DNA from: an uncultured Acidobacteriota bacterium
GTDB lineage: Bacteria; Acidobacteriota; Thermoanaerobaculia; Gp7-AA8
Length of the DNA: 64,000 nt
Assembly (NCBI GenBank): GCA_963741955.1
Contig: CAVUKB010000007.1
Location: 640,001-704,000 of the forward strand
Reading direction: 5' to 3'
The notes under the pieces are model-generated. The model worked only from the letters and a program-made list of their open reading frames with translations, did no database searches and had not been told where the DNA came from. A program made the translations under genes and the position numbers. Shown here one piece after another: positions 1 to 64,000 of this stretch. Position 1 is the first letter of the stretch; each line of letters begins with the position of its first letter.

Positions 1-2
1 CG

Positions 3-251
3 CAGGATGCGGAACTCCGGATGTTCCGTGGGCGGTATCGCGTCGACCGGAAGGATTGTTCAGGCGCGCTGGAGGACTTCAAACAGGCGCAGAGCCTCGC
101 CCCGGGCAACCCGGTTGCGTATTCGTCGGCCGCCGTCGCGGCACTCTGCATGGGAGACCAGGCGGAGGCGGTGCGGAACTTCCGGCAGTCGCTGCAGCTC
201 GATCCGAACCAGCCGCGTGTCCGCGCGTTCCTTCAGCGGATGGGCGAGTAA
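3..251 (+). CDS. Tetratricopeptide repeat protein, C-terminal fragment (runs off the left edge)
   Basis: TPR-like helices ALEDFKQAQSLAPGNP and AVRNFRQSLQLDPNQP; frame is open to the window edge. Confidence 0.75.
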   Translation, partial: QDAELRMFRGRYRVDRKDCSGALEDFKQAQSLAPGNPVAYSSAAVAALCMGDQAEAVRNFRQSLQLDPNQPRVRAFLQRMGE

Positions 252-273
252 GGAGAGGCGAGGCGACTCTTCG

Positions 274-516
274 TTTGTGCTGAGGGGCGCCGCGGCACTT
301 CGGTAGCACGGAGCCGGATCGGGACGGTGAGACGTTGACTGGAGAGACGCGAGAAGTCTGCTCTGAGGCTGTTCGCTGTTTGTGCTGAGGGGCGCCGCGG
401 CTTCCGCCGCGGCGGGCACGGCGGAAGCCGTGCCGCTCCGGCAGGAGCGAACCGGGACGATGAGGCATGACCGGAGAGACGCGAGAAGTCTGCTCTGAGA
501 CTGTTCGCTGTTTGTG
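274..516. repeat. Intergenic repeat cluster with a REP-like double hairpin (389-436)
   Basis: TTTGTGCTGAGGGGCGCCGCGGC twice and GGAGAGACGCGAGAAGTCTGCTCTGAG-CTGTTCGCTGTTTGTG twice; hairpins CCGCGGC-TTCC-GCCGCGG and GGCACGGC-GGAA-GCCGTGCC recur at about 20194 and 20378. Confidence 0.8.
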
Positions 517-551
517 ACTCCGCGGCGCTGGCTACCCCGCCCGCGTCCCGA

Positions 552-2222
552 TCACAAGCGCACGTTCTCGTACGCGGTGCCGATCTCGTTGGAGACGTCG
601 TCCCGCAGCGTCACCACAAGGGTGAAGTTCCCCTTCGGGAGCGCGACTTTCATGGTGTACTTGAACGAGCCCTTCGCGGTCTGCTCCATGTTCTTCTCGA
701 GGATGCTGACGTCCTGGATCTGATGAGCGAAGCCGACGTTGTCCCCCTTCTCGTCGTAGATCGCGAGGTAGACGTGGACGCGTCCGACCTCCTGCGCGTC
801 CTTCGGGACGAAGGTGATGTCCGTGACCGGCATCGAGGCGGTGATCGGAACCAGACGCTTGTCGTGATTCCGTTCGGGCGTACCGAGCTTGATCTTGACG
901 TCGAGAGTCCCTTTCTCCTTGGCGAACGTGATCGGACTCCGCAGCGACTGTTCGAGCCGCTGTTCGTCGGAGAGATCGACGTAGCCCTCGCGATTCCTTA
1001 CGTTCAGGTGGGGCTGTTTCACCCGGACTTCGATCTTGTGGTATCTGCCGTCGCCCTGATGTGACGGAGAGTACGCCAGCGAATAGAAATTGGCCGACTC
1101 GTCGTCGATGGTGCGGATCGACTCGGAGACGCTGTTGCTCGGGAGGTACCGGCCGCCGGTGCCCTCCGCGAGGGTCAGACCTGCAGAATCCGGGTCGCTG
1201 ACGTCGGGAAACTTGTTGAACGTGTCGTCCCGAGGATTGCCGAGAATTCCGCCGGTGCCCGCGGATGCATTCGTCACGTCGTGCTGCGGGGCCACGTTCT
1301 GATGGCCGGCCGCATTGATGACGTAGATCGAGAAGTTCGCGGCGTTCGCCTCCTTGACCATCGCGTCGAACACTTCCTGCATCTCGCGTTTCATCTCGAT
1401 CATGTTGCGGTCGCCGCGGTCGTCGCTGTACTGGGCGAAATCGGTGTTCAGCTCGAGACCTCCGGTCACCAGGACCAGAATCTTCTTCCCCGAAGACGCC
1501 GAGTACGCGCGGCACGTTTCGATCACTGCCTTCGCGGAAGTCATGGTGGCCCGGAGGTTCCGCATGGTCTGTTCGCGCGACTGGAAACGGGCCGTGGCGC
1601 CGAAGTCGTACCCGCTGTTGAACGAGTTGCTGTCGAACTCCTGGCCGCGCAGCTCGTTACGCGCCGTATCGGAGAGGAGGCGCCGGTCGATCGCCCGCTG
1701 GCTGCCGAAGGTCGGGCTGTGACGCACTCTGGCGAGTGCCGCGTCGATCTCTCCACGGCGGTCGGTGAAGGGCTGGATCGTTCCGACCGTCGGCCCGACG
1801 TTGATCACCGCCCATTCGTACTTTTCGGAGAACTGGTTGTCGATGAAGTCCTTCACTCGCTCGATCGCGGCGTTGCGGGTCCGCGTGTCGAGAGAGTTGT
1901 TGTCGAACATGAGAATCGCTTTCCGGCGGAACTGATCCGCGACCTGGTCGGCGGAACTGCCGTCCGGGACGGAGACGATCCCGTGCTGGATCTTGTAGAA
2001 GCCGGTGATCTTCTGTGGCTTTCCGTCTTCGAGAATCTCGAAGTCGTCCGGCGTCAGGCTCATCACCGGACGCCCCTGACCGTCGGTGACGATCGCGTCG
2101 ACGTTGATGACGGAAACCTCCACCCGCTCGACCAGCGGCGGGACGTCCTGCGCCTTCTGGCCGAAGACGGGAGCCACCACCAGCGACAGTGCGAACGCGA
2201 ACAGCGAAGCCCCTGCTCTCAT
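552..2222 (-). CDS. Secreted VWA domain protein (acidobacterial VWFA-related family)
   Basis: Signal peptide; VINVDAIVTDGQGRPV..LTPDDFEILEDGKPQKI, LAEGTGG and YSLAYSP..DGRYHKIEVRVK motifs. Confidence 0.85.
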   Translation of the reverse strand: MRAGASLFAFALSLVVAPVFGQKAQDVPPLVERVEVSVINVDAIVTDGQGRPVMSLTPDDFEILEDGKPQKITGFYKIQHGIVSVPDGSSADQVADQFRRKAILMFDNNSLDTRTRNAAIERVKDFIDNQFSEKYEWAVINVGPTVGTIQPFTDRRGEIDAALARVRHSPTFGSQRAIDRRLLSDTARNELRGQEFDSNSFNSGYDFGATARFQSREQTMRNLRATMTSAKAVIETCRAYSASSGKKILVLVTGGLELNTDFAQYSDDRGDRNMIEMKREMQEVFDAMVKEANAANFSIYVINAAGHQNVAPQHDVTNASAGTGGILGNPRDDTFNKFPDVSDPDSAGLTLAEGTGGRYLPSNSVSESIRTIDDESANFYSLAYSPSHQGDGRYHKIEVRVKQPHLNVRNREGYVDLSDEQRLEQSLRSPITFAKEKGTLDVKIKLGTPERNHDKRLVPITASMPVTDITFVPKDAQEVGRVHVYLAIYDEKGDNVGFAHQIQDVSILEKNMEQTAKGSFKYTMKVALPKGNFTLVVTLRDDVSNEIGTAYENVRL

Positions 2223-2499
2223 ACGGGTCCCCCTGGGAACGATTTCAATGATCTTTTCAATCTACCGCAGGAGAACGCGAATTCCGAGCGCGAGAGAGAA
2301 TTGTTGCAGTTCGTTGATCGTTGAACCGGCCTGGAGCGCTGGTTCGCGGGGCGCGGGGCGGAGAACGGCGGTCGGCGACCTCGTCTCGCTCCCGCGAGAT
2401 CTCCTGAACCCCGGAAATACGGTCCCTCGCTCCGGCGTTGATCGCGCTGGTCAGCCCCCGGAATATCGGCCGGGGGGACGCCGTTGGCGTGTTCTCTCG

Positions 2500-2528
2500 T
2501 TGACTGCGCCTCATCCGTGTGTTACAAG
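2500..2528 (+). promoter_or_regulatory. Sigma70-type promoter of rplU
   Basis: TTGACT-17 bp-TACAAG with a TGn extension; GGAGG RBS at 2546-2550. Confidence 0.6.
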
Positions 2529-2557
2529 GCGTGGTTCCTTAATCTGGAGGTTTTCTC

Positions 2558-2869
2558 GTGTACGCAGTGATTCAGACAGGCGGTAAGCAATACCGGGTGA
2601 CGGAAGGTCAGACGCTCCGCGTCGAGCGCGATGTGCTCGCGGGTGCGGAAGGCTCCACCGTCCGCTTCGGTGCATTGATGATCGGTGGCGACACGGTGAA
2701 AATCGGCGCGCCCACGGTCGAGGGCGTATCGGTGAAGGCGACCATTCTGGGCGAGGAACGAAGCGACAAAGTGATCGTTTTCCGCAAGAAACGTCGCAAA
2801 CAGTACAAGAAGAAGAACGGCCACAGGCAGGATCTCGTCGCGGTCCGCATCGACGCGATCGAGAGCTGA
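2558..2869 (+). CDS. rplU: 50S ribosomal protein L21
   Basis: [14 protein letters not shown] and KKKNGHRQ motifs. Confidence 0.98.
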
Positions 2870-2925
2870 TCCGGTCACGGCCGGGAATTTCAGTCCCCAA
2901 CCGGGGAGGGTTCGAGGGTTTCTTC

Positions 2926-3189
2926 ATGGCTCACAAAAAAGGGCAGGGTTCTTCGAGGAACGGTCGCGACTCGCAGCCGAAAATGCTGGGAGTGAAGCGC
3001 TTTTCCGGACAGTTCGTCACCGGCGGATCGATTCTGGTCCGTCAGCGCGGGACGAAGTTCTATCCCGGCGCCAACGTCGGCATCGGCCGGGATCACACGC
3101 TGTTCGCGATGATCGACGGTATCGTCGAGTTCCACGACAAGGGCCGCAGGGGCCGCTTCATCAGCGTCACGCCCTCCAGTCAGCAGTAG
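2926..3189 (+). CDS. rpmA: 50S ribosomal protein L27
   Basis: [16 protein letters not shown] and [10 protein letters not shown] motifs. Confidence 0.98.
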
Positions 3190-3229
3190 CCCATCCGCTG
3201 AACTCTCCTCCGGAACGAAGCTCGCTCAG

Positions 3230-3510
3230 GAGTCTGCGCGATAGAATCTGTCCTACTGCGAAAACGGATCAGCGGTCCAAATCCGTCCGGATTTTCGGCG
3301 AGTAGCCACCGCTACGCACCTCAAATCCGAATGAATTTGGCCTCGCTGCTCCGATTTCTCGCTAGCCCGCATTTCTCACACCGTCTCGTCGCGAGGAGGC
3401 GGAGAGTGGCTGGGATGCAAGGCACAACGCAGCAGACAGGCCGCTATCCGGCTCCGCAGCAGAGATGGTGAGAGAAAGGCGGGCTACGGACATTTCTACC
3501 GCGCAAACTC
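3230..3510. mobile_element. MITE family A (IS1182-type ends), interrupted by a family B MITE
   Basis: Ends GAGTCTGCGCGATAGAA...TTCTACCGCGCAAACTC; 281 bp = 159-bp unit + 118-bp insert + 4-bp duplication. Confidence 0.9.
3366..3483. mobile_element. MITE family B (IS1380-type ends), internally deleted, nested in MITE A
   Basis: CCCGCATTTCTCACA...TGAGAGAAAGGCGGG flanked by CTAG/CTAC; reverse complement of 48775-48946 without the central hairpin. Confidence 0.85.
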
Positions 3511-3555
3511 CTGGGGCTTCGTTCCTTTCGTTTTTCTACGAGTCGGCGTCCATCC

Positions 3556-4566
3556 ATGTTCAAAGATGAAGTCGTGATCCGCGTCAAGGCCGGGGACGGC
3601 GGAAACGGTTGCGTCGCCTTCCGGAGAGAGAAGTTCGTCCCGAAGGGTGGCCCTTCCGGCGGCGATGGCGGCGCGGGCGGGTCGGTCTTCGTCCATGCCA
3701 GCGAGCGCCTCAACACCCTCTACCACCTCCAGTTCCAGCGTGAATGGAAGGGCGGCCGCGGCGAGCACGGCATGGGATCGAATTGCTCCGGTCACGCCGG
3801 GGACGACGTCATCATCGAGCTCCCGGTCGGCTCGGTCGTGAAGGACCGCGTGAGCGGCGAGGTGATCGCCGATCTGAACGAGCCGGACGAGAAGGTTCTC
3901 GTCGCGAAGGGAGGCCGGGGCGGGTTGGGAAACCAGCACTTCGCCACTGCCACCCGGCAGGCCCCGCGGTTCGCTCAGCCGGGAGAGCCCGGCGAAGAGC
4001 ATGAGCTCTACATCGAGCTGAAGCTCATCGCCGACGTCGGACTGGTCGGTCTTCCCAATGCAGGCAAATCGACCCTGATCTCCGTCATCAGTGCCGCCCG
4101 TCCGAAGATCGCCGATTATCCGTTCACCACACTCATCCCGAACCTCGGCGTGGTCAGCATCGACAGCGAGACGTTCGTGGTGGCCGACATCCCGGGTCTC
4201 ATCGAAGGTGCGCACGAGGGCCACGGCCTCGGCGACCGTTTTCTCCGCCACGTCGAGCGATGCGCGGTGCTGGTGCACCTGGTCGATCTTTCGCAGAGGG
4301 AAGATCCTGCGGAGGATGCAGAGGTCATCGCGAAAGAGCTCGGCCTCTACTCGGCCGTGCTCGCGTCCAAGCCGCGGATCATCGTCGGTTCGAAACGTGA
4401 TGCGGCCGTGGAAGGGGCGGGCGAGAATCTTCGCCGTTACGCCGAGCATCACGGTTTCCCCTATCATGAGATCTCGGCAGTCACGCGAAGCGGAATTCAG
4501 GAGCTGAACCGGAAACTGATGGCGCTGGTGAAAATGCAGAGAGCCGCGGCCCCAGAGGTGGAATGA
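3556..4566 (+). CDS. obgE: GTPase ObgE/CgtA
   Basis: AGDGGNGCVAFRREKFVPKGGPSGGDGG, GLPNAGKST, YPFTT and DIPG motifs. Confidence 0.98.
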   Translation: MFKDEVVIRVKAGDGGNGCVAFRREKFVPKGGPSGGDGGAGGSVFVHASERLNTLYHLQFQREWKGGRGEHGMGSNCSGHAGDDVIIELPVGSVVKDRVSGEVIADLNEPDEKVLVAKGGRGGLGNQHFATATRQAPRFAQPGEPGEEHELYIELKLIADVGLVGLPNAGKSTLISVISAARPKIADYPFTTLIPNLGVVSIDSETFVVADIPGLIEGAHEGHGLGDRFLRHVERCAVLVHLVDLSQREDPAEDAEVIAKELGLYSAVLASKPRIIVGSKRDAAVEGAGENLRRYAEHHGFPYHEISAVTRSGIQELNRKLMALVKMQRAAAPEVE

Positions 4567-5195
4567 GCGAACCGGCACGCATCGGCCTGCTGGGAGGGAC
4601 ATTCGACCCGTTTCATCGAGGGCATCTCGAGCCGGTTCAGGACGTGTGCGACGAGATGCAGTGGGATCTGGTCTTGTACGTCCCCGCGTACCGCCAGCCG
4701 TTCAAGAGCCAGCGTAGCAGCGAATCTCCGTTTCATCGATACGCCATGTGCGTGCTCGGTTGCGAAGACGATCCGCGCCTGAAAGTGACGACACTGGAGC
4801 TCGAACGGGGGGCTCTCTCGTACACCGTGGAGACCCTCGAGGAGCTGCGGAACCGCTATCGGAGTGCAGTTCTCGACTGGATCATCGGAGAGGATAGTCT
4901 CGACCAGCTGATGCAGTGGCGATCGATCGGCCGCATCTTCGAGCTGGCGAACTTCGTGGTCCTCCGGCGCGGTGGAGAGAGTGTTCCGGAGATGTTGAAG
5001 GGGCGGCTTCGCGAGGCCGCGACACGCGGACGCTCGGGGTCGCTCGTCGTCGCTGCGAATCGGCGGCTTCCGGTCTCCTCCACCGAGATTCGGGAGAGGC
5101 TCGGTCGCGGCGAGACGATCTCGGATCTGGTGCCGCCCCGCGTCGCGTCCTACATTCAGAAATACGGCTTGTACGAATCCGAGGTCACGATTTGA
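4563..5195 (+). CDS. nadD: Nicotinate-nucleotide adenylyltransferase
   Basis: GGTFDPFHRGH, SYTVETL and VSSTEIR motifs; conserved operon position. Confidence 0.95.
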   Translation: MSEPARIGLLGGTFDPFHRGHLEPVQDVCDEMQWDLVLYVPAYRQPFKSQRSSESPFHRYAMCVLGCEDDPRLKVTTLELERGALSYTVETLEELRNRYRSAVLDWIIGEDSLDQLMQWRSIGRIFELANFVVLRRGGESVPEMLKGRLREAATRGRSGSLVVAANRRLPVSSTEIRERLGRGETISDLVPPRVASYIQKYGLYESEVTI

Positions 5196-5566
5196 ACGAA
5201 CAGATCTCCGAAAGAGTTCGCCACGCGGTCGAAGCTGCACTCGACAGGAAGGCCTTCGATCTCGACGTCCTCGACGTGGAGAAGCTCACCTCGATCGCCG
5301 ACTGTTTCATCATCTGCTCCGGAAACTCAGAGCGCCAGACGCAGGCGATCGCCGACGCCGTCTCCGAAAAAGTTCGGGAGATCGACGGAGTGAAGCCTCT
5401 CATGGTCGAGGGCGTCTCTCCCGGACGCTGGATCCTGATCGACTACGGCGATTTCATCGTCCATATCTTCACCGACGATTGCCGGCGCTTCTACGGCCTC
5501 GAACGTCTCTGGGGTGATGCTCCCAACGTCACCGGCGAGTACACCGGAGGGGACGGAGCGCGCTGA
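5192..5566 (+). CDS. rsfS: Ribosome silencing factor RsfS (Iojap)
   Basis: IADCFIICSGNSERQ, WILIDYGDFIVHIF and YGLERLW; TTG start overlaps the nadD stop. Confidence 0.95.
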   Translation: MNEQISERVRHAVEAALDRKAFDLDVLDVEKLTSIADCFIICSGNSERQTQAIADAVSEKVREIDGVKPLMVEGVSPGRWILIDYGDFIVHIFTDDCRRFYGLERLWGDAPNVTGEYTGGDGAR

Positions 5567-6534
5567 TGTCGCGGCCGGCGACCCCGGGGAGACTCTTGCG
5601 GAAGCTCTTCCCGACGCGTTCTCCTGCTGTGCGCACTCTTCTCCGGACTGCGGAGAAGGTTCTCGCGCACGACGTGAATCTCCTGATCCTCGGTGAATCG
5701 GGCGTCGGTAAAGACCAGCTCGCCGAAGCGATCCACCTCTGCAGCCGTCGCAGGACGGGGCCGTTCATCCGCATCGAATGTGCGACGCTCCCGGTGGAGC
5801 TCTTCGAGAGCGAGCTGTTCGGTCACGAGAAGGGAGCCTTCACCGACGCGACCAGCGTGAAGATCGGACGGATCGAGCTCGCGAACGGGGGGACCGCGTA
5901 CATCGACGAGGTCGCTTCGCTTTCTCCCGAGCTCCAGGCCAAGCTCCTGAGGGTGATTCAGGAGAAGGTTTTCAGCAGGGTCGGAAGCAATCGTGAGATC
6001 CGCGCCGACGTCCGCTTCGTCGCGTCGTCGAACGCGCCGATGAACGAGCTCCTCTCGACCGGAAGCTTCCGCGAAGACCTCTACTACCGCCTCAACGTGG
6101 TCTCGCTGCTCATTCCGCCGCTCCGGGAACGTCCCGAGGACGTTCAGTATCTCTCCTCACTCTTTCTGCGGGATGCGAAGCGACGGTTCAGGAAGGACGT
6201 CACCGGTTTCGATCCGCGTGCAGCAGAGCTGCTCCTCGCGCATCGATGGCCGGGGAACGTGCGCGAGCTTCGGAACGCGATCGAGCGAGCCGTTCTGATC
6301 GAATCCGGCGCGACGATCCGGGTCGAGTCGCTCCCCTTGTTTCCTTCCAGCGGCGACGCGCTCGTCACCACCGCCGCTGCGGCGGCATGGAGCCTCGAAG
6401 AGCTGGAGGCGCAGTACATCCGAAAGATCCTTCAGCGAACCGATTTCAATTTCTCGCGAGCGGCATTCATTCTCGGAATCAACCGGAAGACCCTTCTGGA
6501 AAAGCGGAGGAAATATGGAATCACCTCGGAATGA
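5566..6534 (+). CDS. Sigma-54-dependent transcriptional activator (AAA+ plus Fis HTH, no N-terminal input domain)
   Basis: GESGVGKD, ESELFGHEKGAFTDA, FREDLYYRLNV, WPGNVREL and a C-terminal HTH. Confidence 0.92.
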   Translation: MSRPATPGRLLRKLFPTRSPAVRTLLRTAEKVLAHDVNLLILGESGVGKDQLAEAIHLCSRRRTGPFIRIECATLPVELFESELFGHEKGAFTDATSVKIGRIELANGGTAYIDEVASLSPELQAKLLRVIQEKVFSRVGSNREIRADVRFVASSNAPMNELLSTGSFREDLYYRLNVVSLLIPPLRERPEDVQYLSSLFLRDAKRRFRKDVTGFDPRAAELLLAHRWPGNVRELRNAIERAVLIESGATIRVESLPLFPSSGDALVTTAAAAAWSLEELEAQYIRKILQRTDFNFSRAAFILGINRKTLLEKRRKYGITSE

Positions 6535-6558
6535 CAGGCCTGCAGAGGGATTTTCCCG

Positions 6559-7029
6559 ATGAAATTTCGCCTGGTCTGGGTTGGTTCCATCGCTGATAAC
6601 GCGCTCCGCGGTCTCACTGAGCGCTACATGGAGCGGATCCGCCATTTCTTTCCGCTCGAGGTCATTGAGGTCCGTTCCGAAAGGAATAGACAAAAAAAGA
6701 GCGATGCGGCTATCATGCGCGCCGAATCGGCGAGTCTGATGGCGGTACTGCCGCCGCAGGGTGTGACCATTGTGGTCGACCCGCGGGGTCAGATGGTGGA
6801 CTCTTTGAAATTTTCGGAGTGGCTCGAACGGGTCACGACGACTAATCCCCACGGGGCGACATTCGTCATGGGTGGCGATGTCGGCATGGATGATGCGATT
6901 CGAGAACGTGCGGACAGAGTGCTTGCTCTCTCCGCGATGACCTTGCCGCACGAAATTGCCAGGCTGGTCCTGGTCGAACAGATTTATCGAGCATGCACGA
7001 TCATGCGGAACATCTCATATCACAAGTAA
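6559..7029 (+). CDS. rlmH: 23S rRNA pseudouridine-1915 methyltransferase
   Basis: FVMGGDVG and LSAMTLPHEIARLVLVEQIYRA...YHK. Confidence 0.95.
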   Translation: MKFRLVWVGSIADNALRGLTERYMERIRHFFPLEVIEVRSERNRQKKSDAAIMRAESASLMAVLPPQGVTIVVDPRGQMVDSLKFSEWLERVTTTNPHGATFVMGGDVGMDDAIRERADRVLALSAMTLPHEIARLVLVEQIYRACTIMRNISYHK

Positions 7030-7048
7030 GCAAGGAGAGCCGGGTCGA

Positions 7049-7417
7049 ATGCCAAAGACGAAAGCCAAGGCGAACCAATACGACGCTCTGCGCGATGCGC
7101 TGGTGAGCAAGCAGCAGGAACTGCTCGACTCCTTCGATCGCGACCGTGCCGCCGGAAACGAGCAGCAGGAAGACGGCACACAGGATCTCGCGGACAAGGC
7201 TGCCAGCACCTACTCCAAAGAGCTCAACTTCTCGCTCAGCGACAGTGAGCGTGAGATGCTCGTCCAGGTCGAAGAAGCACTGGACCGTTTCGACGACGGA
7301 ACGTTCGGAACCTGCACCAACTGCAGCGCCACGATCGGCGAGCGGCGTCTGACCGCCGTTCCGTGGACGCCGTTCTGTATCGATTGTCAGGAGCTTCAGG
7401 AAAAGGGGCTTCTCTGA
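7049..7417 (+). CDS. TraR/DksA family C4 zinc-finger protein
   Basis: DLADKA coiled-coil tip; CTNC...RLTAVPWTPFCIDC; AAGGAG RBS. Confidence 0.92.
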   Translation: MPKTKAKANQYDALRDALVSKQQELLDSFDRDRAAGNEQQEDGTQDLADKAASTYSKELNFSLSDSEREMLVQVEEALDRFDDGTFGTCTNCSATIGERRLTAVPWTPFCIDCQELQEKGLL

Positions 7418-7438
7418 TTCGCACTTTCCGAACGAGTG

Positions 7439-7478
7439 AAGCAAAAGGGCACGACGCGCGTCGTGCCCTTTTGCTTTT
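7439..7478 (+). terminator. Rho-independent terminator
   Basis: AAGCAAAAGGGCACGACG/CGTCGTGCCCTTTTGCTT inverted repeat followed by T residues. Confidence 0.85.
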
Positions 7479-7549
7479 GGACGACCAGAGCTAAACTTCC
7501 GCTTCCCCGCGCCGTCCGCCTCGCGTGACGTGCGTGACCTGGACAGATC

Positions 7550-8938
7550 ATGCCCACGACGCCAGCGAAGCTCCTAGCCTCGATCGAATCGGGATCGATC
7601 CCTCCGGTGATTCTCGTCGGTGGCGACAACGAGTACCTCTCCCACTCCGCCTGGAACGCGATCCGCGAGCGGATCGTCGCGTCGAATCCCGACGTGAGCA
7701 TCGAGCCCTATCCCGAAGGGAGCGATCTCGGGTCGATCGTCGATTCCTTCCGCACCATGTCCCTCTTCGGCGGACAGAGACTCCTCCTCGTCCCGGAAGT
7801 GAACGCCTTCGTCACCCGGAAAGAGTTGGATTCGCTGCTGCAGAAAGCCGTGGGCGACTGGACGAGCGCGAAGACCGAGCGAAAGCGAACATCCGCGGTC
7901 GCGAAACTTCTTCACGTGCTGGGGCTGGTCGGCGCGGATCTCGAGGAGAGTGACGACTCGATCGCCGAGGCACTCGCCATCTCCAGACGACCTCCGGCGC
8001 TGGGAGAGATGCTCAGCGCTGCGAGAAGCTCGGGAAAGAAGCCGTCGAGGGGGGAAGGGGATGCCGCGCTTCTCTCGGAAGCCGTCGCGCATGGAGGAGC
8101 CAACGGCACGATCCTGCTCATGCGTACCGGCGAGATCCCGCTCGATTCCGCGACCGTGGCCGCGATCGATCGCGCAGGGGCGGTGGTGGTCTGCAACCTG
8201 ACGCAGGAAGAGTTCCCGAAAGCGTTCGAAGAGGGAGTCAGAGAGATCGTTTCTGCGATGGAGGTCTCGATCGACGTCGCCGCGGTGAAGCTGCTCCAGC
8301 AGAAACTCGGAATCGAGCGCGTACTGACCGACAAGTTCTCGAAAGAGGTGCCGGATCTCAGGATGCCTCTCGCGGAGCTCGAGCGGCTGGCGACGTTCGT
8401 CGGTCGGGGCGGTCGGATCACAGCGCGGGTCGTCGACGAACAGATCGCATCCGTGGCCGGAGGCGCACGGTACGAGTTCGCGTCGTTGTACTCCGAGCGG
8501 AAGCCGGTCGAGGCGATCGCAAAACTGCGCGATCTGGTCGCCCAGTCACGCCGGGATGATCCGAACATGCCGGTCGACATGCATTTCGGGAAGTATCTTT
8601 TCGCGCTCGCGGAGGAAGTCCGGCAGCTGATCGGGGTGCGATCGTTCGTCCGGAAGAATGGAATCGATCCGAAACGCTCCATCCCGTACAACCGCTTCAA
8701 GGAGTCGCTCGCTCCCGCTCTCGGCGAGTTCCTGGTGCAGCACCGTCTCGCCCGGCAGCGGCTTCATCCGTTCGCCCTCTTCAGGAAGTTCGAAGCGGCA
8801 GCGGGATTTTCGGAGCAGCAGCTGCTCGAGACGCTCGAACAGATCGCGAAGATCGAGGTCGACCGGAAGTCGGGAGGCATCGGTGCAGAGCTCGGACTCG
8901 AATCGCTGGTGTTGAGCTCGGCGGCGCCGCGGAAATGA
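7550..8938 (+). CDS. holA: DNA polymerase III delta subunit-like protein (unusually long)
   Basis: PVILVGGDNEYL, TMSLFGGQRLLLV, ELERLATFVG and C-terminal IEVDRKSG..LESLVL. Confidence 0.65.
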   Translation: MPTTPAKLLASIESGSIPPVILVGGDNEYLSHSAWNAIRERIVASNPDVSIEPYPEGSDLGSIVDSFRTMSLFGGQRLLLVPEVNAFVTRKELDSLLQKAVGDWTSAKTERKRTSAVAKLLHVLGLVGADLEESDDSIAEALAISRRPPALGEMLSAARSSGKKPSRGEGDAALLSEAVAHGGANGTILLMRTGEIPLDSATVAAIDRAGAVVVCNLTQEEFPKAFEEGVREIVSAMEVSIDVAAVKLLQQKLGIERVLTDKFSKEVPDLRMPLAELERLATFVGRGGRITARVVDEQIASVAGGARYEFASLYSERKPVEAIAKLRDLVAQSRRDDPNMPVDMHFGKYLFALAEEVRQLIGVRSFVRKNGIDPKRSIPYNRFKESLAPALGEFLVQHRLARQRLHPFALFRKFEAAAGFSEQQLLETLEQIAKIEVDRKSGGIGAELGLESLVLSSAAPRK

Positions 8939-9047
8939 ATTTCGGATTTTGTGATCTGGATCACGTTCTGCGCGATGAGGTCGGGCCATATTGATGCCGG
9001 TTCGGTTGAACCACCCCGTGATCAGGACGGGGCTCAAGAATCGGGCA

Positions 9048-9078
9048 GTGAAAAAGGGGCGTAAAGCCCCTTTTTCAC
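9048..9078. terminator. Rho-independent terminator-like hairpin (possibly bidirectional)
   Basis: GTGAAAAAGGGGC-GTAAA-GCCCCTTTTTCAC perfect stem. Confidence 0.7.
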
Positions 9079-9121
9079 GTTTGGGCGGTCTTCCGAAACG
9101 GGGGCCCCCAGGAGGCTGAGA

Positions 9122-10228
9122 ATGAAACTGACGAAGTTTTTCCCCCTTCTTCTCATCATTGCGTTGGGGCTCGTGGCCGGTTGTCAGAAAGAGCGCAGCG
9201 TGGCCGGCCCGATCGGATCGTCGAGCATTCAGGGATCGGTGGTCCTCGAGTCGGATCTGGTGGGACGCAACCCGGCCGGAATCGAAGTTCGCGTGCGTGG
9301 AACCGGACTGCGAACCCAGACCGACGCCGCGGGGCATTTCCAGCTCTTCGGCGCTCCGGAAGGAAGCATCGAGCTCGGTTTCTCGCGATCCGACGGAATC
9401 TCCGCCGTTCTTCAGACCAGCGGCGTCGCAGCACAGAGTCTCGTGGTCGGCCTCAGCTCGAACAGTGCGCATTCACGCCGTCGCGGAGTGGGGCATCCGG
9501 GAGTGGAGATCGAGGGAGTGGTGACCGCGGTCGCCGCGGATTCGATCTCCGTCACGACTGAAGGCCATGGTGACTACGACGTCGCAGTCAACGAGGACAC
9601 CATCGTACGCAAGGGAAATCAGATCCTCACCATCGCGGACGTCAAGGTCGGCGATCGCGTACACGTGAAAGCGCGACAGGAAGAAGACAAGAGCCTCACC
9701 GCGGTCGAGATCAAACTCCAGGGCGGCGAGTCGCAAGCCAGGACGGAGCTCGCCGGGACGATCAGTGTGCTCGGCGACGGCGAGTTCACGCTCACGGATG
9801 CGGGCGGAACGGATTGGACCATTCAGGTGACCGACTCCACCGAGATCCGCGACCGGAACAACTCCCTCACGGTTGCCGATCTTCAGGTCGGCTGGAACGT
9901 GAAAGTCCTCGGGACGAAGGTGGACGACACCACTGTCTCGGCGATCCGGATTCAGGTCGAGCACGACGGAAGCACCGAGACGAACGCCGATTTCGATGGG
10001 ACGATCACGTCGATCGATGCGTCGAGCTTCGTCCTCCACACCGAAGAAGGGATGGACGTCACGGTCGATGTCGATTCGAACACCGTCATCCGTGAAAAGA
10101 ACCAGCTCCTCGCGTTCTCCGATCTCGCGGTGGGAGACGAGGTCTCGGTAGAAGGGGTCGACGAAGGTGGCGGCGCGGTTCTGGCGACGCGCATCCAGAG
10201 ATCGCCGTCGAACAACGGCCATCATTGA
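9122..10228 (+). CDS. Lipoprotein with a carboxypeptidase-regulatory-like domain and three DUF5666-type repeats
   Basis: Lipobox LVAGC; TDAAGHF; three repeats of G.I/V....T.I......L..DL.VGD.V.V.G......A..I. Confidence 0.8.
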   Translation: MKLTKFFPLLLIIALGLVAGCQKERSVAGPIGSSSIQGSVVLESDLVGRNPAGIEVRVRGTGLRTQTDAAGHFQLFGAPEGSIELGFSRSDGISAVLQTSGVAAQSLVVGLSSNSAHSRRRGVGHPGVEIEGVVTAVAADSISVTTEGHGDYDVAVNEDTIVRKGNQILTIADVKVGDRVHVKARQEEDKSLTAVEIKLQGGESQARTELAGTISVLGDGEFTLTDAGGTDWTIQVTDSTEIRDRNNSLTVADLQVGWNVKVLGTKVDDTTVSAIRIQVEHDGSTETNADFDGTITSIDASSFVLHTEEGMDVTVDVDSNTVIREKNQLLAFSDLAVGDEVSVEGVDEGGGAVLATRIQRSPSNNGHH

Positions 10229-10310
10229 TCGAACGACTACAGATTGTCTGCTCTGTCTCGGACGGGCGCGCGGGGAAGTGACGAGAAGGACTACGATCCA
10301 GAGCAGCAGA

Positions 10311-10343
10311 GAGGGGCGCGGAAACGCGCCCCTCATTTTTTTT
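10311..10343 (+). terminator. Rho-independent terminator
   Basis: GAGGGGCGCG-GAAA-CGCGCCCCTC followed by A and a T run. Confidence 0.9.
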
Positions 10344-10350
10344 GGCCTAG

Positions 10351-10509
10351 GAGTCTGCGCGATAGAAACGGTCCTACTGCGAAAGCGGATCAGCGGTCCA
10401 AATCCGTCCGGATTTTCGGCGAGTAGCCACCGCTACGCACCTCAAATCCGAACGAATTTGGCCTCGCCGCTCCGCTTTCTCGCTACGAACGTTTCTACCG
10501 CGCAGACTC
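10351..10509. mobile_element. MITE family A, 159 bp
   Basis: Terminal inverted repeats match the IS1182 end; CTAG on both sides (10347-10350 and 10510-10513). Confidence 0.92.
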
Positions 10510-10551
10510 CTAGGCGACGGAATCCGGCTCAGCTTGCGATAATGTCGGACC

Positions 10552-11802
10552 ATGTCTTCACTTCGAGACGTTCCCGGTTCGGCATGGAAGGCACTCTTCG
10601 CAGCCCAGCTCGGCTGGATGCTCGACTCGATGGACTTCCTTCTGTTCATCTTCGCCCTCAAGGCGGTCCAGAAGGAGTTCGGGCTGTCGGGCGGTGCGAT
10701 GGGGATCCTCACTTCCGTCGCCCTGGTGGCGGGAGCAGTCGGAGGAATCGCGTTCGGCCGGCTCGCTGACCGCATCGGCCGCGTCCGCGCGATGTCATTC
10801 AGCATCGTTCTCTACTCGCTGGCCACCGCGGCTCTCGCGACGTCACATTCGCTCACCGAGTTCATCCTCTGGCGGACGCTGGTCGGCCTCGGAATGGGAG
10901 GGGAGTGGTCGAGTGGGTCGGTTCTGGTCGCCGAGACGTGGCCGGCGGAACACCGGGCGAAGGCAATCGGTCTGATGCAGGCCGGATGGGCGATCGGCGC
11001 ACTCGCTGCGGCCGGACTCACCGCACTCCTCCTCGAGCCGTTCGGTTGGCGGGTTCTCTTCCTGGTCGGAGCGCTTCCCGCGGTCATTGCACTGATCATC
11101 CGGCGCACGGTGAAGGAACCGGAGATCTGGAGAGAGCAGCGAAAGCAGCCGCCGAGCGGCTCCGTATTCGCGAAGATGTTCCGGCCGCCGCTCTTGAGGC
11201 GTACCGTTCTCGCCTCCCTCACCGCGAGCTCGGTGCTGATCGCGTACTGGGGGATCATGTCGTGGCTTCCCGCATTTCTCGCCACGCCGGTGAAGGAAGG
11301 GGGAGCGGGGTTGAGTATGACCGGTTCGGCGGAGTGGATGATTGCCGTGCAGGTTGGGGCATTCTTCGGCTACGTGACCTTCGGTCTCCTTGCGGACAAG
11401 CTCGGGCGCCGTCCGGCGTTCACCCTCTTCATGGTCGGCGCGGCGATCACCGTCCCGATCTACTCGAACGCGGCGACGTTCGCGACCGTGCTGATCCTCG
11501 TCGGGCCGCTGGTCGGCTACTTCGCCCACGGCTACTTCTCTCTCTTCGGAGCGTATCTCGCGGAGCTCTACCCCACCGCGATCCGGGCCACCGCGCAGGG
11601 CTTCTGCTACAACATCGGGCGCCTCGCGTCGGCGGCTGCCCCGTTCGCGATCGGGCTCGCGGCGGACCGCAACGGACTCGGCGCGGCGCTCGCGATCACA
11701 TCCGGGTTCTTCCTCGTCGCGGTGATCTTCATCTGGATGCTTCCCGAGACGCGGGGGTCCGAGCTCGCGACGATCACCGCCGGAGGTGTGGCCGATGCGT
11801 GA
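10552..11802 (+). CDS. MFS transporter
   Basis: About 12 hydrophobic segments; GRLADRIGR and ADKLGRR MFS motifs; ELYPTAIRATAQG. Confidence 0.93.
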   Translation: MSSLRDVPGSAWKALFAAQLGWMLDSMDFLLFIFALKAVQKEFGLSGGAMGILTSVALVAGAVGGIAFGRLADRIGRVRAMSFSIVLYSLATAALATSHSLTEFILWRTLVGLGMGGEWSSGSVLVAETWPAEHRAKAIGLMQAGWAIGALAAAGLTALLLEPFGWRVLFLVGALPAVIALIIRRTVKEPEIWREQRKQPPSGSVFAKMFRPPLLRRTVLASLTASSVLIAYWGIMSWLPAFLATPVKEGGAGLSMTGSAEWMIAVQVGAFFGYVTFGLLADKLGRRPAFTLFMVGAAITVPIYSNAATFATVLILVGPLVGYFAHGYFSLFGAYLAELYPTAIRATAQGFCYNIGRLASAAAPFAIGLAADRNGLGAALAITSGFFLVAVIFIWMLPETRGSELATITAGGVADA

Positions 11803-12568
11803 GATCGAGCTTAGCTGTGATCTCGGTGAGGCGACGGATGATGAGGCCGTTCGCACCGAGGAAGCGATCTGGCCGCTGATCGGTGCGGCAAACGTGGCGT
11901 GCGGAGGGCACGTCGGCGACCGCGCTTCGATGTCCCGCGCCGTCTCGATGGCGCGGCAGTTCGGCGTGGTGCTCGGCGCGCATCCTTCCTACCCCGATCC
12001 CGCGAACTTCGGCCGCGTCTCGATGAAGATCCCGGAGGGAGCGCTGGTCGAGAGTCTCGTCCGTCAGATCTGCGCACTCGCCGCGATCGCTTCCGAAGCG
12101 GGCGTACCGCTGCGGCGCATCAAGGCCCACGGCGCGCTGTACAACGATGCGCATCGGGACGCGAAGCTCGCAGGTTGCGTCGCGCGCTCGGCGGTGGCGG
12201 TCGACCCCGCCCTTCTCCTGGTCGGGCCGGCGGGCTCGGCGTTGGAAAAGGCCGCTGCGGGGGCAGGCCTACAGTTTGTACGGGAAGCGTTCGGCGATCG
12301 CCGTTACACCTCGTCGGGAACCCTTGTGCCGCGATCGAGGGAAGATTCGCTGCTGCTCGATCTCGACCAGGCTGCCGGTCAGGTCGTCTCGCTCGCGAGA
12401 GCGGGACAGGTGACCTCCGTGGATGGAGTGTCGGTCGCAGTTGCGTTCGACACCGTGTGCGTTCACGGCGACATGCCCGGCGCGGTGGAACGGATCCGTA
12501 CCATCCGTGCCTCTCTCCGGGAGGGAGGGTTCAATCTCGGCGCGGTGACTCAGGAACCGGATCGGTAG
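11795..12568 (+). CDS. pxpA: 5-oxoprolinase subunit A (LamB/YcsF family)
   Basis: CDLGE, ANVACGGHVGD, GAHPSYPD, KAHGALYN and TVCVHGD. Confidence 0.9.
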   Translation: MREIELSCDLGEATDDEAVRTEEAIWPLIGAANVACGGHVGDRASMSRAVSMARQFGVVLGAHPSYPDPANFGRVSMKIPEGALVESLVRQICALAAIASEAGVPLRRIKAHGALYNDAHRDAKLAGCVARSAVAVDPALLLVGPAGSALEKAAAGAGLQFVREAFGDRRYTSSGTLVPRSREDSLLLDLDQAAGQVVSLARAGQVTSVDGVSVAVAFDTVCVHGDMPGAVERIRTIRASLREGGFNLGAVTQEPDR

Positions 12569-13503
12569 CTCTCCAGCGTCTCCCGGATCGCCTCTTCGAC
12601 GGGCGTGTAGTCGAACGACGGCACGAGGCGCCGGAGCTTCGCGTCATCGAGCACCACGCTGTCGTCGAAGAGATAGCGAAGCTCGAAGAGCTCGCGCACC
12701 ACGGGATTGAAGAGCGCCACCAGACGAAGCATGCTCCATGGCGTGCGCCGGACAGCGAGGTTCGGCCTCCCCGCGACCGAGGCGACGGTGCGGAGGAATG
12801 CACGCTGCCGATCGGTGTAGCCGCCGACGTTGACGATCTCGAACGGCTCGAGCGATGCGGCGATGTCGAGGAGATCGGCCGCCGCGCTCGCAACGTCCGG
12901 CACGTACACCCACTGATGCAACGCGTCGCCATTGCCGAGGTAGCGAATCGATTTGCCGCGCGCTGCGTTGCCGAAGATCGGATCGACCAGTCCGTGTCTT
13001 ACGGTGGGGCCGAAGTAGTCGCCGGCACGGACCACGACGGCTCGGATCTCTTCACCGAGCGTGGCGGCCTGCAGGCGCTGCTCGAGGGTGACGCGGAGAC
13101 GTCCTTTTCTCGAATCGGGGCGATTCGGCGTCTCCTCGTCGAGAGGATGGCCCGTCTGCGATCCGAGTCCGTAGACGTTTCCCGGGAAGATGACGGTCTC
13201 GACGTGCCGTCCCGCGGCGATCACATTCTCCGTCGCACGGATCATGGTCGGATCCCACTGGTGATACGGGACGTTGATCGCGTGGACGATCGCCGCGCAG
13301 CCGCGGGCGACCTCATCGAGCCGGTCGCGGTCGAGCACGTCTCCAGAGACGAAATCGACGCCGTTTCCCCCGAAGTGCGACCGGGCGCGAGCGAGATCTC
13401 GCGCGATGGCGCGGACGGGCCGCCCGCGGCGGAGCAACTCTCGTGTGATCGCACCGCCGAAGCTCCCGGTCGCGCCGAGAACGAGGATCGGCTTCGTTTC
13501 CAT
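12550..13503 (-). CDS. NAD-dependent epimerase/dehydratase family protein
   Basis: VLGATGSFG Rossmann motif; PGNVYGLG; RAGDYFGP. Confidence 0.9.
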   Translation of the reverse strand: METKPILVLGATGSFGGAITRELLRRGRPVRAIARDLARARSHFGGNGVDFVSGDVLDRDRLDEVARGCAAIVHAINVPYHQWDPTMIRATENVIAAGRHVETVIFPGNVYGLGSQTGHPLDEETPNRPDSRKGRLRVTLEQRLQAATLGEEIRAVVVRAGDYFGPTVRHGLVDPIFGNAARGKSIRYLGNGDALHQWVYVPDVASAAADLLDIAASLEPFEIVNVGGYTDRQRAFLRTVASVAGRPNLAVRRTPWSMLRLVALFNPVVRELFELRYLFDDSVVLDDAKLRRLVPSFDYTPVEEAIRETLESYRSGS

Positions 13504-13711
13504 GACGACCTCCTGATCCGGGCATTGGTTTCCTGCCGTCCATTCTCTTTCCGGAACATCGATGCGGCAAGCCGTGCCCTCGCGCCACGGGCGTCTGATG
13601 TTCCCTGCACCTTTCCGCGACCGCCGATTTCCAATATGGTTCGGGAGTCGAGCTCCGTCTGCCGCACGATCGCGACACGACGTTCGACGGCAGCAGACGG
13701 AAGGAGCCGGA

Positions 13712-14887
13712 ATGTACGACTTTGCGATCGTCGGCGGCGGAATCGTCGGGCTGGCAACTGCATTTCACCTCTCGAAACGATTCCCTGAATCGAAGCTGGT
13801 GGTTCTCGAGAAGGAACCGCGGTGGGCGGCGCATCAGACCGGTCACAACAGCGGCGTCATCCACAGCGGCATCTACTACAAGCCGGGGAGCCTCAAGGCA
13901 CGTCTCGCGACCGACGGAAACCGCTCGATGGTGGAGTTCTGCCGCCAGGAAGGAATCCCGCACGAGGTGTGCGGAAAGCTGATCGTCGCGACCGCTGAGG
14001 ACGAGCTCCCGCGGCTGGAGGCTCTCTTCCGGCGCGGCGGCGAGAACGGACTCCACGTGCGGCGCCTGACCGGAAGCGAGGCGGAGAAGATCGAACCGCA
14101 CGTGCGCTGCCTCGAAGCGCTCCACGTTCCCTCCACCGGGATCGTCGACTTCAGTGCCGTCTGTGACCGTCTCGCGGAGCGACTGGCGGCGCAGGGCACG
14201 GACCTGCGACTCTCCACCGCCGTCACCTCCATCCGACACGACGGAGTGCATCACCTGCAGACCGCCGGAGGAGAGATCCAGGCCGACTACCTGATCGGAT
14301 GCGCCGGCCTGCAGAGCGACCGTTTCGCGCAACTCGACGGCGTCGATCCCGGCGCGAAGATCGTTCCGTTCCGCGGCGAGTACTACGAGCTTCTCCCGGA
14401 GAGGCGCAATCTCGTACGCGGCCTGATCTATCCCGTTCCCGATCCCGCGTTCCCGTTCCTCGGCGTCCACTTCACCCGAATGATCGACGGGAGCGTCCAC
14501 GCCGGACCGAACGCCGTCCTCGCTTTCCAGCGCGAGGGATACCGGAAGCGCGACATCTCACTGCGCGACAGCTGGGACACGCTCACGTTCGCCGGCTTCT
14601 GGAAGCTGGCGGCGAAGTACTGGAAGTACGGGATGGACGAGATGGTCCGCTCGTTCAGTAAAGGAGCGTTCGTCCGATCCCTGCAGAAGATGATTCCGGA
14701 GATCGGGCGGGATGATCTCGTCCCCGCCGGATCGGGAGTCAGAGCGCAGGCGCTCCGTCCCGACGGCGCCCTCGTGGACGACTTTCTCCTCGTCCGCGGC
14801 GAGAGATCGCTCCACGTATGCAACGCCCCTTCCCCCGCCGCGACCGCTTCGCTCGAGATCGGACGGACGATTGTCGAAAGCATCTGA
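13712..14887 (+). CDS. lhgO: L-2-hydroxyglutarate oxidase
   Basis: GGGIVGLA, HQTGHNSGVIHSGIYYKPGSLKA, FPFLGVHFT and NAPSPAAT; AAGGAG RBS before the ATG at 13712. Confidence 0.95.
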   Translation: MYDFAIVGGGIVGLATAFHLSKRFPESKLVVLEKEPRWAAHQTGHNSGVIHSGIYYKPGSLKARLATDGNRSMVEFCRQEGIPHEVCGKLIVATAEDELPRLEALFRRGGENGLHVRRLTGSEAEKIEPHVRCLEALHVPSTGIVDFSAVCDRLAERLAAQGTDLRLSTAVTSIRHDGVHHLQTAGGEIQADYLIGCAGLQSDRFAQLDGVDPGAKIVPFRGEYYELLPERRNLVRGLIYPVPDPAFPFLGVHFTRMIDGSVHAGPNAVLAFQREGYRKRDISLRDSWDTLTFAGFWKLAAKYWKYGMDEMVRSFSKGAFVRSLQKMIPEIGRDDLVPAGSGVRAQALRPDGALVDDFLLVRGERSLHVCNAPSPAATASLEIGRTIVESI

Positions 14888-14910
14888 AAGGCATCGAGAA
14901 AGGCATCTAG

Positions 14911-16501
14911 GAGTCTGCGCGGTAGGACGAAACTTCGGCGCTTCCTGAAGATCTCGGAAGACGTCCACTCGCGAGCGGCACAACCGCGGCACCGAAGCGC
15001 CTTCAGGTTGATGGTGCCGTTCTCGGGGAGTTGGCAGCGCGAAACACTTGTTCGGCGGGACTTTTCGGGGGTTGGATACTGCTCTGCCGCGGCTATTCGA
15101 GCGCAACCAGAGCGCTCATTCGCTTTAGATTGATCACCAGGCACACCAGAGCCCATTCGCCGGCAACTTTGCGCATCCCGCGGAGACTGAATCGTCGAAA
15201 GCCGAGAACGTTTTTGACCCAGCCAAACACCGGTTCAACGATTGCCTTTCGCCGGCGATAGACCGCCTTGCCTGGAGGTGAGTCCAACTTCTGCTTCATC
15301 CGCAGAGTCGCGGGGAGCGTCGTCTCAGCTGCGGCTTCTTTACCTTCTCGTCCGAGAGAAACATAGGCATCGATCTTCTTCTGCTCCAACTCGATGAACG
15401 AGGTTTCCGATCTGTAGCCGGCGTCTGCAACAACCTGGTCGGGAGTTGTTTCGCAATTCTGTTCGACCACCTCGACCAAAGGCAGGAGTGATCCGCTGTC
15501 CGCCGCAGATTGTGTGATCTCGAATCCAACGATGAGTTGGTTATAGGCATCAACTGCGATCTGCGCGTTGTAGCACTGCTGAAATCCTTCCTGGGACTTC
15601 ATGATTCGGCTCTCGGAATCGGTGAAGTTTTCTTGCGCTTTGTCATCAGGTACGCCGAACTTCCGTTTGAATGGCTTACCCTTCTTCCTGGCCGGATCAT
15701 CGTCGCCTTCGGAGCGACCATCCTTCGTGTCCTGTTCCCGCTGCCGTTGTTCGAGTCGCTCTCGTGCCTCTTTGATTTTTTGGATACGAGTCTCCCGGCG
15801 CTGGAGCTCTTCGGGCAACTCATCCCCGCGTCGATCAACTCCGTACTCGGCATCCTCCCGGGCATCCTCCTCCGCCGCGGTGGCCAAAATGTCCGCGATC
15901 TCCTTCTCGAGTTTTGCTTGTTCCTTCTTCATCCGATCGTAGCTCATCGCCTTGTGCTTGCTGGCATTCGCTCGGACCTTCGACCCGTCGATTGCAATCC
16001 TCCCGAGCGTAACTAACCCTGTTTCCTGGGCGGTCCGAATGATCTGGACCAGTAAGGAGCTGAACGCGTCCACATGCTCGAGCCGAAAGTCGCAGATGGT
16101 TCGATGCGACGGAAAGTTCCCGGCCGCAAGATACCGGACGGCGACATCTTCATCGATCCGCCGGGCAATCTTGCGCGAGGAGAACGTTCCCGTCAGGTAC
16201 GAATAGATGATCAACTTGAGCATCATCCTTGGCTCGTACGGCTGCTTCCGTCTCCCGTCGCCTTTGTACGGCTCGTAGAATGCACTCAGATCGAGCTGAT
16301 CGACGATGTCGAAAACGAAGTGCGCCAAGTGACCCTCAGGGAGCCAGTCATATGGCGAGGGCGGAAGCAGCAGCGACTGCTCCGGTCGGTATGGCCTATA
16401 CGTGGTCGGCATGACCCAATCTTACCATATTATTGTTATTACTAATCATACCCTTTTATCATGTTCCTTTGCCGTGCACCGGTTTTCTACCGCGCAGACT
16501 C
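14911..16501 (-). mobile_element. IS1182-family insertion sequence, copy 1 (1591 bp)
   Basis: Terminal inverted repeats GAGTCTGCGCGGTAG; CTAG at 14907-14910 and 16502-16505. Confidence 0.93.
15093..16412 (-). CDS. IS1182-family transposase
   Basis: PYEPRMMLK..YSY..GTFSSRKI, IDGSKVRANAS, NFTDSESRIMK, YNAQ, ADAGY and VEPVFG. Confidence 0.95.
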   Translation of the reverse strand: MPTTYRPYRPEQSLLLPPSPYDWLPEGHLAHFVFDIVDQLDLSAFYEPYKGDGRRKQPYEPRMMLKLIIYSYLTGTFSSRKIARRIDEDVAVRYLAAGNFPSHRTICDFRLEHVDAFSSLLVQIIRTAQETGLVTLGRIAIDGSKVRANASKHKAMSYDRMKKEQAKLEKEIADILATAAEEDAREDAEYGVDRRGDELPEELQRRETRIQKIKEARERLEQRQREQDTKDGRSEGDDDPARKKGKPFKRKFGVPDDKAQENFTDSESRIMKSQEGFQQCYNAQIAVDAYNQLIVGFEITQSAADSGSLLPLVEVVEQNCETTPDQVVADAGYRSETSFIELEQKKIDAYVSLGREGKEAAAETTLPATLRMKQKLDSPPGKAVYRRRKAIVEPVFGWVKNVLGFRRFSLRGMRKVAGEWALVCLVINLKRMSALVALE

Positions 16502-16505
16502 CTAG

Positions 16506-18222
16506 CCCGCATTTCTCACAAGACTCTTTTGGGGGAGTTCAACCGGAGCTGAAGGGGGCGTTCAGCGTAGATTTTGCCGGAATGGGGAGAGTTGGAGTCG
16601 AACAAGGCTGAAGTTATTTGACTGGGCGCTGGTTCCGGAGGGCGGCGGAGGTTCGGGCAGTATCGTGCAGCCAACGCTCAGACACACGTTTCCTCTGGTT
16701 CAGAGTTGAACAGACGTGGTTGCGGGAAGATGAGTTGAGGAACGATCCGCCTTCAGGGAGAGGCAAGAGCTAAGTTGCTGCAGACCAGCGCGAACAGCTT
16801 CGTCATCGGATACCCACTCGAGAGTGAGATCCATATCTTGCGCGTGGTCACGCGGATCCGTGCTCCGATCTTGAACAGCTTCAGCCGAATTGTGTTGCAC
16901 TGAGCGGTGGCCAGCTCGGTTCCTTTCAGTCCCAGCCGCCGCAACGCATTCATCAGCAGATAGGCCGCCGAAGAAAACCAGAGCCGCAACTGATTTGCTC
17001 TCATCGTTGCCGCCGAGGTCCGATCCGAAAACAGAAAACATTTCTGTTCCTTGATTCGGTTCTCCATCTCTCCGCGCTCACAGTAGAGCTCTTCGTACAG
17101 CGGCTTCACCGCCATCGCCTCCACCGGGAGCGACGTTACGACGAACCTGCCGTTGGCTTTGTCCACCAGGTACTCGGCTTTCGCCACCACACGACGGGAC
17201 CGGCTCCAGCTCTTGCGAGTCCGGTAGTTCAGATCCTTGTAGGTGCGGCACGCCTCGGAGAGATGTTGCGACTCGGCTCGTACCAGAGCCATCTCCGCCT
17301 CGATCATCGCCTCGAGGCGCCGGTTCTTGGGCAGACCGATCGCGTAATCGATCCCTTCGGACTCGCACCAGCTCAGGATCTCGTCGCAGCAGAATCCCGA
17401 ATCAGCACGAATCACGATCTTCACATCCGGCCAGCTCTCACGGATCTGCCCAATGATCCGCCTGAGTTCCTCGACCGTTCCCTCGGCAGGTCCGACGCTC
17501 GCCTCTCGCAGACGTGCGCAGAGCAGATCCTGTCCACAGAACACGTAGAGTGGCAGATAGCAGTACGACCCGTAGTGGCCGTGGAAAAATCGCCCCTCCT
17601 GATTCCCATGGATTCTGTCCTCGGTCGTGTCCAGATCAATCACGATCTGATCCGGAGGAGTCGACCTGGATTTTAAGAACACGTCGACGAAGAATTTATC
17701 AATCGCGTTTCCGTCATAGACGATCCGCTTGTATCGATCCTCCCCGTGACCATCCGGGGTCAACTCCAACCGGTTCAGCGTACTCTTGCCCGCCAGCGGC
17801 TGCCTGGGATCCGATTTGCCCGATAAGGTCCCGATCAGCGGATCCTCACGCAGAGAATCGTGATCGTTCAGATCTTCATATCCGAGAGCCAATCCCATCA
17901 CCCGCTGCCGGATCATCGACTCGAGCGAGTGCTGAACCAAAGTGCGTTTTCGGTAATCCCGAAAGCATCCGACGAACCTTTCCAGAATCCTCGTCCGCCT
18001 TTCCGTCTCGAGCAGCAGGAGCCCTCCCCCGTCCGAAGTGAGCTGTCCACCGTCGAACCTGGCGACGATCTCACGCCCTCCCACCCCTTGGAATCGCAAC
18101 TCGTTCCCGCTACACTCTGTCTGCTTCATACCGCCGCCTCCCGTGCTGTTGATGTTGTTGTGCACACTCAACTTAATAGCACGGAACGGCGGTCTTTTTC
18201 TCCCTACTGTGAGAAATCCGGG
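16506..18222 (-). mobile_element. IS1380-family insertion sequence (1717 bp)
   Basis: Ends CCCGCATTTCTCACA / TGTGAGAAATCCGGG; CTAG at 16502-16505 and 18223-18226. Confidence 0.92.
16753..18129 (-). CDS. IS1380-family transposase
   Basis: FDGGQLTSDGG, GYEDLND, IDLD....HGNQEG, IRADSGF and RGEMENRIKE. Confidence 0.95.
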   Translation of the reverse strand: MKQTECSGNELRFQGVGGREIVARFDGGQLTSDGGGLLLLETERRTRILERFVGCFRDYRKRTLVQHSLESMIRQRVMGLALGYEDLNDHDSLREDPLIGTLSGKSDPRQPLAGKSTLNRLELTPDGHGEDRYKRIVYDGNAIDKFFVDVFLKSRSTPPDQIVIDLDTTEDRIHGNQEGRFFHGHYGSYCYLPLYVFCGQDLLCARLREASVGPAEGTVEELRRIIGQIRESWPDVKIVIRADSGFCCDEILSWCESEGIDYAIGLPKNRRLEAMIEAEMALVRAESQHLSEACRTYKDLNYRTRKSWSRSRRVVAKAEYLVDKANGRFVVTSLPVEAMAVKPLYEELYCERGEMENRIKEQKCFLFSDRTSAATMRANQLRLWFSSAAYLLMNALRRLGLKGTELATAQCNTIRLKLFKIGARIRVTTRKIWISLSSGYPMTKLFALVCSNLALASP

Positions 18223-18226
18223 CTAG

Positions 18227-19817
18227 GAGTCTGCGCGGTAGGACGTAAGTTCGGCGCTTCCTGATGATCTCGGGTGACGTCCGCTCGCGAGCGGCAGAAC
18301 CGGGCCATCGAAGCGCCTTGGGGTTGATGGAGCCGTTCTCGGGGAGGTGGCAGCGCGAAACACTTGCTCGGCGGGACTTTTCGGGGGTTGGATACTGCTC
18401 TGCCGGGGCTATTCGACCGCAACCAGAGCGCTCATTCGCTTCAGATTGATCACCAGGCACACCAGAGCCCATTCGCCGGCAACTTTGCGCGTCCCGCGGA
18501 GACTGAATCGTCGAAAGCCGAGAACGTTTTTGACCCAGCCAAACACCGGTTCAACGATTGCCTTTCGCCGGCGATAGACCGCCTTGCCTGCAGGTGAGTC
18601 CAACTTCTGCTTCATCCGCAGAGTCGCGGGGAGCGTCGTCTCAGCTGCGGTTTCTTTGCCTTCTCGTCCGAGAGAAACATACGCATCGATCTTCTTCTCC
18701 TCCAACTCGATGAACGAGCTTTCCGATTGTAACCGGTGTCGGCAACAACCTGGTCGGGGCTTGTTTCGCAATTCTGTTCGACCACCTCGACCAAAGGCAC
18801 GAGTGATCCGCTGTCCGCCGCAGATTGTGTGATCTCGAATCCGACGATGAGTTGGTTATCGGCATCGACTGCGATCTGCGCGTTGTAGCACTGCTGAAAT
18901 CCTTCCTGGGACTTCATGATTCGGCTCTCGGAATCGGTGAAGTTCTCTTGCGCTTTGTCCTCAGGTACGCCGAACTTCCGTTTGAATGGCTTACCCTTCT
19001 TCCTGGCCGGATCATCGTCGCCTTCGGAGCGACCAGCCTTCGTGTCCAGTTCCCGCTGTCGCTGTTCGAGTCGCTCTCGTGCATCTCTGATCTTTCGGAT
19101 GCGTGTTTCCCGGCGCTGGAGCTCTTCGGGCAACTCATCCCCGCGTCGATCAACCCCGTACTCGGCATCCTCCCGGGCATCCTCTTCCGCCGCTGTGGCC
19201 AAAATCTCCGCGATCTCCTTCTCGAGCTTCGCTTCTTCCTTCTTCATCCGATCGTAGCTCATCGCCTTGTGCTTGCTGGCATTCGCTCGCACCTTCGACC
19301 CGTCGATTGCGATCCTCCCGAGCGTAACTAACCCTGCCTCCTGAGCGGTCCGAATGATCTGGACCAGCAATGAGCTGAATGCGTCCACGTTTTCAAGCCG
19401 AAAGTCGCAGATGGTCCGATGCGATGGAAAGTTCCCGGCTGCAAGATACCGGACGGCGATATCTTCATCGATCCGCCGGGCAATCTTGCGCGAGGAGAAC
19501 GTTCCCGTCAGGTACGAATAGGTGATCAACTTGAGCATCATCCTCGGCTCGTAGGGCTGCTTCCGCCTGCCGTCGCCCTTGTACCGCTCGTAGAATGCAC
19601 TCAGATCAAGCTGATCGATCATGTCGGAAACGAAGTGCGCCAAGTGACCCTCAGGGAGCCACTCGTATGGCGAGGGCGGAAGCAGCAGCGACTGCTCCGG
19701 TCGGTATGGCCTATACGTGGTCGGCATGACCTAATCTTAACATATTATCGTTACTACTAACCATTCACCTTTTATCATGCCGATTTGCCGCGAACCGGGT
19801 TTCTACCGCGCAGACTC
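18227..19817 (-). mobile_element. IS1182-family insertion sequence, copy 2 (1591 bp, diverged from copy 1)
   Basis: Same terminal repeats; CTAG at 18223-18226 and 19818-19821. Confidence 0.92.
18409..19727 (-). pseudogene. Frameshifted IS1182 transposase
   Basis: 1-bp deletion near 18727 (TTCCGATTGT versus TTCCGATCTGT in copy 1) splits it into ORFs 18612-19727 and 18409-18771; a sequencing error is possible. Confidence 0.85.
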
Positions 19818-19821
19818 CTAG

Positions 19822-19980
19822 GAGTCTGCGCGGTAGAAACTGTCCTACTGCGAAAGCGGATCAACGGTCCAAATCCGCCCGGATTTTCGGCGAGTAGCCA
19901 CCGCTACGCACCTCAAATCCGAACGAATTTGGCCTCGCTGCTCCGCTTTCTCGCTACGGACGTTTCTACCGCGCAGACTC
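19822..19980. mobile_element. MITE family A, 159 bp, abutting IS1182 copy 2
   Basis: Near-identical to 10351-10509; CTAG on both sides. Confidence 0.92.
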
Positions 19981-20123
19981 CTAGGATCTAGGATCTAGGA
20001 TCTAGGATCTAGGATCTAGGATCTGAAAGGCATCGAGAAAAGCATCGAGGATCGAGGATCGAGGATCGAGGATCTAGGATCTAGGATCTGAAAGGCATTC
20101 GGGATCCAGGATCGAGGATCGAG
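19981..20123. repeat. Heptamer tandem repeats (CTAGGAT/CGAGGAT)
   Basis: Six perfect CTAGGAT copies, then degenerate GAGGATC tracts. Confidence 0.9.
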
Positions 20124-20464
20124 TCGGTCGAGGTCCAACGAGTGAAAGCAAACGCATGGGCTGCCTCCCGGCAGGGCTTTGGGTTTGTGCCGAGGGGCGC
20201 CGCGGCTTCCGCCGCGGCGGGCACGGCGGAAGCCGTGCCGCACCAGAGGAGGCAAGTGACTCGTGTCAGATCGCGCCGGAGTTTGCATCGAGGGATCGAG
20301 GATCGAGTCGGTCGAGGTCCAACGAGTGAGAGCAAACGCATGGGCTGCCTTCCGGCAGGGCTTTGGGTTTGTGCCGAGGGGCGCCGCGGCTTCTGCCGCG
20401 GCGGGCACGGCGGAAGCCGTGCCGCACCAGAGGAGGCAAGTGACTCGTGTCAGATCGCGCCGGA
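20110..20464. repeat. Two direct repeats with a 184-bp period, each carrying the REP-like double hairpin
   Basis: GAGGTCCAACGAGTG at 20130 and 20314; same hairpin pair as at 389-436. Confidence 0.88.
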
Positions 20465-20530
20465 AGTTCGAATCGACGATCGAGTATGGGGTGTGGCGGA
20501 TCTGTTTGATGTCATCGATAATTCGAGCAT

Positions 20531-21688
20531 ATGAGATCTCAGATCCGTGTCCGGCTCGTCGCGTTGCCGCTGCTGCTCGCGATTCTCCCGATGTCGCTCG
20601 ATGGCGCGGAAGGTCCCGGCACGCCGGCACGACGGCGGTCGGTCCGTCCTCCCGAGCATTGGCACGTGCCGCAGTGCGAAGTGGTTCGTGGCATTCCGGC
20701 TGTGACGTTCTCTCGAGACCGTGGTGCAACCGTCGCGGAGCGGTCGGAGACTCTGGGCGGCATCGGCTACACGTTCGGGCTGGCGGTACTCGAACGGCCG
20801 AACCAGTTGATGGCCGTGTACGAGAATGTCGTCTACCGGAGCGAGGACGCCGGTTGCAACTGGAGCGCGGTCGCGGCACTCGACCCTTCGACGTTCCCTC
20901 CCTTTCTACTCGCCGCGCCGGAAGGTCTGCTCTACGCATGGTCGCCGAACCGGCAGACGCTGATCCGCATCGAACGCGATCGCCTTATGACGCTCAAATC
21001 GCCGGCCGAATCGATCGTCGGGCTCGGAGTCGATGCCGCGGGAGAGCTTCGGCTCGGAGGATCGGACGGAGCGCTCTGGAAGTCGACCGATTCAGGGTCC
21101 AGCTGGGATCCCGCCGGACGGCTCGATCCGCCCGGGGGATGGGTCTACGAATTCACGTTCGATCCGCAGAACCCGGACCACATCCTCGCCGCATGTGCGG
21201 TCAGCGGAGCATGGACCAGCGAAGACGGCGGTCGCACCTGGACCGAGGCATCAGGGCTCTCGAAAAGCGGCGGCTCAGTGAACATCTTTCGCGGCGTCAT
21301 CTCGCCGGCAGATCCGAACCGCGTCTGGGTGGAGGGGATCGATCTGGCGGAATCGGATGCCGGAGCGCCTTCGGAAGGACGCCATATCTACCTCTCGAGC
21401 GACGGAGGAAAGACATTCACTCCGGTCGTCGATCAGTCTGCCGGGGTGGTGCTCGTGAACGGTCCGGTGATGGCCGCCGATCCTCTGAATCCGGACCGGC
21501 TCCTGTTCGTCTTCGGCACGTATTACCAGCAATACGGAACGGACCTGTTCGAATACGACGCGGAAGCGGCGACGCTGACCACGCACCACTTCGCGTTCGA
21601 CGGGATCGATTCGATCGCGTTCTCGCCCGTGGATCCCGACACGATCTACTTCGGTCTCGAAGTGGTGCAGGGGATCGGGGAGCAGTGA
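20531..21688 (+). CDS. Secreted beta-propeller (BNR/Asp-box) protein resembling Streptomyces dispase autolysis-inducing protein (DAIP)
   Basis: Signal peptide; Asp-boxes SEDAGCNW, STDSGSSW, SEDGGRTW and SSDGGKTF; EGRHIY and GTYYQQYGTDL segments match DAIP as recalled. Confidence 0.75.
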   Translation: MRSQIRVRLVALPLLLAILPMSLDGAEGPGTPARRRSVRPPEHWHVPQCEVVRGIPAVTFSRDRGATVAERSETLGGIGYTFGLAVLERPNQLMAVYENVVYRSEDAGCNWSAVAALDPSTFPPFLLAAPEGLLYAWSPNRQTLIRIERDRLMTLKSPAESIVGLGVDAAGELRLGGSDGALWKSTDSGSSWDPAGRLDPPGGWVYEFTFDPQNPDHILAACAVSGAWTSEDGGRTWTEASGLSKSGGSVNIFRGVISPADPNRVWVEGIDLAESDAGAPSEGRHIYLSSDGGKTFTPVVDQSAGVVLVNGPVMAADPLNPDRLLFVFGTYYQQYGTDLFEYDAEAATLTTHHFAFDGIDSIAFSPVDPDTIYFGLEVVQGIGEQ

Positions 21689-21701
21689 AGGCGGCCGCCG
21701 A

Positions 21702-22088
21702 TCAGACGGTCACCATGTTCGGCATTTCCGCTTCGCGCACCGTGCGGGCCTGATTCTTCTCGTCCACGAAGACCAGTTTCGGGCGATGGTTGAGGATCTG
21801 TCCTTCATGGAGGAAGCAGTAGCAGGCGATGATCACCTTCTCTCCGGGGCTGACGAGATGGGCCGCCGCGCCGTTCACGCAAATGTCGCCCCTTCCGGGC
21901 TCGCCCTCGATCACGTAGGTCTCGAACCGGGTTCCGCTGGTGACGTTGTAGACCTCCACCTTTTCGTACGGCAGGAGTCCTGCGGCATTCATCAGGTGGC
22001 GGTCGATGGTGATCGACCCTTCGTACTCGACGTTTGCTTCGGTGACGGTCGCTCGGTGAATCTTGCAACGGAGGAACTGGCGCATCAT
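21702..22088 (-). CDS. panD: Aspartate 1-decarboxylase
   Basis: KIHRATVT, YEGSITID (G-S cleavage site) and ICVNGAAA. Confidence 0.97.
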   Translation of the reverse strand: MMRQFLRCKIHRATVTEANVEYEGSITIDRHLMNAAGLLPYEKVEVYNVTSGTRFETYVIEGEPGRGDICVNGAAAHLVSPGEKVIIACYCFLHEGQILNHRPKLVFVDEKNQARTVREAEMPNMVTV

Positions 22089-22981
22089 GCTTCGGTCCTT
22101 TCGAAAGTGGAGACCTGACCCGAGCCCTGGGCGGTCCGCTCCACCGGGAGATTGTCGATCAGTCTGGTCCGCCCGACTCGCACCGCTCCGACGAGGAGGA
22201 GATCCCGATTGAGATCGGCCGGCGCGTCGAACGTCTCCGGATCGACGAGCCGCAGGTAATCGATCTCCATTCCGCCGCCGGCCGCGGCCTCATTCATCGC
22301 CCGCTCCGCCGCATCCACGCTTGCATCACCGTCCTCGCGCAGAACCCGCTCCCCGGCGCGGAGAGCCTGGTAGAGCTGCGGCGCGAGTGCGCGCTCTTCC
22401 GCCGAGAGATATGCGTTGCGTGACGACATCGCCAGTCCATCCGCGTCGCGGATCGTCGGCGCGATGTAGATCGCGACCGGGACGTTCAGGTCGCGGACCA
22501 GATGGCGGACCACCGCGCATTGCTGAGCGTCCTTCTGTCCAAAGACGGCGAAGTCGGGCTGAACCGCGTTCAGGAGCTTCAGTACCACCGTCGCCACTCC
22601 GTCGAAGTGTCCCGGACGGCGTTCTCCTTCCAGGTTCCGCGAGGCTGCTCCGATCGTGACTACCGTCGCGAACCCGGGCGGGTACATCTCCTGCGTCGTC
22701 GGAAGAAACAGCACGTCGACTCCGCGGCTCTGGAGGAGAGCGCGGTCGCGCTCCTCGTTACGGGGATACGTCTCGAAATCTTCTCCCGGGCCGAACTGGG
22801 TCGGGTTGACGAAGACCGATACGACGAGGAACGTCGCTCCGTTGTCTCGCGCGACGTCGAGGAGCGACAGATGACCCCCGTGCAGCGCTCCCATGGTCGG
22901 GACGAATCCCACGATCTTGTCTGCATCGCGAGCCCCGGCGACCGCGGCCCGCAACGCTTCGAAAGTACGTACGACGATCAC
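22085..22981 (-). CDS. panC: Pantoate--beta-alanine ligase
   Basis: FVPTMGALHGGH, FVNPTQF, RPGHFDGV, FGQKD, GLAMSSRN and RLIDN; GTG start overlaps the panB stop. Confidence 0.96.
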   Translation of the reverse strand: MIVVRTFEALRAAVAGARDADKIVGFVPTMGALHGGHLSLLDVARDNGATFLVVSVFVNPTQFGPGEDFETYPRNEERDRALLQSRGVDVLFLPTTQEMYPPGFATVVTIGAASRNLEGERRPGHFDGVATVVLKLLNAVQPDFAVFGQKDAQQCAVVRHLVRDLNVPVAIYIAPTIRDADGLAMSSRNAYLSAEERALAPQLYQALRAGERVLREDGDASVDAAERAMNEAAAGGGMEIDYLRLVDPETFDAPADLNRDLLLVGAVRVGRTRLIDNLPVERTAQGSGQVSTFERTEA

Positions 22982-23847
22982 TTCTCCTCCTCGACGGTGG
23001 CGTAGAGACGTTTGAGCTCCGCCTCTCCGCTCACGTGGAATGACTCGGTGCCGATATCCGGGAAACGTCCCTCGCGGACGTCGTCGAGATAATGCGCGAG
23101 GGCTTCCCTCGATCTCGCGCCGATGTCGGCGTACTGCCGGACGAACTTCGGAGTGTGTCCGTCGTAGAGCCCAAGGAGATCGTGGAAGACGAGGACCTGT
23201 CCATCGCACGCCGGTCCTGCGCCGATTCCGATGGTCGGAATCGAGATCTGCTCGGTGATGAACGCCGCGACTTCGCTCGGCACGCACTCGAGCACCAGGC
23301 TGAAACATCCCGCCTGGTCGAGAGCGACGGCCTCGTCGATCAGACGGCGCGCCGCCTCCTTTCCCTTTCCCTGGACTTTGAAGCCGCCGATCGCATTGAC
23401 CGACTGCGGCGTCAGACCGATGTGGCCCATCACGGGGATCTCCGCATCGAGGATCGCTTCGATGGCGCGGATCCGGGAGGGTTTTCCTCCCTCCACCTTC
23501 ACCGCGTGCGCGCCGGCCTGAATGAACGCGCCCGCGTTCCGGACCGTCTCCTCGATCGAGACGTGGTAGGAGAGGTACGGCATATCCGCGACCAGGAGGG
23601 CGTGCTTCGTTCCCCGCGCCGCGGCCCGGGTGTGATGGAGCATGTCTTCCATCGTCACGTTCAGAGTGTCGAGGTATCCGAGGACCACCATTCCGAGCGA
23701 ATCACCGACCAGGGCGATGTCGGCGCCCGCTTCGTCGACCAGCCGAGCGCTCGGAAAATCGTAGGCGGTGATCATCCCGATCCGGCGTTTTCCCTTCATC
23801 TCGCGGATGGCCGGAACGGTGGTGGGCTTGCGTGTCGGCTCGGTCAT
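22978..23847 (-). CDS. panB: 3-methyl-2-oxobutanoate hydroxymethyltransferase
   Basis: ITAYD, LVGDSLGM, VKVEGG, GHIGLTPQ and IGIGAG..CDGQVLV. Confidence 0.97.
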   Translation of the reverse strand: MTEPTRKPTTVPAIREMKGKRRIGMITAYDFPSARLVDEAGADIALVGDSLGMVVLGYLDTLNVTMEDMLHHTRAAARGTKHALLVADMPYLSYHVSIEETVRNAGAFIQAGAHAVKVEGGKPSRIRAIEAILDAEIPVMGHIGLTPQSVNAIGGFKVQGKGKEAARRLIDEAVALDQAGCFSLVLECVPSEVAAFITEQISIPTIGIGAGPACDGQVLVFHDLLGLYDGHTPKFVRQYADIGARSREALAHYLDDVREGRFPDIGTESFHVSGEAELKRLYATVEEEK

Positions 23848-23978
23848 GGAAAGCCTCCTCTCGTTTCAAGGGAGGCCGGGGGGAGTGACGAACGACAGAG
23901 CGGCGCGCCGGCCGCTTCGGATCTCGATGTCGCCCATCGTGACGATCACCGTATCCCTCTGTTCGAACTGCCTTTTCT

Positions 23979-24012
23979 CCGTCCCGGTCCTTCTGATTCA
24001 GGATCCAAGCGG
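23979..24012 (-). ncRNA. pan RNA motif (cis-regulatory hairpin upstream of panBCD)
   Basis: Minus strand CCGCUUGGAUCC-loop-GGACCGGGACGG forms a stem with two bulged A residues, as described for the pan motif, directly upstream of panB. Confidence 0.75.
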
Positions 24013-24651
24013 TACGTAGTACTGAGTCCCCTTCTGCGCGGTTCGAATCTGCTCGACCAGCGCATCGAAGTCCTGCGCGTTCTGAACAAAGTCGATCTCG
24101 TTGGTATTCACCACCAGCAGGGGCGTCGCGTCGTAATGGTAGAAGTAGTGCGCGTACGCCTCGCTGAGCTCCTTCAGGTACTGCGGCGAGATCGACTTCT
24201 CGTACTCCCGCCCGCGCTTTCGAATGCGCCGGTGGAGTGTATCAAGATTCCCTTGCAGATAAATGACCAGATCCGGTTTCGGGAGCGTCTCCGCCAGCAG
24301 GTCGTAAAGCCGGTTGTAGATCAGCAGATCCGAATCCTCCAGGGTGAGATAGGCGAAGATCTTGTCCTTGGGAAACGTGTAGTCCGCGAGCACGAGCTCG
24401 GTGAACAGATCACGCTGGGTGAGCCGGCGAAGCTGGTCGAATCGCGAGAGGAGAAAGAAGAGCTGGCAGCGGAACGCCGCCCCCTTCTTGTCCTTGTAGA
24501 AGTCGGAGAGGAACGGATTCTCCACATCCTCGAGGATCTTCGTCCCGCGGAATCGCCGCGCGAGGAGATTGACGAGGGAAGTCTTTCCCACGCCGATCGG
24601 CCCTTCGATCGCGATGTGGCGGAATGGCAGCGACTCGGCTGGCTCAGGCAT
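23998..24651 (-). CDS. Deoxynucleoside kinase
   Basis: IAIEGPIGVGKTS, ENPFL..FY, QLFFLLSR and PDLVIYL. Confidence 0.93.
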   Translation of the reverse strand: MPEPAESLPFRHIAIEGPIGVGKTSLVNLLARRFRGTKILEDVENPFLSDFYKDKKGAAFRCQLFFLLSRFDQLRRLTQRDLFTELVLADYTFPKDKIFAYLTLEDSDLLIYNRLYDLLAETLPKPDLVIYLQGNLDTLHRRIRKRGREYEKSISPQYLKELSEAYAHYFYHYDATPLLVVNTNEIDFVQNAQDFDALVEQIRTAQKGTQYYVPLGS

Positions 24652-24702
24652 CCGTGCTCACATCCTCCGGATCCATCCGGCCGGCCTCTGGTTCGATCCG
24701 GC

Positions 24703-25566
24703 TCAAGGATGGCTCCTCATCAGAATGTCGACCGCTCCGAAGACGAACAGGACGATGGACAGAATTCCGTTCGCGGTGAAGAACGCCGCGTCGATCCGCG
24801 AGATGTCGGTCGGCGTGACCAGCGAATGCTGCCAGATCAGCAGCCCCACCGCCGCGGCGACACCGACATAGTAGAGGATGCCGAACGAAGCGAGAATCCC
24901 GAAAGCGACGAGACAGCCGACCGTTACCACGTGGAAGAGGCGCGCGACCCCCAGCGCGGCCGCTGGCCCGATCCGCACCGGGATCGAATGGAGACCGCTC
25001 CGGCGGTCGAATCCGAGATCCTGCAGCGAGTAGAGAACATCGAATCCAGCTGTCCAGAAGAGGACCCCCGCACCGAGCAGGAACACCCGCGGATCGATCG
25101 TGCCGCTCACCGCGATCCACGCGCCGATCGGCGCCACGCCGAGTGACAGCCCGAGAAAGAGATGGCTCAGCGACGTGAATCGCTTGGTGAACGAATACCC
25201 GAAGACGATCAGCAACGCGACCGGCGAAAGATAGAACGCGAGCGGGTTCAGCTCCCACGCGGCGAGGATCAGCGCCCCCGCCGAGGCGACGGTGAAGAGT
25301 GCGACGAACTGCCGCGAGACTTCTCCCGCCGGAAGCGCGCGGCCGGCCGTCCGGGGGTTCTTCGCGTCGATCGGCGCATCGACCAGACGGTTGAACGCCA
25401 TCGCAGCGGAGCGCGCCCCCGCCATCGCGACCAGGATCCACAAGAGCGTCCTCAGGTCCGGTACGCCGTTTGCTGCGGTGAACGCCGCCAGCAGCGCAAA
25501 CGGGAGCGCGAAGACCGTGTGCTGGAACTTGATCATCTCCAGAGTGATGGTGATCGGTCGGAACAC
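24703..25566 (-). CDS. UbiA-family prenyltransferase (MqnP-like)
   Basis: IKFQHTVFALPF, AMAFNRLVDAPIDAKNPRT, YSFTKRF and FDVLYSLQD. Confidence 0.9.
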   Translation of the reverse strand: MFRPITITLEMIKFQHTVFALPFALLAAFTAANGVPDLRTLLWILVAMAGARSAAMAFNRLVDAPIDAKNPRTAGRALPAGEVSRQFVALFTVASAGALILAAWELNPLAFYLSPVALLIVFGYSFTKRFTSLSHLFLGLSLGVAPIGAWIAVSGTIDPRVFLLGAGVLFWTAGFDVLYSLQDLGFDRRSGLHSIPVRIGPAAALGVARLFHVVTVGCLVAFGILASFGILYYVGVAAAVGLLIWQHSLVTPTDISRIDAAFFTANGILSIVLFVFGAVDILMRSHP

Positions 25567-25721
25567 GGCGGTGATTTTAGCAAGTTGTTCCGCCGCTGGT
25601 AGAATGACCCCGTTTCAGCGCTCCCGATCGGCGCTTCGACGCACGCGTGCCCCCTCCGGGCCCGCGCACCCGGCCGGAACGGGCGACCCGTCCGGCAACC
25701 ACTCTCGAGAGGCATTCAATC

Positions 25722-26999
25722 GTGAAAATCGAGTACGACCAGCTTCCGAACGGACTGAAAGTCGTCTACAACGAAGACCACTCCGCCCCGCTCGTCGCAA
25801 TCAACGTCTGGTACCACGTCGGGTCGAAGAACGAACGGGAAGGGCGAACCGGCTTCGCCCATCTGTTCGAGCACATGCTCTTCTCCGGCTCCGAGCACGT
25901 CGGCAACAACGAGCATTTCCGCTACGTGCAGTCCGTCGGCGGGATCCTCAACGGTTCCACCACGTTCGACCGGACCAACTACTACGAGACCCTTCCATCG
26001 AACTACCTTGCCCTCGGGCTGTGGCTCGAGTCCGACCGGATGGGTTTCTTCCTCCCGGCGCTGACTCAGGAGAAGTTCGACGTCCAGAAGAACGTGGTGA
26101 AGGAAGAGCGCCGGCTCCGCTACGACAACGCTCCCTACGGCACCGCGTTCGAGAATCTCCTCGAGCTCGCCTACGATCCCGATTTTCCATATCACTGGCC
26201 GACCATCGGCTCGATGGAAGACCTCGACGCCGCGGAGCTCGACGACATCCGCCAGTTCTTCCGCACCTGGTATGCCCCCGACAACGCGGTGCTCACTCTG
26301 GTCGGTGACTTCGTCCCCGCTGAAGCGAAGAAACTCGTCGAGACGTACTTTGCCGACATTCCGGCCGGACCGGCGCGTCCTCCGTTCGATCGCACGCGCA
26401 GGCCGGCGGGAGAAGAGCGGCGCGGAAGTGTCCACGGTCCGGTGCAGCTCCCGCGTCTCTATCGTCTCTACCACCTCCCTCCGATGGGAAGGGACGAATG
26501 GTTCGCGGCCGATCTGGTCACCAACCTTCTGGCCGCGGGAAAGGCGAGCCGTCTGGAGCGGGCCCTCGTGTACGAGCAGCAGATCGCACAGGAAGTCGGC
26601 GCGTTCGTCTTTCCCACCGAGACCTCCGGAATGCTCCTGATGATGGCGACCGCGAAGCAGAATGTCGATCTCGCGAAGCTCGAAGCAGCGATGGACACGG
26701 AGATCGAGACGCTGATCCGTGGCGGTGTCACGGACGAGGAACTGACTCGGGTGAAAAATCAGAGCGAGACCGACGTCGCGCACCAGGTCTCGGAGTACGA
26801 ATCGCGTGCAGACCTCCTGGGGATGTTCGCGACTTTCTTCGACGATCCGGCCCTGGTCGGGAAGTGGCCGGAGCGATACCGCGCCCGCAGCGCCGGCGAG
26901 CTGCAGTCGGCCGCCGCGAAGTACCTCACGACGGAGAATCGTGTCACGCTCGAATACCTCCCCGCGGCGGGAGCGACGGCGGCAGAGGAGGTGCAGTGA
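25722..26999 (+). CDS. M16 family zinc peptidase, catalytic subunit
   Basis: HXXEH motif GFAHLFEHM; NGSTTFDRTNY; EERR; Y.PDNA. Confidence 0.93.
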   Translation: MKIEYDQLPNGLKVVYNEDHSAPLVAINVWYHVGSKNEREGRTGFAHLFEHMLFSGSEHVGNNEHFRYVQSVGGILNGSTTFDRTNYYETLPSNYLALGLWLESDRMGFFLPALTQEKFDVQKNVVKEERRLRYDNAPYGTAFENLLELAYDPDFPYHWPTIGSMEDLDAAELDDIRQFFRTWYAPDNAVLTLVGDFVPAEAKKLVETYFADIPAGPARPPFDRTRRPAGEERRGSVHGPVQLPRLYRLYHLPPMGRDEWFAADLVTNLLAAGKASRLERALVYEQQIAQEVGAFVFPTETSGMLLMMATAKQNVDLAKLEAAMDTEIETLIRGGVTDEELTRVKNQSETDVAHQVSEYESRADLLGMFATFFDDPALVGKWPERYRARSAGELQSAAAKYLTTENRVTLEYLPAAGATAAEEVQ

Positions 27000-28393
27000 T
27001 GGCGGAGGAGTCGACCACTTTTCGAGATCGCGCGCCGCAGCCGGCGCCACCGCGCCCGTACCATTTCCCGAAGATCCGGAGAGTGACGCTGGAGAACGGG
27101 CTGCGGGTCCTCATCGCGCAGAGCGCGAGCGCGCCGCTGGTTGCGGCGCGGATGGTCGTCCATTCGGGAGGCGATCGCGACCCGGCTGCACGGTTCGGGC
27201 TCGCGGCTCTCGCCGGAGGACTCCTCGACGAAGGTGCCGGAGATCGTGACACCATCCAGATCGCCGAGGCCATCGGATTGCTCGGCGGATCCCTCGGGAG
27301 CGGAGCCGACTGGGACGCGTCATACGTCTATCTCGATCTCCTCTCGAGCAAGCTCGAGGCGGGGATGGACGTCTTCGCCGACGTGGTGCTCCGGCCCCGC
27401 TTCGAAGAGGGCGACCTCGAACGCCTTCGGAACGAGAGACTCACCGAGATCCTGCAGGGGCGCGACGAGGCGCCGGTGATCGCGTCGAACGGATTCGCGA
27501 GGGCGGTGTACGGCGGAACGCCGTACGGCAATCCGCTGATCGGAACCGAGGATTCGGTCGCGGCGATCACCCGGGACGACGTCCTCGCGTTCTACCGCCG
27601 GCATTACGTCCCGAACAACGCGTCGCTGGTCATCGCCGGTGATCTCGACGCCGATAGAGGCGAAGAGATGGCGCGGCGGCTCTTCGGGAAGTGGAAGCGC
27701 GGCGAAGACGTTCCCGCGGAAGCGGTGTCACCGCGGCGTGCCGATCAGTCGCAGATCTATCTCATCGACCGCCCCGAGTCGGTGCAGTCGGAGATCCGAA
27801 TCGGCCACCCCGGCGTTCCGCGCAACTGCGAAGACTACTTCCCCCTCACGGTGATGAACGCGATCCTCGGAGGCGTCTTCACCTCCAGGCTGAACCTGAC
27901 TCTGAGGGAGAAGCACGGCTACACGTACGGCATCCGTTCCGCGTTCGCGATGCGACGGCACGCCGGTCCTTTCCTCGTCAGCACTGCGGTCCGCAACGAC
28001 GTGACTGCGGCCGCGGCGAAGGAGATCCTCCGCGAGGTCGCGGAGCTGAGAGACGGAGAGGTCAGGGACGAGGAGCTCTCCGAGGCGAAGAACTATCTGA
28101 TGGGCGTCTTTCCCGCGACGGTGCAGACGCCGGCGGACGTCGCCAGTCGTATCCAGGAAATGGAACTATACGGATTGCCGCACGACTATTTCGATCACTA
28201 TCGCAGGCGGCTCGGGGACGTGACGAAGGACGAGATCCGACGGGTCGCAGAGAAGTACCTCGATCCCTCCCGCGCCGCGGTGGTCGTCGTCGGAAAGGCC
28301 GCCGAGATCCAGCCGTCGCTCAACGAGCTGGGACGGCCGCTGGGGCTGTACGACATCGACGGAAAACCGAAGAGACTCGAGGCTCGAGGCTAG
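26999..28393 (+). CDS. M16 family peptidase, non-catalytic partner subunit
   Basis: LENGLRV, YVPNNA and ILGGVFTSRLNLTLREKHGYTY; no HXXEH motif. Confidence 0.9.
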   Translation: MAEESTTFRDRAPQPAPPRPYHFPKIRRVTLENGLRVLIAQSASAPLVAARMVVHSGGDRDPAARFGLAALAGGLLDEGAGDRDTIQIAEAIGLLGGSLGSGADWDASYVYLDLLSSKLEAGMDVFADVVLRPRFEEGDLERLRNERLTEILQGRDEAPVIASNGFARAVYGGTPYGNPLIGTEDSVAAITRDDVLAFYRRHYVPNNASLVIAGDLDADRGEEMARRLFGKWKRGEDVPAEAVSPRRADQSQIYLIDRPESVQSEIRIGHPGVPRNCEDYFPLTVMNAILGGVFTSRLNLTLREKHGYTYGIRSAFAMRRHAGPFLVSTAVRNDVTAAAAKEILREVAELRDGEVRDEELSEAKNYLMGVFPATVQTPADVASRIQEMELYGLPHDYFDHYRRRLGDVTKDEIRRVAEKYLDPSRAAVVVVGKAAEIQPSLNELGRPLGLYDIDGKPKRLEARG

Positions 28394-28990
28394 AGACTAG
28401 AGGCTAGAGGCTCACGCAGAATATTCGCGACAGCAGCGATTTTGGTGAGTTCTGTTCGATAAAGCAGGATCAAGCGCGAACGATTAACGCCGAATCCGAA
28501 AGCCGAGATTCGAGGCTCGAGGCTTGAGACTCGCGCAGAATATTCGCGACAATGGCGATTGCGGTGAATTCCGTTCTGTAAAGTAGGACTCACCGCGAAC
28601 GATTGACGCCTCCGAATCCGAAAGCCGAGACTAGAGGCTCGAGGTTTGAGGCTCGCGCAGAATATTCGCGACAGTGGCGATTGCGGTGAATTCCGTTCTG
28701 TAAAGTAGGACTCACCGCGAACGATTGACGCCTCCGAATCCGAAAGCCGAGACTAGAGGCTCGAGGTTTGAGGCTCGCGCAGAATATTCGCGACAGTGGC
28801 GAGTTGGGTGAATTCCGTTCTGTAGAGTAGGACTAGACGCGAACGATTGACGCCCGAATCCGAAAGCCGAGACTAGAGGCTCGAGGCTTGAGGCTCGCGC
28901 AGAATATTCGCGACAGTGGCGAGTTGGGTGAATTCCGTTCTGTAGAGTAGGACTAGACGCGAACGATTGACGCCCGAATCCGAAGGGCCG
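28376..28990. repeat. Five tandem repeats of about 120 bp
   Basis: GAATATTCGCGACA at 28419, 28538, 28660, 28782 and 28902 (periods 119, 122, 122, 120). Confidence 0.92.
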
Positions 28991-28994
28991 AGTT

Positions 28995-29140
28995 TCTCGT
29001 CTCTCGTCTCTCGTCTCTCGTCTCTCGCCTCTCGTCTCTCGTCTCTCGCCTCTCACCTCTCGTTCCGAGTCTCTAGCCTCGAGCCTCCAGCCCCGCGTCT
29101 CTCGCCTCTCGCCTCTCGCCTCTAGCCCCGCGTCTCTCGC
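28995..29140. repeat. Heptamer tandem repeats (TCTCGTC/TCTCGCC)
   Basis: Visible directly; overlaps the 3' end of the minus-strand gene. Confidence 0.9.
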
Positions 29141-29601
29141 CAACGAAACTCGCTCAGGCTCGTCGCCACCCCTGCGGCCGCGAGGAGCTGCAGCAGCATC
29201 AGGAGCATTGCCACTCCGTGCATCCGGCCGAAGTTCTCGCGGACCGGATCTTTTGGGCCGAGATTCTCGATGGCGACCGGGCTGCTCCGGCGGATCTCCT
29301 GCACCCGATAGTCCACCACCGCCTGGGCCGTGGCGAGCCCGATGGTGAAGGCGAGGACGATGATCCGGAAACCGCTGCCGAGCCGGTTGCGTGCCCACTC
29401 GATCACGATGAGCACCAGGGGAACGAGGAGAGAGATGAGACTCCAGGCGACGAGCATCACGCCGACGAAGTCGCCCGCGACGGACGGAGTCGGCGCGACC
29501 CGGAATGCGGCAGGTGCGGCGAAAGCAGCGAGGAAGATGCCGCCGCCGAGCCAGAGGGCGAGGAGGATCTGGACAAAGAAGCGGAGGATACGGTCCATCA
29601 T
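29122..29601 (-). CDS. DUF4149/TMEM205-like membrane protein
   Basis: LWLGG..F...AAP.AF motif, four TM segments and F..MHG. Confidence 0.75.
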   Translation of the reverse strand: MMDRILRFFVQILLALWLGGGIFLAAFAAPAAFRVAPTPSVAGDFVGVMLVAWSLISLLVPLVLIVIEWARNRLGSGFRIIVLAFTIGLATAQAVVDYRVQEIRRSSPVAIENLGPKDPVRENFGRMHGVAMLLMLLQLLAAAGVATSLSEFRWRETRG

Positions 29602-30659
29602 CGAAACAGTGCGCCGATCGAATGTTCGTAAGGGGCCTTCAGAACTCCGCGCTCGGTGATGATTGCGGAGACCAGGCGAGCGGGGGTGACGTCGAATGCC
29701 GGATGTCGGGCCTTGACTCCCGCAGGGGCGATTGAAACGCGGTGGAACACACCACTCTCATCGCATCCTCCGACGTGCGTCACCTCGTCGGGGTTTCGCT
29801 CCTCGATCGGAATCGCGTCTCCCGTTTCACAGCGGCGGTCGATGGTGGAGAGAGGAGCCGCGACATAGAACGGGACTTTGTGCTCGTGCGCGAGAACCGC
29901 GAGGGTGTACGTTCCAATCTTGTTCGCCACGTCTCCGTTCGCAGCGATCCGGTCGGCGCCGACGATCACCGCATCGAACGAGCCGCGGCTGAAGAAATAG
30001 CCGGCCATGTCGTCGGCGATCAGGGTGACGTCGATCCCTTCCTGCTGCAGCTCCCAGGCAGTGAGTCGCGCTCCCTGCAGCCAGGGGCGGGTCTCGTCCG
30101 CGTAGACGTGGATCTTCTTTCCCGCGCGGTGTGCGCAGCGGATCACCCCGAGGGCGGTTCCGAAACCGCTGGTGGCGAGTGCGCCGGCGTTGCAGTGCGT
30201 CAGGACGGTCGTCTCTTCCTGCAGGAGGCGGTTGCCGTACTCGCCGATCTTCCGGTTCGCTTCCAGATCCTCCTCGAACATCCGAACGGCCTCTGCGGCC
30301 AGGCGGTCGCCGAGGAGGGCGCGTCCGTCGTGAGAGAAACGCTCGAGTGCGGAAAGCATTCGGTCGATCGCCCACCCGAGGTTCACCGCTGTCGGCCGCG
30401 TTGCGCGAAGGAGCTCGGCGCCTTTGCTGACCCTGTCCGCAACCTCATTTTCCGGCACGGCCGCGGCGGCGAGGGCGATTCCGAACGCCGCGCAGACCCC
30501 GATGGCAGGGGCGCCCCGCACCGCCATCTCGCGGATGGCGTTCGCGACCTCGTGCTCGTCGCGGCACGTGAGGTGGCGAACCTCGTGCGGCAGGAGGCGC
30601 TGATCGAGAAGAATCAGCTGGCCTCTGCGCCATTCGATCGGAACGACTTCCCTCGGCAT
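29598..30659 (-). CDS. mtnA: S-methyl-5-thioribose-1-phosphate isomerase
   Basis: LDQRLLP, MAVRGAPAIG, RPTAVNL, THCNAGALAT, ETRP.LQGARLT and ANKIGT. Confidence 0.96.
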   Translation of the reverse strand: MPREVVPIEWRRGQLILLDQRLLPHEVRHLTCRDEHEVANAIREMAVRGAPAIGVCAAFGIALAAAAVPENEVADRVSKGAELLRATRPTAVNLGWAIDRMLSALERFSHDGRALLGDRLAAEAVRMFEEDLEANRKIGEYGNRLLQEETTVLTHCNAGALATSGFGTALGVIRCAHRAGKKIHVYADETRPWLQGARLTAWELQQEGIDVTLIADDMAGYFFSRGSFDAVIVGADRIAANGDVANKIGTYTLAVLAHEHKVPFYVAAPLSTIDRRCETGDAIPIEERNPDEVTHVGGCDESGVFHRVSIAPAGVKARHPAFDVTPARLVSAIITERGVLKAPYEHSIGALFR

Positions 30660-30783
30660 CCGAACCGTTATACTACACGCTCGCGCGGGACTGGTGCGCA
30701 CAGAGCGGGATTCTTCACGAGCTCCGTCACTGCCGGACCGCGGGACAGAAATTGCAAACGCGAAACAACGCGGAGGGAGTCAA

Positions 30784-31815
30784 ATGGTACGCGTAGGAAT
30801 CAATGGATTTGGACGAATTGGCCGAAACGTGGTTCGCGCTGCGCTCAGGCGCGGAAGCGACGTCGAATTCGTCGCAGTCAACGATCTGACCGACGCCGGC
30901 ACGCTGGCGTATCTCCTCAAATACGATTCGGTGCACGGCATTCTTCCGAACAAGGTCGTCGCGGAGGAAGGCTCCATCGCGGTCGACGGAAAGTCTATCC
31001 GCATCTTCTCGTCGCCCGACCCGGCCGAGATCCCGTGGAGCGAGCTCGGTGCCGAGATCGTGGTCGAGTCGACCGGACGCTTCACGACGAAGGAAAAGGC
31101 GGAGCGCCACATCAAAGGAACCGTGGAGACGGTGATCATCTCCGCTCCGTCGAAGAATGCGGACGCGACGATCTGTCTCGGCGTCAACGAGAAGACGTTC
31201 GACCCGACGAAGCACAAGGTCATCTCGAACGCTTCGTGCACCACCAACTGTCTCGCCCCGGTGGCGAAGGTCCTGCACGAGAAGTTCACCATCACCAGCG
31301 GACTGATGACCACCATTCACTCGTACACCAATGACCAGGAGATTCTCGACCTTCCGCACAAGGACCGCCGGCGTGGTCGTGCCGCGGCGCTGTCGATGAT
31401 CCCCACCACCACCGGCGCGGCTGCGGCAGTCGGACTGGTGCTTCCGGAGCTGAAGGGAAAGTTCGACGGGATCTCGGTTCGCGTCCCGACTCCGAACGTC
31501 TCTCTGGTCGACCTGACCTTCTCCACCGAGAAGGCCACCAGCGTCGACGAGATCAATCAGATGCTGCGCGAAGCGGCGGACGGACCGCTGAAGGGAATCT
31601 TGTCGTACTCCGACGAGCAGCTCGTGTCGATCGATTTCAACGGCAATCCGAGCTCCTCGATCGTCGACACGACCTTCACCCGCTCGGTCAGTCCGCACGA
31701 CCACAAGGTGCTCGCGTGGTACGACAACGAGTGGGGCTACTCGAACCGCGTGCTCGACCTGATCACCTGGGTCGCCGAAGTGAAGCGAAGCTCGGTGGCA
31801 ACCAGCGGACGCTGA
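30784..31815 (+). CDS. gap: Glyceraldehyde-3-phosphate dehydrogenase (type I)
   Basis: GINGFGRIGR, SNASCTTNCLAP and WYDNEWGYS. Confidence 0.98.
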   Translation: MVRVGINGFGRIGRNVVRAALRRGSDVEFVAVNDLTDAGTLAYLLKYDSVHGILPNKVVAEEGSIAVDGKSIRIFSSPDPAEIPWSELGAEIVVESTGRFTTKEKAERHIKGTVETVIISAPSKNADATICLGVNEKTFDPTKHKVISNASCTTNCLAPVAKVLHEKFTITSGLMTTIHSYTNDQEILDLPHKDRRRGRAAALSMIPTTTGAAAAVGLVLPELKGKFDGISVRVPTPNVSLVDLTFSTEKATSVDEINQMLREAADGPLKGILSYSDEQLVSIDFNGNPSSSIVDTTFTRSVSPHDHKVLAWYDNEWGYSNRVLDLITWVAEVKRSSVATSGR

Positions 31816-31831
31816 GAAAGGCCTGAAGCCG

Positions 31832-33046
31832 ATGTCCAAGATACCTGTCGTCGACGAGCTCGAGCTCGACGGGGCGCGAGTCTTCTATCGTGTCGATTAC
31901 AACGTGCCGCTGGAAGGAGGAGAGGTCGGTGACGTTACCCGCATCGAGGGGACCATCCCGACGCTGCATCTTCTCCGGGAGCGGGGGGCGAAGGTCATCA
32001 TCGCCAGTCATCTCGGCCGGCCCAAGGGTCAACGGAACGAGAAGTATTCTCTCGCTCCGGTGCGTGAGAAGCTGGCGGAGATCCTCGGGCGCGACGTGAA
32101 GTGGGCCAGCGACTGCGTCGGCGAAGAAGCCGAGCGGCTGTCGGCGGAGCTCTCGCCGGGGGAGATTCTCCTTCTCGAGAATCTCCGCTTTCATCCCGGT
32201 GAGGAGAAGAACGATCAGGAGTTCGCGAAGGGTCTGCGCAAGCTTGCCGACTACTACGTGAACGACGCGTTCGGCGCGTCTCATCGCGCCCATGCGTCGA
32301 TCGTCGCTCTGCCGGAGCTCTTTCCGGCGAACTGCATCGCCGGCGGATTGCTCCTGGCGAAGGAGCTCGAGTTTCTCGAACGGGTGGTGAAGGTCGAAGA
32401 GTCCGATCGTCCTTTCGTCGCGGTGCTCGGCGGAGCGAAGATCGCCGGGAAGATCGAGCCGCTCGAGGCGATGGTGAAGATCGCCGACACTCTTCTTATC
32501 GGTGGAGGGATGGCGAACACGTTTCTCGCGGCGAGAGGTGTCGCGATGGGAGCGTCGCTCGTCGACGCCGACTCGCTGGAGATCGCGAAACGTCTGCTCG
32601 AAGGGAAGAGCCGCGCCACGATCATTCTGCCGCAGGACGTGGTGGTGACCGACTCGCTCGATGCCCCCACCGCGATCCGGACTCTCGACGTCGAGGCAGG
32701 TCTCGACCCGGGACAGATGGCGGTCGACATCGGCATGCGGACGGTGATGGCGTTCGACGACGTCATCGCTGGTGCGAAGACGCTCTTCTGGAATGGTCCG
32801 ATGGGAGTGTTCGAGCGAGAGCAGTTCGCCGAAGGGACTCGCTCGATCGCGAAAGCGGTCGCGCAGTCGGATGCCATCTCCATCGTCGGAGGGGGCGAAT
32901 CGGTCGAAGCGGTCAAGGAGAGCGGATACGCCGACAGGATCAGCCACATCTCGACCGGGGGAGGCGCGTCGCTGGAATTCATCTCCGGGGCCTCCCTCCC
33001 CGGCGTGGAGGTGCTGCGGAAGGCGGCGAATGGCGCAGGAGATTGA
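31832..33046 (+). CDS. pgk: Phosphoglycerate kinase
   Basis: RVDYNVP, SHLGRP, LENLRF, NDAFG..HRAHAS and STGGGASLE. Confidence 0.98.
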   Translation: MSKIPVVDELELDGARVFYRVDYNVPLEGGEVGDVTRIEGTIPTLHLLRERGAKVIIASHLGRPKGQRNEKYSLAPVREKLAEILGRDVKWASDCVGEEAERLSAELSPGEILLLENLRFHPGEEKNDQEFAKGLRKLADYYVNDAFGASHRAHASIVALPELFPANCIAGGLLLAKELEFLERVVKVEESDRPFVAVLGGAKIAGKIEPLEAMVKIADTLLIGGGMANTFLAARGVAMGASLVDADSLEIAKRLLEGKSRATIILPQDVVVTDSLDAPTAIRTLDVEAGLDPGQMAVDIGMRTVMAFDDVIAGAKTLFWNGPMGVFEREQFAEGTRSIAKAVAQSDAISIVGGGESVEAVKESGYADRISHISTGGGASLEFISGASLPGVEVLRKAANGAGD

Positions 33047-33596
33047 GGTCAAGTTCTCCCTGCAGGATCGCTCGAGTCTGATCTCCCGGCTGGTCGAGCT
33101 CGGTGGAGATCAGCTCTACCCGGAGACTTTCGAGGACAACATCATTCTCGACCGGAGAGGTGAGCTGCGCACGCGAGGCTCGGTTCTCCGGATCCGCAAG
33201 TTCGGGAAATACGTTCTCGTCACGTACAAAGGGCCCGTCTCGTTCGAGAGCGGCGTCAAGTCGCGCGAAGAGGTTCAGACCGGCATCGAGAGCTTCGAGC
33301 GTGCCATCGCTCTCTTCGAAGCGCTCGGCTTCCGTCCCGTTTTCCGCTATCAGAAGTTCCGTGAGGTATGGCGCGTGCAGGGAGTGGAAGTGGTGCTCGA
33401 CCGGACTCCGATCGGCGATTACTTCGAGATCGAAGGTCCGCTCGAGCTGATCCGGAACGTGGTCGGAACTCTCGGGTTGAACATGGACGACGCGATTCGC
33501 GCGACGTACGCTGATCTGTATCGGCAGCAGCGGAGGACTCGTGGCGATCTTCCCGGGAACATGATCTTCGATCCGAAGGACTTCCCGACGGCATGA
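33030..33596 (+). CDS. CYTH domain protein (class IV adenylate cyclase-like)
   Basis: EIEVKF, LRIR, TYKGP, YQKFRE and FEIEG. Confidence 0.9.
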   Translation: MAQEIEVKFSLQDRSSLISRLVELGGDQLYPETFEDNIILDRRGELRTRGSVLRIRKFGKYVLVTYKGPVSFESGVKSREEVQTGIESFERAIALFEALGFRPVFRYQKFREVWRVQGVEVVLDRTPIGDYFEIEGPLELIRNVVGTLGLNMDDAIRATYADLYRQQRRTRGDLPGNMIFDPKDFPTA

Positions 33597-34651
33597 GAGC
33601 AATGATCCTCGCGGCAGGGTACGGAACGCGCTTCCGTCCGGTCACCCATCAGTATCCGAAGCCGATGCTTCCGCTCTGCCTCCGGCCTCTGATCTCGTGG
33701 GCAATCGAGCCCCTCCTCGCGGCGGGGGTGAAAGAGATCGCCGTCAACCTCCACCACCTTCCCGACTTCATCGAGCGTTATCTGCGCGGCCGGTACGCGA
33801 GCTGCTGTGAGCTGTACTTCTCTCGCGAGGAGGAGATTCTGGGGACTGGCGGCGGAATCCGCCGCGCGCGCCCGTTTCTCGACCGTGGGGATTCCTTCTT
33901 CGTGGTCAACGGCGATACGATCCAGTTTCCCCCGTGGAACGAGCTCGAAGCCTCGCGCAGACGGCAAGATGCGATCTCGGCACTCTGCCTGAGACATCCG
34001 CCGGAGGACGACCGCTTCACGCCGGTCTGGTTCGATGGAGAAGAAGTCACCGGGTTCGGCGAAGGAAGAGGTCGAGCTCTGATGTTCTCCGGCTCGCACG
34101 CTCTCTCGACGCGCGTGTTCGATCTTCTTCCCGATCGCGACTTCTCCGGCATCACCGAGCACGTCTACGCGCCGGTCACGAGGAATGGCTCGGAGCGGCT
34201 CGCGGGCGTGGTGGATGACGGGCTCTGGTTCGACATCGGAACGCCGCGGAGATATCTCGAGGCTTCGGATCGGATCCGTGCACTCACGGTGAGCGGATCA
34301 CTCGCACTTCCTCCCGCGGCGCGTGTCGATCACGAAACGGAGAGCGTCGTGGCGGACAATGCAGTCCTCTCGCGACAGTCACGCAGAGTCACCGCAGGGG
34401 TCGGGGCACGGGTCGAAGAGGGAGCGGAGCTCACCGGGAGCGTGATCTGGAGAGGCGTCTCGATCGGCAGGGGCGCGCGCGTGCATGGATGCATCATCAC
34501 CGACGACGTGGTGATCCCCCCCGGACGACGGATGGAGAACGCGCTGGTCTGCTGCACCGATGGGCTCGACGATCTTCCCCCCGAAGCGACGCTCTGCGAC
34601 GAGCTGGTGGTGCAACCGATCGATCCTGCCTGCCCGATGATCTGCGACTGA
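33593..34651 (+). CDS. NDP-sugar synthase/nucleotidyltransferase with hexapeptide repeats
   Basis: MILAAGYGTRFRP..PKPM, EEEILGTGG, VNGD, WFDIGT and C-terminal LbH-type repeats. Confidence 0.9.
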   Translation: MRAMILAAGYGTRFRPVTHQYPKPMLPLCLRPLISWAIEPLLAAGVKEIAVNLHHLPDFIERYLRGRYASCCELYFSREEEILGTGGGIRRARPFLDRGDSFFVVNGDTIQFPPWNELEASRRRQDAISALCLRHPPEDDRFTPVWFDGEEVTGFGEGRGRALMFSGSHALSTRVFDLLPDRDFSGITEHVYAPVTRNGSERLAGVVDDGLWFDIGTPRRYLEASDRIRALTVSGSLALPPAARVDHETESVVADNAVLSRQSRRVTAGVGARVEEGAELTGSVIWRGVSIGRGARVHGCIITDDVVIPPGRRMENALVCCTDGLDDLPPEATLCDELVVQPIDPACPMICD

Positions 34652-34656
34652 TTCCG

Positions 34657-34672
34657 TGGCTCACATGTTGCA
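34657..34672 (+). promoter_or_regulatory. Sigma-54 promoter (-24/-12)
   Basis: TGGCTCACATGTTGCA matches TGGCAC-N5-TTGCA with exact GG-GC spacing, about 30 bp upstream of the start. Confidence 0.65.
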
Positions 34673-34701
34673 CCCTCGCGCGACAGGAAAGGGGGCATCC
34701 T

Positions 34702-35433
34702 GTGAGCGAAACGCGCGCGGAACCGCGAACCGAAGCAGTGTCTTTCACCAGGGACGACGTGCTGAAAATCTTCAGCGTCCTTTCGCACGATCTGAAATCC
34801 CCGATCTTTTCGATCGACGGATTCAGCGATCTCCTTCTTTCCGATTACGAAGAGAAGCTCGACGAAGAAGGAATCGATTTTCTTCGACGCATCCGCGCCA
34901 GCGCGCAGCAGATGCGGAAGATCGTCGACGAGATGTCGTCGCTCCTGAAAATTCTCGCTCGCCCCGACGCGAAAACCGTAGTCAGCCTCGGCGAGATCGT
35001 CCGTGCGGTGAGAATGAAATGCAACTATCAGATCGAAGAGGGAGGGGTCGAATTCAGCTACCCCGAGGATCTTCCCGACATCTACGGTGACCCGGAGAAG
35101 ATCCAGGCAGTGATCACCGCGCTGGTCTCGAACGCCCTCACGTTCAGCGACAGGGAGCCCGGCGACCGGCGGATCACTCTCACCTACGACCGATTCGGTG
35201 AAGAAGACCGCCTCTGCGTCATCGACAACGGAATCGGAATCGACGAGCGTTTCCAGGCGCAGATTTTCGACCTCGGACTCAAGCTCGACAAGAGCCGCGG
35301 CGACGGACCGGGTTACGGCCTCTTCCTCGCGCGCAAGATCGCCGAGGGCCACGGAGGCTCACTCACGGTCGACTCGAAGCCCGGAGAAGGAGCCCGCTTC
35401 TGCATCCTCCTTCCTGCCGAACCCGCGGAGTGA
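34702..35433 (+). CDS. Histidine kinase without a sensor domain (HisKA + HATPase)
   Basis: LSHDLKSP, LVSNA, DNGIGI and GPGYGL. Confidence 0.88.
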   Translation: MSETRAEPRTEAVSFTRDDVLKIFSVLSHDLKSPIFSIDGFSDLLLSDYEEKLDEEGIDFLRRIRASAQQMRKIVDEMSSLLKILARPDAKTVVSLGEIVRAVRMKCNYQIEEGGVEFSYPEDLPDIYGDPEKIQAVITALVSNALTFSDREPGDRRITLTYDRFGEEDRLCVIDNGIGIDERFQAQIFDLGLKLDKSRGDGPGYGLFLARKIAEGHGGSLTVDSKPGEGARFCILLPAEPAE

Positions 35434-36380
35434 CCCGCCCCAAGAAAGATTACCGCCGTGATGTGGTGCGGATCCTCTGATCCGCCGCGCAGATCATGTT
35501 CGGAAGGGATCGAGAGGATGTGTGAGGCAGCAGCGAAGCCGGCGCCGCCACGACCCGCCCCACAGAAGATTACCGCCGTGATGTGGTGCGGATCCTCCGA
35601 TCCGCGGCCGGGATCACGTTCGGAGCGGATCGAGAGGAGGCGTTGAAGCAGCAGCGAAGCCGGCGCCGCCACGACTCGCCCCAAAAAAAATTACCGCCGT
35701 GATGTGGTGCGGATCCTCTGATCCGCCGCAGGGATCACGTTCGGAGCGGATCGAGAGGATGTGTGAGGCAGCAGCGAAGCCGGCGCCGCCACGAGCCGCC
35801 CCACAGAAGATTACCGCCGTGATGGGGTGCGGATCCTCTGATCCGCCGCCGGGATCACGTTCGGAGCGGATCGAGAGGATGTGTGAGGCAGCAGCGAAGC
35901 CGGCACTCCGCGCTCGCGCGAATCCACGCCGTGATGGGGTGCGGATCCTCTGATCCGCCGCGCAGATCATGTTCGGAGCGGATCGAGAGGATGTGTGAGG
36001 CAGCAGCGAAGCCGGCGCCGCCACGACCCGCCCCTCAGAAGATTACCGCCGTGATGTGGTGCGGATCCTCTGATCCGCCGCGCAGATCACGTTCGGAGCG
36101 GATCGAGAGGATGTGTGAGGCAGCAGCGAAGCCGGCACTCCGCGCTCGCGCGAATCCACGCCGTGATGGGGTGCGGATCCTCTGATCCGCCGCGCAGATC
36201 ACGTTCGGAGCGGATCGAGAGGAGGCGTTGAAGCAGCAGCGAAGCCGGCACTCCGCGCTCGCGCGAATCCACGCCGTGATGGGGTGCGGATCCTCTGATC
36301 CGCCGCGCAGATCACGTTCGGAGCGGATCGAGAGGAGGCGTTGATGTAGCAGCGAAGCCGGCACTGACGCTCCGCGCTCG
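35433..36380. repeat. Eight tandem units of 112-121 bp with a REP-like hairpin (BIME-like array)
   Basis: GTGCGGATC-CTCT-GATCCGC at about 35466, 35586, 35707, 35827, 35939, 36059, 36171 and 36283. Confidence 0.92.
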
Positions 36381-36435
36381 GGAACGCGCACGCTGTTCGT
36401 CGCATACGACACGATCTTCGCCGTGCAGATCACCG

Positions 36436-36972
36436 TCATTCCGCCTCGTCGTCACCCTGATCCACGATCCGGATCCGCACTCTCCTGTTCGCCGCCCGGT
36501 CGACTCCGATCGCGTGAGCGGCCCGTCTCGACAGATCGATCACGAACCCGCCGGTGAACGGACCACGGTCATTTACCCGCACGCGGACTTTCCTGTGTGT
36601 CGCCTCCGACTCCACCTCGAGAACCGTCCCGAACGGCAGCGTCCGGTGCGCCGCAGTCAGCCGGTTCTGCCGGAATACCTCCCCACTCGCGGTTCTCCGC
36701 CCCTCGAGCGAGTCGGAGTAGTAGGAGGCTCTTCCTTCGAAGTCCCACGCCGGGGGAGCGATCTCTTCCGCGGGAGGCGCCATTCGGGGCCGCTCCCGGT
36801 TCTTCTTCTCGAGGTCATCCGGCGACAGAGGGTCCAGCCAGTAAGGATTCCCGCAGCCGATCTCGATCATCGGACGCGTTCCTGAATGGCAGAGCGATGG
36901 CGGGGCCGCGAAGGAAAAGGCCGAGCTCGACGCGACTGCCACTCCGATCAACGCGAGCCTGGCGGGAATCAT
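36436..36972 (-). CDS. RlpA-family septal ring lytic transglycosylase
   Basis: ASYY, TASGE, TAAHRTLPFGT, VNDRGPF and IDLS..AA. Confidence 0.92.
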   Translation of the reverse strand: MIPARLALIGVAVASSSAFSFAAPPSLCHSGTRPMIEIGCGNPYWLDPLSPDDLEKKNRERPRMAPPAEEIAPPAWDFEGRASYYSDSLEGRRTASGEVFRQNRLTAAHRTLPFGTVLEVESEATHRKVRVRVNDRGPFTGGFVIDLSRRAAHAIGVDRAANRRVRIRIVDQGDDEAE

Positions 36973-37056
36973 GCGAGTGATTGTACTTCGGGTCCGGGCG
37001 GCGGTTCGTGAATCCAGCTGTAAATATCTGAAAAAACGTGTCTTGCATTCTCTCTC

Positions 37057-37072
37057 TGGCGCATGCCTTGCA
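37057..37072 (+). promoter_or_regulatory. Sigma-54 promoter (-24/-12)
   Basis: TGGCGCATGCCTTGCA, preceded by an AT-rich tract and followed by a GGAGG RBS. Confidence 0.7.
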
Positions 37073-37104
37073 AGTTATTAGAGCTTGATGAGGGGAGGTG
37101 TCGA

Positions 37105-37899
37105 ATGAACGAACCGAGGACAAGACGCAGCTTCAAGCAGCGAGTCCTCGACGGCTTCGATCGCTCGAGGCTCCATGCCGAGGTGCGCAGTGTCCGCGGA
37201 GGGAGGAAGCGGACGGATCTCCGCAAGCGCTACGGCGCGATCGCCGTCGGCGCGATCGCGGTAGGGAGCGGTATGGCCGTTCCACTGCTGCAGCACGGAC
37301 AGGCGGGCGTCCAGACCCCGGAGATCCAGCCGCAGCCGGAGCAGACCGCGACCACGATCATCCAGCAGGTGACGAACGAGATTCCGAAGCCGAAACTCAC
37401 GCCGGAGCACCTGACGATCATTACCGAGAATACGAAGGAGAACTTCTTCAAGACCGAGATCCCGTTCGGCTCGATCATCTATCACGAGGCGAAGAAGAAT
37501 GATCTTCCGCCGGAACTGGTCGCGGCGGTCGTGCAGACCGAATCGCAGTTCAAGCCGACCGCACGCTCCGACCGGGGAGCGGTCGGTCTGATGCAGATGC
37601 TGCCTCGAACCGGGCGATGGATGGGCGCGAACAATCTCACCGATCCGGCCCAGAACGTGAAGGCCGGGGCGAAGTACCTCAAGTATCTGTCGGAGCGTTT
37701 CGATGGAAACGAGCGGAAGATGATCGCCGCTTACAATGCCGGCGAAGGTAACGTACGACGGTTCGGCGGAATCCCGCCATTCAAGGAGACGCGGGATTAC
37801 GTGCGGAAGGTTTTCGATGCACGGGAGGACTTTTCCAGCCAGGTTCAGGACCGCGTCGCGGATAACGTCAGCCGCGCGTTTCCCATCCTCGAACGATAG
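37105..37899 (+). CDS. SLT-family lytic transglycosylase with an N-terminal membrane anchor
   Basis: AVVQTESQF, GAVGLMQ, GAKYL, AAYNAGEG and ETRDYV. Confidence 0.93.
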   Translation: MNEPRTRRSFKQRVLDGFDRSRLHAEVRSVRGGRKRTDLRKRYGAIAVGAIAVGSGMAVPLLQHGQAGVQTPEIQPQPEQTATTIIQQVTNEIPKPKLTPEHLTIITENTKENFFKTEIPFGSIIYHEAKKNDLPPELVAAVVQTESQFKPTARSDRGAVGLMQMLPRTGRWMGANNLTDPAQNVKAGAKYLKYLSERFDGNERKMIAAYNAGEGNVRRFGGIPPFKETRDYVRKVFDAREDFSSQVQDRVADNVSRAFPILER

Positions 37900-38020
37900 G
37901 ATTCTACGTGGCGGAAGAGAGTCCCGCCGCTCCTCTTTCTCGCGGCCGCCACCGAGCGGACACCCTGGGCGCGGAATTGGTCACTGACGCCGGGAGGCGG
38001 AATGTGCTGAAATAGAGCCC

Positions 38021-38272
38021 ATGTCGGGACTGAGACTGGTGGTCGGCTTCGTGGTGATGGGTATTGCAGTGCCCATCGCCCTCTTCTATCTCCTCGCGCT
38101 CCACACCCTCAGCGAACTTTTCACGCTGGCGGCTACGACTTTCCTCGGGTGGGGAGTCGCGGAGCTCGCCGGAACGATTCTCTCCCGTACCCGTCTCGCC
38201 GATCGCAGCCCTTCCGGAGCCCTGCGCCAATGGGAGGTGCAGCAGGACGAAGAGCAGAAGAAAGAGAGTTGA
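38021..38272 (+). CDS. Small hypothetical membrane protein (2 TM)
   Basis: Two hydrophobic segments and a charged tail. Confidence 0.6.
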   Translation: MSGLRLVVGFVVMGIAVPIALFYLLALHTLSELFTLAATTFLGWGVAELAGTILSRTRLADRSPSGALRQWEVQQDEEQKKES

Positions 38273-38443
38273 CCGCGTCCGGAATCTTCGGGAACCTCGA
38301 GCGGCTGGCGTCCTGGGGCGCCGGCATCCCTGCCGGCTCGTGACGAGCGCCCCGCGCTCGTCACTCCTCTCATCAATACGAACGCGAGAATCGAACCCGT
38401 CGCGAGATCGAAGGCCGATCAGACCTCGGCGCCCGCCGGCGAA

Positions 38444-39295
38444 TCACTCCCCGTCCAACTTCTCCCGCTCCCACGGCCGGACCCACCGGTCCTCGTCCTG
38501 GTCGAGCGAAGGAAGCGGCACGGGACGACCGAGCTTCTTCAGCTGGTTGAACTCCCACAGCTTCGCGTACTTCCAGAACGCGTAGTACGTGTGCATCCCG
38601 ACGGTGATCAGTCCCGGCACTCCGTCGAGAAACCCGAGGTTGATGACGTAGTCCCGGAAGAAGCGGGCGAACGCGTGGCCGAAGATGTCGAGGAATCCAC
38701 TTTTCTTCCCGTGGATGAACTGCTGTGTCGCACCCCACATCCCGTAGCGGGTCATCTTCTCGATCATGTGGTCGAACGAGCGGATGTAGTTGTGCAGGAA
38801 CGTTCCGTTCAGACGCCCGATCGTGCCGTCGACGTCGAGGTCGGCGTGCACCCGGCGGTTTGGATAACGGGCGTGCCGTCGATGGAAAAAGCGCGTGACG
38901 CGGTCGCGCTGCAGGCCACTGTGGCGGACCGGCTTGCCGAGAATGAAGTTTTCCCGGCGGATCGAATAGCCCCAGAGGTCGGGTCCCTTCTCGAGCAGCC
39001 GCTCCACTTCCTTCCGCAGAGGCGGAGTCACTCTCTCGTCGGCGTCGACGAAGAGAATCCAATCGTGCTGCGCGTGATCGATGGCGAAGTTCTTCTGGGA
39101 CGCCGCGCCGAAGTATTCGTGCTGCTCGATGACGACGCCGGGGAACTTCTCCCGGACGAGCTCGACCGTGCCGTCCGTGGAGAACGAGTCCAGCAGGTAC
39201 ACCTCGTCGGCCCATTCGACCGAGCGGATGCACTCCTCGATCTGGTCGATCTCGTTGAACGTGGTGATCAGAGCGGAAACCGGAGTCCTGGCCAT
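38444..39295 (-). CDS. Glycosyltransferase family 2 (WaaE/LgtF-like)
   Basis: ITTFNE, DSFSTDGT, QKNFA and WILFVDADER. Confidence 0.92.
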   Translation of the reverse strand: MARTPVSALITTFNEIDQIEECIRSVEWADEVYLLDSFSTDGTVELVREKFPGVVIEQHEYFGAASQKNFAIDHAQHDWILFVDADERVTPPLRKEVERLLEKGPDLWGYSIRRENFILGKPVRHSGLQRDRVTRFFHRRHARYPNRRVHADLDVDGTIGRLNGTFLHNYIRSFDHMIEKMTRYGMWGATQQFIHGKKSGFLDIFGHAFARFFRDYVINLGFLDGVPGLITVGMHTYYAFWKYAKLWEFNQLKKLGRPVPLPSLDQDEDRWVRPWEREKLDGE

Positions 39296-39350
39296 CGGGC
39301 GCGTATTGTAGCGGGATGGAACCCGACCCGCCACCTGCTCCAGCCTTCGG

Positions 39351-40115
39351 CTAGAACGTGTACTGCTTCTCCACCAGGATCCTTGCCCTTCGATCCCTGA
39401 TGTTCTTGATCTCCGATTCGATCTTGGTCTCGAACGGGACTTTTCGGTGGCTTGCGTACACGGGCACATCGAGGGTGATCTTTCGCAGTTCCGCGGCGAG
39501 CGATTGCGGAGTGAGGTGGCCGCTGTCGTCCGCCATCTGTTGCAGATCGTTCGGGAAAGACGCCTCGGTGATCACCGAGACGATCGACCCGACCTTGTTC
39601 GCACGCTTCCAGATTTCGGAGGTCGGACCGGTGTCGCCGGTGAAGGCGATCGCCTGCGGTCCGGTCTGGAGGATGAGCCCCGCTGCGGGGACGGTGTGCT
39701 CGACCTTGACCGGGGTCAGCTGCATGCCGTCGATGGTCGCTTTCCTCCCCGCCTTGAGCGCGCGATATTCGATCGCCTGCCGTCCAGTCGCAGGAGAGCG
39801 GAATTTCTGGAAATCCGGCCACACTTCATCATTGAAGACATGACGGATCAGCATCTCCATCACTTCTTCTTCCGCCGCGACGATCAGCGGCTTCGCCTCC
39901 TGATGGAAGCGGTTGAGGATCAGATGGGGAAGATCACGGGTGTGGTCGGCATGCGCGTGAGTGACGTAGATGATCTCGACGCGCGCCTGCTGGGCGAGAG
40001 TCAGCTTCGAAGTGAGCGTACCGGCATCGACCGCGACGACGTCGTCGACCAGGTATCCCGTCAGGTGATGGGTCGCGTCGGATGTGCCGTAGGCTCCAAG
40101 TACCTTCAGTCTCAT
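39351..40115 (-). CDS. Class II 3',5'-cyclic nucleotide phosphodiesterase (metallo-beta-lactamase fold)
   Basis: VDAG, THAHADH, FNDEVWPDF, HTVP, FTGDTGPT, EASFPN and GHLTP. Confidence 0.85.
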   Translation of the reverse strand: MRLKVLGAYGTSDATHHLTGYLVDDVVAVDAGTLTSKLTLAQQARVEIIYVTHAHADHTRDLPHLILNRFHQEAKPLIVAAEEEVMEMLIRHVFNDEVWPDFQKFRSPATGRQAIEYRALKAGRKATIDGMQLTPVKVEHTVPAAGLILQTGPQAIAFTGDTGPTSEIWKRANKVGSIVSVITEASFPNDLQQMADDSGHLTPQSLAAELRKITLDVPVYASHRKVPFETKIESEIKNIRDRRARILVEKQYTF

Positions 40116-40247
40116 TCGGTTCCGGCCTGACCTTTCGGGTCTGATTCGAGAGTGCGACTATTGTTGCAGCCGCAATGGCCGGCTGTCCAGCGCCGCCGGC
40201 CGCGAGCAGGGTCAAAGGAGCATTCGTCTGGAGATCGGATTCCGAAC

Positions 40248-43200
40248 TTGAGCCAGAAATCGCATGATCGCGGGAGAGAACGAATCTTCCATCCGGCCGT
40301 GACCGAATGGTTCGAGGCGTCGTTTTCCGCTCCGACCGAAGCTCAGCGGCTCGGCTGGCAGGCGATCGCTGCCGGCGAATCGACACTGATCAGTGCGCCG
40401 ACCGGTAGCGGGAAGACTCTTGCCGCCTTCCTCTGGAGCATCGAGCGGCTGATGTTCTCGCCAGCGCCGGCGAAGGAGCGGCGCTGCCGGGTGGTTTACG
40501 TCTCTCCGCTCAAGGCGCTGGCCGTCGATGTCGAGCGCAATCTCCGCGCGCCCGCGGCCGGCATCGCGCGGATTGCCTCCGCGCGGGGAGAATCGTGCAT
40601 TCCCCCGACGATCGCGGTGCGCACCGGCGACACCCCGTCGCGCGAGCGCGCTGCCTTCCAGAGACGGCCGGCCGACATTCTCATCACCACGCCGGAATCT
40701 CTCTACCTTCTCCTGACCTCGAAGGCGCGCGAGGTGCTCCGTTCCGTCGACACCATCATCATCGACGAGATCCACGCGCTCGTACCGACCAAGCGCGGCT
40801 CCCACCTCGCACTCTCCGTCGAGCGGCTCGAAGAGCTCGCCGACGCTCCCCTCCAGCGCATCGGCCTCTCGGCGACGCAGCGACCTCTCGAGGAGGTCGC
40901 GCGCTTCCTCGGTGGGACCACGATCGCCTCCGATGACGCGGAAGATGCGGCAGTCCGGTTTCGTCCGGTCACCATCATCGAATCGGGCGAGAAGAAGAAA
41001 CTCCAGCTCGAGGTCGAAGTCCCGGTCGACGACATGTCGAACCTCGGTGAGGTGATCGAGATCCCGAGCGGCTCCGCTTCGCAGCCCGTGGTTCGGTCTT
41101 CCATCTGGCCGGCGATCCACCCGCGGCTCCTCGAGCTGATCCACGCCCATCGGTCGACACTGATCTTCGTCAACAGCCGCCGTCTCGCCGAGCGACTCGC
41201 CGCGGCGCTCAACGAGCTCGCCGGCGAGATCGTCGCGCACGCGCACCACGGCTCTCTCGCGCGACCGCAACGCATCGAGATCGAAGACCGGCTCAAATCG
41301 GGCGAGCTCCCCGCGCTGGTCGCGACCTCATCCCTCGAGCTCGGGATCGACATGGGCGCGATCGACCTCGTGATCCAGATCGAAGCCCCTCCCTCCGTCG
41401 CGAGCGGGATGCAGCGCATCGGCCGCGCTGGTCACCACGTCGGCAGCCCCAGCGAGGGAACGATCTTTCCCAAGCACCGGGCCGACCTCCTCGCCTGCGC
41501 CGCGGTCACACGCGCCATGCACCGCGGCGAGATCGAGCCGATCCGCTATCCGCGCAATCCGCTCGACGTCCTCGCGCAGCAGATCGTCGCGATCGTAGCG
41601 ATGGAGGAGCGCGAGCTCGACTCTCTCTACCAACTGGTGCGCCGCGCCGCTCCCTTCGCCCGCCTCACCCGCAACACCTTCGAAGGGGTTCTCGACATGC
41701 TCGCCGGCGTCTATCCCGCGGAGGATTTCGCGGAGCTGCGCGCGCGCATCAACTGGGATCGCCTCTCGAACCTCATCTCCGCACGCGCCGGTGCACGCAA
41801 TCTCGCAGTGGTGAACGGCGGGACGATTCCCGACCGTGGACTGTACGGAGTCTTTCTCGCCGGAGCGGAGAAAGGCGCCGCGCGGGTCGGTGAGCTCGAC
41901 GAAGAGATGGTCTTCGAGAGCGAGAGCGGCGAGACCTTCGTCCTCGGCGCGTCGACCTGGCGCATCGAAGAGATCACCCACGACCGGGTGATCGTCTCTC
42001 CCGCGCCGGGTCAGCCGGGGAAGGTCCCTTTCTGGCACGGCGACGGTGCAGGACGCAGCTACGAGTTCGGCGTCGCAATCGGAGCGCTCACGCGGACGCT
42101 CTCGACCGAGCCGCCCGATCGCGTGCAACGCACTCTCGTCGACGAGCACGACCTCGACGCGCGCGCGGCCGCGAATCTCCTCCAGTTCGTCGCGGATCAG
42201 AGGAGCGCTACCGAGGCCGTGCCGGACGACCGGACGGTGGTGATCGAGAGATGCATCGATGAGCTGGGCGACTGGCGCCTCTGCATCCTCTCGCCGTTCG
42301 GCGCGCGAGTTCATGCGCCATGGGCCATGGCCGCGGTGGCGAAGGCTCGAGAGCAGCGCGGCATCGACGTCGAGGCGATGTGGAGCGACGAAGGACTGGT
42401 GCTCCGCTTTCCGGAGACCGAAGAGCCGCCGGACAGCGTCATCGTGGTCCCGGAACCGGACGAGCTCGAGCCTCTCCTGATGCGACAACTCGGCGGGAGC
42501 TCCCTGTTCGCTTCACGTTTCCGCGAGGCAGCGGCACGGGCGCTCCTCCTTCCGCGGCGGCGTCCGGGTGCGCGTGCACCACTGTGGCAGCAGCGGAAAC
42601 GCGCGCACGGTCTGCTGCAGGTCGCTGCGCGCTTCGGCTCGTTCCCGATCATCCTCGAGGCGTACCGCGAATGCCTCCAGGACGTCTTCGACCTCGGCGC
42701 GCTGCGTCAGGTGATCGGCGGGATCTCGAACCGCAGCATCCGTATCGCCACCGTCGATACCGACCAGCCATCGCCGTTCGCCGCATCCATCCTCTTCCGC
42801 TACGTCGCGAACTACATCTACGACGGGGATGCCCCTCTCGCGGAACGCCGCGCCCAGGCGCTCGCTCTCGATCAGTCCCAGCTCCGCGAGCTCCTCGGCG
42901 AGGCCGAGCTCCGCGATCTCCTCGACGAGGACGTGATCGCGGAGACGGGATACGAGCTCCAGTGCCTCGCTCCGGAGCGGAAAGCGAAGAACACCGACGG
43001 CGTGCACGACCTCCTGGTTCGACTCGGCGCCCTCTCCCATCAGGAGATCGAAGAACGTTCGATGATCGCGCCGATCGATGACGTCCTTGCGGATCTCCTG
43101 CGCGCGAGGCGGATCATCTCGATCGGTGGGACGCATGGCGAAGCGGGAGAGCGATTCATCGCGGTCGAGGACGCGGCGCGCTACCGCGACGCCCTCGGCA

Positions 43201-44738
43201 TCCCCATTCCGGCGGGGATTCCGGAGCGCTTCCTCCTCCCGGTGCCGGATCCGCTCGGGGATCTGGTTCTCCGCTACGCGCGGACGCACGGGCCCTTCAC
43301 CGCCGGTGAGCTCGCGGCCCGGCTCGGGCTGACCCGCGCGGTGGCCGACCTCGCGCTCGCGCCTCTGGTGGAGAGCGGCCGGCTGGTGGAGGGAGAGTTC
43401 CGCCCTCGGGGGTCAGGTCATGAGTTATGCGAGCGCGAGATCCTGCGCCGGATCCGGCGCAGGACGCTCGCTGCACTGCGAAAGGAGATCGAGCCGGTCG
43501 CCCCATCGATCTTCGGACGATTCGAGACGGCATGGCATGGCGTGATGGAGAAGCGGAGCGGGATGAGCGCGGTCCTGGAGACGCTCGAGATGCTGCAGGG
43601 ATATCCGATCGCCGCGTCGATTCTGGAGAGCGAAATCCTCTCCTCGCGCATCGCCGGGTATGACGAGACTCAGCTCGATCGCCTCGCCGCGGCGGGAGAG
43701 CTCGTCTGGATCGGCACCGAGCCTCTCGGTGAGAAGGACGGACGGGTCGCGCTCTACTTCACCGATCATCTCCCGCTCCTCCACGAGCCGCGGCCGGCGG
43801 AAGACCTGACCCCGCGCGAGACCGCGGTGGTCGAGCTGCTCCGGAGGAGGGGAGCGTCGTTCTTCCGCGCCATTCACGAGGCGTGCGGCGGCGGATTCGA
43901 GAACGACACCGTCGACGCGGTCTGGAACCTGGTCTGGAAAGGCCTGGTCACGAACGACACTCTCGAGCCGCTGCGCGCGTTCACCCGTCCTCCGCGACGA
44001 CGCCGGCGCGCCGACTTTCGAAGCCGCCTCGACGTGCCGCCAGCGGTGGTGGGGCGCTGGTCCCTCGTCGAACAACTGATCGGGCGCGACGTTTCACGCA
44101 CCGAGAGGATGACCGCCGTCGCGCAGCAGCTCCTCGCGCGCTACGGTGTGGTAACGAGGGAGAGCGGCGCTGCGGAGTCCATTCCCGGAGGATTCTCCGC
44201 GGTCTACGACCTCCTCAAGCAGATGGAAGAGCGCGGCCGGGTGCGCCGCGGCTACTTCATCGCCGGCGTCGCGGCGACGCAGTTCGCCCTCCCCCCCGCG
44301 CTCGACCGGCTGCGCGCGGCGAAGAGTCAGCCCGACCAGCCGGAGTCGGTGATCCTCGCCGCGACCGATCCTGCCAATCCATACGGCAGCCTTCTTCCCT
44401 GGCCGGAGAGCGGGCGCCAGCTTTCCCGTTCCGTCGGCGCGCGGGTGATCCTGGTCGACGGTGCGCTCGCTCTCTACGTCTCGCGCGGGGAGGGACAGAT
44501 GCTCGCATTTCTCCCCGAGGACGAGCCGGACCGCGGACGGACGGCGGCAGCGGTCGCGAGGGAGCTCGCGCGCTGGGTCGAAGAATCGGGCCGCCGGACA
44601 CTCCTGATCCCGCAGATCGATGAGAAGCCCGCCGGGGACCATCCGCTCGCAGCGGCACTGATCGAAGAGGGGTTCGTCGCTACCGCCATGGGGCTGCAGT
44701 TCCGCAGAGGGTTCGCGTCCGGAGTGCGTCATGCCTGA
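40248..44738 (+). CDS. lhr: ATP-dependent Lhr family helicase (long form; start uncertain between 40152 and 40248)
   Basis: APTGSGKT, ITTPESL, IDEIH, GLSAT, HHGSL, TSSLELGIDMG, QRIGRAGH and C-terminal LAATDPANPYG. Confidence 0.95.
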   Translation: MSQKSHDRGRERIFHPAVTEWFEASFSAPTEAQRLGWQAIAAGESTLISAPTGSGKTLAAFLWSIERLMFSPAPAKERRCRVVYVSPLKALAVDVERNLRAPAAGIARIASARGESCIPPTIAVRTGDTPSRERAAFQRRPADILITTPESLYLLLTSKAREVLRSVDTIIIDEIHALVPTKRGSHLALSVERLEELADAPLQRIGLSATQRPLEEVARFLGGTTIASDDAEDAAVRFRPVTIIESGEKKKLQLEVEVPVDDMSNLGEVIEIPSGSASQPVVRSSIWPAIHPRLLELIHAHRSTLIFVNSRRLAERLAAALNELAGEIVAHAHHGSLARPQRIEIEDRLKSGELPALVATSSLELGIDMGAIDLVIQIEAPPSVASGMQRIGRAGHHVGSPSEGTIFPKHRADLLACAAVTRAMHRGEIEPIRYPRNPLDVLAQQIVAIVAMEERELDSLYQLVRRAAPFARLTRNTFEGVLDMLAGVYPAEDFAELRARINWDRLSNLISARAGARNLAVVNGGTIPDRGLYGVFLAGAEKGAARVGELDEEMVFESESGETFVLGASTWRIEEITHDRVIVSPAPGQPGKVPFWHGDGAGRSYEFGVAIGALTRTLSTEPPDRVQRTLVDEHDLDARAAANLLQFVADQRSATEAVPDDRTVVIERCIDELGDWRLCILSPFGARVHAPWAMAAVAKAREQRGIDVEAMWSDEGLVLRFPETEEPPDSVIVVPEPDELEPLLMRQLGGSSLFASRFREAAARALLLPRRRPGARAPLWQQRKRAHGLLQVAARFGSFPIILEAYRECLQDVFDLGALRQVIGGISNRSIRIATVDTDQPSPFAASILFRYVANYIYDGDAPLAERRAQALALDQSQLRELLGEAELRDLLDEDVIAETGYELQCLAPERKAKNTDGVHDLLVRLGALSHQEIEERSMIAPIDDVLADLLRARRIISIGGTHGEAGERFIAVEDAARYRDALGIPIPAGIPERFLLPVPDPLGDLVLRYARTHGPFTAGELAARLGLTRAVADLALAPLVESGRLVEGEFRPRGSGHELCEREILRRIRRRTLAALRKEIEPVAPSIFGRFETAWHGVMEKRSGMSAVLETLEMLQGYPIAASILESEILSSRIAGYDETQLDRLAAAGELVWIGTEPLGEKDGRVALYFTDHLPLLHEPRPAEDLTPRETAVVELLRRRGASFFRAIHEACGGGFENDTVDAVWNLVWKGLVTNDTLEPLRAFTRPPRRRRRADFRSRLDVPPAVVGRWSLVEQLIGRDVSRTERMTAVAQQLLARYGVVTRESGAAESIPGGFSAVYDLLKQMEERGRVRRGYFIAGVAATQFALPPALDRLRAAKSQPDQPESVILAATDPANPYGSLLPWPESGRQLSRSVGARVILVDGALALYVSRGEGQMLAFLPEDEPDRGRTAAAVARELARWVEESGRRTLLIPQIDEKPAGDHPLAAALIEEGFVATAMGLQFRRGFASGVRHA

Positions 44739-45561
44739 GGGCGACACCATCTTCCGTGCCGCGCGCACCCTGCAGCTCGCATTGGGCGGGAAGAGCGTGA
44801 CTGATTTCCAGACCGTCCTCCCGGCGCTCTCCCGGATCGACGAGGACGAACCGCTCCGCGGGAGAACGGTGCTGCGGGTCGAGCCGCGAGGGAAGAACCT
44901 CCTGATCCACTTGTCAGGAGACCTGACCCTCTACAGCCATCTCAGAATGAATGGCGCCTGGCACGTCTACCGGAGCGGAGAGCGGTGGCAGCGGAGAAGC
45001 GACGACATGCGGGTGGTGATCGGAACGGAGGAGTGGAGCGCGGTCGGCTTCCGCATTCCGGTCCTGGAGTTCCGCCGCACCACGGAACTCGCGCGGCACC
45101 CCGTTCTTCGCGCCCTGGGGCCGGACCTTCTCGGCGACGAGCCGGACGTCGACGCTGCGCTGGCGAACCTCCGTGCACGAGCCGAGGTGGTGATCGCGGA
45201 CGCCCTTCTCGACCAGCACGTGGCGGCGGGAATCGGGAACGTCTTCAAATCCGAAGTTCTCTTCGTGCGTGGCGTGGCTCCGCAGCGCCGGGTGGCGGAT
45301 CTCTCCGAAGAGCAGCTGCGCGGCCTTCTGGAGACCGCGCGAAAGATGCTCCGGTCCAACGTCTCCGACCGGACCGACGGACGTCTGGTGTACGGCGGAC
45401 CGCGCCGCACCGCCGGAGGGCTCCGGCCGACGGAGAGACTGTGGGTGTACGGTCGCCGCGATCGTCCCTGCCGCCGCTGTGGCACTCCGATCGCTTGGCA
45501 GCGCCTCGGCCGCGACGCCCGATCGACCTACTGGTGCCCTCGCTGCCAGCCGGACGGGTGA
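44731..45561 (+). CDS. nei: Fpg/Nei family DNA glycosylase
   Basis: MPEGDT, RGKNL, HLRMNG, LLDQ...GIGNVF and the CRRC...CPRC zinc finger. Confidence 0.92.
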   Translation: MPEGDTIFRAARTLQLALGGKSVTDFQTVLPALSRIDEDEPLRGRTVLRVEPRGKNLLIHLSGDLTLYSHLRMNGAWHVYRSGERWQRRSDDMRVVIGTEEWSAVGFRIPVLEFRRTTELARHPVLRALGPDLLGDEPDVDAALANLRARAEVVIADALLDQHVAAGIGNVFKSEVLFVRGVAPQRRVADLSEEQLRGLLETARKMLRSNVSDRTDGRLVYGGPRRTAGGLRPTERLWVYGRRDRPCRRCGTPIAWQRLGRDARSTYWCPRCQPDG

Positions 45562-45737
45562 CCGCGCGTCGCCGAGCAACCGAACGACGAGCGAGAGCTT
45601 GTCGCCTGCGCCCGATCGGAGCTCACCGATGAAGGCGTCACGTTCCGTCGTTCCACCGAGGCACGCGGGTGCGTGATTGCGATCACGGACATGCATCGTC
45701 CGACAGATCGAGTCTGGCCAGACGGGAGACGTTGCTC

Positions 45738-47024
45738 ATGAGAACGCTTGCCTTCCTTCGACCGTGGATGCTCCTCACCCGGACGATCCTCGTCGTCCTG
45801 ATCGCCCTCGCCTCGACGACCACGATCGTCGGCCGGGCCGTCGCTTCGGACTGGCAGGAGGATCTCGATCGTCTGGCTAAGGAGTTGCCCGCCCGGCACG
45901 CCAACGCGTTCTTCCACGTGAGCGAGGAAGACTTCGATGCCGCCGTTGCAGCGCTGGGTCACGACATTCCCTCGCTGACCGACGCACAGATCGTGGTCCG
46001 CTTGATGCGTCTGGTGGGGATGATCGGCGACAGCCATACGACCGTCAGTGGATACGGATTCCGTCGGCTTCCAATCGATCTCGAATGGTTCCCCGATGGG
46101 ATCTACGTGGTCCGTGCGACGGACGAGCATAGGGACCTGCTTGGTTCGCGTCTGATCGCGATTGATGAGACTCCGATCGATGAAGCCGAGTCTCTCGTCG
46201 GTGCAGTGATTCCGCACGAGAATCAGGAATGGCTTCGGGCTCGAATTACCGAATTTCTCATTCTGCCGGAGGTTCTCCAGGCGACGGGTGTGAGCGCCAC
46301 TGTCGAGAGTACGAGCGTCGAGCTGGAGACGCGCGGGGGCCAGCGTGTCGAACGGCTCCTCCGTCCACTCGCTGCTTCGTGGAACGGTCCGTGGCGGACC
46401 CTCCCGGATCCCTCGTGGACGCGATTGCCGCTGTACCGGACGAATCCCGCTCTGAACTACTGGTACGTGTACCTCCCGGAGAAGAGGGCGATCTATCTGA
46501 AGTACAACGTGTGCCGGGATACGCCGTCCCATCCCTTCAACAGCGTCGGGGAGGAACTGATGCAGCTGATGGCGACCGAGCCGGTGGAGAAGCTCGTCCT
46601 CGACATGCGGGACAACGGCGGAGGGGACTCCCGAGTGCTGCAGCCGCTGATCAGCGGAATCCAGTCGTTCACGGAGCTCAACCGGCCGGATCGCTTCTTC
46701 GTCGTCACCGGCCGGAGTACGTTTTCCTCTGCGATGATCAACGCCATCGAGCTTCGGAAGCAGACCAACGCAACTTTTGTCGGCGAGCCGACCGGTGGAA
46801 AGCCGAATTCGTATGGAGAGGTCCTGAGTTTCACGCTCCCTCATTCGGGGCTTCGCATCACGTATTCGACGCGTTACTTCGAGATGCTTCCCGGCGAGAA
46901 TCCGCCGTCCTTCGAACCTGATCTCGAGATTCGCACGTCGGCGAAAGAGTATTTCGCGGGTCGGGATGCGGTGATGGAGTGGATCTTCCCTCCGCCGCCC
47001 CGGCACCGTGCCGTCTCCCGCTGA
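45738..47024 (+). CDS. Secreted S41-family peptidase-like protein
   Basis: Signal peptide; DSHT, LDMRDNGGG, TFSSA, VGEPTGG and PD.EI. Confidence 0.8.
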   Translation: MRTLAFLRPWMLLTRTILVVLIALASTTTIVGRAVASDWQEDLDRLAKELPARHANAFFHVSEEDFDAAVAALGHDIPSLTDAQIVVRLMRLVGMIGDSHTTVSGYGFRRLPIDLEWFPDGIYVVRATDEHRDLLGSRLIAIDETPIDEAESLVGAVIPHENQEWLRARITEFLILPEVLQATGVSATVESTSVELETRGGQRVERLLRPLAASWNGPWRTLPDPSWTRLPLYRTNPALNYWYVYLPEKRAIYLKYNVCRDTPSHPFNSVGEELMQLMATEPVEKLVLDMRDNGGGDSRVLQPLISGIQSFTELNRPDRFFVVTGRSTFSSAMINAIELRKQTNATFVGEPTGGKPNSYGEVLSFTLPHSGLRITYSTRYFEMLPGENPPSFEPDLEIRTSAKEYFAGRDAVMEWIFPPPPRHRAVSR

Positions 47025-47174
47025 GGATGGAGCCGACCTGGACTTCTCTCCCTCTCTCTGTCGTGCGCCCTCTCTTGTTGGGCTCCGCGACGGTCATCCC
47101 GATGCCTGCGTCGACGGAGCTGTGTGCGCGTTGGCTCCGGGCGACGCGCGCGTCTGAGGTATCATGAGAGCACC

Positions 47175-48077
47175 TTGAAACGCCTCCTCTCGGGGATCTT
47201 TCTCGCCCTGGTGGCGCCGGTTGGACTCTTCGCGCAGAGCCTGCCACTCGGCGACGGACATGTCTCCGACCATCCCGCGGTGGGCAACGTCTATTCCTGC
47301 CGGACCATTTTCCGCGGCGGTGGCGCGCGCCACGACGGTCCCTGGTTTCACGGTGACAGCTGGAACCCTCTCGAGAAGCCGCACGTGGAAGGCCATCTCC
47401 TCTGGCCCGAGGCGAAGTTCACTTTCACACTCCACGGGAACGCTTTCACATTCCTCGGCAATGGACTTCCCGTCGAGGAGCCGACCGGAATCTTTCCCAT
47501 CCTTCGAAGCGATCCTGCGTATCAGTTCGACACCAACCCGAATCGCATTGCGGCACAGAATCTGTCGTTCGAGATTCCCGCTCATCCTCTGCTCGCCGAC
47601 GAGCCGGGATGTCTGCCGATGGGAATGATCGGGTTCACGGTGAGTGGAGTCGCCCTCTACAACGCACTCGACGACGCCGGTCGCGACGCAGCGGCTCACG
47701 AAATACAGGACGACTGCGACGGACACCCTCAGGCGAATTCGCAGTACCACTATCACAACGCGTCGCCGTGCATTCCGGGTGTGGAAACGAGCGGGTTGGT
47801 CGGATGGGCCCTGGACGGTTTTCCGATCCTCGGGCTGAAGGACGCCGTTGGAAACGACCTGACGGATGGCGATCTCGATGCCTGCCACGGACGCCGCGAG
47901 ACCGTCATGGTCGAAGGACGCACATACCCTTACGCCTACCACATGACCCGCGAGTATCCGTACACGCTCGGCTGCTTTGCCGGCGCACTTCTCGAGAACA
48001 CTCTCCAGGATATTCGCGATGGCCTCCAGCCGCCGGTCGTCCATCGACGGCGCGGGATTCGACCGGTACATCGCTGA
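47175..48077 (+). CDS. Secreted YHYH domain protein
   Basis: Signal peptide; GVALYN, DDCDGHP, QYHYH, GWALDGFPI and YAYH. Confidence 0.88.
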   Translation: MKRLLSGIFLALVAPVGLFAQSLPLGDGHVSDHPAVGNVYSCRTIFRGGGARHDGPWFHGDSWNPLEKPHVEGHLLWPEAKFTFTLHGNAFTFLGNGLPVEEPTGIFPILRSDPAYQFDTNPNRIAAQNLSFEIPAHPLLADEPGCLPMGMIGFTVSGVALYNALDDAGRDAAAHEIQDDCDGHPQANSQYHYHNASPCIPGVETSGLVGWALDGFPILGLKDAVGNDLTDGDLDACHGRRETVMVEGRTYPYAYHMTREYPYTLGCFAGALLENTLQDIRDGLQPPVVHRRRGIRPVHR

Positions 48078-48264
48078 GGCGTGGACGGGATCTCGGAGAT
48101 CCCGAGAAGCTCGAGCTCACGGCTCGCTCCTTTCGGCGCGACGTTCCGGGATATTCGTGGGAGGAAAGTGCAGCCGGACCGCTGACCCGGCGGGGGAGAT
48201 CATCGTCTTTCCCGTCGGAACGCGGTCAGGCACGACGCGAGCTGCGCGGCCGCTGTGGCAGAGA

Positions 48265-48747
48265 TCAGGAATCTTCGCCGTTGCGGATCTGCTGGGCGAG
48301 ATAGTTCGCGATCCCGACCTGCTTGATCTGGTCGAGTTGCGCCTCGATCCAGTCGACGTGCTCTTCTTCTTCCTCGAGGATCTCTTCCAGGAGATGCCTG
48401 GTGTTGTGGTCGCCGGATTCGTGGCAGCTCTCGATTCCCTTCCTGAGTCTGGGGAGCGCGTCCATTTCGAGAGCGAGATCGACTTTGAGCTGTTCCTCAA
48501 CGCTCTCGCCGATGTTGATCTTTCCAAGCTTCTGGACGTTCGGGATTCCTTCCAGAAAGAGAATCCTCTCGATCACCTGCTCGGCGTGTTTCATCTCGCC
48601 GATGGAGTGAGCCCGGATCGCGTGCTGGAGCCGCTCGTAGCCCCAGTTCTCGCACATCTCACTGTGGACGAAGTACTGGTTGATCGCCGTGAGCTCCGCC
48701 GTGAGAACGTCGTTCAGAATGGAGATGACCTCTTTCGTGCCCTTCAT
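48265..48747 (-). CDS. bfr: Bacterioferritin
   Basis: ELTAINQYFVH, EMKHA, RILFLEG.PN and EEEHVDW. Confidence 0.97.
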   Translation of the reverse strand: MKGTKEVISILNDVLTAELTAINQYFVHSEMCENWGYERLQHAIRAHSIGEMKHAEQVIERILFLEGIPNVQKLGKINIGESVEEQLKVDLALEMDALPRLRKGIESCHESGDHNTRHLLEEILEEEEEHVDWIEAQLDQIKQVGIANYLAQQIRNGEDS

Positions 48748-48774
48748 TGATTTCCTCCCACCTGAATGGCCTTG

Positions 48775-48946
48775 CCCGCATTTCTCACATCGTCTCTGCT
48801 GCGGCGCCGGATAGCGGCCTGTCTGCTACGTTGCGCCCGGCTTCGGCTCCTCGACATCCACTATGCCTTCGTTGCCGAAGCCGGGCGCGCCTTGCATCCA
48901 GGCCACTCTCCGCCTCCTCGCGACGAGACGGTGTGAGAAATGCGGG
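48775..48946. mobile_element. MITE family B (IS1380-type ends), 172 bp
   Basis: CCCGCATTTCTCACA...TGTGAGAAATGCGGG; inner stem GCGCCCGGCTTCGGC/GCCGAAGCCGGGCGC; flanked by CTTG/CCAG. Confidence 0.88.
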
Positions 48947-48950
48947 CCAG

Positions 48951-49109
48951 GAGTCTGCGCGGTAGAAACTGTCCTACTGCGAAAGCGGATCAACGGTCCA
49001 AATCCGCCCGGATTTTCGGCGAGTAGCCACCGCTACGCACCTCATATCCGAACGAATTTGGCCTCGGTGCTCCGCTTTCTCGCTACGGACGTTTCTATCG
49101 CGCAAACTC
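48951..49109. mobile_element. MITE family A, 159 bp
   Basis: Same sequence as the 10351 and 19822 copies; flanked by CCAG/CTAG. Confidence 0.92.
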
Positions 49110-49119
49110 CTAGAGGCTA

Positions 49120-49344
49120 TCACAGCGTAGGGAGAGGTGAGGTGGCCGCTTCACTGTCCCGGCCGCCGGGCGGCGCGGGCGCAGCCGCGGTCGCTCTGGC
49201 GAGCATCTGGCGCAGCATGTCGTGGCAGGAACCGCACTCGGTGCCGATGCCGCATCGACGGAGATCGCTCACGGAGCGGGCTCCCTCCTCGATCGCTTCG
49301 AGGACATCACGGTCGGATTTTGCGCGGCAGAGACAGACGATCAA
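49120..49344 (-). CDS. bfd: Bacterioferritin-associated ferredoxin
   Basis: IVCLC...GTECGSC 2Fe-2S motif; TTG start with an AAGGAG RBS; upstream of bfr. Confidence 0.88.
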   Translation of the reverse strand: MIVCLCRAKSDRDVLEAIEEGARSVSDLRRCGIGTECGSCHDMLRQMLARATAAAPAPPGGRDSEAATSPLPTL

Positions 49345-49360
49345 AGACGGCTCCTTCGCT

Positions 49361-49383
49361 CAATTGAGACCTTATCTCAATTG
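49361..49383. promoter_or_regulatory. Fur-like operator upstream of bfd
   Basis: Perfect inverted repeat CAATTGAGA-CCTTA-TCTCAATTG containing a TGAGA-N5-TCTCA core. Confidence 0.65.
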
Positions 49384-49495
49384 GCCGTCTCTCACAACCC
49401 GCCGCCCGCTTCGGTTCTTCCCGCGCTCCCGATTTCGAGGCGCGCCCGTCGGCAGCACCGTCGAGCTTCGGCTTCCAGCCGGCCGCGCGGAGTGG

Positions 49496-50887
49496 TCATG
49501 AATCGAGTCTCATGAAAAGGTTGTTCAGCGACTCGCTGAGCGTCGGATGGGCGAAGATGGCTTCCCGGATGGCCGGGTACTCGAGGCCGCCAATCATCGC
49601 GGTCTGCAGGACCGACATTACTTCACCCCCTTCCACGCCCAGGATGGCGCAGCCGAGAATCTCTCGCGTCTTCTCATCCACCACGGCCTTCATGAATCCG
49701 CGGGTCTCGTCCATCTCGATGGCCCGCGCGACATGTGTCATCGGGAGCTTTGCCACGCGGAACGGGCGGCCGCTCCTCTCCGCTTCCGTTTCGCTCATTC
49801 CCACCCGCCCCAGTTGCGGATCGATGAAGACGGTATACGGCACGAGCCGGCCGGCCGTGGTTGCGGATCCTCCGCTCAGGAGGTTCTCCCGCACGATCCG
49901 ATAATCGTCGTAGGAGATGTGCGTGAACGCGGGACCGCCGTTGACGTCGCCGAGCGCGTAGACGTCCGGCGCGGTCGTGGCGAGGCGCGAATCGACGCGT
50001 ATGAAGCCGCGGGTGTCGGTCTCGATCCCGCCGAGGTCCGCGCGCAGGTCGTCGGTATTGGGATTGCGCCCGGTTGCGACGAGGAGATGGGAGCCCTCGA
50101 GCTGGCGAGGTCCTCCGGGTGTCGAGACCTGCATTCGCAGCGCTCCACCCTCTGAATCGACGCCCGTGGCCCGGGAGCTCAGAAGCACTTCGATTCCATC
50201 TTCCTGGAGAATCTCTCGCACGGCCTCGGCCACGTCAGCGTCCTCACGGGTAAGCAGCTGGGCATTCTGTTGAATGATCGTCACCTCGGATCCGAACCGT
50301 CTGAACATCTGTCCGAATTCGAGACCCACGTAGCCGCCGCCCAGTACCAGAAGGTGTCGTGGCACATGTTCTAGCTCCATGATCGAGGTGTTGTCGAGAA
50401 ATGGGACGCCAGCGAGCCCCGGCAGCGAAGGGACGGAAGCCCGGGTACCGGTGTTGATGAAGACATGGCCCCCGTGGAGGCGGCGGGTACCGCCGCCCGA
50501 CAGCTCGACGACGATCTCCTTCTCTCCCGAAAATCGGCCTTCCCCCCGAATCAGCTCGACGCCGGGCGTCGTCTCGAGGCTCCTCTCGATCCCGTCTCGG
50601 AAACTCGTGACGACGCGCTCTTTTCTGAGCCTGATCGCGGCGAGATCGACCGCAACTGGTCCGGTCGAGATCCCATAGTCCGCCGCCCGCCGAGCGAGAT
50701 GCGCAACACGGGCGCTCGCCACCATCGTCTTGGTCGGCGTGCAGCCGAAGTTCACGCAACTGCCGCCGACTGCATCACGCTCGATGACGGCCACACTCCA
50801 TCCCGCGCGAGCGAGGGCCACCGCGAGCGGTTTTCCAGCCTGCCCGGTGCCGATGATCACCGCGTCCCGTTCTTCTGTCACGGACAT
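49496..50887 (-). CDS. Class I pyridine nucleotide-disulfide oxidoreductase (mercuric reductase-like/RclA-like)
   Basis: [28 protein letters not shown] and HPTLSE; lacks the C-terminal Cys-Cys pair of MerA. Confidence 0.9.
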
Positions 50888-51280
50888 CCGTCTCTCTCCT
50901 TCTCTGATTCCGATTGCCCCTGGTGATGGAGATGGGCGGCACGCGCTCGTCCCGCCGATGTGGCATTCCGGAACAATGTTAGTGAGTGCAGCAAGGAGAG
51001 CAACTCTTACATCCGATCCGAAGAGAGGACCGGCGAGAGCTGGAGGAGAGCGCACCCTTGCATGCGAGTCCTGTCGGTGCCGAGGCCGTGAGGAGTTCGC
51101 AGATCGTGCGACGCATGCGCAGTGCTTCGCGGTTCCTCACATCGCGTGCTTCGAAAGGGAGGAGAGGGTCTTCCGCTCACGGAGTCGTTCGCGACGGTCC
51201 CGGATACGTGCAGCTTCTTCGGGCTGGGAAGCTGGCCGATGCCTCGATCCCGATGAGGAAATATCCACGGCCTCGTATCA

Positions 51281-51327
51281 CTCGCTCGTCGCTCGCCTCT
51301 CGTCGCTCGTCGCTCGTCGCTCGCCTC
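51281..51327. repeat. Heptamer repeats (TCGTCGC)
   Basis: Visible directly, immediately past the stop codon of the minus-strand response regulator. Confidence 0.8.
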
Positions 51328-51700
51328 ACGCGACCGCTTCGTGCACCTCACCGATCGCGAGCTGCAGTTTCTGCGGTGTCATCGGCTTGAAGAGATAACA
51401 GTCGATCCCGTACTTCAGTTTCGCGTATTTCTGGTACTGGTTCTTCTTGTAGATGGCGGTCATCAGAGCGATTCGTGGATGATAGTCGTCTCTCCGCGTT
51501 CGGAGATGACGGGCGATCTCGAATCCATGCATCTCGGGAAGAAGCCCGTCGAGGATGATCACGGGGGGGTGGTGAATCTCGGCGAGGCGGATCGCCTCCA
51601 GGCCGGTACGGGCGGTGATGGGCGAGTGGCCCATCGATTCGAGCATCTGAGTGAGCGTCTGGCGAACTCGGTTATCGTCATCGACGACTAGAATGTCCAT
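51326..51700 (-). CDS. Single-domain response regulator
   Basis: ILVVDDD, IILDGLLPEMHG, MTA and LFKP. Confidence 0.9.
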   Translation of the reverse strand: MDILVVDDDNRVRQTLTQMLESMGHSPITARTGLEAIRLAEIHHPPVIILDGLLPEMHGFEIARHLRTRRDDYHPRIALMTAIYKKNQYQKYAKLKYGIDCYLFKPMTPQKLQLAIGEVHEAVA

Positions 51701-51775
51701 TGATCTCGGCTCCTGAGCTTCAGTCCGCCACGGGTGGTGAAAAATACAGAAGCAAGGGAGCCGGTCGGGAGCTCG

Positions 51776-52459
51776 ATGACGATCACGCACGAAGACGTCG
51801 GAATTCTCCTCTTCACCCTCGAGGCTGCAGCGGTCGCGACGGTGCTGATCTTCCCGCTCGCGCTCGTCCTCGCGGGGGGAATGCGGAAGCTCCCGTCCGC
51901 GGTGCGGCCGTTCGCGGAGGCCGTCCTCTCGCTTCCGCTGGTGCTGCCGCCCACCGCGGTGGGCTTTCTTCTACTCGTCATCCTCTCGCGACGCGGCTCG
52001 GTCGGCGCGCTTCTCGAGCGTGCGGGGATCGAGATCGTCTTCACGCCCGCGGCAGTAGTGATCGCGGCGGCAGTGATGGCGTTCCCGCTCATGTTCCGCT
52101 CCTTCCGCGTTGCGATCGACGCGGCGGAGTTCCGCTACTTCGACATCGCCCGGACTCTCGGCGCCGGCCCGGTGAAGGCGTTCGTTCGCGTGGTCCTTCC
52201 GCTCTCGTGGCGGGGACTCCTCGCCGGTGTGGTCCTCGCGTACTGCCGCGCGATTGGAGAATTCGGTGCGACCATGCTCATCGCCGGCAACATCCCCGGC
52301 CGCACGCAGACCATCGCTCTCGGTATTTTCCAGCGGGTCGAGAGCGGTCATGAAGAGAAAGCGGTGATCCTTCTCCTCTTTGCGGTCGCCATCGCGCTCG
52401 GCGCGATGGCAGCGAGCGAATGGCTGATGCGGAGCCATCAGAGGAGAGTGAGCCGGTGA
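51776..52459 (+). CDS. modB: Molybdate ABC transporter permease
   Basis: LPLVLPPTAVGF, ARTLGA and RAIGEFGATMLIAGNIPGRTQT. Confidence 0.93.
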   Translation: MTITHEDVGILLFTLEAAAVATVLIFPLALVLAGGMRKLPSAVRPFAEAVLSLPLVLPPTAVGFLLLVILSRRGSVGALLERAGIEIVFTPAAVVIAAAVMAFPLMFRSFRVAIDAAEFRYFDIARTLGAGPVKAFVRVVLPLSWRGLLAGVVLAYCRAIGEFGATMLIAGNIPGRTQTIALGIFQRVESGHEEKAVILLLFAVAIALGAMAASEWLMRSHQRRVSR

Positions 52460-53505
52460 TCGAGCTTTCTCTGAACGTGCCGCTCTCCGAATTCGACCTG
52501 CGGGTCGACACGACGCTCAGCGGCTCGGTAACCGCCGTGGTGGGTCCTTCGGGTGCGGGAAAGACCTCTCTGCTCGAGACGATCGCAGGGCTTCGACCTC
52601 TTGCGACGGGACGCATCGCGGTCGGAGGGAGAACGGTCATGGACTCGGCTCGAGGGGTGGACGTCCCGCCGGAGCGGAGGAGGTTCGGCTACGTCCCGCA
52701 GGACGTCGCTCTCTTCCCGCATCTCGACGTCCGACGGAACATACTCTTCGGGGCGAAGAAGGGCGCCGAGCCCGCCGAGCTGATCGCGATCCTCGGGCTC
52801 GAGCCGCTTCTCCACCGCTATCCGTCGAGGCTCTCCGGGGGCGAGAAGCAGCGGGTGGCGCTCGCGCGTGCGTTGATGACTGCTCCGGATCTCCTCCTTC
52901 TCGACGAGCCGCTCGCCGCGCTCGACCCTTCTCTCAAGGAGCGCGTCGTCCGGCATCTCCGGAAGATCCGCGAGCACGTACGGATTCCGATGATCTACGT
53001 CACGCACCAGATCGTCGAAGCGCTCGCCCTGAGCGACGAGACGATCGTCCTTTCGCGAGGAGAAGTGGTCGCTGCCGGCAAATCGAGCGAGGTGTTGCGG
53101 CGGGCTTCGGTCGCCGGAAGCGAAGCGCTGGAGAATGTCTTCGAGGTCGACGATCCGGTGTCGGAGCCGGAGGGAGGAACGGTGAGGGTGCGGACGCGCG
53201 AAGGAGTCTCTCTCGTCCTTCCGTCGGATCTGGTGAGTGCGGCCGAATTTCCGATCGCGGTCCGGATCAGCGGGGAGGAAGTTCTGCTGTTCGCCGAGGA
53301 GCCGAGGGCGGTCTCCGCGCGCAACGTCCTGAGCGGTATCATTCTCGGAATCGAATCCAGCGACGGAATTGCGGACGTGACGATCGATGCCGTCTCCCTC
53401 CTGCGAGTCCGGATCACGGCCTCCGCGGCCGCGGATCTCCGGTTGGAGGAGGGGAAGAGAGTGTGGGTGGCGTTGCGGAGCCGTTCGTTCCGGATCGTCG
53501 GTTGA
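52456..53505 (+). CDS. modC: Molybdate ABC transporter ATP-binding protein
   Basis: GPSGAGKT, LSGGEKQR, LLLDEP and a C-terminal TOBE domain (SARN). Confidence 0.92.
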   Translation: MIELSLNVPLSEFDLRVDTTLSGSVTAVVGPSGAGKTSLLETIAGLRPLATGRIAVGGRTVMDSARGVDVPPERRRFGYVPQDVALFPHLDVRRNILFGAKKGAEPAELIAILGLEPLLHRYPSRLSGGEKQRVALARALMTAPDLLLLDEPLAALDPSLKERVVRHLRKIREHVRIPMIYVTHQIVEALALSDETIVLSRGEVVAAGKSSEVLRRASVAGSEALENVFEVDDPVSEPEGGTVRVRTREGVSLVLPSDLVSAAEFPIAVRISGEEVLLFAEEPRAVSARNVLSGIILGIESSDGIADVTIDAVSLLRVRITASAAADLRLEEGKRVWVALRSRSFRIVG

Positions 53506-53524
53506 GGTGGAGGAGGAGAGTGCC

Positions 53525-53764
53525 ATGAAGCTCCCGTGGAATCTGACCAGCGATGAGATCAGGGTGATGCAGGAGTTCCGGCTGCGGAAGAGCGAAGAGC
53601 TGTCACCGGACGAGATCGCTGCGATCAGACACCCGGCCGGAGGAGGGGTTGCTCCTGCGCAGTCGCTGGTCCGGAAGGGGTACCTGGACGAAGACGAAGA
53701 AAGTGGGCATTTTCGGCTCCGGCAGAGAGCGAAGGACTTTCTGGCAATCGATTACGTGCCGTGA
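53525..53764 (+). CDS. Small hypothetical protein, possibly winged helix
   Basis: GGAGGAG RBS; SLVRKGYL...FRL pattern. Confidence 0.6.
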   Translation: MKLPWNLTSDEIRVMQEFRLRKSEELSPDEIAAIRHPAGGGVAPAQSLVRKGYLDEDEESGHFRLRQRAKDFLAIDYVP

Positions 53765-53879
53765 AGTGGCAGGTCTGCAGATTCGTTTCACCGGATACGT
53801 GCGCCAAATGCTTGATGACATGGCACTTACGGGCGCAGGTGGAGCGCACTCCAGCCGGGCTCGCTTCCGCTAAGGCTTG

Positions 53880-53908
53880 TTGACGGAAGGACTTATCCGG
53901 TTTACGAT
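53880..53908 (+). promoter_or_regulatory. Sigma70-type promoter
   Basis: TTGACG-17 bp-TACGAT, then GAGG and an ATG at 53926. Confidence 0.7.
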
Positions 53909-53925
53909 GAGTGCGAGGTTTCCAG

Positions 53926-54384
53926 ATGAAAGGTGGCCAGAAGTCGGAGAGGCAATCAGGCAAATCCGTAAAGAAAGCATCCGATGAAAAAAGCCGAAAA
54001 AACGAAAACCTCCGCCAGAAAAGCTCCAAAGAAGCCGGCAAAAGCGGCAGCAAAAAAGGCCGTAGCGGCCAGGCCGTCTCGGCCAAAAGCGGCCCGGCCG
54101 GCAAAAAAAGCGCCCGCAAAGCCAGCCCGAAAGGCGGCAGCAAAGCCGGCAAAGAAAGCAGCCGCAAAAAAGCAGCCGCAAAAGCAACCGGCCAAGGCGG
54201 CGCCTCGAAAGGCCGCACCAAAAAAAGCGCGGCCGGTGGCAGCCGAACCGTCGCAGCAGCCGCCGGCCGAACGACGAAGCGAAGCGCCGCCGAAACCCCA
54301 GGCTTCAGTAATCCAGCGATCGCCGCAGCATTCAAGCGTGCAATCCGAAAGTACCCCGCCGCCTTTCGACGGCTCACGGACTAA
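53926..54384 (+). CDS. Basic low-complexity protein ending in a Doc-antitoxin-like helix (overlaps the next ORF in another frame)
   Basis: Has its own promoter and RBS; C-terminus IAAAFKRAIRKYPAAFRRLTD; stop codon falls exactly where the Doc domain begins. Confidence 0.55.
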   Translation: MKGGQKSERQSGKSVKKASDEKSRKNENLRQKSSKEAGKSGSKKGRSGQAVSAKSGPAGKKSARKASPKGGSKAGKESSRKKAAAKATGQGGASKGRTKKSAAGGSRTVAAAAGRTTKRSAAETPGFSNPAIAAAFKRAIRKYPAAFRRLTD

Positions 54385-54826
54385 TGCCGCTGCGGTTCGC
54401 TATCTCACTCCTCAGGACGTGATCGAGCTGCATCGAGCGGTCTCCACCGAGTACGGTGGAACGCACGCACAGCCTGGTGCGCTCGCTTCGCAGTTCGGAC
54501 TCCAGAACGCCATCCAGCGACCGCAAGCGACCATCATGGGCCGCGATGCGTACGCCACGCTTCCGGAAAAGGCAGCGGCGTTCTTCTTCGCGCTCCTTCA
54601 GAACACGCCGTTCGAGACGGGAAACCGGCGTGTCGCTCTGGCATCGCTGGTCGCATTCTGTGAGGTGAACCGCTGTCAGATCGACGGACGGGCGATCGAC
54701 GAGAAATCGCTCGAGAATCTCGTCAAACGCGGTGCGAGCTACCGCGAGCAGGGTGTTCCGCCCGAGGTCGTGTTCGCGGAGATCCGGGAGGCGATGTCGC
54801 GCGCGATCGTACCGATGAGCTCCTGA
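53984..54826 (+). CDS. Doc/Fic-family protein with a histone-H1-like (Ala/Lys/Pro) N-terminal extension and a degenerate Fic motif
   Basis: RYLTPQDVIELH, LQNAIQRP, DAYATLPEKAAA and NTPFETGNRR in place of HPFxDGNKR. Confidence 0.8.
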   Translation: MKKAEKTKTSARKAPKKPAKAAAKKAVAARPSRPKAARPAKKAPAKPARKAAAKPAKKAAAKKQPQKQPAKAAPRKAAPKKARPVAAEPSQQPPAERRSEAPPKPQASVIQRSPQHSSVQSESTPPPFDGSRTNAAAVRYLTPQDVIELHRAVSTEYGGTHAQPGALASQFGLQNAIQRPQATIMGRDAYATLPEKAAAFFFALLQNTPFETGNRRVALASLVAFCEVNRCQIDGRAIDEKSLENLVKRGASYREQGVPPEVVFAEIREAMSRAIVPMSS

Positions 54827-54906
54827 CTGGCCGAATCGGTGCGTCGAATGCGGCGCGAGTTTCCCTGGCGGGCTGGAGTGGTCCATAATTCGGTACGGGT
54901 GAACCC

Positions 54907-56301
54907 ATGTCCGATTCCACGTCCTTGCCGGCGCGACTGATCCCACTGTTGATCGCCTTGAGCCTTCTCTTTCCCCTCTCCGGGATTGCGAAGGTCATCA
55001 GGATCACCATCGACGGCCCGATTCATCCCATCGTCGAGGAGTACGTGGAGCGTGCGGTTGCGGCGGCGGAACGTGAGAAAGCGGATGCGCTTCTGATCGA
55101 GCTGCGTACGCCCGGCGGACTCGAGTCATCGACGCGGAAGATCGTCCACCAGATCGTGAGCTCGCCGGTGCCGGTCATCATCTGGGTGACTCCGAGCGGA
55201 AGCCGCGCCGCATCGGCGGGATTCTTCATTCTCGAATCGGCAGACGTGGCTGCCATGGCGCCCGGGACGAACACCGGAGCCGCGCACCCGGTCCTTCTCG
55301 TCGGTCAGGACAAGATCGACGACGTGATGAAAAAGAAGATCGAGAACGACTCGGCGGCTTTCATGCGCTCGATCGCCTCGAAACGCGGCCGGAACGTGAA
55401 GATAGCCGAGAGCGCGGTGCGTGAGTCGACTTCGATGACTGACGAGGAAGCGCTGAAGGACGGCGTGATCGACTACGTCGCCCGCGATCAGAAGGAGCTG
55501 TTCGCGAAGGTCTCCTCGAGACCGGTGCGGCGGTTCGATGGATCGACGGTGAAACTCTCGCTGGTCGGAGATCCGGTCGAAGATCGCGGGATGACGCTCA
55601 AGCAGCGGCTCCTCGCATATCTGATGGATCCGAACATCGCGTTCATCCTATTCTCGGTGGGGATGCTCGGCATCTGGGCGGAGCTGAGCCATCCGGGCGC
55701 CATCTTCCCCGGAGTGGTGGGAGGGATCGCGATCCTCCTCTCCGTCTTCGCCTTCAATCTGCTTCCGACCAGTTACGCCGCCGTCCTGCTCATCGTCGCG
55801 GCGTTCGTCCTCTTCGCTCTCGAAGCGAAGTTCGCCAGTCACGGAGTGCTCGGAATCGGAGGAGTCGTCTGCATGGTCTTCGGTGCGCTGCTGCTCGTTG
55901 ACGGACCGATTCCGGAGATGCGGGTGAAGCTGATCACCGCGCTCGCCGTGAGCATTCCCTTCGGTATCATTGCCGTCTTCCTGATGAGTCTCGCGTTGAG
56001 GGCGAGACGGGGACGGGTGGTCACCGGCGAACAGGGGATGATCGGCGAAGTGGGTGTGGCCCGCACTCCGCTCGATCCGTCGGGCAGAATTTTCGTTCAC
56101 GGAGAGCTCTGGAATGCGCGCTCGATTCAACCCGTCGGAACCGGATCGAAGGTGATCGTCACCGCGATCGAGGGACTCGAACTGACTGTCGCGCCGCTCA
56201 TCGAAACCATTCCCGCGGCCGGAGGAGGGGAAACTTCCTCGAAACCCCCGCAGCCCCCGGCGGAAGCGCATCCGTCGTCGGGAACTTCCGGTCCTAACTG
56301 A
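54907..56301 (+). CDS. NfeD (long form with a ClpP-like serine protease domain)
   Basis: TPGG, RAASAG, AMAPGTNTGAAHP, TM region and C-terminal GRIFVHGELWNA. Confidence 0.93.
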   Translation: MSDSTSLPARLIPLLIALSLLFPLSGIAKVIRITIDGPIHPIVEEYVERAVAAAEREKADALLIELRTPGGLESSTRKIVHQIVSSPVPVIIWVTPSGSRAASAGFFILESADVAAMAPGTNTGAAHPVLLVGQDKIDDVMKKKIENDSAAFMRSIASKRGRNVKIAESAVRESTSMTDEEALKDGVIDYVARDQKELFAKVSSRPVRRFDGSTVKLSLVGDPVEDRGMTLKQRLLAYLMDPNIAFILFSVGMLGIWAELSHPGAIFPGVVGGIAILLSVFAFNLLPTSYAAVLLIVAAFVLFALEAKFASHGVLGIGGVVCMVFGALLLVDGPIPEMRVKLITALAVSIPFGIIAVFLMSLALRARRGRVVTGEQGMIGEVGVARTPLDPSGRIFVHGELWNARSIQPVGTGSKVIVTAIEGLELTVAPLIETIPAAGGGETSSKPPQPPAEAHPSSGTSGPN

Positions 56302-56390
56302 ATCCGTCCCGCTCCCATGGCCGCCATCGCGCGGCCGATACGTGAAACGGGGTTGCCTCGCGCAATGCGATCCCGAACAGAGGAGGTTTC

Positions 56391-57167
56391 ATGCCGCTCG
56401 GATTGCTGGTCTTCTTTTTCATCCTGTTTCTCTATCTGGTCAGCTCGATCAAGATCCTCGCGGAGTACGAGCGCGGGGTCATCTTCCGCCTCGGACGTCT
56501 GCTCGGTGCCCCAAAAGGTCCAGGTCTGATCCTGGTGTTCGCTCCGATCGACCGGATGGTGCGCATCTCCCTGCGTCAGGAGGCGCTCGAGGTTCCACCT
56601 CAGGACGTGATCACCCGCGACAACGTGACGATCAAAGTCAACGCGGTCATCTTTCTGCGGGTCATCGATCCGAGCAAGGCGGTGGTCGAGGTCTCGAATT
56701 ACGTCTATCAGACCTCGCAGTTCGCGCAGACGACGCTCCGTTCCGTGCTCGGGGAAGTCGAGCTCGACGAGCTCCTCTCGAACCGCGAAGCGTTGAACGT
56801 GAGGATCCAGGCGATTCTCGACATGCACACCGCCCCCTGGGGCGTGAAGGTGATCAACGTCGAGGTCAAGCAGGTCGATCTTCCGGAGCAGATGACGCGT
56901 GCGATGGCCAAGCAGGCCGAAGCCGAGCGTGAGAAGCGATCGAAGATCATCCACGCCGAGGGTGAGTTCATGGCCGCTCAGCGCCTCGCCGACGCAGCGA
57001 AGGTACTCGCCACCGAGCCGATCACCATCCAGCTCCGGTATCTGCAGACGCTGACGGAGATCGGGGTGGAGAAGAACACCACCATCGTCTTCCCTCTCCC
57101 GGTCGACCTTCTGGCGGGACTCTCGAATCTCGGAGTTTCGAACGCCGACGGCACGTCCAGGACCTGA
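56391..57167 (+). CDS. Slipin/stomatin (SPFH domain) protein
   Basis: [38 protein letters not shown] and QLRYLQTL. Confidence 0.95.
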
Positions 57168-57267
57168 ACATCGTTTCGCGAGTTGGCGGAGCATTCGCCC
57201 GTTGCGGTCCGGCGTTCGCGCCGGACCGCGTGCGCTCTCGCGCCGCTCTCATCCGCGCACCGGTTGA

Positions 57268-57606
57268 TCAGCTCTGAGTCGTTCTCTTGCGGCTTTCGTA
57301 GAGAATCATCAGGTTCCGTGCGTACAGGAACGGGAGGAAGAGATACCCGAGGATCACCGGCAGCTTGTCGACGTGGAAACCGTAGACGAGCGAGATCAGG
57401 CTCCCCCATAGGCTCAGGTGCCAGAAAATCGGAGGGACGATCAGTTCCTTCTTCTTCTCCGAATGCAGCCATTGAATGATGAAGCGGGAACTGAAGAGGA
57501 AATTGCCGAGCAGACCGAAGACGGTCCACCAGAGCGAGTCGCGATAGAACCATTGAAAATGCGGTCCGATGAGCGGTTCGAGAAAGCCGCCGGGTCCTGC
57601 CTGCAT
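57268..57606 (-). CDS. Lipid-A-disaccharide synthase N-terminal (LAB_N) domain membrane protein
   Basis: GLLGNFLFSSRFIIQWLHSE..P..FW.LSL.G and YARNL. Confidence 0.85.
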   Translation of the reverse strand: MQAGPGGFLEPLIGPHFQWFYRDSLWWTVFGLLGNFLFSSRFIIQWLHSEKKKELIVPPIFWHLSLWGSLISLVYGFHVDKLPVILGYLFLPFLYARNLMILYESRKRTTQS

Positions 57607-57728
57607 GTGGGATCCTCCGTCGAGATTCGGGAGATGGTATCGGATTTGTCCCCGACGGCGCACTCGGGTATCCCTTCGCCGACTCGACATTTTGGGCGCG
57701 TAATGTGCAGGAAAGCGGGCGGAACATC

Positions 57729-59723
57729 ATGTCCGAGCGACCTTCTTCCCGTCTCTCCGCGCCCGAAGAGCTCAGTCTCTTCGTCGTGAACGTGCTCGAC
57801 TATGCGGTGGTTCTCCTCTCTCCGGACGGTGAGATCCGTTCGTGGAACGCGGGCGCCACCCGCATCATGGGATACGAGGCGACCGAGGCGCACGGACGGA
57901 ACTTTTCGATCTTCTACGGACCGGAGGACCTTGCCCGGAGAAAGCCCGAGAACGAGCTCCGGGATGCCGCGGAATTCGGACGGATCGAGGACGAAGGGTG
58001 GCGCATCCGGAAGGACGGCACCCGCTTCTGGGCCAACACCACCATCACTGCGCTGAAGAACAGTGATGGGAGTGTCCGGGGATACCTGAAGATCACGCGC
58101 GACCTGACCGAGCGCCGCGAAGCGGAGGAGCAGCTCCGGCGGAGCGAGGAGATGTTCCGCCTCCTGGTGGACAGCGTCCAGGACTACGCGATCTTCATGC
58201 TCGACCCGGAGGGGAACATCAACAGCTGGAACCACGGAGCGCAGCGCATCAAGGGATACCGACCCGAGGAGATCATCGGCAGGCATTTTTCCGTCTTCTA
58301 CACTCCTGAAGACCGGAAGGCTCGAAAGCCGGAGCGGAATCTCGAGAACGCAATCAGGCACGGCCGCTTCGAAGAGGAAGGATTGCGGGTCCGGAAGGAC
58401 GGCACACGCTTCTGGGCCAATGTCGTCATCACTGCGGTACACGACGACACGGGAGTGCTTCGAGGGTTCGCGAAGGTGACTCGTGACGTGACGGCGCGGC
58501 GCGAGGCTGAAGAGACGCGGCGCCGCCTTCTCGAGCAGCACGAGGCGCGTCTCCTCGCGGAGGAGGAGAAAAATCACGCCGAGACCGCATACCGGGCGGC
58601 CTCCGAGGCGAACCGCGCCAAGGACGAGTTCCTGATGACTCTCTCCCACGAGTTGCGGACGCCGATGACCGCGATCCTCGGCTGGTCCCGGATGCTCCCG
58701 GCCATGAAGCAGGGCGATCCGATGTTTCGCGAAGCGATCCAGTCGATTGCACGGAGCGCGACCCTGCAGGCGAAGCTGATCGACGACGTCCTCGACGTCT
58801 CGCGCATCGTTTCAGGCAAGCTGCAGTTGTCTCCCGAGAACGTGGAGATCGTGCCGATCCTGAAGGCTTCGATCGACGCCGTCCGGCCAAGTGCGGAGGC
58901 ACGAGGAATCGATCTGGTGAGCACGTTCTCGCCTGACGTCGGAATGGCCACGGTCGATCCGGTCCGGCTTCAGCAGATCGTCTGGAATCTCCTGGCGAAC
59001 GCGGTGAAGTTCACCCCGAAGGGGGGGCGGGTCGAGCTCGCCGCCTCGCGCACCGATCCCGATCTCCGGATCGACGTCAGCGATTCGGGAGAGGGAATCG
59101 ATCCCGAGTTTCTTCCCCACATGTTCGAGCCGTTCCGACAGGCCGAGACTCCGTCGACGCGCGTGCATGGAGGTCTGGGACTCGGCCTCTCCATCGTGCG
59201 CTACCTCACCGAGGCGCACGGAGGAAGGGTGTGGGCGGAGAGTGATGGACACGGGAAAGGGGCGCGTTTCTCCGTCGCGCTTCCGATCCGGGCCGTCCAG
59301 TCCGGAGCACCCGAGGAACCTTCCGGACCGCCTGTCGAAGAGTCGACTCCCCTCTCCGGTCGGCGGATTCTGGTCGTGGACGACGACAGAGAAGGGCGGA
59401 TGCTGGTCGCCACGGCGCTCCGACTCGCGGGAGCGGATGTAGAGGCGGTCGACTCGGCGTACGTGGCCATCGAGTACCTCGAGAAGCAGCGGCCGGACGT
59501 GGTCATCACGGACATCGCAATGCCCATGATGGATGGGCATACACTGCGAAAGGAGATCCGGAGCCGCGAACATCTCGCCGGAATGAAGATTGTTGCACTC
59601 ACCGCGTTCCCGCCCACGAAGTCGGGAAGTGACGAGAGCGACTTCGACGAGTATCTACGGAAGCCGATCGACCCGTACGAGCTGTCGGAGCGTATCCGCC
59701 AGTTGCTGCTGCGCTCCGCGTGA
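57729..59723 (+). CDS. Hybrid sensor histidine kinase (2 PAS/PAC, HisKA, HATPase, receiver)
   Basis: WNAGA and RKDGTRFWAN twice, LSHELRTP, NAVKFT, GLGLGL and VVDDD..DIAMP..KP. Confidence 0.95.
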   Translation: MSERPSSRLSAPEELSLFVVNVLDYAVVLLSPDGEIRSWNAGATRIMGYEATEAHGRNFSIFYGPEDLARRKPENELRDAAEFGRIEDEGWRIRKDGTRFWANTTITALKNSDGSVRGYLKITRDLTERREAEEQLRRSEEMFRLLVDSVQDYAIFMLDPEGNINSWNHGAQRIKGYRPEEIIGRHFSVFYTPEDRKARKPERNLENAIRHGRFEEEGLRVRKDGTRFWANVVITAVHDDTGVLRGFAKVTRDVTARREAEETRRRLLEQHEARLLAEEEKNHAETAYRAASEANRAKDEFLMTLSHELRTPMTAILGWSRMLPAMKQGDPMFREAIQSIARSATLQAKLIDDVLDVSRIVSGKLQLSPENVEIVPILKASIDAVRPSAEARGIDLVSTFSPDVGMATVDPVRLQQIVWNLLANAVKFTPKGGRVELAASRTDPDLRIDVSDSGEGIDPEFLPHMFEPFRQAETPSTRVHGGLGLGLSIVRYLTEAHGGRVWAESDGHGKGARFSVALPIRAVQSGAPEEPSGPPVEESTPLSGRRILVVDDDREGRMLVATALRLAGADVEAVDSAYVAIEYLEKQRPDVVITDIAMPMMDGHTLRKEIRSREHLAGMKIVALTAFPPTKSGSDESDFDEYLRKPIDPYELSERIRQLLLRSA

Positions 59724-60399
59724 AGCCCGCGAGCCGCGAGCGCAGCGACCGGCGAAGACATCCCTCACATCGCGGGGCTCTCCGCACCGTACGTTCGCTC
59801 CACAGATCGTGTCGAGAGGCATTCCACCGACTGTGCTCATTTGTAGGCGGGAGAGCTCTGACCGCGGTACCTCACATTTCAACGTGACGCTCGCATCACG
59901 CACAGAGGTGATGCGGCGACAATGGGCGGCCGATTCGTCGGAAGTATCGACCGGCGAACCGACGTAACCCTCGCGACGCCCGGAAGATGGGCGATATCGA
60001 TGTGTGAAGACGTGCCGCCGCGCGCACCTGAAGCGGGTCGCTTCCCGCCGTTGTGCAATGCAGCGGGTCCCCCTCGTTTCGGTTGCGTGATGCATTTGGA
60101 TCAATACAATCGACTCTTCGGGATGCCGTAGCGCATAGCTTCCGACTCGGCGTGCGTGTTGATCGACAGGACACAGGACTCATGAGTCTCCCGCCTTCAA
60201 CGGTTTTGAATCCGGTGAGCGACTGGACCCGCTCGCATCGGACAAACGACTCCTGCCGGACCTCGCACCCTCCAACGTTCGACACCTTCACCTTCGTCTC
60301 ACGGACTGCCGCGCCCTCCCGTCGCGGCCTGCTGTCGGAGAGGCTCTCGCGTATGTGACGAGCACAATAAGGACGAAGAAACAATCAGGAGACTCGGAC

Positions 60400-61029
60400 A
60401 TGGGAGAAAGCAAGACGGAAACGATCACCATCACCGACACGACGGCCAACCCCGCGCCACTCGGTCTACTCGCATTCGGCGTCACGACAGTTCTGCTGAA
60501 CATGCACAATGCCGGCTGGTTCGGCATGTCCAGCATGATCCTGTCGATGGGAATCTTCTACGGCGGAATGGCCCAGGTCTTCGCCGGCTGGATGGAATGG
60601 AAGAAGGGCAATACTTTCGGCACGGTCGCGTTCACTTCGTACGGCCTGTTCTGGTTGTCGCTGGTTTTCCTGCTTCTCGCGCCGAAGTGGGGATGGACCG
60701 ACGCCCCCGCAGGAATGATCGAATACCTGTTCATGTGGGGACTCTTCACGTTCGTCCTCTGGATCGCGACGCTGAAGCACAATCGCGGATTACAGGTCGT
60801 CTTCTTCACTCTATTCATTCTCTTCTGGCTTCTCGCTCTCGGTGATTACACCGGCAACGCGGCGCTGAAGACGTTCACCGGATACGAAGGAATCTTCTGC
60901 GGACTCTCCGCGATGTATCTCGGCTTCGCACAGGTACTGAACGAGACGTACGGGAGGACGGTCCTCCCGATCGGCATGCCGAAAGCCGCAGCCGCTCCGA
61001 TCCCTGCGCCTGCAGCGGGCAACGCCTGA
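60400..61029 (+). CDS. satP: Acetate/succinate uptake transporter (GPR1/FUN34/YaaH family)
   Basis: [19 protein letters not shown] and SYG.FW; AGGAG RBS. Confidence 0.92.
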
Positions 61030-61575
61030 CGAGCGGCGATAGTCGGCAATGTCTGACGGTCACGTCGCCCGGCTCGATTCCGGACGGACCAACCGGACAG
61101 GCCCGGGGTCTGCACGAATGCGGGGGCGGAACGCTCTCCGCTCCCGCATTTCGGCCAAGTGGCACGAGGCCATGCTGCGGTCGCGCATGTGCCGTGATCC
61201 GCGCGGCGGATTACGAATCCGCACTCCAACGGGGCGGGAGTGTGGAAGCTGCCGAGGAGCGAGAAACGGAGCGTGACCGGCTCGGTGGTCTCGTAGCGCG
61301 AGCTCCGAGACGAGATCTCGGACGGAGCTCCGCCAATGGAGGCTTGCGGATCGCATCTCGTCCGGGGAACGCGTTGACGTCAGAACGGCGGTGGCCCGTG
61401 CAGGATCGTTTCCTGTCTGCTGCGGCTCGGGGGCACGTCTCGCGCCGCCTGGCTGGGATTCCGTGGCTCTGAGCAGCCAATTCCCCAATGCGCGAACTCG
61501 CCGAAGTGGACATAATGCACTCGACGGAACCCGCGACCGGCCATTCCGTCGACTTCGTCGATTCCGAGGAGCTTC

Positions 61576-63756
61576 ATGCGCAAGACCGTTCTCATTCTCC
61601 TTCTCGTCCTCGTCTCTGGAACCGCCTTCGCCTCTGAAGGGAAGTGGACTCCGGCCCAGGTGCTGGAGATCGATCCGGCCTGGCTGAAGAGCCAGGGGCT
61701 CGAAGTGCCACCGTCGCGATTGTGGGACGCGCGTACCGGCACGGGCCTTCTCTCGGCCGCGGTGAAGGTCGGCGGCTGCTCGGCCGGATTCATCTCGCCC
61801 GACGGCCTGCTGATCACGAACCACCACTGCCTCTTTTCGCTTCTCCAGCAACACAGCACGCCGGAGAACGACATCATCACCCACGGTTTCGTCGCGCGCG
61901 ACCGGAACGCCGAGTTGCCGGGCCAGTCGATCCGCGTCGCGGTGCCGCAACGGTTCGTCGACGTGACGAAGGAAGTCCTCGCCGCCGTTCCGCACGGAGC
62001 CAGTGATCTCGAGCGGGCGCGATCGATCGACCACGAACGCTCCGATCTCGTCGCGTCGTGTGAGAAGCAGCCGTCGCACCGATGCAATGTCGCAGTGTTC
62101 GAGGGGGGACTGCAGTACGTCCTCGTCGACACAGTCGAGTATCCCGACGTCCGTCTCGTCTACGCGCCACCTCGCGCGATCGGCGAGTACGGTGGCGAGA
62201 CAGACAACTGGATGTGGCCACGCCACACCGGCGACTTTTCCATCGCCCGCGTCTACACCGCTCCGGACGGCGCCGCCGCTCCCTATGGTGCGAACAACAT
62301 CCCGTATCATCCGGCCTTCCACTTTCCCATCGCGAAGGGAGACCTCAGTCCACGCGACTTCGTCATGGTCCTCGGCTATCCGGGCGTGACCTATCGCTCC
62401 CTCGTCGCGGCGGAGATGGCGCAGAAGCGCAACCTCTATTTCCCGCGTCGGGTGGAGGTATACGGAGAATGGATTCGAGCGCTCGAGGAGTCGACGAAGG
62501 AGAGCGCGGAAGGACGGATCGCCGTCGCGGATACTTTGAAGTCGCTTCTCAACCGGTACAAGAACGCGCAGGGGCAGATCGCGGGGCTCGATCGAGGCGA
62601 CATCGTAGCGAAGCAGAAGGCGCAGGACGAGCGCGTGCTCCGGTGGATCACGAACCATCCGAAGTACGCCGGCGCGGCGCGTGCTCATGCGGATCTGGAG
62701 AAGCTCGAAGCCGAACAGCGCAGCAGCTGGGAGCGGGATTTTCTTCTCGAGCAGCTCCCGATCGGCGAGAGTGTGGATCGCTCGTTTTCCGGACCGAAGC
62801 TCCTCTCCGCGGGGACGCTCATCGCGCGCGCCGCAGCGGCGCAGCAGAAGCCCGATGACGAGCGCCCCGAGGCGTTCCGGGATCGGAATCTCGCGCGACT
62901 GCGCGAGCGGCTGAAGCGGGAAGAGAAGAGCTTCTACGCACCGGCGGACCGCGCCGTGCTCGCGTCATGGATTCGACGTGCGCTCGCGCTGCCGGAGGGT
63001 CAGAAGATCGAATCCGTGGAGAAGGCATTCAGCGGACTCACTCCGCAGCAACTGGACGCGAAGATCGGGCTCCTGATGGACGAGACGACGCTCGACGAGC
63101 CGGAGACGCGGCAGGCGATGTTCGGCGAAACACGCGCTCAGCTCCGGGCCCGAAAGGATCCGCTGCTGGATCTGTCGATCGGAGTCGCTGAGGCCCTCGA
63201 CCGGCTGGACGAGAAGAAGGAAGGGTGGGAAGGAACGATCTCGCGGCTGCGGCCACAGTGGCGGCGTGCGGTGATTGCCGAAGCCGGAAAGCCGGTCGCG
63301 CCGGATGCGAACTCCACTCTGCGCGTCAGCTTCGCGCACGTGGAAGGATACGAGCCGCGCGATGCGGTGTTCTATCAGCCCCAGACGACGCTCTCCGGCG
63401 TCGTGGAGAAGAACACCGGTGAAGAGCCGTTCAACGCGCCGGAGCTTCTCCTGAAAGCCGCCGCCGCCCGTGACCTCGGCGCGTTTGCTGATCCCGATCT
63501 GAAGGACGTCCCGATCGATTTTCTGGCCGACGCCGATACCACCGGAGGGAACTCGGGAAGTCCGGTGGTGAACGGCCGGGGTGAGCTGGTGGGGGTGAAC
63601 TTCGACCGGGTGTGGGAGAACGTGGCGAACGACTTCGGCTTCAACCCGGACATCGCCCGGAATGTCAGCGTCGACGTGCGATACCTCCTCTGGCTGCTGG
63701 AGCGGACTCCGGGGGCGCAGTCGCTGATGGAGGAGATCAGGGGCGGGACCGAGTAG
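61576..63756 (+). CDS. S46 family dipeptidyl peptidase
   Basis: Signal peptide; EGKW, TNHHC, NWMWPRHTGDFS, PDANSTLRVSF and DTTGGNSGSP. Confidence 0.95.
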   Translation: MRKTVLILLLVLVSGTAFASEGKWTPAQVLEIDPAWLKSQGLEVPPSRLWDARTGTGLLSAAVKVGGCSAGFISPDGLLITNHHCLFSLLQQHSTPENDIITHGFVARDRNAELPGQSIRVAVPQRFVDVTKEVLAAVPHGASDLERARSIDHERSDLVASCEKQPSHRCNVAVFEGGLQYVLVDTVEYPDVRLVYAPPRAIGEYGGETDNWMWPRHTGDFSIARVYTAPDGAAAPYGANNIPYHPAFHFPIAKGDLSPRDFVMVLGYPGVTYRSLVAAEMAQKRNLYFPRRVEVYGEWIRALEESTKESAEGRIAVADTLKSLLNRYKNAQGQIAGLDRGDIVAKQKAQDERVLRWITNHPKYAGAARAHADLEKLEAEQRSSWERDFLLEQLPIGESVDRSFSGPKLLSAGTLIARAAAAQQKPDDERPEAFRDRNLARLRERLKREEKSFYAPADRAVLASWIRRALALPEGQKIESVEKAFSGLTPQQLDAKIGLLMDETTLDEPETRQAMFGETRAQLRARKDPLLDLSIGVAEALDRLDEKKEGWEGTISRLRPQWRRAVIAEAGKPVAPDANSTLRVSFAHVEGYEPRDAVFYQPQTTLSGVVEKNTGEEPFNAPELLLKAAAARDLGAFADPDLKDVPIDFLADADTTGGNSGSPVVNGRGELVGVNFDRVWENVANDFGFNPDIARNVSVDVRYLLWLLERTPGAQSLMEEIRGGTE

Positions 63757-63789
63757 CCCGCATTGCTCGCCTCGTCCCGGAACCGCGGA

Positions 63790-63999
63790 CTATTCCGTCC
63801 GGAGACTCGAATCTCCCGTCCCGTTGTCGGTGGACGAAACGTAGACCGATACCGCGCCGTCGCCGCCGGTCACCGCGAACTCCACTTCGAGGTTCTGCAG
63901 ATCTCCGAGTTGGCTGCGCACGTCGCCGAGGATCTCCTTCGCGATGTTGTTCAGTTGCCGGAACTCGTGCGGATTGAGCTGATAGCTCTTGCTGATCGA
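63790..63999 (-). CDS. C-terminal fragment of a probably large secreted protein (runs off the right edge)
   Basis: Translated by hand: SISKSYQLNPHEFRQLNNIAKEILGDVRSQLGDLQNLEVEFAVTGGDGAVSVYVSSTDNGTGDSSLRTE*. Confidence 0.7.
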   Translation of the reverse strand, partial: SISKSYQLNPHEFRQLNNIAKEILGDVRSQLGDLQNLEVEFAVTGGDGAVSVYVSSTDNGTGDSSLRTE

Positions 64000-64000
64000 T

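Follow-up and report, generated by a model that had tools for sequence, protein, structure and literature searches.

We found that a soil Thermoanaerobaculia bacterium carries a locus in which a stretch of about 400 bases apparently codes for two different proteins, one in each of two reading frames. In relatives, both frames, both of their ATG codons and the C-terminal helix of the shorter protein (frame B) are conserved, and the longer protein (frame A) has a domain with the Doc fold that has lost the catalytic His. We think that the locus is probably a domesticated toxin-antitoxin pair in which one and the same DNA codes for both partners, each in a reading frame of its own. The stretch of DNA analyzed, 64,000 nucleotides long, is called the window below. 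The features of the locus are as follows.

53522..53764, + strand: small ORF of about 80 aa, conserved, with a winged-helix fold; possible third component or regulator
53880..53908, + strand: sigma-70-like promoter, TTGACG-17 nt-TACGAT
53915..53918, + strand: Shine-Dalgarno GAGG, read from the sequence, 7 nt ahead of the frame B ATG
53926..54384, + strand: frame B coding sequence, ATG 53926 to TAA 54382-54384, 152 aa; Lys/Ser/Gly/Ala-rich tail, then a conserved C-terminal helix motif
53933..53971, + strand: remnant of the frame A start; GTG replacing the family's ATG, 7 nt past the frame B ATG, closed by TAA after 12 codons
53984..54826, + strand: frame A coding sequence, ATG 53984 to TGA 54826, 280 aa; Lys/Ala/Pro tail, Ser/Pro/Thr-rich linker, Doc-like domain
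54304..54381, + strand: conserved motif of frame B, F-S-N-P-A-I-A-A-A-F-K-R-A-I-R-K-Y-P-A-A-F-R-R-L-T-D; the same DNA encodes the frame A linker
54401..54658, + strand: Fic/DOC domain (PF02661), frame A aa 140-225; 41.5 bits, cut-off 24, E 2.4e-10
54605..54631, + strand: degenerate Fic/Doc active-site motif, T-P-F-E-T-G-N-R-R, with Thr at the catalytic His position

The two frames overlap at 53984-54384, that is, over 401 nt, and frame B stops just ahead of the Doc-like domain. The protein of frame B is basic (pI 11.7), and its C-terminal end in the window is IAAAFKRAIRKYPAAFRRLTD. K, A and P make up 25%, 24% and 23% of the frame A tail, whose net charge is about +25. The sole promoter-like site in 53400-55000 was TTGACG-17-TACGAT (1 found vs 0.2 expected). 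A preliminary description of this DNA had proposed about 400 bp open in two + frames, with frame A running from a basic tail into a Doc/Fic domain that has no separate in-frame start near it, and with a likewise basic frame B under its own TTGACG/TACGAT promoter and GAGG. All of these points were borne out, and both ORFs are as described. No frame A ATG lies near the Doc-like domain in the window; the nearest alternative is the GTG at 54338, which is unconserved in relatives. An assembly indel at 54384, which the same description had considered, was rejected, since a further sample from the same study yielded a contig that runs over 54232-54575 without a difference, and the layout is common to all relatives. 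Logan contigs served for this check, in which the source sample may itself be the first run.

At the site of the window's GTG 53933 the relatives have ATGAAGCATGGCG, and frame A is open from that ATG. In the window genome this canonical start is broken, so that translation of frame A must begin at ATG 53984. The translation of frame A is less certain in the window genome than in relatives, because the canonical start has become a GTG with an in-frame TAA behind it and because no evident Shine-Dalgarno precedes ATG 53984 in the window sequence. The site at 53933-53971 was covered by the probable source sample only.

Long shadow ORFs are common in the G+C-rich DNA of the window. When the window was resampled with synonymous codons, the probability that frame A is open given the frame B protein was about 0.5, and the probability that frame B is open given the frame A protein was about 0.05-0.065. 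For the window by itself, having both frames open is no more than mildly unusual and barely past chance.

We then consider the relatives, of which two sets were used. The first set consisted of full-length matches in 24 relatives. The second came from a scan of species-representative genomes, which gave 141 relatives; the best 80 of the 141, all of them Thermoanaerobaculia/Acidobacteriota MAGs, were taken, and 78 of those were analyzable. The loci were selected on the Doc domain alone, and the tails played no part in the selection. The loci are related and non-independent, and the two sets partly overlap, some loci being on the same contigs.

Both frames were open with paired ATGs in 23 of the 24 relatives of the first set. 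The offset between the paired ATGs was 7 nt in 22 of these 23 and 4 nt in L033, which represents a second family. In the second set, both frames were open in all 78 analyzable loci from the best 80 of 141, and the offset was 7 nt in every case. Frame A was unbroken from its ATG to the Doc domain in 23/24 relatives and 78/78 loci, and a frame B ORF running from ATG to stop, with the same N-terminus (MKHGDKAK-like) and the same C-terminus, was present in the same proportions. The tails of the 78 loci are all distinct sequences of 72-155 codons. The promoter region was also conserved in an alignment of 77 loci, with the consensus TTGACTCAG..ACTTAAC..TACGAT. In these 77 loci the spacer between GAGG and the frame B ATG was 6 nt in 49 and 7 nt in 21, and an exact GAGG was absent in 7. 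One relative, L016, differs: a frame switch in mid-tail joins a B-type start to the Doc frame, and the helix frame has no ATG. L016 is annotated as a 367-aa protein, and its frame switch may be a genuine mutation or may stem from an error of assembly.

In synonymous resampling of the 78 loci, frame A was expected to be open in 15.5 and frame B in 21.7; each was observed open in 78. The P values of this resampling are overstated because the null is imperfect, as it predicted an open third frame, which is under no selection, in 6.5 loci and 30 of the 78 were observed. In the first 19 loci, the mean P was 0.245 for frame A and 0.10 for frame B, and 19/19 were open. Permutation of the synonymous codons of frame B within each sequence told nothing about frame A (P 1.0 in most loci), as no stop-creating codons at all occur in those sequences. 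By this comparison, the double-frame pattern across relatives lies far beyond chance. Both frames are open with their own starts in divergent relatives more often than chance allows, as is expected of a same-strand dual-coding pair.

The domain at the end of frame A has the Doc fold. A genome-wide PF02661 scan of this genome found the locus at 45 bits. The model of the Doc-like domain had a pLDDT of 92, and its best PDB folds were those of P1 Doc (3dd7_A and 3k33_A; TMt 0.75-0.77, E 5e-5 to 9e-5). By sequence, the nearest PDB entries were 9vzc_A (E 3e-8) and 3k33_A (E 0.0038), and the NCBIfam model TIGR01550 DOC_P1 scored 23.7 bits, under its cut-off of 38.65. The active-site motif was read by alignment to canonical Doc (HPFIDGNKR) and to PDB Docs. 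The motif of active Doc, a kinase of EF-Tu, is H-x-F-x-(D/N)-(A/G)-N-K-R with an essential His, and it was not found in the window. In the 78 loci, the His column holds R in 36, S in 33, L in 4, H in 2, M in 2 and A in 1, so the His is missing in 76 of them. The acidic/amide (D/N) column of the motif holds G in 73 loci and T in 5. The G-N-R-R phosphate-binding loop is kept, its N and second R being invariant. The term "pseudo-toxin", which had been applied to this protein beforehand, fits the loss of the motif His in 76 of the 78 loci and in the window.

The frame B protein ends in a motif with the consensus F-x-N-P-x-V-A-x-A-F-K-R-A-V-K-K-Y-P-x-A-F-R-R-L-T-D. In the alignment of this motif (A4), the residues F15, A23, F24, R26, A27, Y31 and D40 were at least 90% conserved, and K30 and L38 were invariant. 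The conservation of the terminal helix, which the preliminary description had named as a check, is thus strong. No Pfam or NCBIfam family was found for frame B in the window protein and in the B proteins of two relatives, and the same search of these three proteins showed that an N-terminal DNA-binding domain of the AbrB/MazE or Phd/YefM type is absent. When alignment A4 was compared by hhalign with 34 MazE-type Doc antitoxins, the match had P 2.1e-4, with a probability of only 46%, and covered 21 columns, C-terminus to C-terminus. In addition, the window genome itself carries elsewhere a canonical pair (L021) of a MazE-type antitoxin and a Doc with HPFIDGNKR, and the end of that antitoxin resembles the frame B motif. 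The canonical antitoxin has a weak PF04014 match (E 0.0037), and its relatives are named AbrB/MazE.

The complex of the frame B helix with the Doc-like domain was predicted with a score of 0.88, and the best of 3 controls scored 0.02. Among solved complexes, 58 of 80 reached the mark used for this score, as did 2 of 110 mismatched pairs. The partners had a pLDDT of at least 72, and the runs shared at least 91% of contacts. In the model, the interface is formed by the Fic loop (residues 83-87) and the conserved hydrophobic face of frame B, whose residues 13-40 take part. The score may partly reflect likeness to Phd-Doc, because Phd-Doc complexes have already been solved. The frame B helix is thus predicted to lie across the Fic loop when docked on the Doc-like domain, in the manner of Phd on Doc. 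According to one report (PMC9207808), the part of Phd that binds Doc is a two-helix segment at its C-terminus. The arrangement of the genes is also that of operons with the antitoxin upstream: frame B, on the same strand as the Doc domain, ends 4-7 codons ahead of it, and a single promoter and a single Shine-Dalgarno precede both, although the out-of-frame overlap makes the layout unusual. The toxin-antitoxin origin proposed in the preliminary description gains support from the likeness to MazE/AbrB-type Doc antitoxins in hhalign and from the control-passing complex prediction.

A further conserved gene lies upstream. The small ORF was found directly upstream in 23 of 25 loci by tblastn, with a mean column identity of 64% in its alignment (A5). 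No Pfam or NCBIfam match was found for it. Its AlphaFold model (pLDDT 82) has an H-H-H-hairpin-H topology, and the best PDB matches in Foldseek were MarR-type regulators (TMq 0.66-0.71), with weak E values of 0.01-0.1. These winged-helix matches were consistent with one another despite the weak E values. The small ORF may be a third component or a regulator of the module.

The next question is whether the pair still acts as a working toxin-antitoxin system, with the same layout, in which the Doc-like protein would be a growth-inhibiting enzyme acting through other residues and frame B a labile antitoxin. We consider this unlikely. The conserved Doc fold and the retained G-N-R-R loop with its invariant residues would suit such an enzyme, the modeled binding of frame B would cover the active-site loop, and the His is present in 2 of the 78 loci. 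Against these points stand the missing His in the other 76 loci and in the window, the G or T at the acidic/amide position in all 78 loci, and the loss of the DNA-binding domain of the antitoxin. Typical toxin-antitoxin loci are patchy in distribution, whereas the present locus is near-universal in its order and has a conserved upstream neighbor. By family, it was found in 21/24, 1/1 and 2/2 genomes, that is, in 24/27 genomes of the order, and the three genomes without it are 73, 78 and 94% complete. The remainder of the class showed weak canonical-type matches only. Furthermore, a paper on P1 Doc (PMC2686095) reports that the toxin becomes non-toxic when its motif His is mutated.

A second possibility is that only the frame B ATG serves as a start and that ribosomes get to the Doc-like domain through a shift into frame A, programmed or driven by slippage, at the A-runs or at the frame B stop, giving a fusion of tail, (helix) and Doc. 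We regard this as quite unlikely. The distance from the frame B stop to the Doc domain is indeed fixed at 4-7 codons, and 60 of the 78 loci have 5, the domain has no start of its own, A-runs of 5-9 occur in every overlap, the frame B ATG is the better spaced from the Shine-Dalgarno, and in L016 a fusion of the B start to Doc exists as DNA. This reading, however, gives no reason for frame A to be open back to its ATG, and yet the ATG is kept in 78/78 loci by the rarer xAT codons. Codon 3 of frame B was CAT in 58 and GAT in 20 of the 78 loci and never CAC or GAC, and codon 4 was GGC in 78/78; the ATG of frame A is formed jointly by xAT of codon 3 and GGC of codon 4. In the second family, the frame A ATG occurs at another spacing (4 nt). 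A shift from B to A needs +1. A prfB-like +1 shift at the frame B stop was ruled out by the codon context, since the P-site GAC before TGA or TAA gives no +1 re-pairing. Programmed frameshift genes such as dnaX (-1) and prfB (+1) resemble the locus in giving two products from overlapping frames, and 66 of the 78 loci have A_AAA_AAG heptamers in frame A. These dnaX-type A_AAA_AAR heptamers, however, would shift A to B, not B to A, and are missing in 12/78 loci. The locus differs from such genes in that each frame has its own conserved ATG, that no +1-compatible site is present at the frame B stop and that the heptamers are not universal; no conserved slippery site linking B to A in the needed direction was found in the 78 loci.

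The locus could also be a common operon of two briefly overlapping genes, with frame B as the upstream one. The start of the Doc-like gene would then be a GTG, TTG or CTG inside the linker (54338 here), and the frame A tail would be an untranslated shadow ORF. We judge this to be very unlikely. It is often annotated in this way: public records hold either a long fusion or a shortened "Fic family protein" of 155-167 aa that begins at an unconserved internal start, and many such "Fic family" or "death on curing" entries start in the linker. Frame B is almost never annotated, and 18 frame B proteins from metagenomes bear the label "hypothetical". The window has its GTG at 54338, and Lys-rich, A-rich DNA tends to be open in several frames, as the third frame was in 30 of the 78 loci. 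On the other hand, 42 of the 78 loci have no ATG, GTG or TTG in the 45 codons preceding the domain, and no internal start position is common to more than 5 of the 78. Thus, homologues did not show the simple arrangement of two genes, the Doc gene having a normal start, that had been named earlier as the alternative, and frame A is open from its conserved ATG far more often than the 15.5 loci expected.

Codon choices in frame B also argue against an untranslated frame A tail. The invariant Leu before T-D was encoded by CTG in 0/78 loci, although the usage of CTG in the Doc domain was 0.41, and the Val or Leu before K-K was never encoded by GTG or CTG. CTG at the former, or GTG or CTG at the latter, would make a stop in frame A. 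The third codon positions of the frame B helix are 67% C and 15% G, compared with 46% and 38% in the Doc domain, and these C-rich third positions keep the frame A linker rich in Ser, Pro, Thr and Ala. Lysine was encoded by AAA in 1344 of 1452 cases in the frame B tail vs 117 of 302 in the Doc domain, and the choice of AAA rather than AAG preserves the lysines of frame A. Of the 1452 lysines in the frame B tails, 1326 share an A-run with a frame A lysine; common AAAA or AAAG quadruplets are the source of most lysines in both tails. T never precedes a Lys codon of frame A.

It is hardly credible that frame A is the sole gene and frame B a chance shadow ORF of Lys-rich DNA: the probability of an open frame B in the window alone is not extreme and frame B has no Pfam or NCBIfam family, but its C-terminal 26 residues show conservative replacements where frame A varies radically over the same DNA, all 78 of 78 loci have it open, with its ATG and Shine-Dalgarno conserved, vs 21.7 expected, no frame A Lys codon follows a T, and it has both a likeness to antitoxin C-termini and a complex model that passes controls.

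We therefore return to the domesticated pair, which may work as follows. One mRNA with a short leader would be made from the conserved promoter, and ribosomes at the single GAGG would start at the proximal ATG, that of frame B. In relatives, they could alternatively start 7 nt further downstream, at a second ATG that lies in the +1 frame, which is that of frame A. A second ATG 13-14 nt from GAGG is poorly spaced for initiation. Frame B would be made in excess over frame A because of this start spacing. The frame B product would be a small basic protein with a kinked C-terminal helix derived from the Doc-binding tail of a MazE/AbrB-type antitoxin, whose DNA-binding domain would have been replaced by a Lys-rich disordered tail. 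The frame A product would consist of a Lys/Ala/Pro tail, a Ser/Pro/Thr linker and a Doc-fold domain that has lost the catalytic His and kept the G-N-R-R loop. The two would form a stable heterodimer, tethered to DNA or RNA by its two polycationic tails, and the Doc-like domain would serve as a non-kinase binding module rather than as a toxin.

As for known systems, one study (PMC1626090) describes composite loci of the mazE-doc, tasA-tasB type, in which a MazE/AbrB-type antitoxin is combined with a Doc toxin. Our locus shares with them the antitoxin gene immediately 5' of a Doc-fold gene, the C-terminal antitoxin pattern ...K-R-A-V...(K/R)-Y-x-x-x-F-R-R-L-x-(D/E)-stop and a downstream protein with the Doc fold. 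In contrast, a Lys-rich low-complexity tail here takes the place of the AbrB/MazE DNA-binding domain, the Doc partner is without the catalytic His and has a Lys/Ala/Pro tail of 70-150 residues, and the genes overlap out of frame by 240-470 nt instead of abutting. The locus is also order-wide and does not show the patchy distribution of mobile systems.

Phage P1 Phd-Doc (3K33, 3DD7) is the best structural match, with the TMt of 0.75-0.77 given above. According to the source cited above (PMC9207808), Phd neutralizes Doc through a kinked C-terminal two-helix segment, and frame B likewise has two helical stretches split by Pro; the interface predicted for frame B lies over the Fic loop. The differences are that frame B has no sequence similarity to Phd, that the TIGR01550 score remains under the cut-off and the motif His is missing, and that the Doc-like protein here has an extra C-terminal helix and an N-terminal tail.

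Long same-strand overlapping genes are known from comS inside srfA, gndA inside gnd and the overlaps of phage phiX174. As in these, two proteins are encoded on one strand in different frames, and one of them is missed or shortened by gene callers. In the present locus, however, the two products are one predicted interacting pair, the starts lie within 7 nt behind one Shine-Dalgarno, the overlap spans nearly the whole shorter gene, and many genera have kept the arrangement, in which the codons bear signs of selection on both frames.

Bacterial Lys/Ala/Pro-rich proteins resembling histone H1 include chlamydial Hc1/Hc2, AlgP and the tail of mycobacterial HupB. The frame A tail is likewise K/A/P-rich, with its net charge of about +25, and the protein of one relative, P0042, has a precomputed match to HC2 (PF07382). 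No PF07382 match was obtained with Pfam for the window's frame A protein at E <= 0.1. The locus differs from HC2 proteins in that the tail is fused to a Doc fold.

We tentatively extend the proposal, giving the whole somewhat less than even weight, to an order-wide, hard-wired former toxin-antitoxin pair. In such a pair, two ATGs 7 nt apart behind one Shine-Dalgarno would set the ratio of the antitoxin-derived helix protein to the catalytically dead Doc, the Lys tails, co-encoded base for base, would make a two-armed heterodimer acting on the nucleoid or the translation machinery, and the upstream winged-helix protein would take over the control of transcription. Tails that bind nucleic acids and a role in regulating the nucleoid or translation had been raised as possibilities in the preliminary description.

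In a literature search that took in a minority of the subscription journals, we found no description of this locus or layout. Long conserved same-strand overlaps out of frame are rarely well supported in bacteria and are excluded by annotation pipelines. The comparative evidence here is unusually clean, with about 80 distinct species-level loci, two conserved starts and mutually protective codon choices. The locus thus offers a natural test bed for the origin of overlapping genes, the two products being predicted partners, for the domestication of toxin-antitoxin systems, in which the catalytic His and the DNA-binding domain were lost and disordered tails gained, and for the way in which competition between start codons can fix the stoichiometry of two proteins. 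If the extended proposal of a hard-wired pair holds, the locus would be the first known from a cellular genome where partners that interact are read out of frame from one sequence.

The Doc locus of the window consists of two overlapping reading frames, that is, frame A, in which a lysine-rich tail runs into a Fic/Doc domain, and frame B, an antitoxin-like frame that starts upstream of it. The following features were located.

52420-53505, + strand: upstream ModC-like ATPase of an ABC transporter, carrying a TOBE domain at its C-terminus; neighbours the locus in 7 of 25 cases
53522-53764, + strand: small ORF (about 80 aa) that immediately precedes the locus in 23 of 25 cases
53880-53908, + strand: promoter-like TTGACG-17-TACGAT, the sole such site in 53400-55000 (1 found, 0.2 expected)
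53915-53918, + strand: GAGG, 7 nt 5' of the frame B ATG
53926 (ATG) to 54382-54384 (TAA), + strand: frame B coding sequence, 152 aa
53984 (ATG) to 54824-54826 (stop), + strand: frame A coding sequence, 280 aa
54907-57167, + strand: NfeD-family membrane protein of 464 aa with four Pfam NfeD/Clp hits, then a 258-aa ORF

The preliminary description had claimed that two forward frames are open over about 400 bp and that frame B has its own promoter and GAGG. Both claims agreed with our analysis: the two ORFs have 401 nt in common, frame A being +1 relative to frame B, and the promoter-like site and the GAGG stand ahead of the frame B ATG. Residues 1-100 of frame A are rich in Lys, Ala and Pro (pI 12.0; 34 K+R, 4 D+E). 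Frame B, for which Pfam and NCBIfam gave no family, ends in IAAAFKRAIRKYPAAFRRLTD, a few codons ahead of the R-Y-L-T at the beginning of the Doc domain. In an alignment of 77 loci over window positions 53860-53925 the promoter was conserved. The conservation reached well past the two hexamers at -35 and -10 (consensus CGCGTAAAC..CATTGACTCAG..ACTTAAC..TACGAT), and this sequence could be an operator. CGTAACG/CGTTACG inverted repeats flank the promoter region in some loci.

In the window alone, the double openness is weak evidence. Shadow ORFs abound in this G+C-rich DNA, and synonymous resampling gave a probability of about 0.5 that frame A is open given the frame B protein, and of about 0.05-0.065 for the reverse. 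Of 41 related genomes searched in six frames, 27 gave matches, the window's genome included, and 24 relatives gave full-length, high-scoring ones. The locus was present in 21 of 24, 1 of 1 and 2 of 2 genomes of the families within the order; the three genomes without it are 73, 78 and 94% complete. The rest of the class showed weak matches only, as expected of canonical Doc or Fic genes. In 23 of the 24 relatives frame A was open from its ATG through the end of the Doc domain, while frame B, likewise open, ran from a separate ATG up to a stop shortly ahead of that domain. The two ATGs were offset by 7 nt in 22 relatives (ATGAAGCATGGCG) and by 4 nt in L033, a locus from a different family (ATGAATGGCA). 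The exception is L016 (contig C2 of genome G025, oriented about 1250-1920), where a one-base frame switch in mid-tail shifts both frames: the B-type start (MNDGQK) continues into the Doc frame, which is publicly annotated as a 367-aa protein, and the frame of the conserved helix has no ATG over its 192 open codons. The switch is either genuine or an error of the assembly at a homopolymer.

Patterns taken solely from the Doc domain picked out 141 relatives in species-representative genomes. The top 80 of these were all from Thermoanaerobaculia/Acidobacteriota MAGs; 2 were left out as too near a contig end. In all the remaining 78 loci both frames were open over 72-155 codons with the ATGs exactly 7 nt apart, and every tail sequence was distinct. 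The two sets partly overlap, some loci being from the same contigs, and no claim rests alone on L005, a locus from the unpublished genome G022. The locus is order-wide and near-universal.

When synonymous codons were drawn by the usage of the same loci's Doc domains, frame A was expected to be open in 15.5 and frame B in 21.7 of the 78 loci, against 78 observed for each. In the first set, 19 of 19 loci were open at mean probabilities of 0.245 (A) and 0.10 (B). This null model is imperfect, since the third frame was open in 30 of 78 loci against 6.5 predicted; the empirical comparison is therefore the fairest, in which an unselected frame is open in 38% of loci and frames A and B in 100%. No exact probability should be quoted, because the loci are related.

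The codon choices point the same way. Codon 3 of frame B was CAT (58) or GAT (20), never CAC or GAC, and codon 4 was GGC in 78 of 78 loci; together these codons form the frame A ATG. The invariant Leu before T-D in frame B was read from CTC or CTT in 75 loci and from CTG in none; CTG has a usage of 0.41 in the Doc domain, and followed by ACx it would give a TGA in frame A. Likewise, the Val, Leu or Ile before K-K in frame B was never GTG or CTG. C and G made up 67% and 15% of third positions in the frame B helix, compared with 46% and 38% in the Doc domain, which keeps Ser, Pro, Thr and Ala abundant in the frame A linker. Of 1452 frame B tail lysines, 1326 sit on the same A-run as a frame A lysine, and 1344 are AAA, compared with 117 of the 302 Doc-domain lysines. 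A T, which would create a TAA in frame B, preceded 0 of 1714 frame A Lys codons. Therefore, each frame deviates from normal codon usage so as to protect the other.

In line with the preliminary description, the Doc-like domain has no conserved start of its own: 42 of 78 loci lack ATG, GTG and TTG in the 45 preceding codons, and no candidate position was common to more than 5 loci. Public records are inconsistent: they give frame A either 155-167 aa, starting at linker codons that are not conserved, or 231-367 aa, and frame B is found there only as 18 'hypothetical' metagenome proteins. Since the domain has no conserved start, the 155-167 aa annotations look like artefacts of forbidding overlaps. 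Judged by the re-pairing mechanism of +1 shifts at stop codons, a +1 shift at the frame B stop is unlikely, as the P-site GAC before TGA/TAA allows no re-pairing. The dnaX-type A_AAA_AAR slippery heptamers (window 54052, 54103, 54166 and 54220; present in 66 and absent from 12 of 78 loci) are located in frame A, and would therefore send A into B (-1), not B into A. The simplest account would be two initiations off one ribosome-binding site. The GAGG lies 6-7 nt from the frame B ATG and hence 13-14 nt from that of frame A; the Shine-Dalgarno distance affects initiation, and this spacing would favour the B start. In the window, the canonical frame A start is GTG (53933), not ATG, followed by an in-frame TAA (53969-53971) that arises from the GTA Val codon of B; frame A restarts at ATG 53984, 51 nt beyond the canonical site, with no evident Shine-Dalgarno. 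Sequence coverage of 53933-53984 comes from the probable source sample only. Because the canonical start is broken, frame A expression is less certain in this genome than in relatives, and may need re-initiation after a 12-codon leader.

The Pfam Fic/DOC domain matched frame A residues 140-225 (41.5 bits, cut-off 24), while the stricter NCBIfam DOC_P1 gave 23.7 bits, under its cut-off of 38.65. Mean column identity of the domain was 70% among 25 genomes. The predicted model (pLDDT 92) came closest to P1 Doc, as solved in 3dd7_A and 3k33_A (TMt 0.75-0.77, E 5e-5 to 9e-5); the nearest solved Doc-family entries by sequence were 9vzc_A (E 3e-8) and 3k33_A (E 0.0038). P-F and G-N-R-R are retained in the active-site motif, but the motif is degenerate: the His column in the 78 loci holds R 36, S 33, L 4, H 2, M 2 and A 1, with Thr in the window, and the acidic/amide position G 73 and T 5. 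P1 Doc is reported to be non-toxic once the motif His is mutated (PMC2686095).

The helix closing frame B, a central element of the preliminary description, is kept: the 26 C-terminal residues are conserved, and exchanges among them are conservative (I/V, K/R, S/T), whereas frame A over the same DNA shows radical changes. The window's genome (G000) also carries a canonical antitoxin-Doc module, L021 (1222-1875; contig C5, about 869900-870555), an arrangement also found in two relatives. Its AbrB/MazE-type antitoxin (75-86 aa) ends in K-R-A-V and then R-Y-x-x-x-F-R-R-L-x-E-stop, as in the B pattern, and directly 3' follows a Doc with an intact HPFIDGNKR (stop at 1482, GTG start at 1486). Two further Fic-family matches in this genome are L022, within an open frame of 407 aa, and L024, which is short and lies within one of 62 aa. 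Composites of mazE and doc are already known (PMC1626090). Profile comparison of the B C-terminus with 34 MazE-type antitoxins aligned the C-termini end to end over 21 columns (P 2.1e-4, probability 46%). This alignment gives moderate support to a putative derivation of the B C-terminus from a MazE-type Doc antitoxin, and the support is strengthened by the position of B next to a Doc fold.

We modelled the Doc-like domain with the last 40 residues of B. The complex scored 0.88, where solved complexes get that high in 58 of 80 cases and mismatched pairs in 2 of 110; the best of 3 controls scored 0.02. Because Phd-Doc complexes are already solved, this result means likeness rather than binding. 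Partner pLDDT was at least 72, and at least 91% of contacts were common to the runs. The predicted interface joins a conserved hydrophobic face of B (I20, A23, F24, A27, Y31, A34, F35, L38) to three parts of the Doc-like domain, namely helix 1, the Fic loop at residues 83-87 and the helix after it. This modelled docking resembles that of the C-terminal two-helix segment of Phd, which binds Doc (PMC9207808).

The small upstream ORF has a conserved pattern (E-I-R-V-L-Q-E-F-R-R ... H-P-x-G-G-G ... K-G-Y-L) and no Pfam or NCBIfam family. It is a predicted winged helix (pLDDT 82) whose structural matches are of MarR type (TMq 0.66-0.71) with weak E values, and it may regulate the module. The NfeD gene adjoins the locus in 1 of 25 cases, the window's own; the 258-aa ORF after it is presumably SPFH/stomatin-like.

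The Doc fold, the MazE-type antitoxin tail, Lys-rich tails and overlapping genes are known parts. As far as we found, their combination is new, that is, partners out of frame in the same DNA, with paired starts, co-encoded lysines and order-wide conservation; a full-text literature search, with most subscription journals outside its coverage, found no account of such a locus. We infer that the locus is a domesticated toxin-antitoxin pair, in which B would permanently complement or cap a non-catalytic Doc fold. The main functional rival is a toxin-antitoxin system that still works. The lost DNA-binding role of the antitoxin may have moved to the winged-helix neighbour, and the heterodimer would carry two polycationic disordered tails (mean net charge +25 and +16) suited to DNA, RNA or ribosome binding.
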